This document shows, in pieces, positions 1 to 64,000 of a DNA stretch of 64,000 bases (position 1 is its first letter; each line of letters starts with the position of its first letter). The notes beneath the pieces are model-generated. The model worked only from the letters and a program-made list of their open reading frames with translations. It did not search any database and was not told where the DNA came from. The stretch is from Macrostomum lignano (Eukaryota), in the NCBI GenBank assembly GCA_002269645.1, contig NIVC01001267.1, positions 200,165-264,164 of the forward strand, read 5' to 3'. The translations under genes were made by a program, and so were the position numbers.

Positions 1-188
1 TTAAGTACAAACGCCCACGCAGTCAGTGTGTGTAACAGATATATGCATGCATGAAACTGCCGTTAGTGTAGACAATTTATACACACAGACTTGGCGGATA
101 AGGATATAGCAGACAGTCAGCTTGCCTATGCCTTCAATTTCTGCAATTAAATTCAACGCATTCATTCATTTTGCTTAGCTGAACTTGG

Positions 189-2843
<2,655 letters not shown>

Positions 2844-4125
2844 TTCGCTTGGATTCGAAAGTCGCGTCAAAATTACTTAAGACAGAGTCTCCTTAGAGAC
2901 TGCAGTCTAAAAGCGGAAACGTTGAACCGGTCTTTAATAGATTTCTTTCTGGTTGATTTGTTACAGCGGCTTATCGGCGGCTGAAATTATTACCAATTAG
3001 ACGGGAACGATGTAGGAAGAATTTTCTAATCAAGGTTTCAAATGTTTTATTACAGCGCTGTGCTTTTCTCTGCCACGCCGCAGTTTCATGCGTTTTATAA
3101 TATAATCGCTTCACTGCCAGTCAGAAATTGGATTTCCCGTGGGTTTTCCGGAAAAATTAGGACAGAAGAGTGAAGAGGTATCGGGAATGTACACACCCGC
3201 AAATGTACATTGAACTTGTTTTATTTCTCTCCCCCCCATACGCGAGGCCCATAAAACCTACACCCCTCCAACGAAAGCCTCCTGGCTTGGGCCGCTCTAT
3301 TTGTTTAACTAATGGGTGGGGAAATGGGTTCCAGGGCAGAGATTTCTAACCGTGACTGAACAACCCAACTAAGTACATGGGGGTCGGGGGAATGTGTTCC
3401 AGGGCAGAGATTCCTTGGCCGCAACTCAACACTAACTGAACTAACTGTACAAAGGCATTCCAATGGTTAAGTTATCTATCTACACCTAGGCAACGTGCGT
3501 ACGTTATATGTAAACAGAAAACTAAAACAGGTTTTCAATATATTTCATTTACTGATTCTATGACCTGATAATACAAAACTTAGCCATTTTTGTTATATAT
3601 TGTGACACAAATAATTTCTAATAATTATACTACATTAGTACTACTAGTCAAGTGAAAATAATTAAGGCAAACAGAAGTCATACTGATTCATTACGTCACA
3701 GGGTCTACAATTCACGTGAATCGTATATAATTATATACGGCAGCGGCGACTGTTTCTTATGTTTCAAATTTAGTAGGTTTTTTCAACAAATATTAATTGG
3801 TACACACGAATGCAAATACAATGGTTGCTGCTTTGCAGGGCTGTTTTACCACAACTATATAAACGATCGGATTAGTGTAAGCTCAGCGGGCTACACAAGC
3901 ATACATATGCTAGTATTTCAAACAAACAATACATACAAAAGATGACTGTCTGCTACAAATAGTTTTTGAATAAATTTTGAAGTTGCAAGCAGATTTAGGA
4001 CTTACGCAAGTTCAACGATTTCCCGACCAAAGTATTACATTTTGAAGAATAAAAAATGAGAGCAAATGAAAACGTAATTAATGCACTTCTGATAAGCGAT
4101 GATCTTGAGTGTTGGGATTAGGGAG

Positions 4126-4858
4126 AACATAAATTTGGGATTAGAGATATTAGTGTTGGGATTAGGAGAACATAAAGTTGGGATTAGGGATATTACAGTG
4201 TTGGGATTAGGGATATTACAGTGTTGGGATTGGGGATATAATAGTGTTGGGATTAGGGATATTACAGTGTTGGGATTGGGGATATAATAGTGTTGGGATT
4301 AGGGATATAACAGTGTTGGGATTGGGGATATAATAGTGTTGGGATTAGGGATATTACAGTGTTGGGATTAGGGATATAATAGTGTTGGGATTAGGGATTT
4401 AATAGTGTTGGGATTAGGGATATTACAGTGTTGGGATTATTGATATTAGTGTTGGGATTAGGGATATAACAGTGTTGGGATTAGGGATATTACAGTGTTG
4501 GGATTAGGGATATTACAGTGTTGGGATTAGGGATATAACAGTGTTGGGATTAGGGATATTACAGTGTTGGGATTAGGGATATAACAGTGTTGGGATTAGG
4601 GATATAACAGTGTTGGGATTAGGGATATTACAGTGTTGGGATTAGGGATATTACAGTGTTGGGATTAGGGATATTACAGTGTTGGGATTAGGGATATAAC
4701 AGTGTTGGGATTAGGGATATAACAGTGTTGGGATTAGGGATATTACAGTGTTGGGATTAGGGATATTACAGTGTTGGGATTAGGGAGAACATAAAGTTGG
4801 GATTATAGATATTACAGTGTAGGGATTAGGGATATTATATAATGCTGGGATTAGGGAT
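4126..4858. repeat. 23-bp minisatellite containing TTAGGG
   Basis: Unit GTGTTGGGATTAGGGATAT(T/A)ACA. Confidence 0.95.
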
Positions 4859-5686
4859 AAAGGAGCACAATCGAGAGTTGGGATATTTTAGCTTTGGGAT
4901 TTATAACGGCTTAACTTACTAATCTACCTAGCCATTAAAAAAGCGATATTTTTATTCAAGATGCAAACTAATAACTAAGACGCCAAATTAATTGATATTA
5001 ATAAATAACGGATTAGAACATTAATTTATACAGATAGAAACGATATTTTTTAATTATTTTCAGGAATAGCAGTTACGTATTATAAAAATACAACAGCAGG
5101 CAAAGATGAATGCAAAAAAAACTAAATTTTGAAACTTGCATAGCAGTGCAGTAGAATAAGAATGCTTAGATTAGTTATTAGTTACCATAGCTATACATTT
5201 AGGAAAAAGACACCCAAGCCCAGCAACTACGGGTTTAATTAAAAGTACAAAAATGAACGCACAACTTATTTAAGCCTCTGTAAGTATTAATTAAATCTTA
5301 GTAAACGCAGCTTAAAAGAGGCTAAAGGATCTAAAGGAATAGAGAATTATTGGGATAAATTCAGGATCATAGGGATAAGTTGAGGATCATAGGGATAAAA
5401 TGGGTATTAGTGGGATGAACAGAGAATTAACGGGATAAATTGAGGATTAATGGGATATTTGAGGTCATAGGATAACATTGTAGGGCATACGAAAGGGCTA
5501 CTATAGGGACAAAAAATTCCCCAAACTTTCATTGTGCCTTAAACTGATACCAAAAGTACATTTAGTTGGGTTCAAAGTAATAAAACAACAACTAGGCCAA
5601 GATTCTATTTATAAAAATTACTACTACCCAACCAGACTGCATATTTTATTACTAAAGCATTATTTATGACTCATATCGCATCTTTT

Positions 5687-7202
5687 TTAGCGACGGTTCC
5701 GCCTGTCGCGGTCTCGATCGCCTCCTCGACTGCGGCTTCGGCTGGTGCGGCCGCGTCTGCCCGCGGCGTTGCCGCCGGCGCCGGCGCCCAAGTTAAGCCG
5801 GGTATAGCGCCGCTGGCCAGTTGGCGCCGCCGCCGCAGATCCGGCAGCGTTGTCGGCTTCTTTCGATTGGCGTTGGCGATTCTTCACCTGGAGATTCGAT
5901 TGGGATTTGGAAAGTGAATTTAGGCATTTTCGATTGAAAGATTTGGGGATTTCTGAATTGGGAATTTTGGTATTTCTAAATGGGGAATTTTGGGATTTTG
6001 GATTAGGGAATTTTGGGATTTCTGAATGGGAAATTTGGGTATTTCTGAATGGGAAATTTGGGGATTTATGAATGGGGAATTTGGGTATTTCTGAATGGGA
6101 AATTTGGGGATTTATGAATGGGGAATTTGGGTATTTCTGAATGGGAAATTTGGGGATTTATGAATGGGGAATTTGGGTATTTCTGAATGGGGAATTTGGG
6201 GATTTATGAATGGGGAATTTTGGTATTTCTGAATGGGGAATTTGGGGATTTCTGAATGGGGAATTTGGGGATTTCTGAATGGGGAATTTGGGGATTTCTA
6301 ATTGGGGGATTTTGGGATTTCTGAATGCGGAATTTAGGGACTTCTGAATGGGGAATCTGGGGATTTCCGATTTGGGAATGAGGCTCAGATTTAAGAATCA
6401 GGAGTAACGGAGTAAGGAATATCGCATATTATAAGCAGTATAACTTCTTGTAATTTAAAAGAGGAATTTCTGCGACAATAAGAAGCTGGTATATTTTAGG
6501 AACTGACGCCACACTTCAGTCTTAGACTTTGCGTAAAATAAAATTGAAAAGCATCTGAAGCAAACAAGCACGTCCTTCATAGACGGCAACTATATATGAA
6601 GCATTATGACTCATTTAGTGCCCAGTGCAAGCAGACTTAAAGGGAAAGCATAATTTACTCAGCCAGTTGTACTACACCCAGTCTAGATACAGAAGAAATC
6701 ACACGAGCTGCAGTCGTGTTAAAACAAAAATACAATTTCTTTTTATAGACACGCTAGAAGAATCCAGGGTGAAAAAACGTTAATTTAAGCGGGGCAGAAA
6801 TTAAGCTATTTGAAGGCTTGCTTTTTAGTGTCTATGGCCCAAAAAGGGGGGTTCTGTGGAGCTTCTAATTAAGGACTGTACTTTTAGCTTTTGAAAGCCT
6901 AACTGAGAATAGTCTATGGGCCATAGACTGCAAAAGCCAGGCAAAGCGATAAAAAGCCATAGACAACTTAGACTAAGGCCCATAGACTACGCGGGCAGCG
7001 TATGGAGGATTTTCAGCATGACAAAAGCACCTCGCTACCATAGACAAAGCTTCTGATCTGATTTGATTAGATTTTATATATTGGCATTTTCGTAATTCAT
7101 TTCTGAAAAAAAAGATATTTTTAGACACTGACGAAATAATAAAATGAAATTAAAAAAAACCGATGATGCTTAAGGCAGCCGCATCTTAGGCGACCCTGGA
7201 CC

Positions 7203-7242
<40 letters not shown>

Positions 7243-10200
7243 GGCAGTATTAAGCACAATCACGTGATTAAAACCAACTATACGCATGTTCAACGAAACC
7301 ATGATACCGGCGTAATAAATAGTGACAATCAGGTGACTGTCCCCAGCTGTCCTCAAAGGGGTCCATCCAGGGTCCAAGAATTGTACCCCAAAAGTTGGCG
7401 TTATAACATAGCCCTTGGTATTTTCTCTTTTCAGAAGCTAAATATAGAACATGCACAAATCGGAGTTGCTAGGAGTTGCTTTTGTTTGCTAGGACCAGAG
7501 GCACTCTTAAAAATCTGTTGGGCACGTGGCAAGATTTGCTTCTAGGGGTAAAATGACAGAATTTTTTTTTCTAGTTCCAGATAATGCCTAATATTCTACC
7601 GCTTGGAAATGATTTTATCTAATAAGAATTATTAAAGCTTATAAAGCGCTGAACAAAGTAACATGAGGTTTGCTAATGGGAAAGAAGATTTTCTACAAGG
7701 GAATAAGAAAAGTAAGGAATTCGAATGAGGATTATGGGGTTTCAAATCAGGATTCGGGATCTCTAACGGGGATTAGGGATTTCTATTGAGGATAAAGGAT
7801 TTCTAATGGGGATTAAAGAATTCGAATGAGGATCATGAAGTTTCAAATCAGGATTAGGGATCTCTAACGGGGATTAGGGATTTCTATTGAGGATTAAGGA
7901 TTTCTAATGGGGATTAAAGAATTCGAATGAGGATCATGAAGTTTCAAATCAGGATTAGGGATCTCTAACGGGGATTAGGGATTTCTATTGAGGATTAAGG
8001 ATTTCTAATGGGGATTAAAGAATTCGAATGAGGATCATGAAGTTTCAAATCAGGATTAGGGATCTCTAACGGGGATTAGGGATTTCTATTGAGGATTAAG
8101 GATTTCTAATGGGGATTAAAGAATTCGAATGAGGATCATGAAGTTTCAAATCAGGATTAGGGATCTCTAACGGGGATTAGGGATTTCTATTGAGGATTAA
8201 GGATTTCTAATGGGGATTAAAGAATTCGAATGAGGATCATGAAGTTTCAAATCAGGATTAGGGATCTCTAACGGGGATTAGGGATTTCTATTGAGGATTA
8301 AGGATTTCTAATGGGGATTAAAGAATTCGAATGAGGATCATGAAGTTTCAAATCCGGATTATGGATCTCTAACGGGGATTAGGGATCTCTAATGAGGATT
8401 TATGATTTCTAATGGGGATTAGAGATCTCTAATGAGGATTAATGATTTCTAATGGGGATTAGAGATCTCTAATGAGGATTAAGGATTTCTAATTGCGATT
8501 AGGGATCTCTAATGAGGATTTATGATTTCTAATGGGGATTAGGTATCTCTAATGAGGATTAAGGATTTATAATGAAGATTAAGGATTTTTAAGAGGGATT
8601 AAGGATATCTTATAGGGATTAGGGATTTCTAATCCCATTAAGGATTTTAATGGAAATTAAGGATTCTAACGAGACTTAAAGATTTCTAATGGGAGTAGGA
8701 ATTGTTATTTATAGGCAGCAGAAGGATGACAAGCAAGAACACAAATAACAACTGTTCACTCTCACCTGTTCGTCGTTCAGCGGCATCCAGTAAATGAACG
8801 GAGTGGTGCAGGTTTTACGAAACAGCTGATCGAGAAGCGTGCCCGGCTCAGCGTCTTCTGTTGATAAACAGGCATGGTGAGAGGTAATTAGTCACGTGAT
8901 ACAGCTCACAGCTTATACTAGGCTCGGCTCTAAGAATGGGGCTAGGGAACCTGCTTGACGTAGAAGTAATAGAAAAAGGTCAGAGAGGGGTTATGACACT
9001 AAACTGAGGTCAGGGAGGGGTTATGACACCAAACTGAGGTCAGGGAGGGTTTATGACACCAAACTGAGGTCAGGGAGGGGTTATGACACCAAACTGAGGT
9101 CAGGGAGGGGTTATGACACCAAACTGAGGTCAGGGAGGGTTATGACACCAAACTGAGGTCAGGGAGGGGTTATGACACCAAACTGAGGTCAGGGAGGGGT
9201 TATGACACCAAACTGAGGTCAGGGAGGGGTTATGACACCAAACTGAGGTCAGGGAGGGGTTATGACACCAAACTGAGGTCAGGGAGGGGTTATGACACCA
9301 AACTGAGGTCAGGGAGGGGTTATGACACCAAACTTAGGTCAGGGAAGGGTTATGACACCAAACTGAGGTCAGGGAGGGGTTATGACACCAAACTGAGGTC
9401 AGGGAGGGTTATGACAGCACTCACTTTCAGCCTTCTTGTCGCCAGCCGAATTAGTTGAAGATTTCCGCCTCCGCCGAGGCTCTCTGGCGTCCTCGCTGCT
9501 GCTGTCCTCAATCTCGACCACCTCATCATCGCTAACGTCGCGATCATTAGCAGCGCCAACCTGATCAGCCTCATCAGCTTTGAGCGCATCCTCACCAAGT
9601 CTGGACGCCTTCAACAGCCGCCTTGGCACCGACTGCGCCGTGTCGCCGTGCTGCCTCGCCCAGTCCATCTCAGACTGGCAAGCGAAATCGACTTTCAAAG
9701 CGCGCGAATTACCCTTAGGCCAACGACAATTGTCTAGGGCTTCGCGTACTTTTTTAGCCTCTTCAATAGAATTGAAATGAGCGTAGCAGCGAGTTTTGAT
9801 TCGGTCTAGCCAGACAGGATCAGGCTGGACAGGCTTATCCGTACTGTTATTGGCAGCTGCAGTTTTGTCATCGTCTGCATCAGAGGGGTTTGCAGCATCA
9901 GCCGATGCCGTCTCAGACGTTGTCGCCGCTGCAGACGGCGGGTCTGGAGATTTGAGCTGGCCATAGCGAGTCAGCAGTTCACGCAGCTGCTGGGGCGTGA
10001 ATGGCCTGACTAGGCCGGTCACCTTCAGCACCTGAAATGAGGGAGGGGGGGGGGCAGCGATGCAATTGAAGAAAATTGCCTCTGATGGATTTCTCTCGGA
10101 AAAACTGCCTCTCTCACCAACGATTTCAGAGCGAAAATCTCTACCTTAAGTGTAAGGTAGAAAAAATAATTAGAAAATCGCCCAATTTATAATTCCTCTG

Positions 10201-13200
10201 TGAAAATCGCCCCCTATCAATGATTTCCTGAGAAAATCGCCAACTCCCCATAAATAATTCCTCCGAAAAAATCGCCTCAAATCAATGATTCCTCTGAAAA
10301 AATCGCCCCAAATTAATCAATGATTCTTCTGAAAAAATCTCCCCTCCCCATCAATAATTCCTTCGGGAAAATCGACTCCAATCAATGATTCTTCTGTGAA
10401 ATTGCCTGAGCAATAATTTTAAAAAACTATTCTGCAGAAAGACTACAGTACATAAAGGTTTTTTAAGCTACTTAGTAAGTAGTATACATGGATAACTTGC
10501 TTTGTATCGGCTGTTCAGTCTAAAAATTCTCTATTTTAACTGTTTAATTAACTGTAAAGGTCAAAGTTCAAAAAATCGACACGCATCCTCACCTCGGTCT
10601 CCTTATTCTCCGAATCTCGAGTCGGACCCACTCGAATCGGCTCGTCAACCTGATAGTCCACCACTTTAGTTCGACGAATCACCTGACGTTTCTGAGACGG
10701 CGATCTCGAAGCATCGCGTTGACGCCGACGCAGGCTCAACAGCTGCTGGTTGGCGTCGTACACTTCGCCTTCCTCCAGATCTCCATTGCCGAGGTCATGA
10801 CTCTCGCCGTTGGTGGCCGTCGCCGCCAGGGTGTCGGAGCCGGCACCGTCGACGCTGGCTGGTCGACCGTTCCGAAGCCGGGCTTTGAGCTCAGCTCTGC
10901 AGTCTGGGAGCAGCTTCTGTAGTAAGGGATGCAGTAAGCAGCTGAGGATCTGGGAGGCTGGACTAGCAACTGACACTCTGGGAGGCTGCACCAGTAACTG
11001 AGGATCTGGGAGACTGCACCAGTAACTGAGGAGCTGGGAGGCTGGCATAGCAACTGACACTCTGGGAGACTGGCGCAGTAACTGACACTCTGGGAGGCTC
11101 GCCCAGCAACTGAGGATCTGGGAGGCTGGCCCAGCAACTGAGTGTCTAAAACGTTCAGGTTAAACTAACGAAAGGCGGGAAGGCATTAGTAGTAACTATG
11201 CAACAATTCAAACTCACGTCCAAAACTTTCGATGTGATCAGAGGCAGAGGAGTTGCGGCATTTGCAGCGGTGGCCGACGCTGCGCTACCATTGCTCTGCT
11301 GTGTCTGCTGCTGCGACTGCTTCTTCAAGCCCCATGCGCCTCGACGCTGACGCGGTTTACGTTGTCGGACTTCTATCGACGGCAGAGTGGGCGGGACGGG
11401 GTGGGGCCGTGCGTACATTGCGGGAAGTGAGGTGGGGCTGTGCGTACATTGCGGGAAGTGAGGTGGGGCTGTGTGTACATTGCGGGAAGTGAGGTGGGGC
11501 TGTGTATACATTGCGGGAAGTGAGGTGGGGCCGTGCGTACATTGCGGGAAGTGAGGTGGGGCTGTGTGTACATTGCGGGAAGTGAGGTGGGGCTGTGTGT
11601 ACACTGCGGGAAGTGAGGTGGGGCTGTACGTACATTGCGGGAAGTGAGGTGGGGCTGTGTGTAAATTGCGGGAAGTGAGGTGGGGCTGTACGTACATTGC
11701 CGGGAGTGGGGGGGGGGGCTCTGCGTACATTGAAATAAAATAGTATAAAATATTTCTCACCAGCTACATCGATTTCGGTTTTCTTAGCAGGAGGTTCACC
11801 GTCTTCGCCCTCCCCTTTTTGAGAAGCGACCTTATTCCTAGTAGGACTGTCAGACTTTGAACATGCGGTTGTGGATACTGATTTAGCTGCAGCTGATGAG
11901 CGCTTCTCGCCTCTGCTCTGATGTCCCTGGAATTAATTAATTTTATTAATTGACTGAGGCAGGATTAGACATGTACTAGGAAGCTTCAAACATAGTAGGT
12001 TATAAAGATACTGGATGACAGATGCACTATAGAAACCGAACGTAAAATTAATCATTTGACATTGGGATACATTTTTCATTGGATAGGATTTTTTGTTGTT
12101 AAAGATTGGGATAATCGTTGCCATGGATTTGGATACCTTGTTGCTATGGCATGGGGATCCTTGTTGCTATGGGATTGGGTGTCTTGTTGCTACGGGATGG
12201 GATCCTTGTTGCTATGGGACTGGGTGTCTTGTTGCTATGGGATGGGATTCTTGTTGCTATGGGACTGGGTGTCTTGTTGCTATGGAATGGGATCCTTGTT
12301 GCCATGGAATTGGATACCCTGTTGCTATGACATGGGGATCCTTGTTGCTATGGGACTGGGTGCCTTGTTGCTATGGGATGGGATCCTTGTTGCTATGGGA
12401 CTGGGTGTCTTGTAGCAAATGGGATCCTCGTTGCCATGGGATGTCTTGTTGCTATGGGACGGGGGATACTTGTTGCCATGGCATGTCTTGTTGCTATGGG
12501 ACGGGGGATACTTGTTGCCATGGGATGTCTTGTTGCTATGGGACGGGGGATACTTGTTGCCATGGTATGTCTTGTTGCTATGGGACGGGGGATACTTGTT
12601 GCCATGGAATGTCTTGTTGCTATGGGACGGGGGATACTTGTTGCCATGGAATGTCTTGTTGCTATGGGACGGGGGATACTTGTTGCCATGGGATGTCTTG
12701 TCGCTATGGGACGGGGGATACTTGTTGCCATGGCTTGGGATTATAATTGCTATGGTATGAATTATAAAGTTTGAAGAGAGGCATTTAGCGCTGTCACAAA
12801 TCATTGATCAAGCCAGCAGCCACGCACATTCCACACGCTCACACAGGGTGCACAGCGGACCTTGACTTTTAACTCTGTGCCCCCTGGGGATTGGAGCTAA
12901 CCGACTCGGAAGAAAATAAAGCAATGGAAACTGGGATTCCAAATCAAAACTCGACCCCAATACCCACCGCCTCCTTAGCAGCGGCCCGACCCTTGGAACT
13001 GTTCAGCTCGTCGTCCGACATGTCGGCGTGAATGTCGAGATTGTCGGCGGCGTTGCCGCCTCTGTCCTGATCTTCGCCTGCCACGTCGTCATCGGAGTAC
13101 ACCAGCTGCTCCTCGCCGATGCCCGCCATGCTGCCGCCATCACGAGACGTAGCCGTGTGAAATGAGGCCCCGGTACTATTGGGACTCAATACTGAGGTTG

Positions 13201-13285
13201 CTATGGCAACGGCTGGAGTGGCTTCAGTGTCGACGGCGGCGGCGGCGCCGCTACTGTCATCTTCTTCGCTGGCGCAAAAAGAAGA
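5687..13285 (-). CDS. ACIN1: Acinus (apoptotic chromatin condensation inducer). Exons 13285-12968, 11929-11759, 11372-11218, 10916-10593, 10031-9425, 8857-8766, 5887-5687; possible ATG-only first exon at 18288-18286
   Basis: Acinus-type RRM (LKVTGLVRPFTPQQLRELL...WLDRIKTRCY...WPKGNSRALKVDF), RSB motif LLDQLFRKTCTTPFIYWMPL and an RS/RD-rich C-terminus. Splice phases are consistent between exons. Confidence 0.92.
5942..6378. repeat. 22-bp minisatellite in the last ACIN1 intron
   Basis: Unit GGGATTT(C/A)TGAATGGGGAATTT. Confidence 0.92.
7205..7241. repeat. (GACA)n microsatellite
   Basis: Perfect GACA run. Confidence 0.95.
7722..8700. repeat. ~20-bp monomer array with a 101-bp higher-order repeat
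   Basis: The 101-bp unit starts at 7851, 7952, 8053, etc. Monomeric units follow after ~8350. Confidence 0.92.
8987..9416. repeat. 30-bp minisatellite in an ACIN1 intron
   Basis: Unit AAACTGAGGTCAGGGAGGGGTTATGACACC. Confidence 0.96.
10130..10410. repeat. Degenerate tandem repeat (AAAATCGCC...ATCAATGATT) in an ACIN1 intron
   Basis: Recurring AAAATCGCC / ATCAAT(G/A)ATTCCT motifs at roughly 35-40 bp spacing. Confidence 0.6.
10950..11143. repeat. 28-bp minisatellite (same unit as 20650-21140)
   Basis: Unit CTGGGAGGCTGGCCCAGCAACTGAGGAT, diverged copies. Confidence 0.9.
11400..11735. repeat. 31-bp minisatellite
   Basis: Unit CATTGCGGGAAGTGAGGTGGGGCTGTG(T/C)GTA. Confidence 0.95.
12113..12740. 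repeat. Two related TTGTTGC(T/C)ATGG arrays (~20/21-bp units, then ~39-42-bp dimers)
   Basis: GGGATCCTTGTTGCTATGGGA units, then TTGTTGCCATGG..TGTCTTGTTGCTATGGGACGGGGGATAC. Confidence 0.92.
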
Positions 13286-15505
13286 CTGCAAATGAACAAA
13301 GACAGTTTAGAAATAGGGTTTCAAAAGTATCAATAATTGCTATTTTTCTTAATGACTACTTCTCTAGCGTAAGTAGGCTGGTCAGTAAATTTTTTAAAAG
13401 ATTTTGAAGGAAATGTTAAATAAGACACCTGGATTGCATACAAGAAACTCAATTGGATGAGTCGTTTAATATTCTGGAATCTTTAAGGTGTATAATAATC
13501 TTTTTTCCCTAAGCCTTTCATTAATTATTACAAGTAATAATGTAAGTTGCCTCGATTGTACAATAATAACAAAATAAGCTAGAATATTGTGGATATTAGT
13601 ACTAGTATAATAGAACATAAAAAACTCAAAGATTGTGTCATCTTTAGAGGCCAATTTTTAAGAAAAAATATAGTATAAATATAAGCAAAAATAATTTTAA
13701 AGTTATATAACTGATTGTATATTTATGCATATAGGAACCAATATTTAGTAAAATAGAATTATACCTAGAATAGCGACTAAAAATTACTTACATGCAACAT
13801 AAACACATGAATAAGTATATGAATACATGTTAGCATTTGTATCTGCACACTTGCATATGCTTGTTCTCTTCAATCCTAGCCTAGTACAATGCTGCAACAA
13901 ACAATTTTGTGGGTCTAAATCTCAAAGAGAATTCAATAATAGACCTAGGCAGGTATGGCTAGAGCAAAGCTATGAGAGAAGCAAGGAGGGCAATTGAATA
14001 CTTTTGGGAAGGCATTGTCTTCTTAATATTAATTGGCTTATTGAAAATATAGTAGGGCATAATTTAGGAAGGGATAATATTTGCTTTTACACTACCGACA
14101 GTAGTTTTCAGTTGCATAAATATTAGTAAATAGTTGGGGTTATACAGGATTATTTAAAAATAAAAAGCAGCTGAGCTCTTAAGAAAACATCCATTTGCTA
14201 TCTTTTTGTCTTAGGAAAGTTCAACCAAAAAGTATCAAGGTAAGGAAAATAAGTGACCAATATAGACAAATAGCTAATATTGCATAAGAGTCTTGCCTTG
14301 ACTAAACTGGGAATCTTGCCCAATGCATAGTAGAAATGGAAACAACTAAGACAATATATTGTAGAGCACCTTTTTATATTGACATTTAACTACATTCTGC
14401 TTTAACAAATTAAAATATATACTCGTATTGGTGTCTTGTCTTACTTCTTTATCTGTTAAATATTAGGATTAAGAAGTATTAGGATACCTGGTAGCAGCAA
14501 CTTACCAAAAGCAAACCAATTAAATTCCTAAAGAATATTTATAATAAACTAGTACTTTTAGCCTAAATTACAAGGTTGAAAACTGCATAAGTATTGAAAA
14601 GTATTGAAATAATTAGAAAATTGGAAGTATTTTATATACTTTAAGTTCAAGTTATAGGATTTTTTGAAATTTTGAACTTTATAAGAATTGTCTTATTGCT
14701 AAATGCTAGATACCAAATCATTATTGTATTGTTTCTTTTGCTAGGCTTTTTACAAAGCCAATTCAAGTAAGACTAGACTTAAAGTATTAAATTGATTTTT
14801 AATATAAGAATAATAAAAAATTATAGCATACAAGAATTATTTTTAATCAACATCTCTAGCCATAGCTATATTGAATTTTACCATGCTATCTTTATAGACA
14901 CAGTTTGTTTTTTTAGATAGTCAAATCTTTATATTCATTATTCTAGAATTTTTTGTAGCAATATTACAAAATGACAAAATTGTTGCAAATATAAATGATA
15001 TCTCTATCAATAATATTATTAAATGAATATTTGCTATACTATGTTTGTCTATTTATTTAACCAAAAATCTTTTCTATAACAACCTTTTAGATAAGCATAG
15101 AATGGCTAGTGAGGTTTTGTGATTTAGTATACAATTAATATTAATATTTTTATAGTAAATTAAATTAGGTGCTCTAAAATCTCTATAATCTATCACTATA
15201 GTCACCATTAGGCAAGTAGGCCTATTTTTACTAGAGACAAGGTATGAAATCTTACCTTATGCATAACTTTAGGATATAATTTAAGGGCTCAGAAGACATT
15301 ATTTTATTTTACTATGCCATTTTTTACATTTTTTGTTTTGAGATACCATATAAAAATTCTCTGTGGCAATTTTCTAGCCATTTAGTTATCATTATAGTTA
15401 GACTTATCACCAGAGAAGATATGTAAGACTCAATCAATACTGCTACAATTACAATAAAGATCATATTTGAACTACTAGTCTAAGAAATCATCAAATGCAA
15501 CTAGG

Positions 15506-16339
15506 CCACAGCCAGGAAGACGGTAGAATCCTCGGAATTTTCCGGCGCAAATCAACAATTTGCCGGCGCACGGCGCACACTTCACTGCGCCGCGCGCATG
15601 GGCTCGGCGCATCGGCACATGGCTTGGTGCATCGGTGCATGGCTCGGCGCATGGCGCACAAGGTACGTCAATGTACGTGACAATATAATAATGAATAATA
15701 AAAAAACGTATATTAAATGTCAATCAATCAATAAAAAAACGATAGTCGATACGATAGTCGTTATTTCCAATGTTGTTTCTATTTCAAATTTCATTAATCG
15801 ACTTAACAAACTTAACGAATTTGCGCCTTTCGCGGCTTTTATTGCGTCTTTTTGCTTATATTTTGCAAATATTTTGCTTGAACTTCCATTGATACTGATT
15901 CAATTTAGATACTTAATACTTGATGGTGCTTTTTCAAGTGTATTTTTTGTAACGAAATGAATGCCGAGGACTGTCAGTTGAATTACCACGATCAGTCGAA
16001 AATGCCAAATCAGAGCCCGGCGAACTCTTACGAGCGATATTTATTATATATTAGTTACATTGAGCAATAAAACAAACTACATTATAAAACAATTATGCAA
16101 AATTATATACATACACTAAAAAGTACAGTAAATGCAGAAACAGAATACAAATATCAAATACGAATAATAAGTGAGAAATAAGTACAAAATATGTTTCCTT
16201 TTAAAATAGATATGGAGATACATTACATTTTCTCGGCACATGGCGCACAAGTAATTTTTTTTTCTCGGCGCACGCGGCGCACAACAAAAATTTTGATGGA
16301 TGTTATTCCGGCGCACACGCTGCACCTTCCTGACCATGG
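15506..16339. mobile_element. Non-autonomous TIR element (MITE), family A
   Basis: Imperfect TIRs CCACAGCCAGGAAG / CTTCCTGACCATGG, perfect 8-bp TSD CAACTAGG (15498-15505 and 16340-16347), subterminal GGCGCAC repeats. Confidence 0.85.
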
Positions 16340-17089
16340 CAACTAGGAAGCAATAAAACCAACTATCAGAAGGAAAGGATAAGGCAAAAAGTGATTAAAC
16401 TATATATAAATTGACAAAACTTGCTAATATTAGATTGATTAATTTGATTCTAATTTCATTACCTAGAAAAAAATCTTTCAAATAATATTAAAACCAATAG
16501 TCAATACATTTATTTTAAAAATCATTTAGTACAGCCTAGGCTTATACATTTGAATGTAGAAACTTTAAGTTTTGCAAAAAATGCATTTATTTTATATATG
16601 CATATATTTTTCCATTGAAAATATACAAAAACTTATCACTCAAATTTTTAAGTTTGAGTTTGAGTCTTTATAACTTTTTTATTATTCAATTAGTTTTAGG
16701 GGGCCTATATAAATGAGGCCATTGTCGCCATTTTGGAATACTATTAATGCTTTCTATTATATTTTTCAAGTATAGGCCCCTACTTATTAAAATAAAAATA
16801 ACTTTTAAAATCTCACTGGACAGCCTAATATTATAGGCTAAGGCAGTAAGGCTGAGATGCCTAGAACAAAATATATTGCAAACATTATAAATATATATAT
16901 AGGCCTATTCCTGTCTGTGAATAGGCCCTATTAAAGAAATTGGGATTTTGATAAAGAAATCTAGGAAATTGGGAAAAAATTAAAACAAAAAAATATTATA
17001 TACTTAAAATTAAAAATGAGTTGTCTAAATAAAGTTCTAGTTGTATCTAGGCCAATGCCTATGATTAAGTAGGCCTAGGCCAATGTGAT

Positions 17090-17509
17090 GGTGTAGGACC
17101 AAGACCACCACACACCAAGACCGCCACACTTGGGGGAGATAGGAGGGAGGAATTTGGCTCACCATGTTATTGGATAGGGCTGAGGAGGGGTGAGATGGGG
17201 AGAGCCAGCAAGACAAGGCCACGAGAGAGGAACTGGTAAGCAGGCTAGCCTGGCTAGGTAGGTGAGTGAGCCAGGCTCCTTGTTTTTTTCATTTAATTTG
17301 AATTGTTAAAATTGCCCTGGTTGACTTGCAATCATTTTGGGCCACTTATTCATCTTATTAGTGACCAATCTTAGGACACTTCCTCCTCATCTAACTCCAC
17401 AACCCATCATAACCAATAGCAATGCTGGAAGATTGGTAGCTTCCCCTCAATTCCAATAGTCAGTAAGAGCTGTGGCGGTCTTAGTATGTGGCGGTCTTGG
17501 TCATGCGCC
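17090..17509. mobile_element. MITE with GG-starting TIRs (Merlin-like)
   Basis: TIRs GGTGTAGGACCAAGACC / GGTCTTGGTCATGCGCC, perfect 8-bp TSD AATGTGAT. Confidence 0.85.
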
Positions 17510-17593
17510 AATGTGATAGATGAGGCCTATGGGAAAAATGGCTAAGCCCAACCAATTTTGTTCTATGTATGCACTAAAAAATGTGACAATGAC

Positions 17594-17830
17594 TAGAGTT
17601 CTGGCACTGGAACCCATTTTCTAATAGCTATGGATCCAGCAGTCTTCTGCAGGCAGTTATCTACTAATGACATCTTTGAACATTAGTTTCAAGTATCTAA
17701 TTTTGAATCTCATCATTTTTGTTTTGATCTTAGGCCTCATATATATACTGTATACTTATAAACTGCACTACTGGAATACCACTGCCGGATCCAAAGCCCT
17801 GAGAAAATGGGTTCCAGTGCTGGAACTCTA
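17594..17830. mobile_element. Short foldback/MITE with ~50-bp TIRs
   Basis: TAGAGTTCTGGCACTGGAACCCATTTTCT...GGATCCAGCAGT matches the reverse complement of ~17780-17830. No TSD seen. Confidence 0.65.
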
Positions 17831-18493
17831 GCCTTTGCCAAAAAATGCATAGGCCTAGGGCCTAGGCCTAGTCCCTAATTATTTATCCCAAAAAATTCTG
17901 TTATGCGCAGCCAAGGTGCGTGGTCCCCTCCGTCGATCTGCGACGCAACCTTTTCGATGGAGACCTAAAAAATTAAAGTGGGGACCAAGCTCAGCGCAAT
18001 TACATCAAAAAAGAACAGTCGGAACAGAGCACCTCTCCACCTCCCCTTTAGCCAGGTCTTTGGATTTTCAGCGTATGTTTATTTTATCAAAACCAGGGAA
18101 TATACTGAAAAGCTAAAGTTAAGTAGATATAAAATTATCTACATGTAGATGCTTTTCGATGGCTGACTATGCGACAATGTAGACTGTAGTGGTAAGGCAC
18201 GGCACTATTATTTTTCTAGAAATTGCCACCGATTCACAATTTTGAACATTACTGTGCATTTAAACAAACACACACGTAAGCTTACCATTTTTTTAATTAA
18301 AAAAAACGGTGTATAGTGGCATTTCACGCTTTGATTTTATTAGTTATGCTATATTCAGCTTATGAATTTCTAAGAGCAAAGACTGAATTAAGGCAGCGTA
18401 ATCTGCCACAGACATAGAGAATTTAGGTTGCAAAAATATTGAGGATGCAGCGAAACCCTTACATTCTTTACCATAAACAATTTTTTATCTCAG

Positions 18494-18992
18494 CATAGGC
18501 GTAAGAACGTTTTAAAAAGTAGGGGGGGGGGCAGGCCAGGTTCAGTGGCGGATTTAAGGGGGGGGGCAGGGCGCACGCCCCCTTCGAGTTAGATTTTTTT
18601 ATATGGAAAATGGACATTAACATGTACCGATTATTTTCAGAATCCGTCTTGTTAGCACTCATTTTATAAAGTGCCGCAGGCACTCATTTTAGCGCCGCTG
18701 GCACTCATTTTGGCGCCGCGGGCAATCATTTTAGCGCCGCAAGCACTCATTAGCGCCGCTGGCACTCATTTTGGCGCCGCAGGCAATCATTTTAGCGCCG
18801 CAAGCACTCATTAGCGCCGCTGGCACTCATTTTGGCGCCGCAGGCGCTATGTTTTGTCGCCCTGCAGCAAAATGCATTCATGCAAAGCAGCAGAAACCAA
18901 AAATAAGCAAGAAGTCTACATTTTGCATCTAAAATGTGGAGGGGCCAGATACCATTAACCCGGCCACTGGCCCCCCCGTTCCTACGCCTTAT
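18494..18992. mobile_element. hAT-like MITE carrying a 21-bp minisatellite
   Basis: TIRs CATAGGCGTAAGAACG / CGTTCCTACGCCTTAT, 8-bp TSD TATCTCAG/TGTCTCAG (1 mismatch), internal GCACTCATTTTAGCGCCGC repeats at ~18655-18845. Confidence 0.75.
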
Positions 18993-20649
18993 TGTCTCAG
19001 TTCAATAATTCATTAGCTCCTCAGCTTAAAACACTCAGCTGATTTTTACAGCATCCATCAGCCCGTCAAACGTACGAGCGTTTGGACCATTGATACTTGT
19101 TGGACCAATTAAATGTTAAAAATAAAAAGTTGGCCAGCCTTGCTACCATAGACAAAAGCTCCATTCCATTGGCAAACGTATCTTGTATTGTATTAAATTC
19201 AACGCGCGTAACTGCAAAACGCTGTATTAGACTATTAGCGGATAATTTTTAATGATTCGTTTCGATTTAGTTTTTAGCCTACAACAATTGTAGTTTAATC
19301 TGCAAAGTCGTTTTACCACTATAGGTACAGGCGAAACTTGCACAAAACCAAATGAAATAGTTTTTTTTGAATTGCACAACTTTTTGTTTTTTAATTAAGG
19401 TTTATTTATTTCTTTTGTTGAAAAATGGAAAATAAATCCAGTGAAAATAAATTCTTTCATTATATTTAACACAGAATGGAATAAAGACATGTGTATAAGC
19501 TTGAATATAAATTTTAAAAGGCATGCGTATATCTGTACTTATACATGCTACTGGTCAACTACCCATGTCAGCAATAAATACTTAAAGTTAGCATATGGTA
19601 TAGGTATAGACATTCTGTAATAAATTTGCATCGCCAAAAAGATTTGCACAATAAATAATTGAATGAAAATTAATATACTGTTTAAGCGTTGGCAAAATAA
19701 ATATACAACTCTGAAAATATATAGTAAGTGTGTAACAGAAATAAAATGAAAATACAGTTAGTGTATTCCAGATTACCACTGTACAGAGAAATTGCAACCA
19801 GTATTTTGTAGTATGCGTCCCTTGAGCAACAATTCTGCAATTTTACTTCATTCATGTCTCCAAATTATTATTTTTAAATGACAGTGAAAGGGTAGAAATG
19901 AATCACAGACACGTGTACATGCATGTAAGAAAGTGTTAAAGTCTCCAAGATGAAAAACACAAACATAGTTATTCCAGACAGTGAAAATACCAGCCACCAG
20001 AGAATTAATCAATCAAAAAAACAGCACAGGCTAACCAAAACTACTGTAAGTAGCGTACAAAAATAAAACGATTTCTTTTCACAGGAAATCTACAAAATCT
20101 GCTGAAATAGATGATTTATTTGCTTTACGAGTCGGGTCGAAAAACAGATTTGCCACAAATACTTCAAGTATCATGATTCAGATTAGTTAGTATTAAGTAA
20201 TCTTTAATTAACCTCACACAAACTGAATTAGTATAGGGGAGATTCAAAACAAGTTCATCATACAATTAAAGATAAAAATTACCGAAAAAGCATCAGAATA
20301 ATCAGACATACGCATATTGGATTGGGATAATGAAAACAAGCAGTCCGGTACCAACTGACTACTGCTGTGAGGTCCACTATATTCATTACACAAGTAGCAA
20401 ATGACGCGCATGCATACACGAAAGGCATTATCTGAATCGAAGGAAATCAAGGCTTTATTACAAAGTTTCAGACACCAAAATCTAGGCAGTAAATATTTAG
20501 CTTGTTTAGCAATACATTGGCATACGAAAATGTCTGAAAATAATTGCGTCTACACAAGAATAATTACAAGCATGTCGTTGTGATCGTTAAAATATCGTTT
20601 TAAACTTAAAAAAGCACAAAAAATAGTTTTTAGAGTTAAGAAGGCTGGC

Positions 20650-21140
20650 GGTGACCCAGCAACTGTCACTCTGGGAGGCTGGCCCAGCAACCGAGGGTCT
20701 GGGAGGCTGGCCCAGCAACCGAGGGTCTGGGAGGCTGGCCCAGCAACTGAGGGTCTGGGAGGCTGGCCCAGCAACTGAGGATCTGGGAGGCTGGCCCAGC
20801 AACTGAGGGTCTGGGAGGCTGGCCCAGCAACTGAGGATCTGGGAGGCTGGCCCAGCAACTGAGGATCTGGGAGGCTGGCCCAGCAACTGAGGGTCTGGGA
20901 GGCTGGCCCAGCAACTGAGGATCTGGAGGCTGGCCCAGCAACTGAGGATCTGGAGGCTGGCCCAGCAACTGAGGGTCTGGGAGGCTGGCCCAGCAACTGA
21001 GGATCTGGGAGGCTGGCCCAGCAACTGAGGGTCTGGGAGGCTGGCCCAGCAACTGAGGGTCTGGGAGGCTGGCCCAGCAACTGAGGGTCTGGGAGGCTGG
21101 CCCAGCAACTGAGGGTCTGGGAGGCTGGTCCAGCAACTGA
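20650..21140. repeat. 28-bp minisatellite downstream of the Rab9 stop
   Basis: Homogeneous CTGGGAGGCTGGCCCAGCAACTGAGG(A/G)T. Confidence 0.96.
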
Positions 21141-21277
21141 GAGACTTTGCAGTTTGCTGTGAAGGCAATCTACTCTGAAGTAAAGACCCCAAAACTACTA
21201 CTAACGAGTAGAGCAGACAGACAGGCCCACAGAGCCAGAGGCCCAAAAAGGTTAGGAACAATCCGGATCAGACACGG

Positions 21278-22395
21278 TCAGCAGCAGTTAAAGCCGCTCC
21301 TCTTGCCGCCGCTGCCACCAAGCTGACCGGAGGAGCTCCCGCCGTCGCCACCAGCTCGGACTCGAATCCTCCCTGTGGAAGTCGCGGTAGTTGACGAAGT
21401 TGCGGCTGCAGCCTCCGCCGTGGCCGATTCAGCTTTGGCCCGGGCCAACCACGCGGCCGCAACGTGACTGAAAGCGGCGTCAACATTGTCAGAACTTTTA
21501 GCCGAGGCAGTCAGATGCCGCATGCCGTACTGGTTGGCCCACGCATCGGCATCTTCCACTGACACTTCGGCCAATTCTACGTCGCTTTTATTGCCAACTA
21601 GTAGGAACGGGAACTTCTGCCCGTCACTTTCCAGTACGTCTGAGTAGTGAAAGAACTCCTGGCGCCACATGTCCACGTTGGTGAAGGAGCGGCGATCGTC
21701 TAGGGCATACACTAGGATGCACGCATCTGCGCCTCTGCGGCGGGTGGTTTGCGGAGTTCGCTTGATTTAAGAGCAACACCAACCCCACTCTCTGCCCTGT
21801 ACGACACCCACCCCACTCTCTGCCCTGTCCGACACCCACCCCACTCTCTGCCCTGTCCGACACCCACCCAACTCTCTGCCCTGTCCGACACCCACCCCAC
21901 TTTCTGCCCTGTTCGACATCCACCCATTCTCCGCCGTACAACACCCACCCGATTCTCTGCCCTGTCCGACAACCACCCCACTCTCTGCCCTGTCCGACAC
22001 CCACCCCACTCTCTGCCCTGTCCGACACCCACCAAACTCTCTGCCCTGTCCGACACCCACCCCACTCTCTGCCCTGTCCGACACCCACCCCACTCTCTGC
22101 CCTGTTGGGCACCCACCCCATTCTCTGCTCTGTGAAGCCCAGCTTTTAAGACAGCTAATCATTCTCACCTGTAAAATGGAGTCCGCAAAGATCGATACCT
22201 CTCCTGTCCCGCAGTGTCCCAAATCTGCAGAGTAAAATGCATACCATCAATAGTAAGCTCTTTAACTAAGAACTCAACACCGATAGTGTGCTGCGGTCGC
22301 TGATCGAAGCGCTGGTGCACGTAGCGCGTCATTAGAGACGACTTGCCGACGCCACCGTCGCCAAGTAAGATGACCTTTAGAAGCTGGGAGCGCGG
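21278..22395 (-). CDS. RAB9: Rab9-family small GTPase, exons 22395-22169 and 21734-21278; start codon not found
   Basis: [70 protein letters not shown] and a C-terminal CC prenylation motif. [10 protein letters not shown] and EF.YY/HY.D..FPF match Rab9. Confidence 0.9.
21779..22135. repeat. 28-bp minisatellite in the Rab9 intron
   Basis: Unit CGACACCCACCCCACTCTCTGCCCTGTC. Confidence 0.95.
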
Positions 22396-22494
22396 CTGTA
22401 AATATAATTTACAGGGCAGAGTATATCAATACAGGATATGTTTCCATAGAAACTAGGGACCGTGTTACTGTCGCTAAGTAGTGGACAATGAAGT

Positions 22495-23350
22495 CTCTGT
22501 AGCTCTTAAATAGGAGAAACTGACCCCTCAATAGTAGCTTTTAAATAGGACAATGACCCCTCTGTAGCTCCTAAATAGGACAATGACCCCTCTGTAGCTC
22601 TTAAATAGGACAATGACCCCTCTGTAGCTCCTAAATAGGACAATGACCCCTCTGTAGCTCTTAAATAGGACAATGATCCCCCTGTAGCTCTTAAATAGGA
22701 CAATGACCCCTCTGTAGCTCTTAAATAGGACAATGACCCCTCTGTAGCTCCTAAATAGGACAATGACCCCTCTGTAGCTCTTAAATAGGACAATGACCCC
22801 TCTGTAGCTCCTAAATAGGACAATGACCCCTCTGTAGCTCTTAAATAGGACAATGATCCCCCTGTAGCTCTTAAATAGGACAATGACCCCTCTGTAGCTC
22901 CTAAATAGGACAATGACCCCTCTGTAGCTCTTAAATAGGACAATGACCCCTCTGTAGCTCTTAAATAGGACAATGATCCCTCTGTAGCTCTTAAATAGGA
23001 CAATGATCCCTCTGTAGCTCTTAAATAGGACAATGACCCCTCTGTAGCTCCTAAATAGGACAATGACCCCTCTGTAGCTCCTAAATAGGACAATGACCCC
23101 TCTGTAGCTCCTAAATAGGACAATGACCCCTCTGTAGCTCCTAAATAGGACAATGACCCCTCTGTAGCTCTTAAATAGGACAATGACCCCTCTGTAGCTC
23201 TTAAATAGGACAATGACCCCTCTGTAGCTCTTAAATAGGACAATGACCCCTCTGTAGCTCCTAAATAGGACAATGACCCCTCTGTAGCTCTTAAATAGGA
23301 CAATGACCCCTCTGTAGCTCTTAAATAGGACAATGACCCCTTCTGTAGTT
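22495..23350. repeat. 30-bp minisatellite upstream of the Rab9 acceptor
   Basis: Unit CTCTGTAGCTC(T/C)TAAATAGGACAATGACCC. Confidence 0.97.
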
Positions 23351-24039
23351 CCCAAATGGGGAACAATGATCTCTTCTGTCGCAATACCAACAGCTAGAGC
23401 CTCCTAAACACAATGCAAACAGTAAAAAATGAGCAAGACCAATCTACAAAGCTTGCCACAGAAACGGACAAGAGACAGAGATAAACAAATTCAAGCTAGC
23501 TTTTTATTTATATATATAGTATGCAAATTTATAGATTTGTTTCGCAGTCTTGTACCAAAAAGATCTTCCTTTGCGATACAATAATTATTATAATAGTAAT
23601 TAATATTTTTTTATTAAAGAAAATAGCTGCATATACGCTCGTAAATCGAACTTAGCAAGGAAACCAATGCACTGCAGTCTGTCGTTAGTGCCGCTTACTT
23701 ATTGATCGAGTAGACTGCGCTTCCTTTTGCACTAAACTTCAACTAAAAAATGATGGCTTCAGACAAACATGACAAGATTCTGATTTGTGTTAACTAGCAA
23801 ACTTTATCGCCGCTGAATAAACAGAACCAACTAACTAATTTAGCCGCTTTAAGTTTAAGAAGAAATTTCATGAAACTAACAGTTACAAAACAAGACGGGC
23901 AGTAATACACGGGTAGATGGGTATCTACTTTGATATCTAATTATGTTAAAAAAAACTGTCACCAAGGCTAGAGGCTTTTAAAACGCAATTTAGAAACTTT
24001 TAGAAACCTTTATAACTGTCCCCGGCTGCTTTTAGGTGT

Positions 24040-27000
24040 TCTATAAAACTACAGATCTAGATGGAGGTAATGATGGATGGGCGATATGATGGTTAGGGAT
24101 GTTGGAGAGATGGGGAGATAAGGATATTGGGGAGATGGGGATATGGGGATATTAGGGAGATGGGGATACTTGGAAGATGAGGATGAGGGATATTGGGGAG
24201 ATTGGGGATATGATGGCTGGGATATGATGGCTGGGGAATATGATGGCCGGGGGATATGATGGCTAGGGGAGATGGAGGATACGATGGCTGGGGGATATGA
24301 TGGCCGGGGATATGATGGCTAGGGGAGATGGAGGATACGATGGCTGGGGGATATGATGGCCGGGGGATATGATGGCTAGGGGAGATGGAGGATACGATGG
24401 CTGGGGGATATGATGGCCGGGGGATATGATGGCTAGGGGAGATGGAGGATACGATGGCTGGGGGATATGATGGCCGGGGATATGATGGCTAGGGGAGATG
24501 GAGGATACGATGGCTGGGGATATGATGGCCGGGGGATATGATGGCTAGGAGAGATGGAGGATACGATGGCTGGGGGATATGATGACCGGGGGATATGATG
24601 GCTAGGGGAGATGGAGGATACGATGGCTGGGGGATATGACCGGGGGATATGATGGCTAGGGGAGATGGAGGATACGATGGCTGGGGGATATGATGACTGG
24701 ACTGCGCATCTAGGCTCCAGTGCATTAAGAACTGCTCAGCCTAGCTAGCTGCTTACCCAGCCCCACCCGCAGCCTCAGCCTCGGCAGCCAGAATGCTGGG
24801 CATAATCCTGGTGAACACGATGCCCATGCCTTCAATCAGGCCCAGCAGCACTGCGCCAATCAGAGCTTGAGCAACCATCGCGGCCGGTCCCTGCCGCACA
24901 GCTAGCAGAGCTCCGGTCGCGGCGCCAGACATGATGCTATTGTACGGGTCCTCTTTCTGTCGCAGGTAGATCAACGAGCACTCGGTGGTTGCAAAAGTGC
25001 CGCCCCACATTGCGAAAGCGCCACCCAAAGCCGGGGCTCGTTGGCGCACGTTGGACAGAGCCGAGATCAGGCGCATGTGCTGGCTGGATGGAGCAGTACG
25101 GTAGCCTTTGTAAAAGTACACCAGAGTGCCGCCGATAGCGCCCATTGTGTAGGCGCCGCCAAGATCAGATACAATGCGCCATGGGCTGGTTTGACAATAA
25201 TGGTTGGGGGGAGGCACAATGACTTCCACAGGCTTATATGCAATCATTTTCCAAATATCTTATTGTGGTATTACATAAGCTTATGTGGAACACAGATTCT
25301 AAAATAGCTAGATGGGCCACTCAGGCATATATACTTAGTAAAACAGCTTCCTACTTTCAGTTCAGTAGCAAAGAAGAATATAAAAGCTATTTTATAAAAA
25401 TAAAGGCAGCTGAAATGACTTTGATAAGTTTAGAAGCCCAAGCTTTCAGGCCTAAACAACTTGCTAATTGGTTCAGGCATAGTGTACATTAGCCAGTCCA
25501 CTGAAATGTACATGGCAGCTTTAGGCTGGAATTCCAAGAAAGGCAATAAAAATTGGGGAAGGGATAGTGTGAAAAGGTATGGTTGGAAGGTTTAAGCTGA
25601 GGGGTAAAGGCCAATAAATGAGCCTTGTCTTATAAAATACATTAAAATGCTTTAGTTTAACTTACTATTGAACTGAAAATAGTTTACATATAAATGTGCA
25701 AAGTGCATAGACCTTATAGTATATATGGTACTGACTAAGCATAATGGCTCAAGCACAAGCATTTGGGTGTCATGGGAACAAATGATTTATTGGGAATGGG
25801 AACAAGACAGACTTTTCTATAGCCTATAGAGGTCCAGAGATCTTGCATACTTTCCATTGCATTGTCAATTTTGAAAATTTATTACTAGAATAAAATGATT
25901 TAGATATTTAATCCAAAAAGGACAAAGCTACAAAACTAAGCTAGATTTCTTAAAATCATAAAATAAATTTATGTTTTATATATTTATAGTTATAAAGAGC
26001 AATGAGCCTAAGCTCATATTGTAGACTACTTTAATTTCATTTATTACTTTATAATAATTATGGTTAAAATTAAAGACTATTTAGTAATAGAGTATAGTCA
26101 TTAATAAATGAACTTTTATTTAGTTAACAAATGTTCTTTATTTACAAGCCATTCATGGCTGCTGAGCTGCAAATGTCTACGGACATTTACTTTGTGAGCA
26201 TAGCTTGTACTCCTATTGTATGAAAAGAGCCACAAAATATAATGAAAGAGTAAAAATTTCTATTGACATGAACTAAAAAGCTGATACTTAAAATAATTAA
26301 AGGACTGGAAATCATTTCTAAGAAAACCAACAATGACCTTTTAGGAAGACAATTGCCTTTTTTATCTAAAAACTTTCTTATATGTTACAAGTAAAATATA
26401 AACTTTTTGAAACATTTCATGCTTACTTCAAGTTCTAGTTTTCTTATTACATAAGATAAGATTTTTATAAAAAATTGCACAACTACAAAATTTTTATTAG
26501 TGCACACAGAATGTATCTATCATTTTGTACAAAAATCCTATCCTAGATTTTTGCTAGGCCCTAGTAACGAAAATGGATATAATATAATCCCTTCTTGCAG
26601 TAGCTATATCCATACCATAGTCAGGAAGGTGGCAAGTGCACGCGGGAATCAATTTATGGAAAAATCCTTGGTGCATGCCAATGTACGCCAATTTTTTAAA
26701 ACCCTTAACATGACATTTCTGTTGCACGCCAAAAATCTTGAATACCAAAAATCATGTACGCCTCATGTACGTGTGATTTGAATATTAACCATATTAGATA
26801 CTATTTTTAAATAAATTTTCTACTATGTTAAACAAAGTTTATATAAAAAAGGAAATTCGCTACAAAGAACATAGTGAGTATCAAAAACTTTTTCTTCACA
26901 TTTCAAGAAACAAATAAACTAAAAGTCTACAAGAGTCACAAAATAAGAGCATTTAAAAGTTATTGGATATTTTAATTTTAATGTAGGCTGTAGAGTGTAG

Positions 27001-28275
27001 GCCTGGCTGTAGCCTCAACTAGTTGGTTTAATCAATATTCAAATTCAATTATTCACATTTAACTTTATATATTGTATATATATAGTGTATACATCTATAT
27101 CTGACTTATTGATATACTGTCAGTTTGTAATTGCACGCCAAGGTTACACGCCAAGTAAAAAACTTGTACGCTGAAAATTTAGGCGTGGCTTGAGACCCCT
27201 ATTTGCACGCCAAAATTTTAGTGTGGCTTGTGCACGCGGGAAAATTCCCGTGTGCAAGCCACCTTCCTGAGTATGGTATCCATAGCAATGATAATTGATA
27301 AAACTAATTTGATTAAGCCTTATTGATAGCCTGTCATAACATGTCTAATTAGTGCCTAAGCTGTTTTCTAATCCTAGGCTTAATGGTATTAACAATTTGT
27401 AAAGTAGGCCTACATAACATTATAAATTATACCCATAGCCATAGGAATCCACACTCAGGATCATGTCATGTACGTTGGAAATTTGTGGCGCACATTCGGG
27501 ACAGCTGGCATACACTTGGCATACAAAATTTTTGAAAGGGTCTTCTGGTGTACACCTTGTCGTATATACAATTGGCGTACCCTGCATGGCACATATACAA
27601 AGCGCATACTGCATGGCGCACATGAGGAGGCTATGCCACAGCTCCTGCAAAAGACAAAATCAAAGAATGTAAAATGCATGAAGTGTGAAATTTTGCACAA
27701 AGTTTAACCATGATTTTGCAAATATATTGTAACAACAATTGACAACCATTGCTTCATTTAAAATATTCTCTAAATTGTGTTTTATACTTTTTTTCTTTAT
27801 TTCTGAAATTAAAAACATAAATTTTTTTAAATCTTTAATTGATAGGGCCTAATCTTTACTTGCAATTACAAAACGCTATGTTCAACTTACAATATATTGT
27901 GATTTTGTGTATATTGCACATTTTTTTACATTAGGATTAGGATTTAGGACTGGCACACCTGGCACACTTGTGCATTTTGCCTGGCATTACCTGGCGCACA
28001 CCAAAAAAAATTTTGGGGTGGATTCTGGCGCACACATAGCATGATTCTGACTATGGCCTGCTTGACTAGGCTAAGCTATAGCAACAATTTTTCAAGTATT
28101 AAAACTTATAAGGGGCCCTAAAAGTACAGCAAAACTAAACATTGTCATTGGTAATTGCTTGCTAGGTGGCTAGGCCTATACTAAAGAAAAAAGCACATAG
28201 GGAATGAATTTATTTCATTAGACATCGCCGACTTTGTCATCTAACTTACCAAGGATCTCTTGTATACTCTTCCAT
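24040..28275 (-). CDS. TIMM17: Mitochondrial import translocase subunit Tim17. Exons 28275-28250, 25185-24756 (or to stop at 24753), probable mini exon 24055-24040
   Basis: Spliced start MEEYTRDPC|[19 protein letters not shown], then [35 protein letters not shown] and LLGLIEG, all typical of Tim17. Confidence 0.93.
24095..24700. repeat. ~57-bp composite minisatellite, probably in TIM17 intron 2
   Basis: GGGGATATGATGGCTAGGGGAGATGGAGGATACGATGGCTGGGGGATATGATGGCC repeats. Confidence 0.92.
26615..27276. mobile_element. MITE, family A
   Basis: TIRs CCATAGTCAGGAAGGTGGC / GCCACCTTCCTGAGTATGG, perfect 8-bp TSD TATCCATA, internal TG(C/T)ACGCC repeats. Confidence 0.88.
27449..28056. mobile_element. 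MITE, family A-related
   Basis: TIRs CCACACTCAGGATCATG / CATGATTCTGACTATGG. Its 3' subterminal part resembles 16230-16339. No matching TSD. Confidence 0.65.
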
Positions 28276-29799
28276 GTTGCGGAATAAGCCTCAATTTTTT
28301 TTATAAATGCTGAAAAACTACCTTCGGACTTGGTTTTAGGTTACAAAATAAAAATGCTGTTCTTTAAACTTTTTTTCTAGCACTTATTTTATTCGTATTA
28401 TATACAGCCTAACTAAAACAAATGACGTCAGTTATAATTACAGTATCAGCTCAGTTCAACTAGCTTTTTTTTAACTTGCACCTGTGCGCCTGTCTTCTGC
28501 AGTTTCCACTCAGTTTAAAAATAGAAAAAAGCACAAGATTAACAAATTCATTTAGGAACTGTATAAATAAGCCGTTTTTGTTAATACCTAGCTAAAGAAA
28601 GTTATCAAAATACGCAGTTTATTGTATAATTTTTTATGGTTACTTTTGCGTAACTTAAAATTAAGTTTAATTTTCGTATTTAAAACATTAGCGCGAACAA
28701 ATTTCGTATTTAAAGACTATTTCTAATCTTCCAGCTACCACCTATGTAACATGTAGCAAGGACATCTAAACATACATGTGAAATGATTTGACATGTAGAA
28801 TTTTTTGTTTTTGTGTATCGTGTAGATCCAATGATGTTGGACAAAGTTTGAAGGGTTAAAATGAATTAATTCCAACATTGTACATGTAGTTCAGATCTCC
28901 ATACATATATGTATTTATCTTATGTAGTGTAGATGAAAACGCATACGCAATGTTTATAGTGCATACTGAAAAATTGAATCGAGATTAGTTCAATCTTGTT
29001 TTTGACTTGCACAAATATATTCTGACTCACGAGACTTTTGCTTTTTTCATATAGGAGCGTATATTGGCATTTAGCATTAGATTGATTGAATCCATATTTT
29101 GCATCGCAAAGCCTGAGTTGAGATTACTCCGGTCTGTCAAAGACTCAAAAGGCCATAATGAATAAATAATAAGTACAAGCTACAGTATACGACAAGGGCA
29201 TTGCGAGTATAGTGTGTCAAATGAAAATCTGAAAGTATAATATTAATACATTCCAATTAAACGACTGAAAGTGAAACGGTTTAAACAAAACGGTACCTTT
29301 TATGCAGTTTTTACGGTTCGCGTTGTGCTAAATTAAAGATATATATGTACTTACTATATGTATGCTCGGTTTGGCATATGATCATATTGAAGAACCCCAT
29401 TCCAAGTTGAAACTGCATACAATTCTAAAAGTAAAATGTGGAAGAACAATAAAACCTAAAAGCACAGGAAATAATCAAACAATGTTTAGACATAGGAATG
29501 CGGAATACAAGGCGCATAAAATGATATGCAAACTTCAGAGCCTACTTCTTTAACAAAATAACGGGAGTATAAATAAACATATTATCTTTTTAAGTCATGA
29601 AATTTGTGAAATGAGTAATGAAACAAGTCATAAGTAACTTTCTACCATGGTTCAGTACAATAAAATGCAAATAAAGAACTGCAAATCCAAGAAAAAGAAA
29701 ACTTAGGTCCATAAAATTTTCTTACTTTTCTACTTGTAGTAGAGAAGACTGAGTAGTAACTCGCTTGAAGAAAAAATATTTTGTTTTAAAATACCGTCG

Positions 29800-32700
29800 T
29801 CACCACCACGAAGACGTTGGAAATTGTTTCTGCAACGCTTTGTGCCGTTCAGAATCAGAGAAATTCAACACGGTACACATCGCTGTTAGCACTGTTCTCT
29901 TAGTCCGGCCATCGTCCGACAGGGTGAGGTAGCGATAAACCAGATTGCGCACGTACTCGACGGACTCTTGAGTCGGCTGCTGGCACCTGGCTAATTGGAC
30001 TCGGAGATCGGCGATGATCTGGCGCTGTTCGGCCAGTTCAGCTTGCAGGCAGCGCAGCCGGTGCTCGGCTTGGCGACGGGCATCGCGCAGGGCTGCCATG
30101 TCCGCCTGGGCAAGGGCGCCTTCCAGCTGAGAGTGCACACTGGCGCATGCGGCTGCTCCGGACCGCAAGTTGGATAGCTGGAAGTTGGAGAGAGCTCTGT
30201 GTACTTTTGGCAGACTAGGGTGGGGTGAAGAGCTCTGTGTACTTTTGGTAGACTAGGGTGGGGGTGAAGAGCTCTGTGTACTTTTGGTAGACTAGGGTGT
30301 GGGTGAAGAGCTCTGTGTACTTTTGGTAGACTAAGGTGGTGGTGAAGAGCTCTGTGTACTTTTGGTAGACTAGGGTGGGGGTGAAGAGCTCTGTGTACTT
30401 TTGGTAGACTAGGGTGTGGGTGAAGAGCTCTGTGTACTTTTGGTAGACTAGGGTGGTGGTGAAGAGCTCTGTGTACTTTTGGTAGACTAGGGTGGTGGTG
30501 AAGAGCTCTGTGTACTTTTGGTAAACTAGGGTGGGGGTGAAGAGCTCTGGGTACTTTGAGAGACTGGGGTGTGGGTGAATAGCTCTGTGTACTTTGAAAG
30601 ACTGGGGTTTGGGTGAAGAGCTCTGTGTACTTTGAGAGACTGGGATGGGGGTGAAGAGCTCTGGGTACTTTGAGAGACTAATGTGGAGAGCAGAGGTCTG
30701 AGTACTTTTAGAGGCTGGGTGGAGGGTAAAGAGCTCTCTGTACTTTGAGAGACTGAGGTGTGGATGAAGAGCTCTGTGTCCTTTACGACCACTGGGTTGG
30801 AGGATGAAGAGTAGTGTGTACTTTAGGAGAGACTGGGATTTGAGATGAAGAGCTGTATGTACTATATGAGATAGGGGTGAAGGATCAAGAAAGACCATTG
30901 CGTAATTTAAAAGACTGGAGTGCGGAGATGATGAAGAACTCGGTGTGCACTTTAGGAGGATACAGAGCTGTGAAAAGTGGAGACTGGGGTGAATAAAGAA
31001 AGAAACCGTGAAGCATGGTTTTGCACTCACGAGTAGGGTTTCATCAGCCTCGCTGCTGCCGCCAGCAGCCGCCGCCGCCGCCGACACCGATGCAGTCCTT
31101 CCGGTCGACGAAGCAGCAGGAACTCGCTGAGCCTCCTTCAACTCGGCGTCCTTCTCAGCCAGCAGGCGCAGGGTTCGATCCCGATGCTTGGCCAGCTCCG
31201 CCTCGGCCTCCAGCGCCCTGGCCGTGAGCTCCCGTCTCAGCGAGGCCATTTCGTCTCGGTGCCGACGCTCCGCGGTAGCCAGGCGCTCCTGCTGCGCCCG
31301 GTCCCGGCTGGCGGCGTCGGCTTCCAACGATTGGCAGCGCTCGCGACAGTTGCGAAGGTCGCGTTGAAGCCGTTGAAGCTCGGACTGCTGCTGCTGTTGC
31401 TGATGAAACGGCGGCGGCTGCGTGTGCGAAGACACGAGGGCCGGCGGAGTCGGCGGAGCGGTCAGCAGACGCAGACGGCAGGAGTCAAGCTCGGCGCGCA
31501 GTTCGCGAATCTGTTGAATCAGTTCAATGTAGAGTGTGCTTACTGATAGTAGCAAGTTGGGGGCGTGAAAGTGAAATTGTTGCTCCGACTCGGGGAACTT
31601 ATTCTCTGCTGGTAAAGAGGGGAATTTATTCTCTGCTGGTATGGAGGGGAATTTTTTCTAATGTTGTAGAGGGGAATTTATTCTCTGCTGGTATGGAGGG
31701 GAATTTTTTCTCTAATGTTGTAGAGGGGAATTTATTCTCTGCTGGTATGGAGGGGAATTTTTCTCTAATGTTGTAGAGGGGAATTTATTCTCTGCTGGTA
31801 TGGAGGGGAATTTTTTCTCAGACGACACACTGTCTGAGGAGAATTTATTCTCAGGTGACACGCTGAGGGGAATTCATTTTCAGATGACACACTGAGGGGA
31901 ATTTATTCTCAGATGACACACTGAGGGGAATTTATTCTCAGATGACACACCGAGGGGAATTTATTCTCAGATGACACACTGAGGGGAATTCATTCTCAGA
32001 TGACACACTGAGGGGAATTCATTCTCAGATGACACACTGAGGGGAATTCATTCTCAGATTACACGCTGAGGGGAATTCATTTTCAGATGACACACTGAGG
32101 GGAATTCATTTTCAGATGACACGCTGAGGGGAATTCATTTTCAGATGACACACTGAGGGGAATTTATTCTCAGATGACACACTGAGGGGAATTCATTCTC
32201 AGATGACACACTGAGGGGAATTCATTCTCAGATGACACACTGAGGGGAATTTATTCTCAGGTGACACATAGGGAATTATTTCCAAAAGGAATTTTTCAAT
32301 TCCAGACAGACCTGCTCTTGACAGGCGGAGTGCAGCTCATCAGCGGTCGGATCTGATTGGTTGGCCGCCCCGGAGCTGCTATATAAGTACGCCAACGAAT
32401 AGGCCTCGTCAGATTTGGCTGATTCTGTAGAAAGTTGCTGAAGAAAAAAAAAATTTTTCTATGCTTATTTTAACTTGATTGCTTGATTGAATCATGCGCA
32501 AACACCAACCTGAGCTAGCGACCTTCGCTGAACTGGTTCCACAACTGCTACAGGATGTACAGCTGAACTGTTTCCTCCACTACCGCCGCTGCTGCCTCCT
32601 CCACAGTCAGCAGCAGAAGCAGCAGAAGCAGCAGAAGCAGCATTTTGAAGCTGCAATCGCAGTTCCCGATTCTCGCGGTCCAAATCTTCAAGGCGTTCGC

Positions 32701-34480
32701 GAAGTCGGCCAGCCGATCGCGCGTCGGCCTGATAGTTTAGTTAAAAGTTATCAAGTTATATATTTTGTAAAGCTCTGCTCAAACTGGGAGATGCTTAGGA
32801 TGCTGAGACGCCACTGCTCAAACTGGGAGATGCTGAGACACCACTGCTCAAACTGGGAGATGCTGAGACGCCACTGCTCAAACTGGGAGATGCTGAGACG
32901 CCACTGCTCAAACTGGGAGATGCTGAGATGCCAGTGCTCAAACTGGGAGATGCTCAAGATGCTGAGATGCCAGTGCTCAAAATAGGATATGCTGAGATGC
33001 CAGTGCTCAAACTGGGAGATGCTCAAGATGCTGAGATGCCAGTGCTTAAAATTGGAGATGCTGAGACTCCACTGCTCAAACTGGGAGATGCTCAAGATGC
33101 TGAGATGCCAGTGCTCAAACTGGGAGATGCTGAGATGCCAGTGCTCAAACTGGGAGATGATGAGATGCCAGTGCTCAAACTGGGAGATGCTGAGATGCCA
33201 GTGCTCAAACTGGGAGATGCTGAGATGCCAGTGCTCAAACTGGGAGATGATGAGATGCCAGTGCTCAAACTGGGAGATGCTCAAGATGCTGAGATGCCAG
33301 TGCTCAAAATGGGAGATGCTCAAGATGCTGAGATGCCAGTGCTCAAAATGGGAGATTCTGAGATGCCATTGCTCAAACTGGGAGATGCTCAAGATGCTGA
33401 GATGCCATTGCTCAAACTGGGAGATGCTCAAGATGCTGAGATGCCAGTGCTCAAAATGGGAGATGCTCAAGATGCTGAGATGCCATTGCTCAAACTGGGA
33501 GATGCTCAAGATGCTGAGATGCCATTGCTCAAACTGGGAGATGCTCAAGATGCTGAGATGCCACTGCTCAAACTGGGAGATGCTCAAGATGCTGAGATGC
33601 CACTGCTCAAACTGGGAGATGCTCAAGATGCTGAGATGCCACTGCTCAAACTGGGAGATGCTCAAGATGCTGAGATGCCACTGCTCAAACTGGGAGATGC
33701 TCAAGATGCTGAGATGCCATTGCTCAAACTGGGAGATGCTCAAGATGCTGAGATGCCACTGCTCAAACTGGGAGATGCTCAAGATGCTGAGATGCCACTG
33801 CTCAAACTGGGAGATGCTCAAGATGCTGAGATGTCAGTGCTCAAACTGGGAGATGCTGAGATGCCAGTGCTCAAACTGGGAGATGCTGAGATGCCAGTGC
33901 TCAAAATGGGAGATGCTGAGATGTAAGTGCTCAAAATGGGAGATGCTGAGATGCCAGTGCTCAAACTGGGAGATGCTGACGCTGATTTTGTATTATACTA
34001 ATAAAAGTAGTAGAAAACATTCCCGCTCTTTAAGCCAGCCAAAAGTGAAGTTAAAAGAAGATTTTGTCACTAGTCACCTGCCGTCGGCGCTCGGCCTCGC
34101 CCAAGCTGGCCGCCAGCTGGGCCACGCGGGCCTCCAGCTCGTCCGCCCGGCTCTCCCGCTGCCCCGTGCTGGCCGCCGCCTCGGCCAAGCGCGACTCCAT
34201 CGAGCGCTCCAGCTGCGCCACGGCCCTGCGGTGCGACGCCTCCTGGCTGGTCAGGGAGCGGCTGGCATCCGACAGCTGGCGGCGAAGGTTGGCCAGCTGC
34301 GACTCCGCCTGCGGTGCGGTGAAGGTCGATTGAGACTGGCTGAGAGACAGACGGACTCTTAATCAAACCACCACCATGGACATCCTGGCGCAACTTCTTT
34401 GGCGATATCGGCTCACAACCAGCGCTAACGGCAATTCTGCACATTCCGCTGACTCCTGAGCACACACAAGCGCCAATACT

Positions 34481-34528
<48 letters not shown>

Positions 34529-34701
34529 CACAGACAGACAGACAGACAGACAGACACACAGACAGACAGACAGACACAGACAGACAGACAGACAGACACA
34601 CAGACAGACAGACAGACACAGACAGACAGACAGACACACAGACAGACAGACAGACAGATAGACAGACAGACACACAGACAGACAGACAGACAGACAGACA
34701 C

Positions 34702-34744
<43 letters not shown>

Positions 34745-34769
34745 CACAGACAGACAGACAGACAGACAC

Positions 34770-34864
<95 letters not shown>

Positions 34865-34865
34865 T

Positions 34866-34924
<59 letters not shown>

Positions 34925-35974
34925 CAGACTCACCTCCTCTCTAGCCGCAGTCTCTGCAGCCAGCCGGGAGCTAAGCGCACTGGTGTCCTGCTCCACCTTG
35001 GCCTGCTGTCTGGCGCGGGATCTTAATTCGTTCAATTGAGCCTCAAGATCGCGTCGAACAATGGCACAGGACTCCAGGTCACGCTTCTGCTCAGCTATTG
35101 TGTGCTCAAACTCTTCCTGCGGGTGCGAAGAGGTAGCTTTGGATGGAGTTTCAAGTTGCTAGTGTGAAGACAAGGCTGTTTGGGAGACAGGGCTGTGGGG
35201 ATCTGGGAGACAGGGCTGTGGGGATCTGGGAGACAGGGCTGTGGGGATCTGGGAGACAGGGCTGTGGGGATCTGGGAGACAGGGCTGTAGGGATCTGGGA
35301 GACAGGGCTGTGGGGATCTGGGAAACAGGGCTGTAGGGATCTGGGAGACAGGGCTGTAGGGATCTGGGAGACAGGGCTGTAGGGATCTGGGAGACAGGGC
35401 TGTGGGGATCTGGGAGCCAGGGCTGTGGGGATCTGGTAGGACAGGTCGAACAAAACATTACAATTAGTGCAAAATCAAACTGACCCTGAGAATCCGTTTG
35501 TCAGCCTGATAAGTGGCATGCAATTCGTTTTTCTGTTGAGTCAAAGCGTTCACGCTTTCTAACAGTTTAGCTATGCGAGCTTCGTAAGCCTCGGCAGCTT
35601 CTGAGGTGACACCAGCGGATGATTCATCTTCTCCTTCATCAGGTTTAGTCTCAGCAGTAGTTGAGGCGGCAGTCCTATGTGGACTAGGTCGCTTGTTTCT
35701 GCTCGTAGAAGCAAAATTCACCTGCTGAAGAGTGTCCTCCAGGGCGGCTTTCTCTTTTTGTAGATTTTTGAATGCGACAACAACATCTGTTGGTTTGAAG
35801 TGATGAGCACAGGCGCAAAATGTTTAGATAGATTCTTATCTAGCTATCTGAAAGTGACTGCAAGTTTGAGTAGAGCACTTTACCTGTGAGTCGCTTCTCA
35901 TAGCGTTCAATTTTATGGTCACGTTCTTTGATCTTGTCTATCAGCTGCTGCTTGTCTGCTGTTGAATAGTCCAT
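29800..35974 (-). CDS. GCC1: GRIP and coiled-coil domain golgin (GCC88). Exons 35974-35884, 35786-35485, 35116-34934, 34308-34078, 32728-32510, 32437-32312, 31510-31031, 30177-29800
   Basis: N-terminal [19 protein letters not shown] (cf. LKDVVRAYKSLLKEKEALE), [25 protein letters not shown] and a C-terminal GRIP domain [13 protein letters not shown]...[11 protein letters not shown]. Exon phases are consistent. Confidence 0.88.
30190..30870. repeat. 39-bp minisatellite in a GCC1 intron
   Basis: Unit GAAGAGCTCTGTGTACTTTTGGTAGACTAGGGTGGGGGT, degenerating toward 30870. Confidence 0.93.
31590..32272. repeat. GGGGAATT-core arrays in a GCC1 intron (~27/28-bp units)
   Basis: GAGGGGAATTTATTCTCTGCTGGTATG units, then GGGGAATT(C/T)ATTCTCAGATGACACACTGA units. 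Confidence 0.92.
32775..33980. repeat. 30/39-bp minisatellite in a GCC1 intron
   Basis: TGCTGAGATGCCA(G/C/T)TGCTCAAACTGGGAGA, with an optional TGCTCAAGA insert. Confidence 0.96.
34482..34928. repeat. (GACA)n microsatellite in a GCC1 intron
   Basis: GACA run with CA interruptions. Confidence 0.98.
35172..35440. repeat. 23-bp minisatellite in a GCC1 intron
   Basis: Unit GGATCTGGGAGACAGGGCTGT(G/A)G. Confidence 0.95.
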
Positions 35975-37751
35975 GATAGTTTATTTAACAAGAAGGCTCA
36001 ATATTTGCCACCTGATCTAGACTTTATGCAGAAACAATGTAAGCAGAGTCAAATGTTCTTTAAATTACACTTGGCAGACATATTTTGAATGTTTAAGCTA
36101 AGATTACAACTAATATTTCTATAGCAAAACTAAATATTTCAAAAAAAATATTTGAAATTTGAACATATTTTGTTTTAATCCTATGCATTCTTGTCATTTT
36201 ACATTTATTATTGATTTTCACATTACAAAGATTTTAGGTCATATTTTATTTGAATGAAATTTTTTTGTTATATCAAAAAGATACTATACAATATATTAAA
36301 TATCTAAGTAGTATAATTTGAAAAATGATACACTTATATACAATCTAGTTTTATATATCTCAATGTTTGGCATATTAAAAAAAATGACTAGTAAATTGTC
36401 ATGCAAGCAAGTAAAATGTTAGCTATGTCACAAATTTGGGGAAAGATTTTCTTTCTATAAACCAAATGTCTAAAATCTAAATAGGTTTTGGAAACTTTGG
36501 ATACACAATATATATAGCTAGTCTAAGACAGTAAGATGAAATAGTCTAATCAAGTTAAATCATAAATTTCAAAAGAGAGTTTCACCTTCAAATTTACATC
36601 ATAGAATATAAGGTTAACAATATGCCTTTGGCTAAGGCTTTGGTCAATACTAAATTCGATGATCAAGTAGAAAGTTTCTTGTTAAAGCATTCTTTCTCCA
36701 ATGTAAATTGCTATTAAGTGTTACTTGTCTTTGAAATATTGAATAGTATAACATTTCTGCTAATGCAGTCGCTATTTTTGGGTTAGTGCCCAAAGGGAAA
36801 AATGAATGCTGAGTATAGATATATTATATTGAAATAAAAAATGATTAGTTTCCTCTCTACCAATCGCTGTCCTATGGCTAGCTATCCAAAACCAGAACAC
36901 ACAGGACACAGTAAGTATCAAAAGGTCTAGCTCTAAATAAATTATTTTTTCCTGGGAAATATAATCTAGCTATTTAGAAACTACGAATTCATATAGCTAC
37001 ATGAAAGTGTATGAAATAGACCAAGACCATCATCTCAAAGCACTAAAATTGAATCAATCATGACAAACAAGAAGTTTATTTCTAGGAAATTCTTCACGAT
37101 TCGAATGGTGCCGGATATGTTTTCGTGTTTTTAACGTCAGGTAATAGTAGTTGCTCTGAATGATTCCAGTCGAAATAATTCCAAGTTGAACCTAGCTCAC
37201 TAATGGGTGACAGATTTTAAATAAAAAATTTGAATAGCATATTATCCAAATTAATTGTAAGAAAATATCGAAATTACTAATACACGCGCGCTGTACATGC
37301 ATGATGGATGTACATGTAACACTATCATAACCCGCGTATAGCTGCTTGTACAGTATACGTGTACATGTTTCCGTCCATGAAGATTTTTCAACACAAATAC
37401 ATTGTTGTGATACAAAAGGTTTATCTACTGGGCATAAGGAAATTTTGACTATCGCTTATAGCTAGGCTATTTTGATCATGACAAGTACATACAGTAGCTA
37501 CAGAAGTAAAATTGAATGAATTATCGCGCGCACCTTTCTGTTAAATTGCTTTGCGAACTTACAATTACTGTATTCACAAGTAGATGTAATACGCGATATT
37601 AATATATTCTGATTTACATTCATATACATGTTAAAGTGCATGTACAGGCGTTCGAAAATACGCTTACGGCGTGTATGATCGATATCGAGTACACATGAGG
37701 AATGAGTTGTTACCATTGCATGCATGCATATATATAATGGCCTCCTTCTAG

Positions 37752-38826
37752 TTAGTCCCCACGAATGCAGCACGGAAACACAAATTGCGTAAACTGTCGT
37801 TGAAAAGTCAAATAGATCAGCGGATTCACTAGTGAGTTGATGGCAGACAAGAACGGGAATACAAACAGCACGGCCATGGGATTAATTCGCGCGGCCGCCA
37901 TCGGATCTACGTACCACAGCATCGAGCTACAGGAATCCGGCATGTTCAACGCGATGAACGCGACTACGGTCAGGCCGATTATTAACGTTAATCGACGCGA
38001 TGCGGCTTCCGATTTTGATCCATTCGGTTGCAATCCGGCCGATCGTCTCAGCTGCACAATGATGATGGCGTAGCATACAGACTGCTGGCAGGAATATCAC
38101 CGTGCCCCAGCAGAGCCACACCAGCACGGTGATCAGCGTGGATGACACTTGACTGCGAAAATCGCATATTATAATCGTTGGAGCCGGCGACTGCAGGGTT
38201 GCATTGTTGATGAGCTCTTGTGAACCATCTTCAATGGTGTAGTTGGAATCCAATGGAATCGCTTGTGGCCATGCGGACAATAGCGTGGCCGGTACGTAAC
38301 CATAGAAACCACTTGTAAACACCATCGTGTAGAACAGTTTCATAACTGTCCATTCGTGTCGCTTCCACCAGAACGGACAGCTGATGCACAGACAGCGCTC
38401 AATCGAGAATGCCAGATTATTGTAGATACTGCAGATAATTAGATACCAAACTTGAATTGTCCCCTGGTTGCCTAGGAGACAGAAGGCAATCCAACCGGCG
38501 GTTACTTCCGCGACGTCGGCGCCCGGTTTTGGTATTGCTTGTAGCTGAACAAACACCAGATTAGTGACAACAACTAGCAGGTCAATGGCTGCCTGACTGC
38601 GGACCAGATAGGGGGCCGATCTAGACGCAATCCGATGACGCAACGCGAACGCCAATAGGAGAATGTTGAGCAGGATTGCCAAGCTTAGCAGCGAAATAGT
38701 CACTGCAAAGTGTTCCACTCGCCCATTTCTGTGCAGCTGCTGATGACAATGCGGAATGTTTTTGTTGCCACTTATATATCCATTTGCAATTAAGGATCTG
38801 GTCTCTCTGCTGCGCAGGTGTGCCAC
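37752..38826 (-). pseudogene. Rhodopsin-like (class A) GPCR with an apparent frameshift in TM5 (~38075); pseudogene or sequence error
   Basis: Seven hydrophobic segments split across ORFs 37927-38826 and 37752-38057. Motifs include DLLVV (TM2), FSIERCLCISCP (DRY-equivalent) and SLVNPLIY (NPxxY). No in-frame ATG before TM1. Confidence 0.7.
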
Positions 38827-39159
38827 TTCCCAACAAACAATTAGGGATGATTAAGCTACAGTATGAAGAGTTGAAAGCCCCAGTTGTCTAAGTAAATATT
38901 GGAAAATTTCTAAATGGGAGACATTACTTCGTAGATTGAGATCCATCTATCATGTATCCAGGCTCGAAAAATATCTGAAGGCTCATCCATTATCGTCCCA
39001 TACGCTCAACTAGATTTGATACTTGGCAGATCGAGTACTAGCTCACCTCACACTTGAGTTGATTGTTACTTAATTAATTAAATTAATATTTACTTTATTG
39101 TATTGGCTCGCAGGGGGGTTGCGGCTTAATGGATTGGCAAATTTTAATTACAGCATGGA

Positions 39160-39850
39160 AGCTGTGGCTGTTGGGGAGGGTGTGGCGGTTGGGGAGGGTG
39201 TGGCGGCTGGGGAGTGTGTGGCGGTTGGGGAGTGTGTGGCGGTTGGGGAGGGTGTGGCGGCTGGGGAGTGTGTGGCGGTTGGGGAGGGTGTGGCGGCTGG
39301 GGAGTGTGTGGCGGTTGGGGAGGGTGTGGCGGCTGGGGAGTGTGTGGCGGTTGGGGAGGGTGTGGCTTTTGGGGAGGGTGTGGCAGTTGGGGAGGGTGTC
39401 GCGGCTGGGGAGGGTGTGGGGGTTGGGGAGTGTGTGGCGGTTGGAGAGGGTATCGCGGTTGGGGAGGGTGTGGCAGTTGGGGAGGGTGTGGCGGTTGGTT
39501 AGGGTGTGGGGTTGGGGAGTGTGTGGCGGTTGGAGAGGGTATCGCGGTTGGGGAGGGTGTGGCAGTTGGGGAGGGTGTGGCGGTTGGTTAGGGTGTGGGG
39601 GTTGGGGAGTGTGTGGCGGTTGGAGAGGGTATCGCGGTTGGGGAGGTTGTGGCTGTTCGGGAGGGTGTGGCAGTTGGGGAGGGTGTCGCGGTTGGGGAGG
39701 TTGTGGCTGTTCGGGAGGGTGTGGCGGTTGGGGAGGGTGTGGCGGTTGGTTAGGGTGTGGGGGTTGGGGAGTGTGTGACGGTTGGGGAAGGGTGTGGCTT
39801 TTGAGGATGGTGTTGTGGTTGGGGAGGGTGTGGCGGGTGTTGAGGGTGTT
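39160..39850. repeat. 18-bp G-rich minisatellite
   Basis: Unit GTGTGGCGGTTGGGGAG(G/T). Confidence 0.94.
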
Positions 39851-40139
39851 GAAAGAATTAAGTTTGAAGAAAAATTATAAACATTTGTTGTTCCTTCGAA
39901 ATTCTGGTACCTCCTGATAATCAAAACTGCGTGTTTATTAAGTGCATTGTCAGAAAATGTCAATAAAGTTCCAACACGTATTGCTGAATTTTTTCTTGTA
40001 ATAATGTTAACTACTGAGAGTATTGACAAGTTTCCGAGGTTACAAGAATGAAGCAGCGAGACAAGACTGCTATATCTATATAGGAGTAGGGCTTTAGTTG
40101 GGCTAAACTTAAAGTGGGTTCACTCGCAAAACGAAATAC

Positions 40140-41120
40140 AGATGATGAGAAGAGATGGAGACAGAGAGTGAGAAGCGATGAAGGAAGAGAGTGAGAAGAG
40201 TTGGAGGTAGAGAATGAGAATAAATACAGGGAGAGAGTTAGAAGACACGAAGAGAGAGATTCAGAAGAGATGAAGGGAGAGTTTAAGAGGGGATGGAGGA
40301 AGAGAGTGAGAAGAGATGAAGGGAGAGGTTAAGAAGGGATGAAAGAAGAGAGTGAGAAGAGATGTGAGAGAGAGAACGACTAGAGATGAAGGGAGAGTTT
40401 AAGAAGGGATGAAGAAAGAGAGTGAGAAGAGATGAAGGAAGAGAGTGAGAAGAGATGAAGGAAGAGAGTGAGAAGAGATGTGAGAGAGAGAACGACTAGA
40501 GATGAAGGGAGAGTTTAAGAAGGGATGAAGGAAGAGAGTGAGAAGAGATGAAGGAAGAGAGTGAGAAGAGATGAAGGAAGAGAGTGAGAAGAGATGAAGG
40601 AAGAGAGTGAGAAGAGATGAAGGAAGAGAGTGAGAAGAGATGAAGGGAGAGTTTAAGAAGGGATGAAGGAAGAGAGTGAGACGAGATGAAGGAAGAGGTT
40701 AAGAAGGGATGAAGGAAGAGAGTGAGAAGAGATGAAGGAAGAGAGTGAGAAGAGATGAAGGGAGAGGTTAAGAAGGGATGAAGGAAGAGAGTGAGAAGAG
40801 ATGAAGGAAGAGAGTGAGACGAGATGAAGGGAGAGTTTAAGAAGGGATGAAGGAAGAGAGTGAGAAGAGATGAAGGAAGAGAGTGAGAAGAGATGAAGGG
40901 AGAGTTTAAGAAGGGATGAAGGAAGAGAGTGAGACGAGATGAAGGGAGAGTTTAAGAAGGGATGAAGGAAGAGAGTGAGATGAGATGAAGGGAGAGTTTA
41001 AGAAGGGATGAAGGAAGAGAGTGAGAAGAGATGAAGGGAGAGTTTAAGAAAGGATGAAGGAAGAGAGTGAGAAGAGATGAAGGGAGAGAGTGAGAAGAGA
41101 TGGAGGCAGAGAAGTAGAGG
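40140..41120. repeat. ~23-bp purine-rich minisatellite
   Basis: GAAGGAAGAGAGTGAGAAGAGAT / GAAGGGAGAGTTTAAGAAGGGAT units. Confidence 0.94.
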
Positions 41121-41240
41121 ATCGAAAAGACAGAGATTTTAAATCCTGTTAGTCAGGCCCAATCAGGTCCGCCAAGGCTCACTAGACCAGATCAGTGCTG
41201 CCCCGGCCGTGCAGTCAAGCAGTTTGGCATTGGCGTCAGA

Positions 41241-43338
41241 TCACGCGAGAGTGAATCGCCGCTTGAACGCCTCCTGAAAAGCCGAGTTGAGATCATTCTC
41301 CATGCGGCGGTACTCATCCGGGCTGGCAGGATTTCTCTCTTTCTCAGCCAACCATCGAAGAGTGGCGTTGCACTTTTCGGCCAGCTGCCGGCGTTTTGGC
41401 TCTTGGATGGAGTCGAATGCGGACTTCGGGGCCTCTTGAACAGCTTCTTTCATACCCTGTTGGTGCGCGTGTACTTGTTGTCTAGCTGCCCGCGTCAGAC
41501 TTCGAAACCACCCGTGTCAGACTCTAGAGCGACATGTGTCAGAATCTAGAGCGACATGTGTCAGACTCTAGAGCTACATGTGTCAGACTCTAGAGCTACA
41601 TGTGTCAGACTCTAGAGCTACATGTGTCAGACTCTAGAGCTACATGTGTCAGAATCTAGAGCGACATGTGTCAGACTCTAGAGCTACATGTGTCAGACTC
41701 TAGAGTGACATGTGTCAGAATCTAGAGCTACATGTGTCAGAATCTAGAGCTACATGTGTCAGACTCTAGAGCTACATGTGTCAGAGTCTAGAGCTACATG
41801 TGTCAGACTCTAGAGTGACATGTGTCAGAATCTAGAGCTACATGTGTCAGAATCTAGAGCGACATGTGTCAGACTCTAGAGCTACATGTGTCAGAGTCTA
41901 GAGCTACATGTGTCAGACTCTAGAGCTACATGTGTCAGACTCTAGAGTGACATGTGTCAGAATCTAGAGCTACATGTGTCAGACTCTAGAGCTACATGTG
42001 TCAGACTCTAGAGTGACATGTGTCAGACTCTAGAGCTACATGTGTCAGACTCTAGAGTGACATGTGTCAGACTCTAGAGCTACATGTGTCAGAGTCTAGA
42101 GCTACATGTGTCAGACTCTAGAGTGACATGTGTCAGAGTCTAGAGCTACATGTGTCAGACTCTAGAGTGACATGTGTCAGACTCTAGAGCTTTATGTGTC
42201 AGAGTCTAGAGTTACATGTGTCAGACTCTAGAGCTACATGTGTCAGAGTCTAGAGCTACATGTGTCAGACTCTAGAGCTACATGTGTCAGACTCTAGAGT
42301 GACATGTGTCAGAGTCTAGAGCTACATGTGTCAGACTCTAGAGCTACATGTGTCAGAATCTAGAGCTACATGTGTCAGACTCTAGAGCTACATGTGTCAG
42401 ACTCTAGAGTGACATGTGTCAGAGTCTAGAGCTACATGTGTCAGACTCTAGAGTGACATGTGTCAGAGTCTAGAGCTACATGTGTCAGACTCTAGAGTGA
42501 CATGTGTCAGAGTCTAGAGCTACATGTGTCAGACTCTAGAGTGACATGTGTCAGACTCTAGAGCTACATGTGTCAGACTCTAGAGCTTTATGTGTCAGAC
42601 TCTAGAGCTACATGTGTCAGACTCTAGAGCTACATGAGTCAGACTCTAGAGCTACATGAGTCAGACTCTAGAGCTACATGAGTCAGACTCTAGAGCTACA
42701 TGTGTCAGACTCTAGAGCTACATGTGTCAGAGTCTAGAGCTACATGTGTCAGACTCTAGAGCTACATGCGTCAGACTCTAGAGCTACATGTGTCAGACTC
42801 TAGAGCTACATGTGTCAGAGTCTAGAGCGACATGTGTCAGAGTCTAGAGCGACATGTGTCAGACTCTAGAGCTTTATGTGTCAGACTAAAATTCACCTAA
42901 ACAATATATGACCCACTCTAGAATCACCGATGTCACACTCGGAAATCACTCTGAGTCAGAAGTCCAGCAGAAGTCAGAAGAGACAGCCAAGCGAACACCT
43001 GCTGCCCTTGTAAATCGCTCCATTCCGTTCACCTTAACCCGAGCCTCCAAGCTTCGATGGGGCTTCAAAGATTCCTCCATCTTTCGCTGCAGCCGCTGCA
43101 AGTGCGCCAGGTAAGAGTAGTGCCGAACGCAGTTCAGAGGGCTCAGGCCAGCAGCCTGTCTGTACCGGCGGAAAAGCCTCTGTTTCCAGGCGTCTTCGGT
43201 GAACAAATCGTCGTAGGAGGTGTCCGACGCCCAGACATGGTCGCCCAGCATGGACAGCTGGATGCGAAGCTGGCCAGTTGTCGGCAGTCGCCGATCGCCG
43301 TTGGGATCCTCGTAGTCGCCAGACAAATTCAGACTCAT
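41241..43338 (-). CDS. ~194-aa protein: unrecognised N-terminal part plus an Hsp70 C-terminal lid-like helical domain. Exons 43338-42999 and 41485-41241
   Basis: Exon 2 reads ARQQVHAHQQGMKEAVQE...IQEPKRRQLAEKCNATLRWLAEKE...ASPDEYRRMENDL. This aligns by eye with Hsp70 KNSLESYAFNMKATV...[38 protein letters not shown]. Phase-1 splicing is compatible, but the donor is weak. Confidence 0.55.
41513..42886. repeat. 22-bp quasi-palindromic minisatellite
   Basis: Unit GTCAGA(C/G/A)TCTAGAG(CT/TG/CG)ACATGT, about 60 copies. Confidence 0.97.
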
Positions 43339-44094
43339 TTTCTGTCGGATTTCATCTATAAATGTAGGTTAAATTGCTTTACAGAATAACTAGCGTAAAA
43401 TTCTGAGCGAGTCTCAAACAAAGTTGATCCTGTGGTTTGAGCCACAGACAAAAACTATATACATGTACTTATTTATTTTGATGCGCAAATTTATAAGAAA
43501 AAACTCTAAATAGACGCTCATAGTAGTCTCGTAATCAAAAGCGACAATGGAGTGGCCCATCTATTGTTTTTTACTTTCTAGTTTTCTACTTTCCAGTTCA
43601 GTAGACAGAAAGAATATACGGGGTATTTAAAAAACGGCAGTTAAAATGGCGATAGAAACCCACCTGCAAGAGATTCTGATCATAGGCTCGATGAATTTAT
43701 TGAGCATTTTTGTCTTTACTGCGCAATATTAAAATTCTTCTGTTATCTTTCTACTGAACTGACAGTAGTATGCACGCACATACTGTACCGGTTGGCCCCA
43801 TTTAGTTATCATCACTAGCAATCTAGTGCGGCCCCCCTTCGGGGCGCCCAATAAGAAAGGAGCAAAAATAGTTCATGGAAAACAATAAAAAAACACATTT
43901 TCTTAAACACTAATTCCTTCTTCACATTTTAAAAATCACCTTATTCGTGTAAAATTGTCACGGACTAAGATGTTTGCAAAATTAAAAAATCACTTTTTCT
44001 CTAAAATTAACAAACAGTCAACAAAATATCGTTTCCCTAAATAGAAAATATTCCCAAGACAGCAAGCAACCCCCTCCAAAAGTGAACAATCGCA

Positions 44095-44830
44095 GATAGC
44101 AAGCATCCTCTAATGCTCATAGCAAGAATCACCACAGATAGCAAGCATCTGCAGATTAGCAAGCACCCCCCAGATATTATAGAAGCATCCACCCAGATAG
44201 CAAGCATTCTGCAGATAGCAAGCACCCCCAGATATTATAGAAGCATCCTGCAGATAGCAAGCATTCTGCAGATAGCAAGCACCCCCAGATATTATAGAAG
44301 CATCCACCCAGATAGCAAGCATTCTGCAGATAGCAAGCACCCCCAGATATTATAGAAGCATCCACCCAGATAGCAAGCATTCTGCAGATAGCAAGCACCC
44401 CCAGATATTATAGAAGCATCCACCCAGATAGCAAGCACCCCCCAGATATTATAGAAGCATCCACCCAGATAGCAAGCATTCTGCAGATAGCAAGCACCCC
44501 CAGATATTATAGAAGCATTCTGCAGATAGCAAGCACCCCCCAGATATTATAGAAGCATCCACCCAGATAGCAAGCATTCTGCAGATAGCAAGCACCCCCA
44601 GATATTATAGAAGCATTCTGCAGATAGCAAGCACCCCCAGATATTATAGAAGCATCCACCCAGATAGCAAGCATCCTGCAGATAGCAAGAATCCCTAAAT
44701 AGCAAGCATCCTGCAGATAGCAAGAATCCCTGAATAGCAAGCATCCCTGGATAGAAAGAATCCCATGCATGTAGCCAGTACCCCCTCTCCCAAATAGCAA
44801 GTATCCCCCCTCGAGAGCAAGCATCCACGA
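44095..44830. repeat. Composite ~58-bp minisatellite (GATAGCAAGCA subunits)
   Basis: GATAGCAAGCATTCTGCAGATAGCAAGCACCCCCAGATATTATAGAAGCATCCACCCA repeats. Confidence 0.92.
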
Positions 44831-44879
44831 GACAGCAAGTAGCTAGTGCAAATGTTACTTCCGCTAATGCAATAATCGC

Positions 44880-47416
44880 TTTCTCAGGTTGTGCAACAAT
44901 CCACGTCTCAGCGAGCGCAATAATCTCTTTTTTAGACAGCGCAGTAATCAGCTTCTCAGCTAGTGCAATAATCCTTGGTTTATTAATAGCAATAATCCTT
45001 GATTAATCAAGTGCAATAATCCTTGGTTTATCAAGTGCAATAATCCTTGGTTTATCAAGTGCAGTAATCTTTGGCTTATAAAGTGCAATAATCCTTGGTT
45101 TATCAAGTGCAATAATCCTTTGTTTATCAAGTGCAATAATCCTTGGTTTATCAAGTGCAATAATCCTTGGTTTATTAAGTGCAATAATCCTTGGTTTATC
45201 TAGCGCAGTAATCCTTGGCTTATCAGGTGCAATAATCCTTGGTTTATCAAGTGCAATATTTGTTTATCAAGTGCAATAATCCTTGGTTTATCAAGTGAAA
45301 TAATCCTTGGTTTATCAAGTGCAATAATCCTTGGCTTATCAACTGCAATAATCCTTGGTTTATCAAGCGCAGTAATCTTTGGCCTATCAAGCGCAGTAAT
45401 CCTTGGCCTATCAAGTGCAATAATCCTTGGCTTATCAAGTGCAATAATCCTTGGTTTATCAAGTGCAATAATCCTTGGTTTATCAAGTGTAATAATCCTT
45501 GGTTTATCAAGTGCAATAATCCTTGGCTTATCAACTGCAATAATCCTTGGTTTATCAAGTGCAATAATCCTTGGTTTATCAAGCGCAGTAATCCTTGGCC
45601 TATCAAGTGCAATAATCCTTGGCTTATCAAGTGCAATAATCCTTGGTTTATCAAGTGCAATAATCCTTGGTTTATCAAGTGCAGTAATCCTTGGCCTATC
45701 AAGTGCAATAATCCTTGGTTTGCCAAGAGCAATAATCCTTAGTTTATCGAGTGCAGTAATCCTTAGTTTTCCAAGTGCAGTAATCCTTGGTTTATTAAGA
45801 GCAATAATCCTTGGCTTATCGAGTGCAGTAATCCTTGGTTTGCCAAGAGCAATAATCCTTGGTTTATCAAGTGCAATAATCCTTGGTTTATCAAGTGCAA
45901 TAATCCTTGGTTTATCAAGTGCAATAATCCTTGGTTTATCAGATGCAATAATCCTTGGCTTATCAACTGCAATAATCCTTGGTTTATCAAGTGCAATAAT
46001 CCTTGGCTTATCAAGTGCAATAATCCTTGGTTTATCAAGTGCAATAATCCTTGGTTTATCAAGCGCAGTAATCTTTGGCCTATCAAGTGCAATAATCCTT
46101 TGTTTATCAAGTGCAATAATCCTTGGTTTATCAAGTGCAATAATCTTTGGTTTATCAGATGCAATAATCCTTGGCTTATCAACTGCAATAATCATTGGTT
46201 TATCAAGTGCAATAATCCTTGGCTTATCAAGTGCAATAATCCTTGGTTTATCAAGTGCAATAATCCTTGGTTTATCAAGCGCAGTAATTTTTGGCCTATC
46301 AAGTGCAATAATCCTTGGTTTATCAAGTGCAGTAATCCTTGGCCTATCAAGTGCAATAATCCTTGGTTTATCAAGTGCAATAGTCTTTGGTTTATCGAGT
46401 GCAGTAATCCTTAGTTTTCCAAGTGCAGTAATCCTTGGTTTATTAAGAGCAATAATCCTTGGTTTATCGAGTGGAGTAGTCCTTGGTTTATTAATATCAA
46501 TAATCCTTGAATAATCCAGTGCATTAATCCTTGGCTTATCAAGTGCAACATTCTTTACTATCAAGTGCAATAATCCATGGCTTATCAAGTGCAATAATCC
46601 TTGGCTTATCAAGTGCAATAATCCTTGGTTTATCAAGTGCAATAATCCTTTGTTTATCAAGTGCAATGATCCTTTGTTTATCAAGTGCAATAATCCTTTG
46701 TTTATCAAGTGCAATAATCCTTGGTTTATCAAGCGCAGTAATCCTTGGCTTATCAAGTGCAATAATCCTTGGCCTATCAAGTGCAATATTCCTTGGTTTA
46801 TCAAGCGCAGTAATCTTTGGCCTATCAAGTGCAATAATCCTTGGTTTATCAAGTGCAGTAATCCTTGGCCTATCAAGTGCAATATTCCTTGGTTTATCAA
46901 GTGCAATAGTCCTTGGTTTATCGAGTGCAGTAATCCTTGGTTTTCCAAGTGCAATAATCCTTGGCTTCTTGAGTGCAGTAATCCTTGGTTTGCCAAGAGC
47001 AATAGTCCTTGGTTTATCGAGTGCAGTAATCCTTGGTTTTCCAAGTGCAGTAATCCTTGGTTTATTAATAGCAATAATCCTTGGCTTCTTGAGTGCAGTA
47101 ATCCTTGGTTTGCCAAGAGCAATAGTCCTTGGTTTATCGAGTGCATTAATCCTTGGTTTTCCAAGTGCAATAATTCTTGGCTTCTTGAGTGCAGTAATCC
47201 TTGGTTTGCCAAGAGCAATAGTCCTTGGTTTATCGAGTGCAGTAATCCTTGGTTTTCCAAGTGCCGTAATCCTTGGTTTATTAATAGCAATAATCCTTGA
47301 TTAATCAAGTGCAGTAATCTTTGGTTTGCCAAGAGCAATAGTCCTTGGTTTATCGAGTGCAGTAGTCCTTGGTTTATTAATAGCAATAATCCTTGGCTTA
47401 TCGAGTGCAGTAATCT
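44880..47416. repeat. 24-bp minisatellite, ~2.5 kb
   Basis: Unit TTGGTTTATCAAGTGCAATAATCC, about 100 copies, diverged at both ends. Confidence 0.97.
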
Positions 47417-47483
47417 AAGTGTTTTTATTTAGTCCTTTAATAAAACCTTTTAATAAAAAATTTTACACTACTACTTTTAAACT

Positions 47484-47550
47484 ACTTAGATTCGAACCTA
47501 GGTCGCTGCATTAGCAGTCTGGTCTGTTCAGCTCTAGGCTAGCTCTCATC
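47484..47550 (-). other. tRNA-like pseudogene / SINE head
   Basis: Minus strand reads GAGCTAGCCTAGAGCTG...AGACTGCTAATGCAG...CTAGGTTCGAATCTAAG: A-box-like start, CTGCTAA anticodon-like loop (Ser-GCT) and B-box GGTTCGAATC. The anticodon stem does not pair. Confidence 0.35.
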
Positions 47551-48107
47551 GAAGTTATCAGTGATGTTGTACCACTTATATAATTCAACACTCACACCAA
47601 GTCAGGTAGAGTAAAAAGTCTCACGAAGCAGTTATGACATAATCAATTTCTTAGGCAAGTCAGTACCAGTGTCTATGAAAGTTTACAATATGGTTACGTA
47701 ATATAAATTCAGTACTGCGCTATGCTTTCACACTCAAAGCTGTGACGCAATTCAATTGAGTGTCAAATTCAGCCAGTACACAGACGATAAATAAAGTGTA
47801 TTGTGATGCAATCTATTTCAGAATCAGAATTCAACCAGTCAGTTTTTCTGCTAGCATTCTTACGATGCATTTCAAGTCGAAAGAGCTGCTTGACCTTTGC
47901 AAAAAAGCATGTTTTTCGAATATTTAATCCCTTTAGCATCAAGCAATTTCTTAGCCACGATGCATGTACTGTCACGGGAAAATTTCTGATCGAACAGTGC
48001 AAGTTCGAAGAAAATCGGTTGAGCCGTTTTTGCTAAAATCGATCACACACACACACATACACACACACACATACCGACAGACCATTTTTAGTATATTGGA
48101 TTATAGC

Positions 48108-49190
48108 TAGGGCGTCGCCATGGATTTGATGGTGGGGGGGTACAAAAACAAGAATTCAACATGTACATGACTAAACTTCTACATTTCCATTATTTTGAGA
48201 ATCGGTGTTGTCAGCGCTCATTTTAGCGCCGCAGGCACTCATTTTGGCGCCGAAGGCACTCATTTTAGCGCCGCAGGCAATCATTTTAGCGCCGAAGGCA
48301 CTCATTTTAGCGCCGCAGGCACTCATTTTAGCGCCGAAGGCACTCATTTTGGCGCCGCAGGCAATCATTTTAGCGCCGAAGGCACTCATTTTAGCGCCGC
48401 AGGCAATCATTTTAGCGCCGAAGGCACTCATTTTGGCGCCGCAGGCACTCATTTTAGCGCCGAAGGCACTCATTTTGGCGCCGCAGGCACTCATTTTGGC
48501 GCCGAAGGCACTCATTTTAGCGCCACAGGCAATCATTTTGGCGCCGAAGGCACTCATTTTAGCGCCGCAGGCACTCATTTTAGCGCCGAAGGCACTCATT
48601 TTAGCGCCGAAGGCACTCATTTTAGCGCCGAAGGCACTCATTTTGGCGCCGCAGGCACTCATTTTGGCGCCGAAGGCACTCATTTTGGCGCCGAAGGCAC
48701 TCATTTTGGCGCCGCAGGCACTCATTTTGGCGCCGAAGGCACTCATTTTAGCGCCGAAGGCACTCATTTTAGCGCCGAAGGCACTCATTTTAGCGCCGCA
48801 GGCACTCATTTTAGCGCCGAAGGCACTCATTTTAGCGCCGCAGGCACTCATTTTAGCGCCGAAGGCACTCATTTTAGCGCCGAAGGCACTCATTTTAGCG
48901 CCGAAGGCACTCATTTTGGCGCCGAAGGCACTCATTTTGGCGCCGAAGGCACTCATTTTAGCGCCGCAGGCACTCATTTTAGCGCCGAAGGCACTCATTT
49001 TAGCGCCGAAGGCACTCATTTTAGCGCCGAAGGCACTCATTTTGACGCCGAAGGCGCTATATTCTGGCGCCCTGAAGAAAAGTTATTTGATTACCACGAT
49101 GTATCACAAGGTGGGGGTGGCATGTCCCCCCATAGTTTTTACTGGAGGGGGGCATTTCCCCCTGTCCCACCCTCGGTGGCGACGCGCCTG
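48108..49190. mobile_element. hAT-like MITE with an expanded internal 21-bp minisatellite (~48215-49060)
   Basis: Imperfect TIRs TAGGGCGTCGCCA / TGGCGACGCGCCTG. Internal unit GCACTCATTT(T)(A/G)GCGCCG(A/C)AG is the same as in the 18494 element. TSD is degenerate. Confidence 0.6.
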
Positions 49191-50002
49191 ATTGTACGCT
49201 CGTAGCATCTGTGCTTATAATTAGAATATTAATTAAATAAAATTCTATTGTGTGAACGCACTGGCCCAGTTTCCTACACCGATGCGGTGGACGTTGAGTT
49301 CTGGGCCATGGACTATTCAGGCTAGACGTCTGGACTGGAAACGGAGCTCTCCTCTAACTGATTATACGTGACGTTTTCTTTAAAACTTTGAGGCTAACAG
49401 GGTACAGGTGAATGGGAGGAAATTTCAGTGGTCCCTGGCTTAAGTTTTAGAAAAAATATACAAAAATCAACTGAATTTAGCTGTCCAATCCAGATCTCAT
49501 TTTTCTTTTCTAATACTCCCTGGCTTTCTCAAGCTCATTGCGGTTAGCAGCGCATGGAGCGTGTCTTAAGTACATTATTTATTGCTCATCTTGTCTAAGT
49601 TATCTGTAAGTTTGATAAGATTTAGATCTTAAATTCCATTTTTCTAGACTAGACAAAATTTAGTATAAAGCTGTATTTTATTCTCAACAGCTAATTAGAG
49701 GACACTTAAAATGCGAAGGCACTCCCAACGTAGAATCGCTGCTTTGTGTGCCCGTGTGACCCTCCGCCTCGCTTTGCCATTAGTTGTTGCGCGCATAATA
49801 TGTGATGTGACAAATGCTGGAACACCTCGCGCGATTCCATTATAACAGTAATCAGCAATAGTTGGAATATTTCTTATCTTTTTCTTTCTCATCTCTCACT
49901 CTCATTTCTCTCTTTCTCATATTTCTCATTATTATCTCTATAGATACTTTGTGTCAGTAAGAACTATTGAAGTAAAATAACTTTTCTGCGTCACAAGAGT
50001 GG

Positions 50003-50274
50003 GGGGGTCGCTTCACAAGCTCGAAATTTCACAAGCTCGAAAAGCACTTCCTTTCACAAACCCGAAACTTCATAAGCTCGAAATTTCACAACCTCGAAAC
50101 CAGTTACTTTCATAAGCTCCAAATTTCGAGCTTATGAAGTTTCGAGTTTGTGAAAGTGGCTGCTAGAATGGTTTTCGAGGTTGTGAAATTTCGAGCTTAT
50201 GAAATTTCGAGCTTATGAAGTCGGCTGCTAAAATTTTCGAGGTTGTGAAATTTCGAGCTTGGGAAAGCAACCCC
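50003..50274. mobile_element. MITE with GG-starting TIRs and long inverted subterminal repeats
   Basis: GGGGGTCGCTTCACAAGCTCGAAATTTC... is inverted at the right end (...GAGCTTGGGAAAGCAACCCC). TSD AAGAGTGG on both sides. Confidence 0.8.
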
Positions 50275-51134
50275 AAGAGTGGACGACATGAACATGCAGA
50301 AAATTTGTACCTACAGATGGCAAGATTTCTCCGTCCACCTCATGTCAAGCTGTTCTTTTAAACGTACTGGCCTGCATGGGCCCCATTTTTGAGAAAGTGT
50401 CACATTCCATGCCTCCCGGCCTGTGCTCAAATCCCTACATGGTGACGTGACTGTGGCATGCAGTACAACAGACTCATTCTGCCGATCAAATAGTGCCGAT
50501 CACAGAACTCTGTTATTGTTGACTTATTTTAGGCTAAGCTTGCATGAGCACAGCACATAGGGCTCAGCACAATTTACCCATTGAGCACAATCACTGGCGT
50601 CTATTCTATTCTTCTATCAACTGTATAAAGCAAAAGTCGCACGCATTATATAAGAATAAGCCGACTCACGAAGAGTCTCAGTGTTGCAGAGCGAACGGCA
50701 ACAAAAAGCCAGAATAAAAAACGAGACGGTTCCGTTAGCAATTAGCATAACGGTGTGCCGCCCCCCAGCCTACCTATCGAACGTAGAAGCCCTATAGCGT
50801 CTTTCCAGACTCTCTCCCTACCCCTTCATCAGCCCTGCAGGCCTTCTTTCCTGTTCATTGGGGGCAGCATTAAGGAGCATTAACTGAGTCAAGGAGACTG
50901 TAAACAAAAGATCTGGTGTGTAGCAATAGCAACTGGCCTGGAGGGGCCGCGGCTGGGAAAAATATGGCGCAGATTTCCCACTTTTCTGGCGCCCCCACGA
51001 GAAGGCGCCCCCACGAGAGCCCCTCTATAAATGTGGTTCCTCTTGTACTCGCTACTGCAGCTTCCTCTTAACCAAACTTTAACATATTTAAAAAATTAAA
51101 AAGCATCATGTGGTATAAACATTAACGATTAAAG

Positions 51135-52020
51135 ATTGCTGAGATGTCAAGGCTTATGAGGGGATTGGCTGAGATGTCAAGGCTTACTGAGGGAATTGCT
51201 GAGATGTCAAGGCTTACGGAGGGAATTGCTGAGATGTCAAGGCTTACGGAGGGAATTGCTGAGATGTCAAGGCTTACTGAGGGAATTGCTGAGATGTCAA
51301 GGCTTACTGAGGGAATTGCTGAGATGTCAAGGCTTACGGAGGGAATTGCTGAGATGTCAAGGCTTACGGAGGGAATTGCTGAGATGTCAAGGCTTACTGA
51401 GGGAATTGCTGAGATGTCAAGGCTTACGGAGGGAATTGCTGAGATGTCAAGGCTTACGGAGGGAATTGCTGAGATGTCAAGGCTTACGGAGGGAATTGCT
51501 GAGATGTCAAGGCTTACGGAGGGAATTGCTGAGATGTCAAGGCTTACTGAGGGAATTGCTGAGATGTCAAGGCTTACGGAGGGAATTGCTGAGATGTCAA
51601 TGCTTACGAGGGGAATGGCTGAGATGTCAAGGCTTACGGAGGGAATTGCTGAGATGTCAAGGCTTACGGAGGGAATTGCTGAGATGTCAATGCTTACGAG
51701 GGGAATGGCTGAGATGTCAAGGCTTACGGAGGGAATTGCTGAGATGTCAAGGCTTACGGAGGGAATTGCTGAGATGTCAATGCTTACGAGGGGAATTGCT
51801 GAGATGTCAAGGCTCACTGAGGGAATTGCTGGGATGTCAATGCTTACGGAGGGAATTGCTGAGATGTCAAGGCTTACGGAGGGAATTGCTGGGATGTCAA
51901 TGCTTACGAGGGGAATGCCTGAGATGTCAAGGCTCACTGAGGGAATTGCTGGGATGTCAATGCTTACGAGGGGAATGCCTGAGATGTCAAGGCTCACTGA
52001 GGGAATTGCTGGGATGTTAA
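51135..52020. repeat. 30-bp minisatellite upstream of Msx
   Basis: Unit GGGAATTGCTGAGATGTCAAGGCTTAC(G/T)GA. Confidence 0.97.
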
Positions 52021-52619
52021 GACTGAGCGGTCAGAAGCTACATGTAGTTTATTCAAAAAAAAATTATTCCATCCTTTGTTGTCTCCCCAACGGGGGGCTC
52101 TGATGGCTAGTCTATATAACTATGGCGCCATGCAATACTTCTATTTGTACATGTAAACCCCTAACCTTATTCTAAATGGCTGGCAGTCAAATGAAGGCAG
52201 CATATGTTCTTCTAGTCCATTTTTTGTTAATTTACACGCAAACACTCGTGAAATTGATTCAGACAAGCAAACATCACAGCCTACAGTTTATTACGAGCGT
52301 AGCTTTCAACGGTATTGTATTGTCATTATGAAGCCTCGAGGCAGTTGCATTCTGGGTTGCGTCATGTCTTTGATAACCATTTGAAGCTGTTGTAAAAGTG
52401 ACTTGGCTTTGGAGAGTTCTCTATATACCTATTGTCACCAGCGTCTCATAAATTCTATTTCAAACTGCATAGCCTCGTGTGTTCCGATATATTTTGCAAA
52501 TTTCTCCGAATTTAGTCTAATGGATGTTCTCTAGACCATTTCTAAGAAAAAAGATTGACTTTCTAGTCCAGCTGTGTGCTATTTTTAGACGTCCCTGAAC
52601 CGGAGGCTGGCCCCCGGCT

Positions 52620-53214
52620 TACCAGCCAATGAAATGACGCTCACCGCTCCCCCCGGTCAGATAGCGGGCCAATGGGCTAAGATTTTTTGTTGATCTCGGC
52701 TCCATGCAGGAAGCTGAATAAAGTGGTGACCCGTCTCCCAGAAAATTGCTAATTTCCTCTCAGCCCCGAAGCCCGCCAAGTCCGGAAAGCAGTCCGCCAA
52801 TAAAAATTTCTGCGGCCTCCATCGTTCATATTTTAATATCGAGATAATCTCTTCTTTCGCAGCCGCAACAATAGGGTGTCAGGTAAATTGGCGGCATTTT
52901 AATAACCTCTGCCAATTCGTCAAGGTCCCCGTCAAGACTAGATAAAGAAAAGCACAAATTAAACCATTAAGTTACAATAGCAGCCCGCGCTATTGAAGTC
53001 AGAGTTGAGTTATAGAAAAAATATACTGCTCAAAAGATTTTTGACGAGCTCAACAGCCCCCGCGCTGCGGCGTGAGTCAGTTTTGGAATATAAATTGCGG
53101 AAGTAGCGCCTTAATTCCTTTTCCACGACAGGCCGCCCAGCCAATAAATTCCCCCCACCCCAATACGAAGCAGCCCAGAGTCTTCTTATTAAAGAGGAGC
53201 TTCTCTCTGCTCAG
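52620..53214 (+). promoter_or_regulatory. Putative Msx promoter / 5' UTR region
   Basis: CpG-containing and repeat-free, with several GCCAAT boxes (~52625, 52668, 52797, 52912), TATAAA at ~53089, a donor-like GTGAGT at ~53073 and a strong acceptor ending at 53214. Confidence 0.35.
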
Positions 53215-53223
53215 GTGTACTCC

Positions 53224-56518
<3,295 letters not shown>

Positions 56519-57474
56519 GAAAATTTTCGAATAAATGACTGCTTATTGAATTTTTAATCCCTAACTAACGTGAAAATTTTAATTAAAAATATTATATCCA
56601 ACCAATATTCAATCCTTGCTCCCACGTATAAACATCTTCAGAAACGTGACGCGATAGAATTTTTAAATAATTTTATTCAAATTTGTACAATTTTGCAGAA
56701 TTATAACACAAGCATGGCAAAAAACTATAGTTTATAGTAGTTGTATACAGTTTAAGACAAAAGTTTATGAGCCGCTTTGCTCGGTTAAGAGTTTTAATCT
56801 GTAAAATTATTTTTAATTTGATCGATTAAATCAGAAAGATAAATAAAAACTAACAAATAGATTTAATATATTTATATCGTAGCTAAGTATAAGTAAAATC
56901 TTCATCAATCATCAATATAAGCAAATAGAAGATAATAACTTATTTTTAATTGTTCAGTTTAACAAAACAAAAGAAGAAAATGACAAACAAAAGAAGTTCA
57001 GGTTAATCAAAATTTAAATTTACAGTTGGTTCCAGCTTTTTAAACCAAAACATATTTCCCATGACTTTTGAAGATTTCTTTAACATTTCGCGTTTTTATT
57101 ATTTATTTTTTTGCATCAACTCAACTAGAAATGAAACCGACATGCTGTCCCCTTGTCCAATTTGTTCCATTATATTTAATTATCGTGACGATAAATATGC
57201 CGTTCCTTCCAAACTATTTATAAATTTGTTGCATCTGTACGTCTGCTTTCCGTTTTCGATTTGTTGTTTGCCGTTATAATAAATGTTTTGTGTATAAATT
57301 TACATTTGGTAACACGAATATATAAAAATAATAAAATGTTTTAATTCGACTTGAAACTAATTATTGTGTAGAGTGCTTATTTGAACTGTACGTTATATAC
57401 ATATAGGGGCATTAAAATTCATTTGCCTGTTTCTGCTGATTCCCCGTATGGTGGACATCAAAACCTGCAGGGCG

Positions 57475-58535
57475 TAAAATGTCTACTTTTGGCTACTAGA
57501 AGAAATATCCGCTTTTTCGCTCAAACTCCACTGTAGCAACCGAAATGTCCACTTTGGCACCGAGATGTCCACTTTTGGCTACTAGAAGAAATATCCGCTT
57601 TTTCGCTCAAACTCCACTGTAGCAACCGAAATGTCCACTTTGGCACCGAGATGTCCACTTTGGCTACCGAAATGTCCACTTTGGCTACCGAAATGTCCAC
57701 TTTGGCTACGGAGATGTCCACTTTGGCTACGGAGATGTCCACTTTGGCTACCAAAATGTCCACTTTGGCTACGGAGATGTCCACTTTGGCTACGGAGATG
57801 TCCACTTTGGCTACCGAAATGTCCACTTTGGCTACCGAAATGTCCACTTTGGCTACCAAAATGTCCACTTTGGCTACGGAGACGTCCACTTTGGCTACCG
57901 AAATGTCCACTTTGGCTACCGAAATGTCCACTTTGGCTACCGAAATGTCCACTTTGGCTACCGAAATTTCTACTTTGGCTACCGAAATGTCCACTTTGGC
58001 TACCGAAATTTCCACTTTGGCTACCGAAATGTCCACTTTGGCTACCGAAATGTCCACTTTGGCTACCGAAATGTCCACTTTGGCACCGAAATGTCCACTT
58101 TGGCACCGAAATGTCCACTTTGACTACCGAAATGTCCACTTTGGCTACCGAAATGTCCACTTTAGCTGCCGAAATGTCCACTTTGGCTACCGAGATGTCC
58201 ACTTTGGCTACCGAAATGTCCACTTTAGCTGCCGAAATGTCCACTTTGGCTACCGAGATGTCCACTTTGGCTACCGAAATGTTCACTTTGGCTGCCGAAA
58301 TGTCCACTTTAGCTGCCGAAATGTCCACTTTGGCTACCGAGATGTCCACTTTGGCACCGAGATGTCCACTTTGGCTACGGAGATGTCCATTTTGGCTACC
58401 GAAATGTCCACTTTGGCTGCCGAAATGTCCACTTTGGCTACCGAGATGTCCACTTTGGCTGCCGAAATGTCCACTTTGGCACCGAAATGTCCACTTTGGC
58501 ACCCGAATTTCCATTTTCCGCCTAAAATGTCCACT
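57475..58535. repeat. 21-bp minisatellite with an ~87-bp duplicated left flank
   Basis: Unit CCGAAATGTCCACTTTGGCTA. Confidence 0.96.
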
Positions 58536-59049
58536 TAGTATCAGTCGTCTACACCGGCGACAGTAAAAGTCGATGTCGATCAACGAGACCCCACCGATCG
58601 GCCACTGGGGAGCACCTGACTTCTGCTGCGAAACCAATTATTATTTGCCTCAGTGGGTCCCTCCTGTTGATGAAAATCACTCGCCGGATCGCACCTCGTC
58701 CACTCCGAGTAAACCCCCCCTTCCCAGCCCCAGGGGAACCGGGGACTCGAACTGCTATAACAGTGTGAGATAAGAAAACTCCTCGCTATAGCAGTCCCAG
58801 TGGCCCGTGTTCTCAAAAGTTAATTACTATACTAACTCTTTAGAGCTATGTTTTATTCGATAACCACGAGGCCGCAGTCTCTGGGGAGACATGGAGCCGT
58901 GCAGCACCGTTTTGGGGGTTTCAGCAGCATTGCCCGATGGGCGAACACTTATTGCCAATGCTAAACAAATTTAACAGAGGCGCGGGGTAACTGTCACTGC
59001 GTTCGACAGAATTGAAACTGGCGCGGCTCTCCAAGCCTTAAGTCTCCTT

Positions 59050-61480
59050 GCTACCCCTCTCTATATACCTCTCTCTACCTCTCCTCCCTTTCCTCTACCT
59101 CTCTCTGCCTCTCCTCCCTTCCCTCTACCTCTCTCTGCCTCTCCTCCCTTCCCTCTACCTCTCTCTACCTCTCCTCCCTTCCCTCTACCTCTCTCTGCCT
59201 CTCCTCCCTTCCCTCTACCTCTCTCTGCCTCTCCTCCCTTCCCTCTACCTCTCTCTACCTCTCCTCCCTTCCCTCTACCTCTATCTACCTCTCCTCCCTT
59301 CCCTCTACCTCTCTCTGCCTCTCCTCCCTTCCCTCTACCTCTCTCTGCCTCTCCTCCCTTCCCTCTACCTCTCTCTACCTCTCCTCCCTTCCCTCTACCT
59401 CTCTCTGCCTCTCCTCCCTTCCTTCTACCTCTCTCTACCTCTCCTTCCTTCCCTCTACCTCTCTCTGCCTCTCCTCCCTTCCCTCTACCTCTCTCTACCT
59501 CTCCTCCCTTCCCTCTACCTCTCTCTGCCTCTCCTCCCTTCCCTCTACCTCTCTTTGCCTCTCTCTACCTCTCCTCCCTTCCCTCTACCTCTCTTTGCCT
59601 CTCTCTACCTCTCCTCCCTTCCCTCTACCTCTCTCTGCCTCTCCTCCCTTCCCTCTACCTCTCTCTCTGCCTCTCCTCCCTTCCCTCTACCTCTCTCTAC
59701 CTCTCCTCCCTTCCCTCTACCTCTCTCTGCCTCTCCTCCCTTCCCTCTACCTCTCTCTGCCTCTCCTCCCTTCCCTCTACCTCTCTCTACCTCTCCTCCC
59801 TTCCCTCTACCTCTCTCTGCCTCTCCTCCCTTCCCTCTACCTCTCTCTACCTCTCCTCCCTTCCCTCTACCTCTCTTAGCCTCTCTATATACCTCTCTCT
59901 ACCTCTCCTCCCTTCCCTCTACCTCTCTTTGCCTCTCTATATATCTCTCTCTACCTCTCCTCCCTTCCCTCTACCTCTCTTTGCCTCTCTATATATCTCT
60001 CTCTACCTCTCCTCCCTTCCCTCTACCTCTCTCTACCTCTCCTCCCTTCCCTCTACCTCTCTTTGCCTCTCTATATACCTCTCCTCCCTTCCCTCTACCT
60101 CTCTTTGCCTCTCTATATACCTCTCCTCCCTTCCCTCTACCTCTCTCTGCCTCTCCTCCCTTCCCTCTACCTCTCTCTGCCTCTCCTCCCTTCCCTCTAC
60201 CTCTCTCTACCTCTCCTCCCTTCCCTCTACCTCTCTCTGCCTCTCCTCCCTTCCCTCTACCTCTCTCTGCCTCTCCTCCCTTCCCTCTACCTCTCTCTAC
60301 CTCTCCTCCCTTCCCTCTACCTCTCTCTGCCTCTCCTCCCTTCCCTCTACCTCTCTTTGCCTCTCTCTACCTCTCCTCCCTTCCCTCTACCTCTCTTTGC
60401 CTCTCTCTACCTCTCCTCCCTTCCCTCTACCTCTCTCTGCCTCTCCTCCCTTCCCTCTACCTCTCTCTGCCTCTCCTCCCTTCCTCTACCTCTCTCTACC
60501 TCTCCTCCCTTCCCTCTACCTCTCTCTGCCTCTCCTCCCTTCCCTCTACCTCTCTCTACCTCTCCTTCCTTCCCTCTACCTCTCTTTGCCTCTCTCTACC
60601 TCTCCTCCCTTCCCTCTACCTCTCTTTGCCTCTCTCTACCTCTCCTCCCTTCCCTCTACCTCTCTCTGCCTCTCCTCCCTTCCCTCTACCTCTCTCTACC
60701 TCTCCTCCCTTCCCTCTACCTCTCTCTGCCTCTCCTCCCTTCCCTCTACCTCTCTCTACCTCTCCTCCCTTCCCTCTACCTCTCTCTGCCTCTCCTCCCT
60801 TCCCTCTACCTCTCTCTACCTCTCCTCCCTTCCCTCTACCTCTCTCTGCCTCTCCTCCCTTCCCTCTACCTCTCTCTACCTCTCCTCCCTTCCCTCTACC
60901 TCTCTCTGCCTCTCCTCCCTTCCCTCTACCTCTCTCTACCTCTCCTCCCTTCCCTCTACCTCTCTCTGCCTCTCCTCCCTTCCCTCTACCTCTCTCTGCC
61001 TCTCCTCCCTTCCCTCTACCTCTCTCTGCCTCTCCTCCCTTCCCTCTACCTCTCTCTACCTCTCCTCCCTTCCCTCTACCTCTCTCTGCCTCTCCTCCCT
61101 TCCCTCTACCTCTCTTTGCCTCTCTATATATCTCTCTCTACCTCTCCTCCCTTCCCTCTACCTCTCTTTGCCTCTCTATATATCTCTCTCTACCTCTCCT
61201 CCCTTCCCTCTACCTCTCTCTACCTCTCCTCCCTTCCCTCTACCTCTCTTTGCCTCTCTATATACCTCTCCTCCCTTCCCTCTACCTCTCTTTGCCTCTC
61301 TATATACCTCTCCTCCCTTCCCTCTACCTCTCTTTGCCTCTCTATATACCTCTCCTCCCTTCCCTCTACCTCTCTTTGCCTCTCTTTACCTCATCACCTT
61401 TCCCTGTACCTCTCTTTACCTCTCTCTACCTCTGCGCTTCCCTCCACCTCTCTGTCTACCTCTCACCCTCCATCCCTCTC
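59050..61480. repeat. ~30-bp polypyrimidine minisatellite, 2.4 kb
   Basis: Unit CTCTCT(A/G)CCTCTCCTCCCTTCCCTCTACCT. Confidence 0.97.
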
Positions 61481-61859
61481 TGTCTGCTGAAATACATTCT
61501 GATGATGAAGGCCCGACAGGATTTTCCCAGAAATTTCACCCCAGTAGTATCACCCAATTAGGTACTCTACATATTTGTAAATTTCCTTTTCAAGTCAATT
61601 TGAGAATGCTGTTTGAGAAAAGAATCCTAGCCAATATTCTAACTGTAGCAGTCCATGGCATCGGCCTGACTGGCAGCCAACTAATCAGCGAGTGTTCAAG
61701 CGTTTCACAGCCCCGGCTTGCTTATCGGGTTGATAAATTTGGCCAATTTTGTTTAATTTCATTTTTCCTGGAGCTCTCGGCCGGTAGAGACTGCCACTTT
61801 TTCTAGGAGAGTTACGCTGCCACCTCTCTCGTTGAATGAACGAAAACTGGTGCAAAAGG

Positions 61860-62690
61860 CAGAGACATACCCAGAGACATATTAGAGACATTACAGGGAC
61901 ATGCCCAGAGACACACCCAGAGACATATTAGAGACATTACAGGGACATGCCCAGAGACACACCCAGAGACATATTAGAGACATGCCAGGGACATGCCCAG
62001 AGACACACCAGAGACATACTAGAGACATGCCAGGGACATGCCCAGAGACACACCCAGAGACATATTAGAGACATACAGGGACATGCCCAGAGACACACCC
62101 AGAGACATATTAGAGACATGCCAGGGACATGCCCAGAGACACACCCAGAGACATATCTAGAGACATTTAGAGACATATCCAGAGACAAATACCCAAAGAC
62201 ATATCTAGAGACACACCCAGAGACAAATACCAGAGACATGTCTAGAGACACACCCAGAGACAAATACCCAGAGACATATCTAGAGACACACCAGAGACAA
62301 ATACCCAGAGACATATCTAGAGACACACCCAGAGACAAATACCCAGAGACATATCTAGAGACACACCCAGAGACAAATACCCAGAGACATATCTAGAGAC
62401 ACACCCAGAGACAAATACCCCAAGTCATATCTAGAGACACACCCAGAGACAAATACCCAGAGACATATCTAAAGACACACCCAGAGACAAATACCCCGAG
62501 TCATATCTAGAGACACACCCAGAGACAAATACCCCGAGTCATATCTAGAGACCCACCCAGAGACAAATACGTACTCAGAGACATACCCAGAGACATACCC
62601 AGAGACATACCCAGAGACATATTAGAGACAGACCCAGAGACACACATGTATTAGAAACATACCCAGAGATAAACCTAGAGACATACCCAG
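61860..62690. repeat. Composite AGAGACA-core minisatellite
   Basis: CCCAGAGACATAT(T/C)TAGAGACA... variants in two sub-arrays. Confidence 0.9.
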
Positions 62691-63327
62691 ACACATGCAC
62701 ATCTATGACAAAGCATGTACAGACTAAAGCATGCATGTCGTACATCGAAACATACTTAGACATGTAGAGATTATGGACATCATTGCTCATGGCTGATCAT
62801 TTTGCATCAAACAATAATTGAAACACATTCATTGGCACAAGCCAATGCTAAGTGATTGGAAGTGAAGGAAGACCACTTACATGTAAGTGAAGGTACCCTG
62901 AGCCACTTGGAATATTTCTTAGCATTAGCTGCAGTACAGGAGGCTTTCGTTAAAACAAACAAATTAAATCATTTTTTCAAGACCAATGATTTAGGTTATA
63001 TTGTATAAACAATTTTTAAAACAGCACGTTACATTTTAGCCACGCAACTGGTTCAATAGCGTCCCTTACCCCTATAGGTTTCAATATTTCCCATCATCCC
63101 CACTTTGTCAGGGAGGGGAGCTGAACAGACAATATGGTAAGCCAACTGCACCCATCGCGGTAGGTCTTGCCGTTAATACCCTCTTCGCATCCTATACCGG
63201 CCCAGCTTCGAACGTTGAAAGCTTTGTGAAAAGGTTAATATTCAGGCAGACTAACTGGTATGCTGTTCATGGAGTACTAAAGCTCCTATTTATAGAGTTT
63301 GGCAAGGCGGCAATGCCTTATGTCATG

Positions 63328-63740
63328 AGGGAATTGCTGAGATGACTAGGCTTACCGGAGAGAATTGCTGAGATGTCAAGGCTTACTGGGGGGAATTGCT
63401 GAGATGTCAAGGCTTACTGGGGGGAATTGCTGAGATGTCGAGGCTTACCGGGGGGAATTGCTGAGATGTCGAGGCTTACCGGAGAGAATTGCTGAGATGT
63501 CAAGGCTTACTGGGGGGAATTGCTGAGATGTCAAGGCTTACTGGGGGGAATCGCTGAGATGTAAAGGCTTACCGGAGAGAATTGCTGAGATGTCAAGGCT
63601 TACCGGGGAGAATCGCTGAGATGTCAAGGCTTACCGGAGAGAATTGCTGAGATGTCAAGGCTTACCGGAGAGAATTGCTGAGATGTCAAGGCTTACGGGG
63701 GGAATTACTGAGATGTCGAGGCTTACGGGGGATTGTTTAG
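63328..63740. repeat. 30-bp minisatellite (same family as 51135-52020)
   Basis: Unit G(G/A)GAATTGCTGAGATGTCAAGGCTTAC(T/C)GG(G/A). Confidence 0.95.
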
Positions 63741-64000
63741 ATGTTGACGCTGAATGCCATAGTTGAGCAATAAAGCTCCTACAGTGTATATACGGCAAAG
63801 TAATTTGGTAATTTGGCAAGGCGGAACTGCTGTTCATGGATTACTAAAGCTCCTTGTATATAGAATTTGGTTAGTTATTCGTGATCCAAAAAAATGTTTT
63901 GCTAGCTGAAACAATGCTTGGAAAAATCAATTAGAGAATATATTATAATATGCATATAAATAGTTTTCAAAATGTCATTATAAAAAGCCTCATACCAGAT

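What the first reader, a model, noticed from the sequence alone, without database searches (positions are those of the whole stretch)
22380..22460. Rab9 has no genomic start codon: a candidate for initiation on the spliced-leader AUG
The CDS starts at a strong phase-0 acceptor (TTATATTTACAG|CCG CGC TCC CAG CTT CTA AAG, 22395). The frame upstream hits TGA before any ATG, and the next in-frame Met lies after the P-loop. The best upstream donor (~23696) is preceded by TAA, and I found no ATG-bearing phase-0 exon up to TIM17. Flatworm spliced leaders are known to end in AUG that can act as initiator. SL+acceptor gives [12 protein letters not shown], almost the length of vertebrate MAGKSSLFKVILL. 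The gene would then depend on trans-splicing to be translated. In-frame phase-0 acceptors also precede ACIN1 (13285), Msx (53215) and GPCR TM1.
Basis: partly seen in the sequence, partly recalled or inferred. Interest (0 to 1): 0.75.

Follow-up and report, generated by a model that had tools for sequence, protein, structure and literature searches.

The report
Rab9 gene started by spliced leader
This flatworm (Macrostomum lignano) Rab9 gene has no start codon in the genome and almost certainly takes its AUG from the trans-spliced leader RNA, a real case of a mechanism known in flatworms since 2006.

Summary
The window is Macrostomum lignano contig NIVC01001267.1. A two-exon Rab9 gene on the minus strand (22395..22169 and 21734..21278) opens directly after the acceptor TTACAG with CCG CGC TCC CAG. 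An in-frame TGA lies 33 nt upstream with no ATG between, and the next in-frame ATG falls after the P-loop.

The published M. lignano spliced leader (SL) ends in ATG. SL plus exon gives [20 protein letters not shown], the same N-terminal length as the shortest of 117 Rab9 homologues, so exactly one codon is missing.

No usable ATG exon exists in the 2,357-nt spacer up to TIM17, and TIM17's only donor is out of phase. Three homeologous copies and an old intronless paralogue (dS about 0.9) share the arrangement under purifying selection. Two independent public annotations have no Met. The RNA-seq-based annotation names TIM17 and Rab9 as genes g1 and g2 of one transcriptional unit.

I could not obtain SL-Rab9 junction reads, so trans-splicing at 22395 is strongly inferred, not shown.

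The mechanism is established (Cheng et al. 2006; Echinococcus, Schistosoma) and already noted for Macrostomum. This is a new member of a known kind, useful mainly for annotation. Interest is low to moderate.

The parts
22396..22401 (-). 3' splice acceptor TTACAG. It matches the published M. lignano trans-splice acceptor motif [T/C]TNCAG and is the proposed SL addition site, with the junction between 22396 and 22395.
   Evidence: motif from PMC8629364. The acceptor is kept in the homeologues L001 and L003, and an acceptor sits at the same codon in the paralogue L004/L005.
22169..22395 (-). Rab9 exon 1 (227 nt), coding from its first base: [20 protein letters not shown]...TPFYR. It contains no 5' UTR and no start codon.
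   Evidence: It is 73% identical to human RAB9A residues 4-78 in tblastn.
22426..22428 (-). In-frame TGA that closes the frame 33 nt upstream of the exon, with no ATG in between.
22330..22332 (-). Next in-frame ATG (Met at codon 22 of the genomic ORF). It lies after the P-loop (22362..22339), so initiating here would delete strand beta-1 and the P-loop.
21735..22168 (-). The only intron (434 nt, GTGAG...CAG, phase 2). Most of it is a 28-nt tandem array (21776..22133).
21278..21734 (-). Rab9 exon 2, ending ...GFNCC-TGA. The C-terminal CC is the Rab prenylation motif.
22402..24752 (-). The TIM17-Rab9 spacer (2,357 nt counting the acceptor hexamer), read here as TIM17 3' UTR plus the Rab9 outron. 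It holds a 30-nt tandem array (22483..23348), repeats at 24094..24700, AATAAA signals at 23615..23610 and 23508..23503, only 6 ATGs on the gene strand, and one GTAAG (23698) preceded by an in-phase TAA.
   Evidence: Repeat-adjusted length is 884 nt.
24753..28275 (-). Upstream TIM17 gene on the same strand, with its own ATG (exon 1 28275..28250, exon 2 25185..24753). It is annotated as gene 1 of the transcriptional unit of which Rab9 is gene 2.
13283..13285 (-). First codon (TCT) of the next downstream gene (RSB-motif, ACIN1-like). It also begins directly after an acceptor (TTTGCAG), with an upstream in-frame stop and no ATG.

Best explanation
The Rab9 mRNA gets its 5' end by SL trans-splicing at the acceptor 22396|22395. 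The 35-nt M. lignano spliced leader, ...TTATTGCATG, is joined directly to CCG CGC TCC. The leader supplies the cap, the whole 32-nt 5' UTR and the only AUG, and that AUG is in phase 0 with the exon. Translation from it gives the 228-aa Rab9 [20 protein letters not shown]...FNCC.

The pre-mRNA is probably a TIM17-Rab9 precursor (an operon-like transcriptional unit), and the spacer is discarded as an outron. Without trans-splicing no functional Rab9 can be made.

- Shown here: the sequence anatomy, the species, the absence of any cis alternative in the spacer, the purifying selection, and the conservation of the arrangement in homeologues and the paralogue.
- Taken from the literature: the SL sequence ending in ATG, the acceptor motif, the rules of the annotation pipeline, and the ability of flatworm SL AUGs to initiate translation.
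- Inferred: that the SL is really added at 22395, and that the ribosome starts on its AUG.
For: 1. Species and SL. The best hit is M. lignano Rab-9A at 99% identity, and the window is identical to NIVC01001267.1 over 13,118 nt. The SL is CGGTCTCTTACTGCGAAGACTCAATTTATTGCATG, and 30-39% of genes are trans-spliced (PMC8629364; PMC5730564). The SL has a single ATG, at its 3' end.

2. Anatomy. The acceptor TTACAG fits [T/C]TNCAG. The exon codes from base 1, with an upstream TGA and no ATG.

3. One codon is missing. With the SL Met, the first P-loop glycine is residue 13. That is the minimum among 117 Met-initiated homologues: 14 have 13 and 47 have 14, for example [14 protein letters not shown]. 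The Pfam Ras domain starts at residue 8, model position 1.

4. No cis alternative. The 2,357-nt spacer has 6 ATGs and 5 ATG...|GT phase-0 candidates, none with a GT[AG]AG donor. The sole GTAAG is preceded by TAA. The TIM17 exon 1 donor is phase 2 and would give [14 protein letters not shown].

5. Annotations. The three NCBI models (PAA49617, PAA70079, PAA77318) are 227 aa, 'partial', and start at PRSQ. The UniProt/WormBase models start YLQPRSQ, which is the translated acceptor tract. TIM17 and Rab9 are Mlig032386g1/g2, and in L003 Mlig004945g2/g3. Under the pipeline described in PMC5730564 this means one transcriptional unit cut at experimentally mapped SL or poly(A) signals. A 5'-partial ORF beginning at the acceptor implies that the transcript model starts there.

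6. A functional gene. Homeologue dN/dS is 0.08-0.31. The CDS is 0.7-1.5% diverged against about 4-9% for flanking DNA.

7. An old arrangement. The paralogue (dS 0.88, dN 0.055) keeps an acceptor before the same CCG codon and also has no ATG.

8. Precedent. More than 40 S. mansoni cDNAs need the SL AUG (PMC9851317). In E. granulosus, 143 of 187 SL clusters are full length only with the SL ATG (PMC3510090).
Against: I saw no SL-Rab9 junction read or cDNA. The Met-prefixed proteins are not in the 15-billion-protein collection, and the junction 24-mer is absent from the metagenome contigs. Those collections evidently hold no M. lignano RNA-seq assemblies, so the absence says little.

The g1/g2 naming shows a cut of a transcriptional unit, but a cut can also rest on a poly(A) site. 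That the transcript starts at 22395 is my inference from how 5'-partial ORFs are called.

The paralogue's acceptor is also used in cis in one gene model (P0126). Cis use of such acceptors therefore occurs in this genome.

Translation from the SL AUG has not been demonstrated in M. lignano for any gene, as far as I could find.
Confidence: 0.85

Rival explanations
1. A cis-spliced upstream exon, missed by the annotations, supplies the ATG and a few N-terminal residues.
For: Acceptors are shared between cis- and trans-splicing in flatworms (PMC12582326). The paralogue's acceptor is joined in cis to an upstream gene in model P0126. Five ATG...|GT phase-0 strings exist in the spacer; the best is MKFLLKLKAAKL|gttagt at 23871..23836.
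Against: None of the five has a GT[AG]AG donor, and the one canonical donor is preceded by TAA. TIM17's donor is out of phase. Deep RNA-seq-based models of three copies contain no such exon. No extra residues are needed, because the SL Met alone restores the family's N-terminal length.
Confidence: 0.06
2. Translation starts without the SL AUG, either at the internal Met22 or at a near-cognate codon in an unspliced transcript (CTG at 22419..22417 is in frame).
For: An in-frame CTG lies between the TGA and the exon in the window copy. Met22 is the first genomic in-frame ATG.
Against: Met22 lies after the P-loop, so the product would lack beta-1 and GDGGVGKS and could not bind nucleotide. That fits poorly with purifying selection over the whole CDS, including codons 1-21. 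The CTG is absent from the homeologues L001 and L003, whose upstream frame reads *ELQRVHCHCK[F/L]YLQ, and from the paralogue.
Confidence: 0.03
3. The gene is a 5'-truncated pseudogene or an assembly or annotation artefact.
For: All public models are flagged partial or fragment.
Against: Three separately assembled homeologous copies share the structure. Their ORFs are intact, dN/dS is 0.08-0.31, and the CDS is far better conserved than flanking DNA. An old paralogue keeps the same arrangement with dN/dS of about 0.06. All GTPase motifs and the CC prenylation end are intact.
Confidence: 0.02
4. Rab9 is made as a fusion, cis-spliced from a more distant upstream gene, as in the 1009-aa ARID4-like::Rab9 model at the paralogue.
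For: Model P0126 joins ...KARRRK (L005:12912) in frame to the paralogue's acceptor 4.3 kb downstream.
Against: At the window locus the upstream gene is TIM17, and its only donor is out of frame. The stand-alone model is annotated in all three copies, and in the other paralogue copy (P0002). A Rab with a long N-terminal fusion is not expected to be the normal product (established knowledge of Rab structure).
Confidence: 0.03

Closest known systems
Flatworm mRNAs that use the 3'-terminal AUG of the spliced leader as initiator Met (Cheng, Cohen, Ndegwa and Davis 2006, J Biol Chem 281:733; called 'slORFs' in PMC9851317)
   Same: The SL ends in AUG. The acceptor is in phase 0 with an ORF that is open from the first exon base. 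No genomic in-frame AUG preserves the conserved N-terminus. The SL supplies the 5' UTR and the start codon.
   Different: The documented cases are in parasitic Neodermata (Schistosoma, Echinococcus, Taenia). This one is in the early-branching free-living M. lignano, and trans-splicing and initiation are inferred here, not shown. The arrangement is also shown to predate a paralogue duplication.
SL-resolved operons of M. lignano (Ustyantsev and Berezikov 2021, PMC8629364) and of C. elegans
   Same: The two neighbours are on the same strand. The annotation names both as parts of one transcriptional unit. The repeat-adjusted spacer is under 1 kb. The downstream gene begins at a trans-splice-type acceptor.
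   Different: The raw spacer is 2.36 kb, swollen by tandem repeats. I could not verify the TIM17 poly(A) site or continuous transcription. In C. elegans the SL carries no initiator AUG.
Rab9A/Rab9B small GTPases (late endosome to trans-Golgi traffic)
   Same: It is 55-61% identical to named Rab9A/B proteins across Metazoa. The P-loop, DTAGQE, GNKSD, SAK and C-terminal CC are all present.
   Different: The C-terminal tail is long and rich in Ala, Ser and Gly, and there is no genomic start codon.

Membership tests
SL-AUG-initiated flatworm mRNAs (Cheng et al. 2006 class) | The species has a spliced leader whose 3'-terminal triplet is AUG | tested here: met
   The species was identified as M. lignano. 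The published SL is ...TTATTGCATG (PMC8629364; also PMC10468722). No SL gene lies in the window itself.
SL-AUG-initiated flatworm mRNAs (Cheng et al. 2006 class) | The mRNA is SL trans-spliced at the acceptor in question | tested here: inconclusive
   The evidence is indirect only. The acceptor fits the trans-splice motif. The CDS is 5'-partial exactly at the acceptor in three copies. The g1/g2 naming shows a cut transcriptional unit. No junction read was found.
SL-AUG-initiated flatworm mRNAs (Cheng et al. 2006 class) | The SL AUG is in frame with the main ORF, with no intervening stop | tested here: met
   SL plus exons translates to a 228-aa ORF, MPRSQ...FNCC*.
SL-AUG-initiated flatworm mRNAs (Cheng et al. 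2006 class) | No genomic in-frame AUG can give the conserved N-terminus, so the SL AUG is required and not merely in frame | tested here: met
   There is an upstream TGA and no ATG. The next ATG comes after the P-loop. The N-terminal length equals the family minimum only when the SL Met is added.
SL-AUG-initiated flatworm mRNAs (Cheng et al. 2006 class) | Translation actually initiates on the SL AUG | not testable with these tools
   This needs ribosome profiling, N-terminal proteomics or a reporter assay.
Rab9 subfamily of Rab GTPases | Ras-type GTPase fold with G1-G5 motifs and a C-terminal Cys prenylation motif | tested here: met
   Pfam Ras PF00071, E = 4.6e-52, residues 8-170. [22 protein letters not shown] and ...NCC are present.
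Rab9 subfamily of Rab GTPases | Closest named relatives are Rab9A/Rab9B and not other Rabs | tested here: met
   Nearly all named hits among the top 120 are Rab-9A/9B or 'Rab9'; the rest carry generic names, and none names another Rab. Identity is 50-61%. No phylogeny was made.
M. lignano operon (definition of PMC8629364) | Adjacent same-strand genes, repeat-adjusted intergenic distance under 1 kb, downstream gene SL trans-spliced | tested here: inconclusive
   Same strand and adjacent. The distance from the TIM17 stop to the acceptor is 884 nt after subtracting tandem repeats. The transcriptional-unit name is shared. Trans-splicing of Rab9 is inferred, not shown.

The most novel reading that the evidence does not exclude
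The intronless Rab9 paralogue (L004/L005) may have arisen by retroposition of an SL-bearing Rab9 mRNA. Its upstream sequence (CTCTGAC...AGACTGAATTCCCCATTGC-CGCAG|CCG) would then be a decayed spliced-leader relic in which the ATG was lost and an AG acceptor arose at the same junction. A retrocopy would in that way have regained SL trans-splicing, and dependence on the SL AUG, at exactly the old splice point. My evidence does not exclude this, but the resemblance is not statistically significant.
Probability: 0.07. Interest if true: 0.5.

Novelty: new member of a known kind. Interest (0 to 1): 0.25.

Why it matters
For biology, it adds a clear case from an early-branching, free-living flatworm of a conserved housekeeping GTPase whose translation depends entirely on trans-splicing. 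The paralogue comparison shows that the arrangement is old and stable.

The practical value is greater:
- **Annotation:** the public M. lignano Rab9 entries (PAA49617, PAA70079, PAA77318; UniProt A0A1I8I6N5 and relatives) are flagged partial or begin with a translated splice acceptor. They are probably complete proteins lacking only the SL-encoded Met. The same is likely for many other 'partial' M. lignano models. The ACIN1-like gene at 13285 in this window is a second model that opens at an acceptor.
- **Experiments:** anyone designing N-terminal tags, knock-ins or transgenes for such genes needs to know that the start codon is not in the genome.

Tried and rejected
1. **Upstream ATG exon.** I enumerated every ATG...|GT phase-0 string on the gene strand from 22396 to 24752. 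There are five, none with a canonical donor. Rejected.

2. **TIM17 lending its ATG by cis-splicing.** Its only donor is phase 2 and gives a stop after six codons. Rejected.

3. **Conserved near-cognate start in the outron.** The in-frame CTG exists only in the window copy. Rejected.

4. **SL relic upstream of the intronless paralogue.** Anchored alignments of the SL to the 45 nt before the acceptor were compared with 8,826 background tiles and 3,000 shuffles. The empirical p was 0.02-0.15 depending on scoring. Not significant, so kept only as a lead.

5. **Direct transcript evidence.** An exact look-up of four Met-prefixed products found none in the collection. The junction 24-mer had 0 hits in metagenome contigs. 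Gene IDs were absent from paper texts and supplements.

6. **SL RNA gene in the window.** None found. Rfam and tRNA scans of the window were empty.

7. **Locus tag of the ACIN1-like gene.** A protein search with its first 110 residues returned nothing, so I could not tell whether it belongs to the same transcriptional unit.

8. **Cheng et al. 2006 itself** is not held in the library. I cite it through PMC9851317, PMC3510090 and PMC12582326.

9. **Zero synonymous changes in the first four codons between the paralogues.** Given 46% of identical-residue codons with synonymous changes elsewhere, the probability is about 0.09. Not significant.

Full report
**What is there**

The finding lies on the minus strand. 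Read in gene orientation, the sequence is ...ctgccctgtaaattatatTTACAG|CCG CGC TCC CAG CTT CTA AAG GTC ATC TTA CTT GGC GAC GGT GGC GTC GGC AAG TCG. The exon runs from 22395 to 22169 and ends at a GTGAG donor. A 434-nt intron follows, most of it a 28-nt tandem array. The second exon (21734..21278) ends ...GFNCC-TGA.

The 227 codons encode a Rab GTPase. The Pfam Ras match has E = 4.6e-52. tblastn gives 73% identity to human RAB9A over exon 1. Named homologues are Rab9A/9B throughout.

Walking upstream in frame from 22395 gives ten sense codons and then TGA (22428..22426), with no ATG. The nearest ATG (22447..22445) is out of frame. The next in-frame ATG (22332..22330) lies after the P-loop (22362..22339).

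**Whose genome**

The best protein hit is Macrostomum lignano Rab-9A at 99% identity. The window is identical over 13,118 nt to contig NIVC01001267.1 of assembly GCA_002269645.1 (Mlig_3_7). This species has one spliced leader, CGGTCTCTTACTGCGAAGACTCAATTTATTGCATG. It is 35 nt long and ends in ATG. It is added to 30-39% of genes at acceptors whose top motif is [T/C]TNCAG (PMC8629364; PMC5730564). The acceptor here, TTACAG, fits that motif. The SL contains no other ATG.

**Exactly one codon is missing**

Joining the SL to the exon gives an uninterrupted [23 protein letters not shown]...FNCC*. In 117 Rab9-like homologues that start with Met, the first glycine of the P-loop is never earlier than residue 13. 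Fourteen have 13 and 47 have 14. The SL-initiated protein has it at 13 and lines up residue for residue with N-termini such as [14 protein letters not shown] and MSKSSLLKVVLLGD. The genomic exon by itself is one residue shorter than any homologue.

**Is there a cis alternative?**

The upstream neighbour on the same strand is TIM17 (28275..24753, with its own ATG). The 2,357-nt spacer has six ATGs on the gene strand. Five ATG...|GT strings are in phase 0, and none has the GT[AG]AG donor typical of this species. The only GTAAG (23698) follows CAA TAA.

TIM17's single donor sits after 26 nt of coding sequence. Joined to the Rab9 acceptor it would read [14 protein letters not shown]. An in-frame CTG in the outron of the window copy is absent from the other copies.

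**Replication inside the genome**

M. lignano is a hidden polyploid. Two further homeologous copies (L001, L003) keep the acceptor, the missing ATG and an upstream in-frame stop, although the sequence more than about 25 nt upstream of the acceptor differs by indels.

The three coding sequences differ at 0.7-1.5% of sites, with dN/dS of 0.08-0.31. Flanking DNA is roughly 4-9% diverged. The gene is therefore under purifying selection and is not a pseudogene.

A paralogue (L004/L005, 60% protein identity, intronless) has dS of 0.88 and dN of 0.055 over the first 46 codons. It still carries an AG acceptor immediately before the same CCG codon, an upstream in-frame stop and no ATG. The arrangement is therefore old and stable.

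**What the public annotations say**

The three NCBI models (PAA49617, PAA70079, PAA77318) are 227 aa, labelled 'partial', and begin at PRSQ. The UniProt/WormBase models begin YLQPRSQ, where YLQ is simply the translated tat-tta-cag of the acceptor. That these two sets come from separate pipelines is my own knowledge of the two projects. Neither found a start codon.

In the Mlig_3_7 annotation, transcriptional units assembled from RNA-seq were cut into genes by the TBONE pipeline, at experimentally mapped SL-read peaks and poly(A) sites, and ORFs were then called with TransDecoder (PMC5730564). TIM17 and Rab9 are BOX15_Mlig032386g1 and g2 here, and Mlig004945g2 and g3 in L003. At two of the three loci they were therefore one transcriptional unit that was cut between them.

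A 5'-partial ORF that starts exactly at the acceptor implies a transcript model that starts there. If the model had extended upstream past the TGA, the ORF would have been called from Met22. This last step is my inference from how such callers work, not a read I have seen.

After subtracting tandem repeats, the spacer is 884 nt. That is under the 1-kb operon criterion of PMC8629364.

**What could not be shown**

I found no SL-Rab9 junction sequence. The Met-prefixed proteins are not in the protein collection. The junction 24-mer is not in the metagenome contigs. The gene IDs are not in the papers or supplements held. These sources evidently contain no M. lignano transcript assemblies, so the absence is uninformative. 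Trans-splicing at 22395 and initiation on the SL AUG remain inferences, though strong ones.

**Comparison with what is known**

Initiation on the SL AUG is an established flatworm mechanism:
- Cheng et al. 2006 found the SL AUG in frame in 28% of trans-spliced S. mansoni transcripts and required by more than 40 cDNAs (summarised in PMC9851317).
- In E. granulosus, 143 of 187 SL-bearing clusters are full length only with the SL ATG, and its use is conserved across Neodermata (PMC3510090).
- All reported flatworm SLs end in ATG (PMC12582326).
- The Macrostomum genome paper PMC10468722 states that the SL probably contains the final ATG as a translation start codon.

The Rab9 case is thus a well-supported new member of a known class, not a new mechanism. 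I found no paper that names this gene, or that quantifies the class in M. lignano.

**Side observations**

- The next gene downstream on the same strand (RSB-motif, ACIN1-like) is annotated as starting at 13285, directly after TTTGCAG, with TCT as its first codon and an upstream stop. An in-frame Met at codon 53 means its dependence on the SL AUG cannot be argued from homology.
- The Msx site at 53215 has an ATG three codons into the frame.
- One model of the paralogue (P0126, 1009 aa) joins an ARID4-like upstream gene in frame to the paralogue's acceptor. This shows cis use of such an acceptor in at least a transcript model.
- The sequence upstream of the intronless paralogue loosely resembles the SL, but not significantly.

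**Verdict**

Novelty is 'new member of a known kind'. Interest is 0.25. The main value is in correcting annotation and in experimental design for this model organism.

Noticed in passing
window 13285 (minus strand); L006:19111: The NCBI model of the RSB-motif (ACIN1-like) gene starts at TCT directly after the acceptor ttcatTTGCAG, with an in-frame stop 8 codons upstream and no ATG. It is a second CDS in this window that opens at a trans-splice-type acceptor. An in-frame Met exists at codon 53, so dependence on the SL AUG is not proven.
   Followed up: partly
L004:7998-8660 and L005:17268 onward (paralogue, BOX15_Mlig028660g2 / Mlig008114g1): The Rab9 paralogue is intronless, whereas the window gene has one intron. 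Its upstream 45 nt loosely resemble the spliced leader (AGACTGAATT..ATTGC against AGACTCAATTTATTGC). Empirical p is 0.02-0.15, so the resemblance is not significant. It may be a retrocopy of an SL-bearing mRNA.
   Followed up: partly
L005:3001-17930 (model P0126 / PAA89222.1): This 1009-aa gene model fuses an ARID4-like protein (RBB1NT, ARID and chromo domains; last exon ends ...KARRRK at L005:12912) in frame to the Rab9 paralogue's acceptor 4.3 kb downstream. It is either an uncut transcriptional unit or real cis use of a trans-splice acceptor.
   Followed up: partly
L005:2998-3003: The ARID4-like model is flagged partial and starts at GAT, yet the genome has ATG immediately before it (tttcagtcATG|GAT). 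This may be a quirk of SL trimming or transcript-boundary placement in the annotation.
   Followed up: no
window 20655-21141, 21776-22133, 22483-23348, 24094-24700: Four separate tandem-repeat arrays (units of 28, 28, 30 and 57 nt) surround this one small gene: downstream of the stop codon, in the intron, in the outron, and in the TIM17 3' region. The 30-nt outron array abuts the acceptor within about 25 nt in homeologues L001 and L003, but lies about 90 nt away in the window copy.
   Followed up: partly
window 53215 (+ strand): The candidate Msx 5' end ctctctgctcag|GTG TAC TCC ATG has an AG followed by an open frame, but with a genomic ATG at codon 4. The SL AUG would give at most a 4-residue extension.
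   Followed up: partly
window 11278-32395 (minus strand): Four consecutive annotated genes lie on the same strand with none annotated on the other: a GRIP-domain gene, TIM17, Rab9 and the ACIN1-like gene. This could be a larger co-oriented, operon-like cluster.
   Followed up: no
L001:3501-3995 against window 28275-24753: The TIM17 homeologue in L001 is annotated as a single-exon, 164-aa protein with a different N-terminus ([26 protein letters not shown]...). The window and L003 copies use a distant 26-nt first exon ([14 protein letters not shown]..., 152 aa). The 5' ends differ between homeologues, either through alternative use or through annotation.
   Followed up: no
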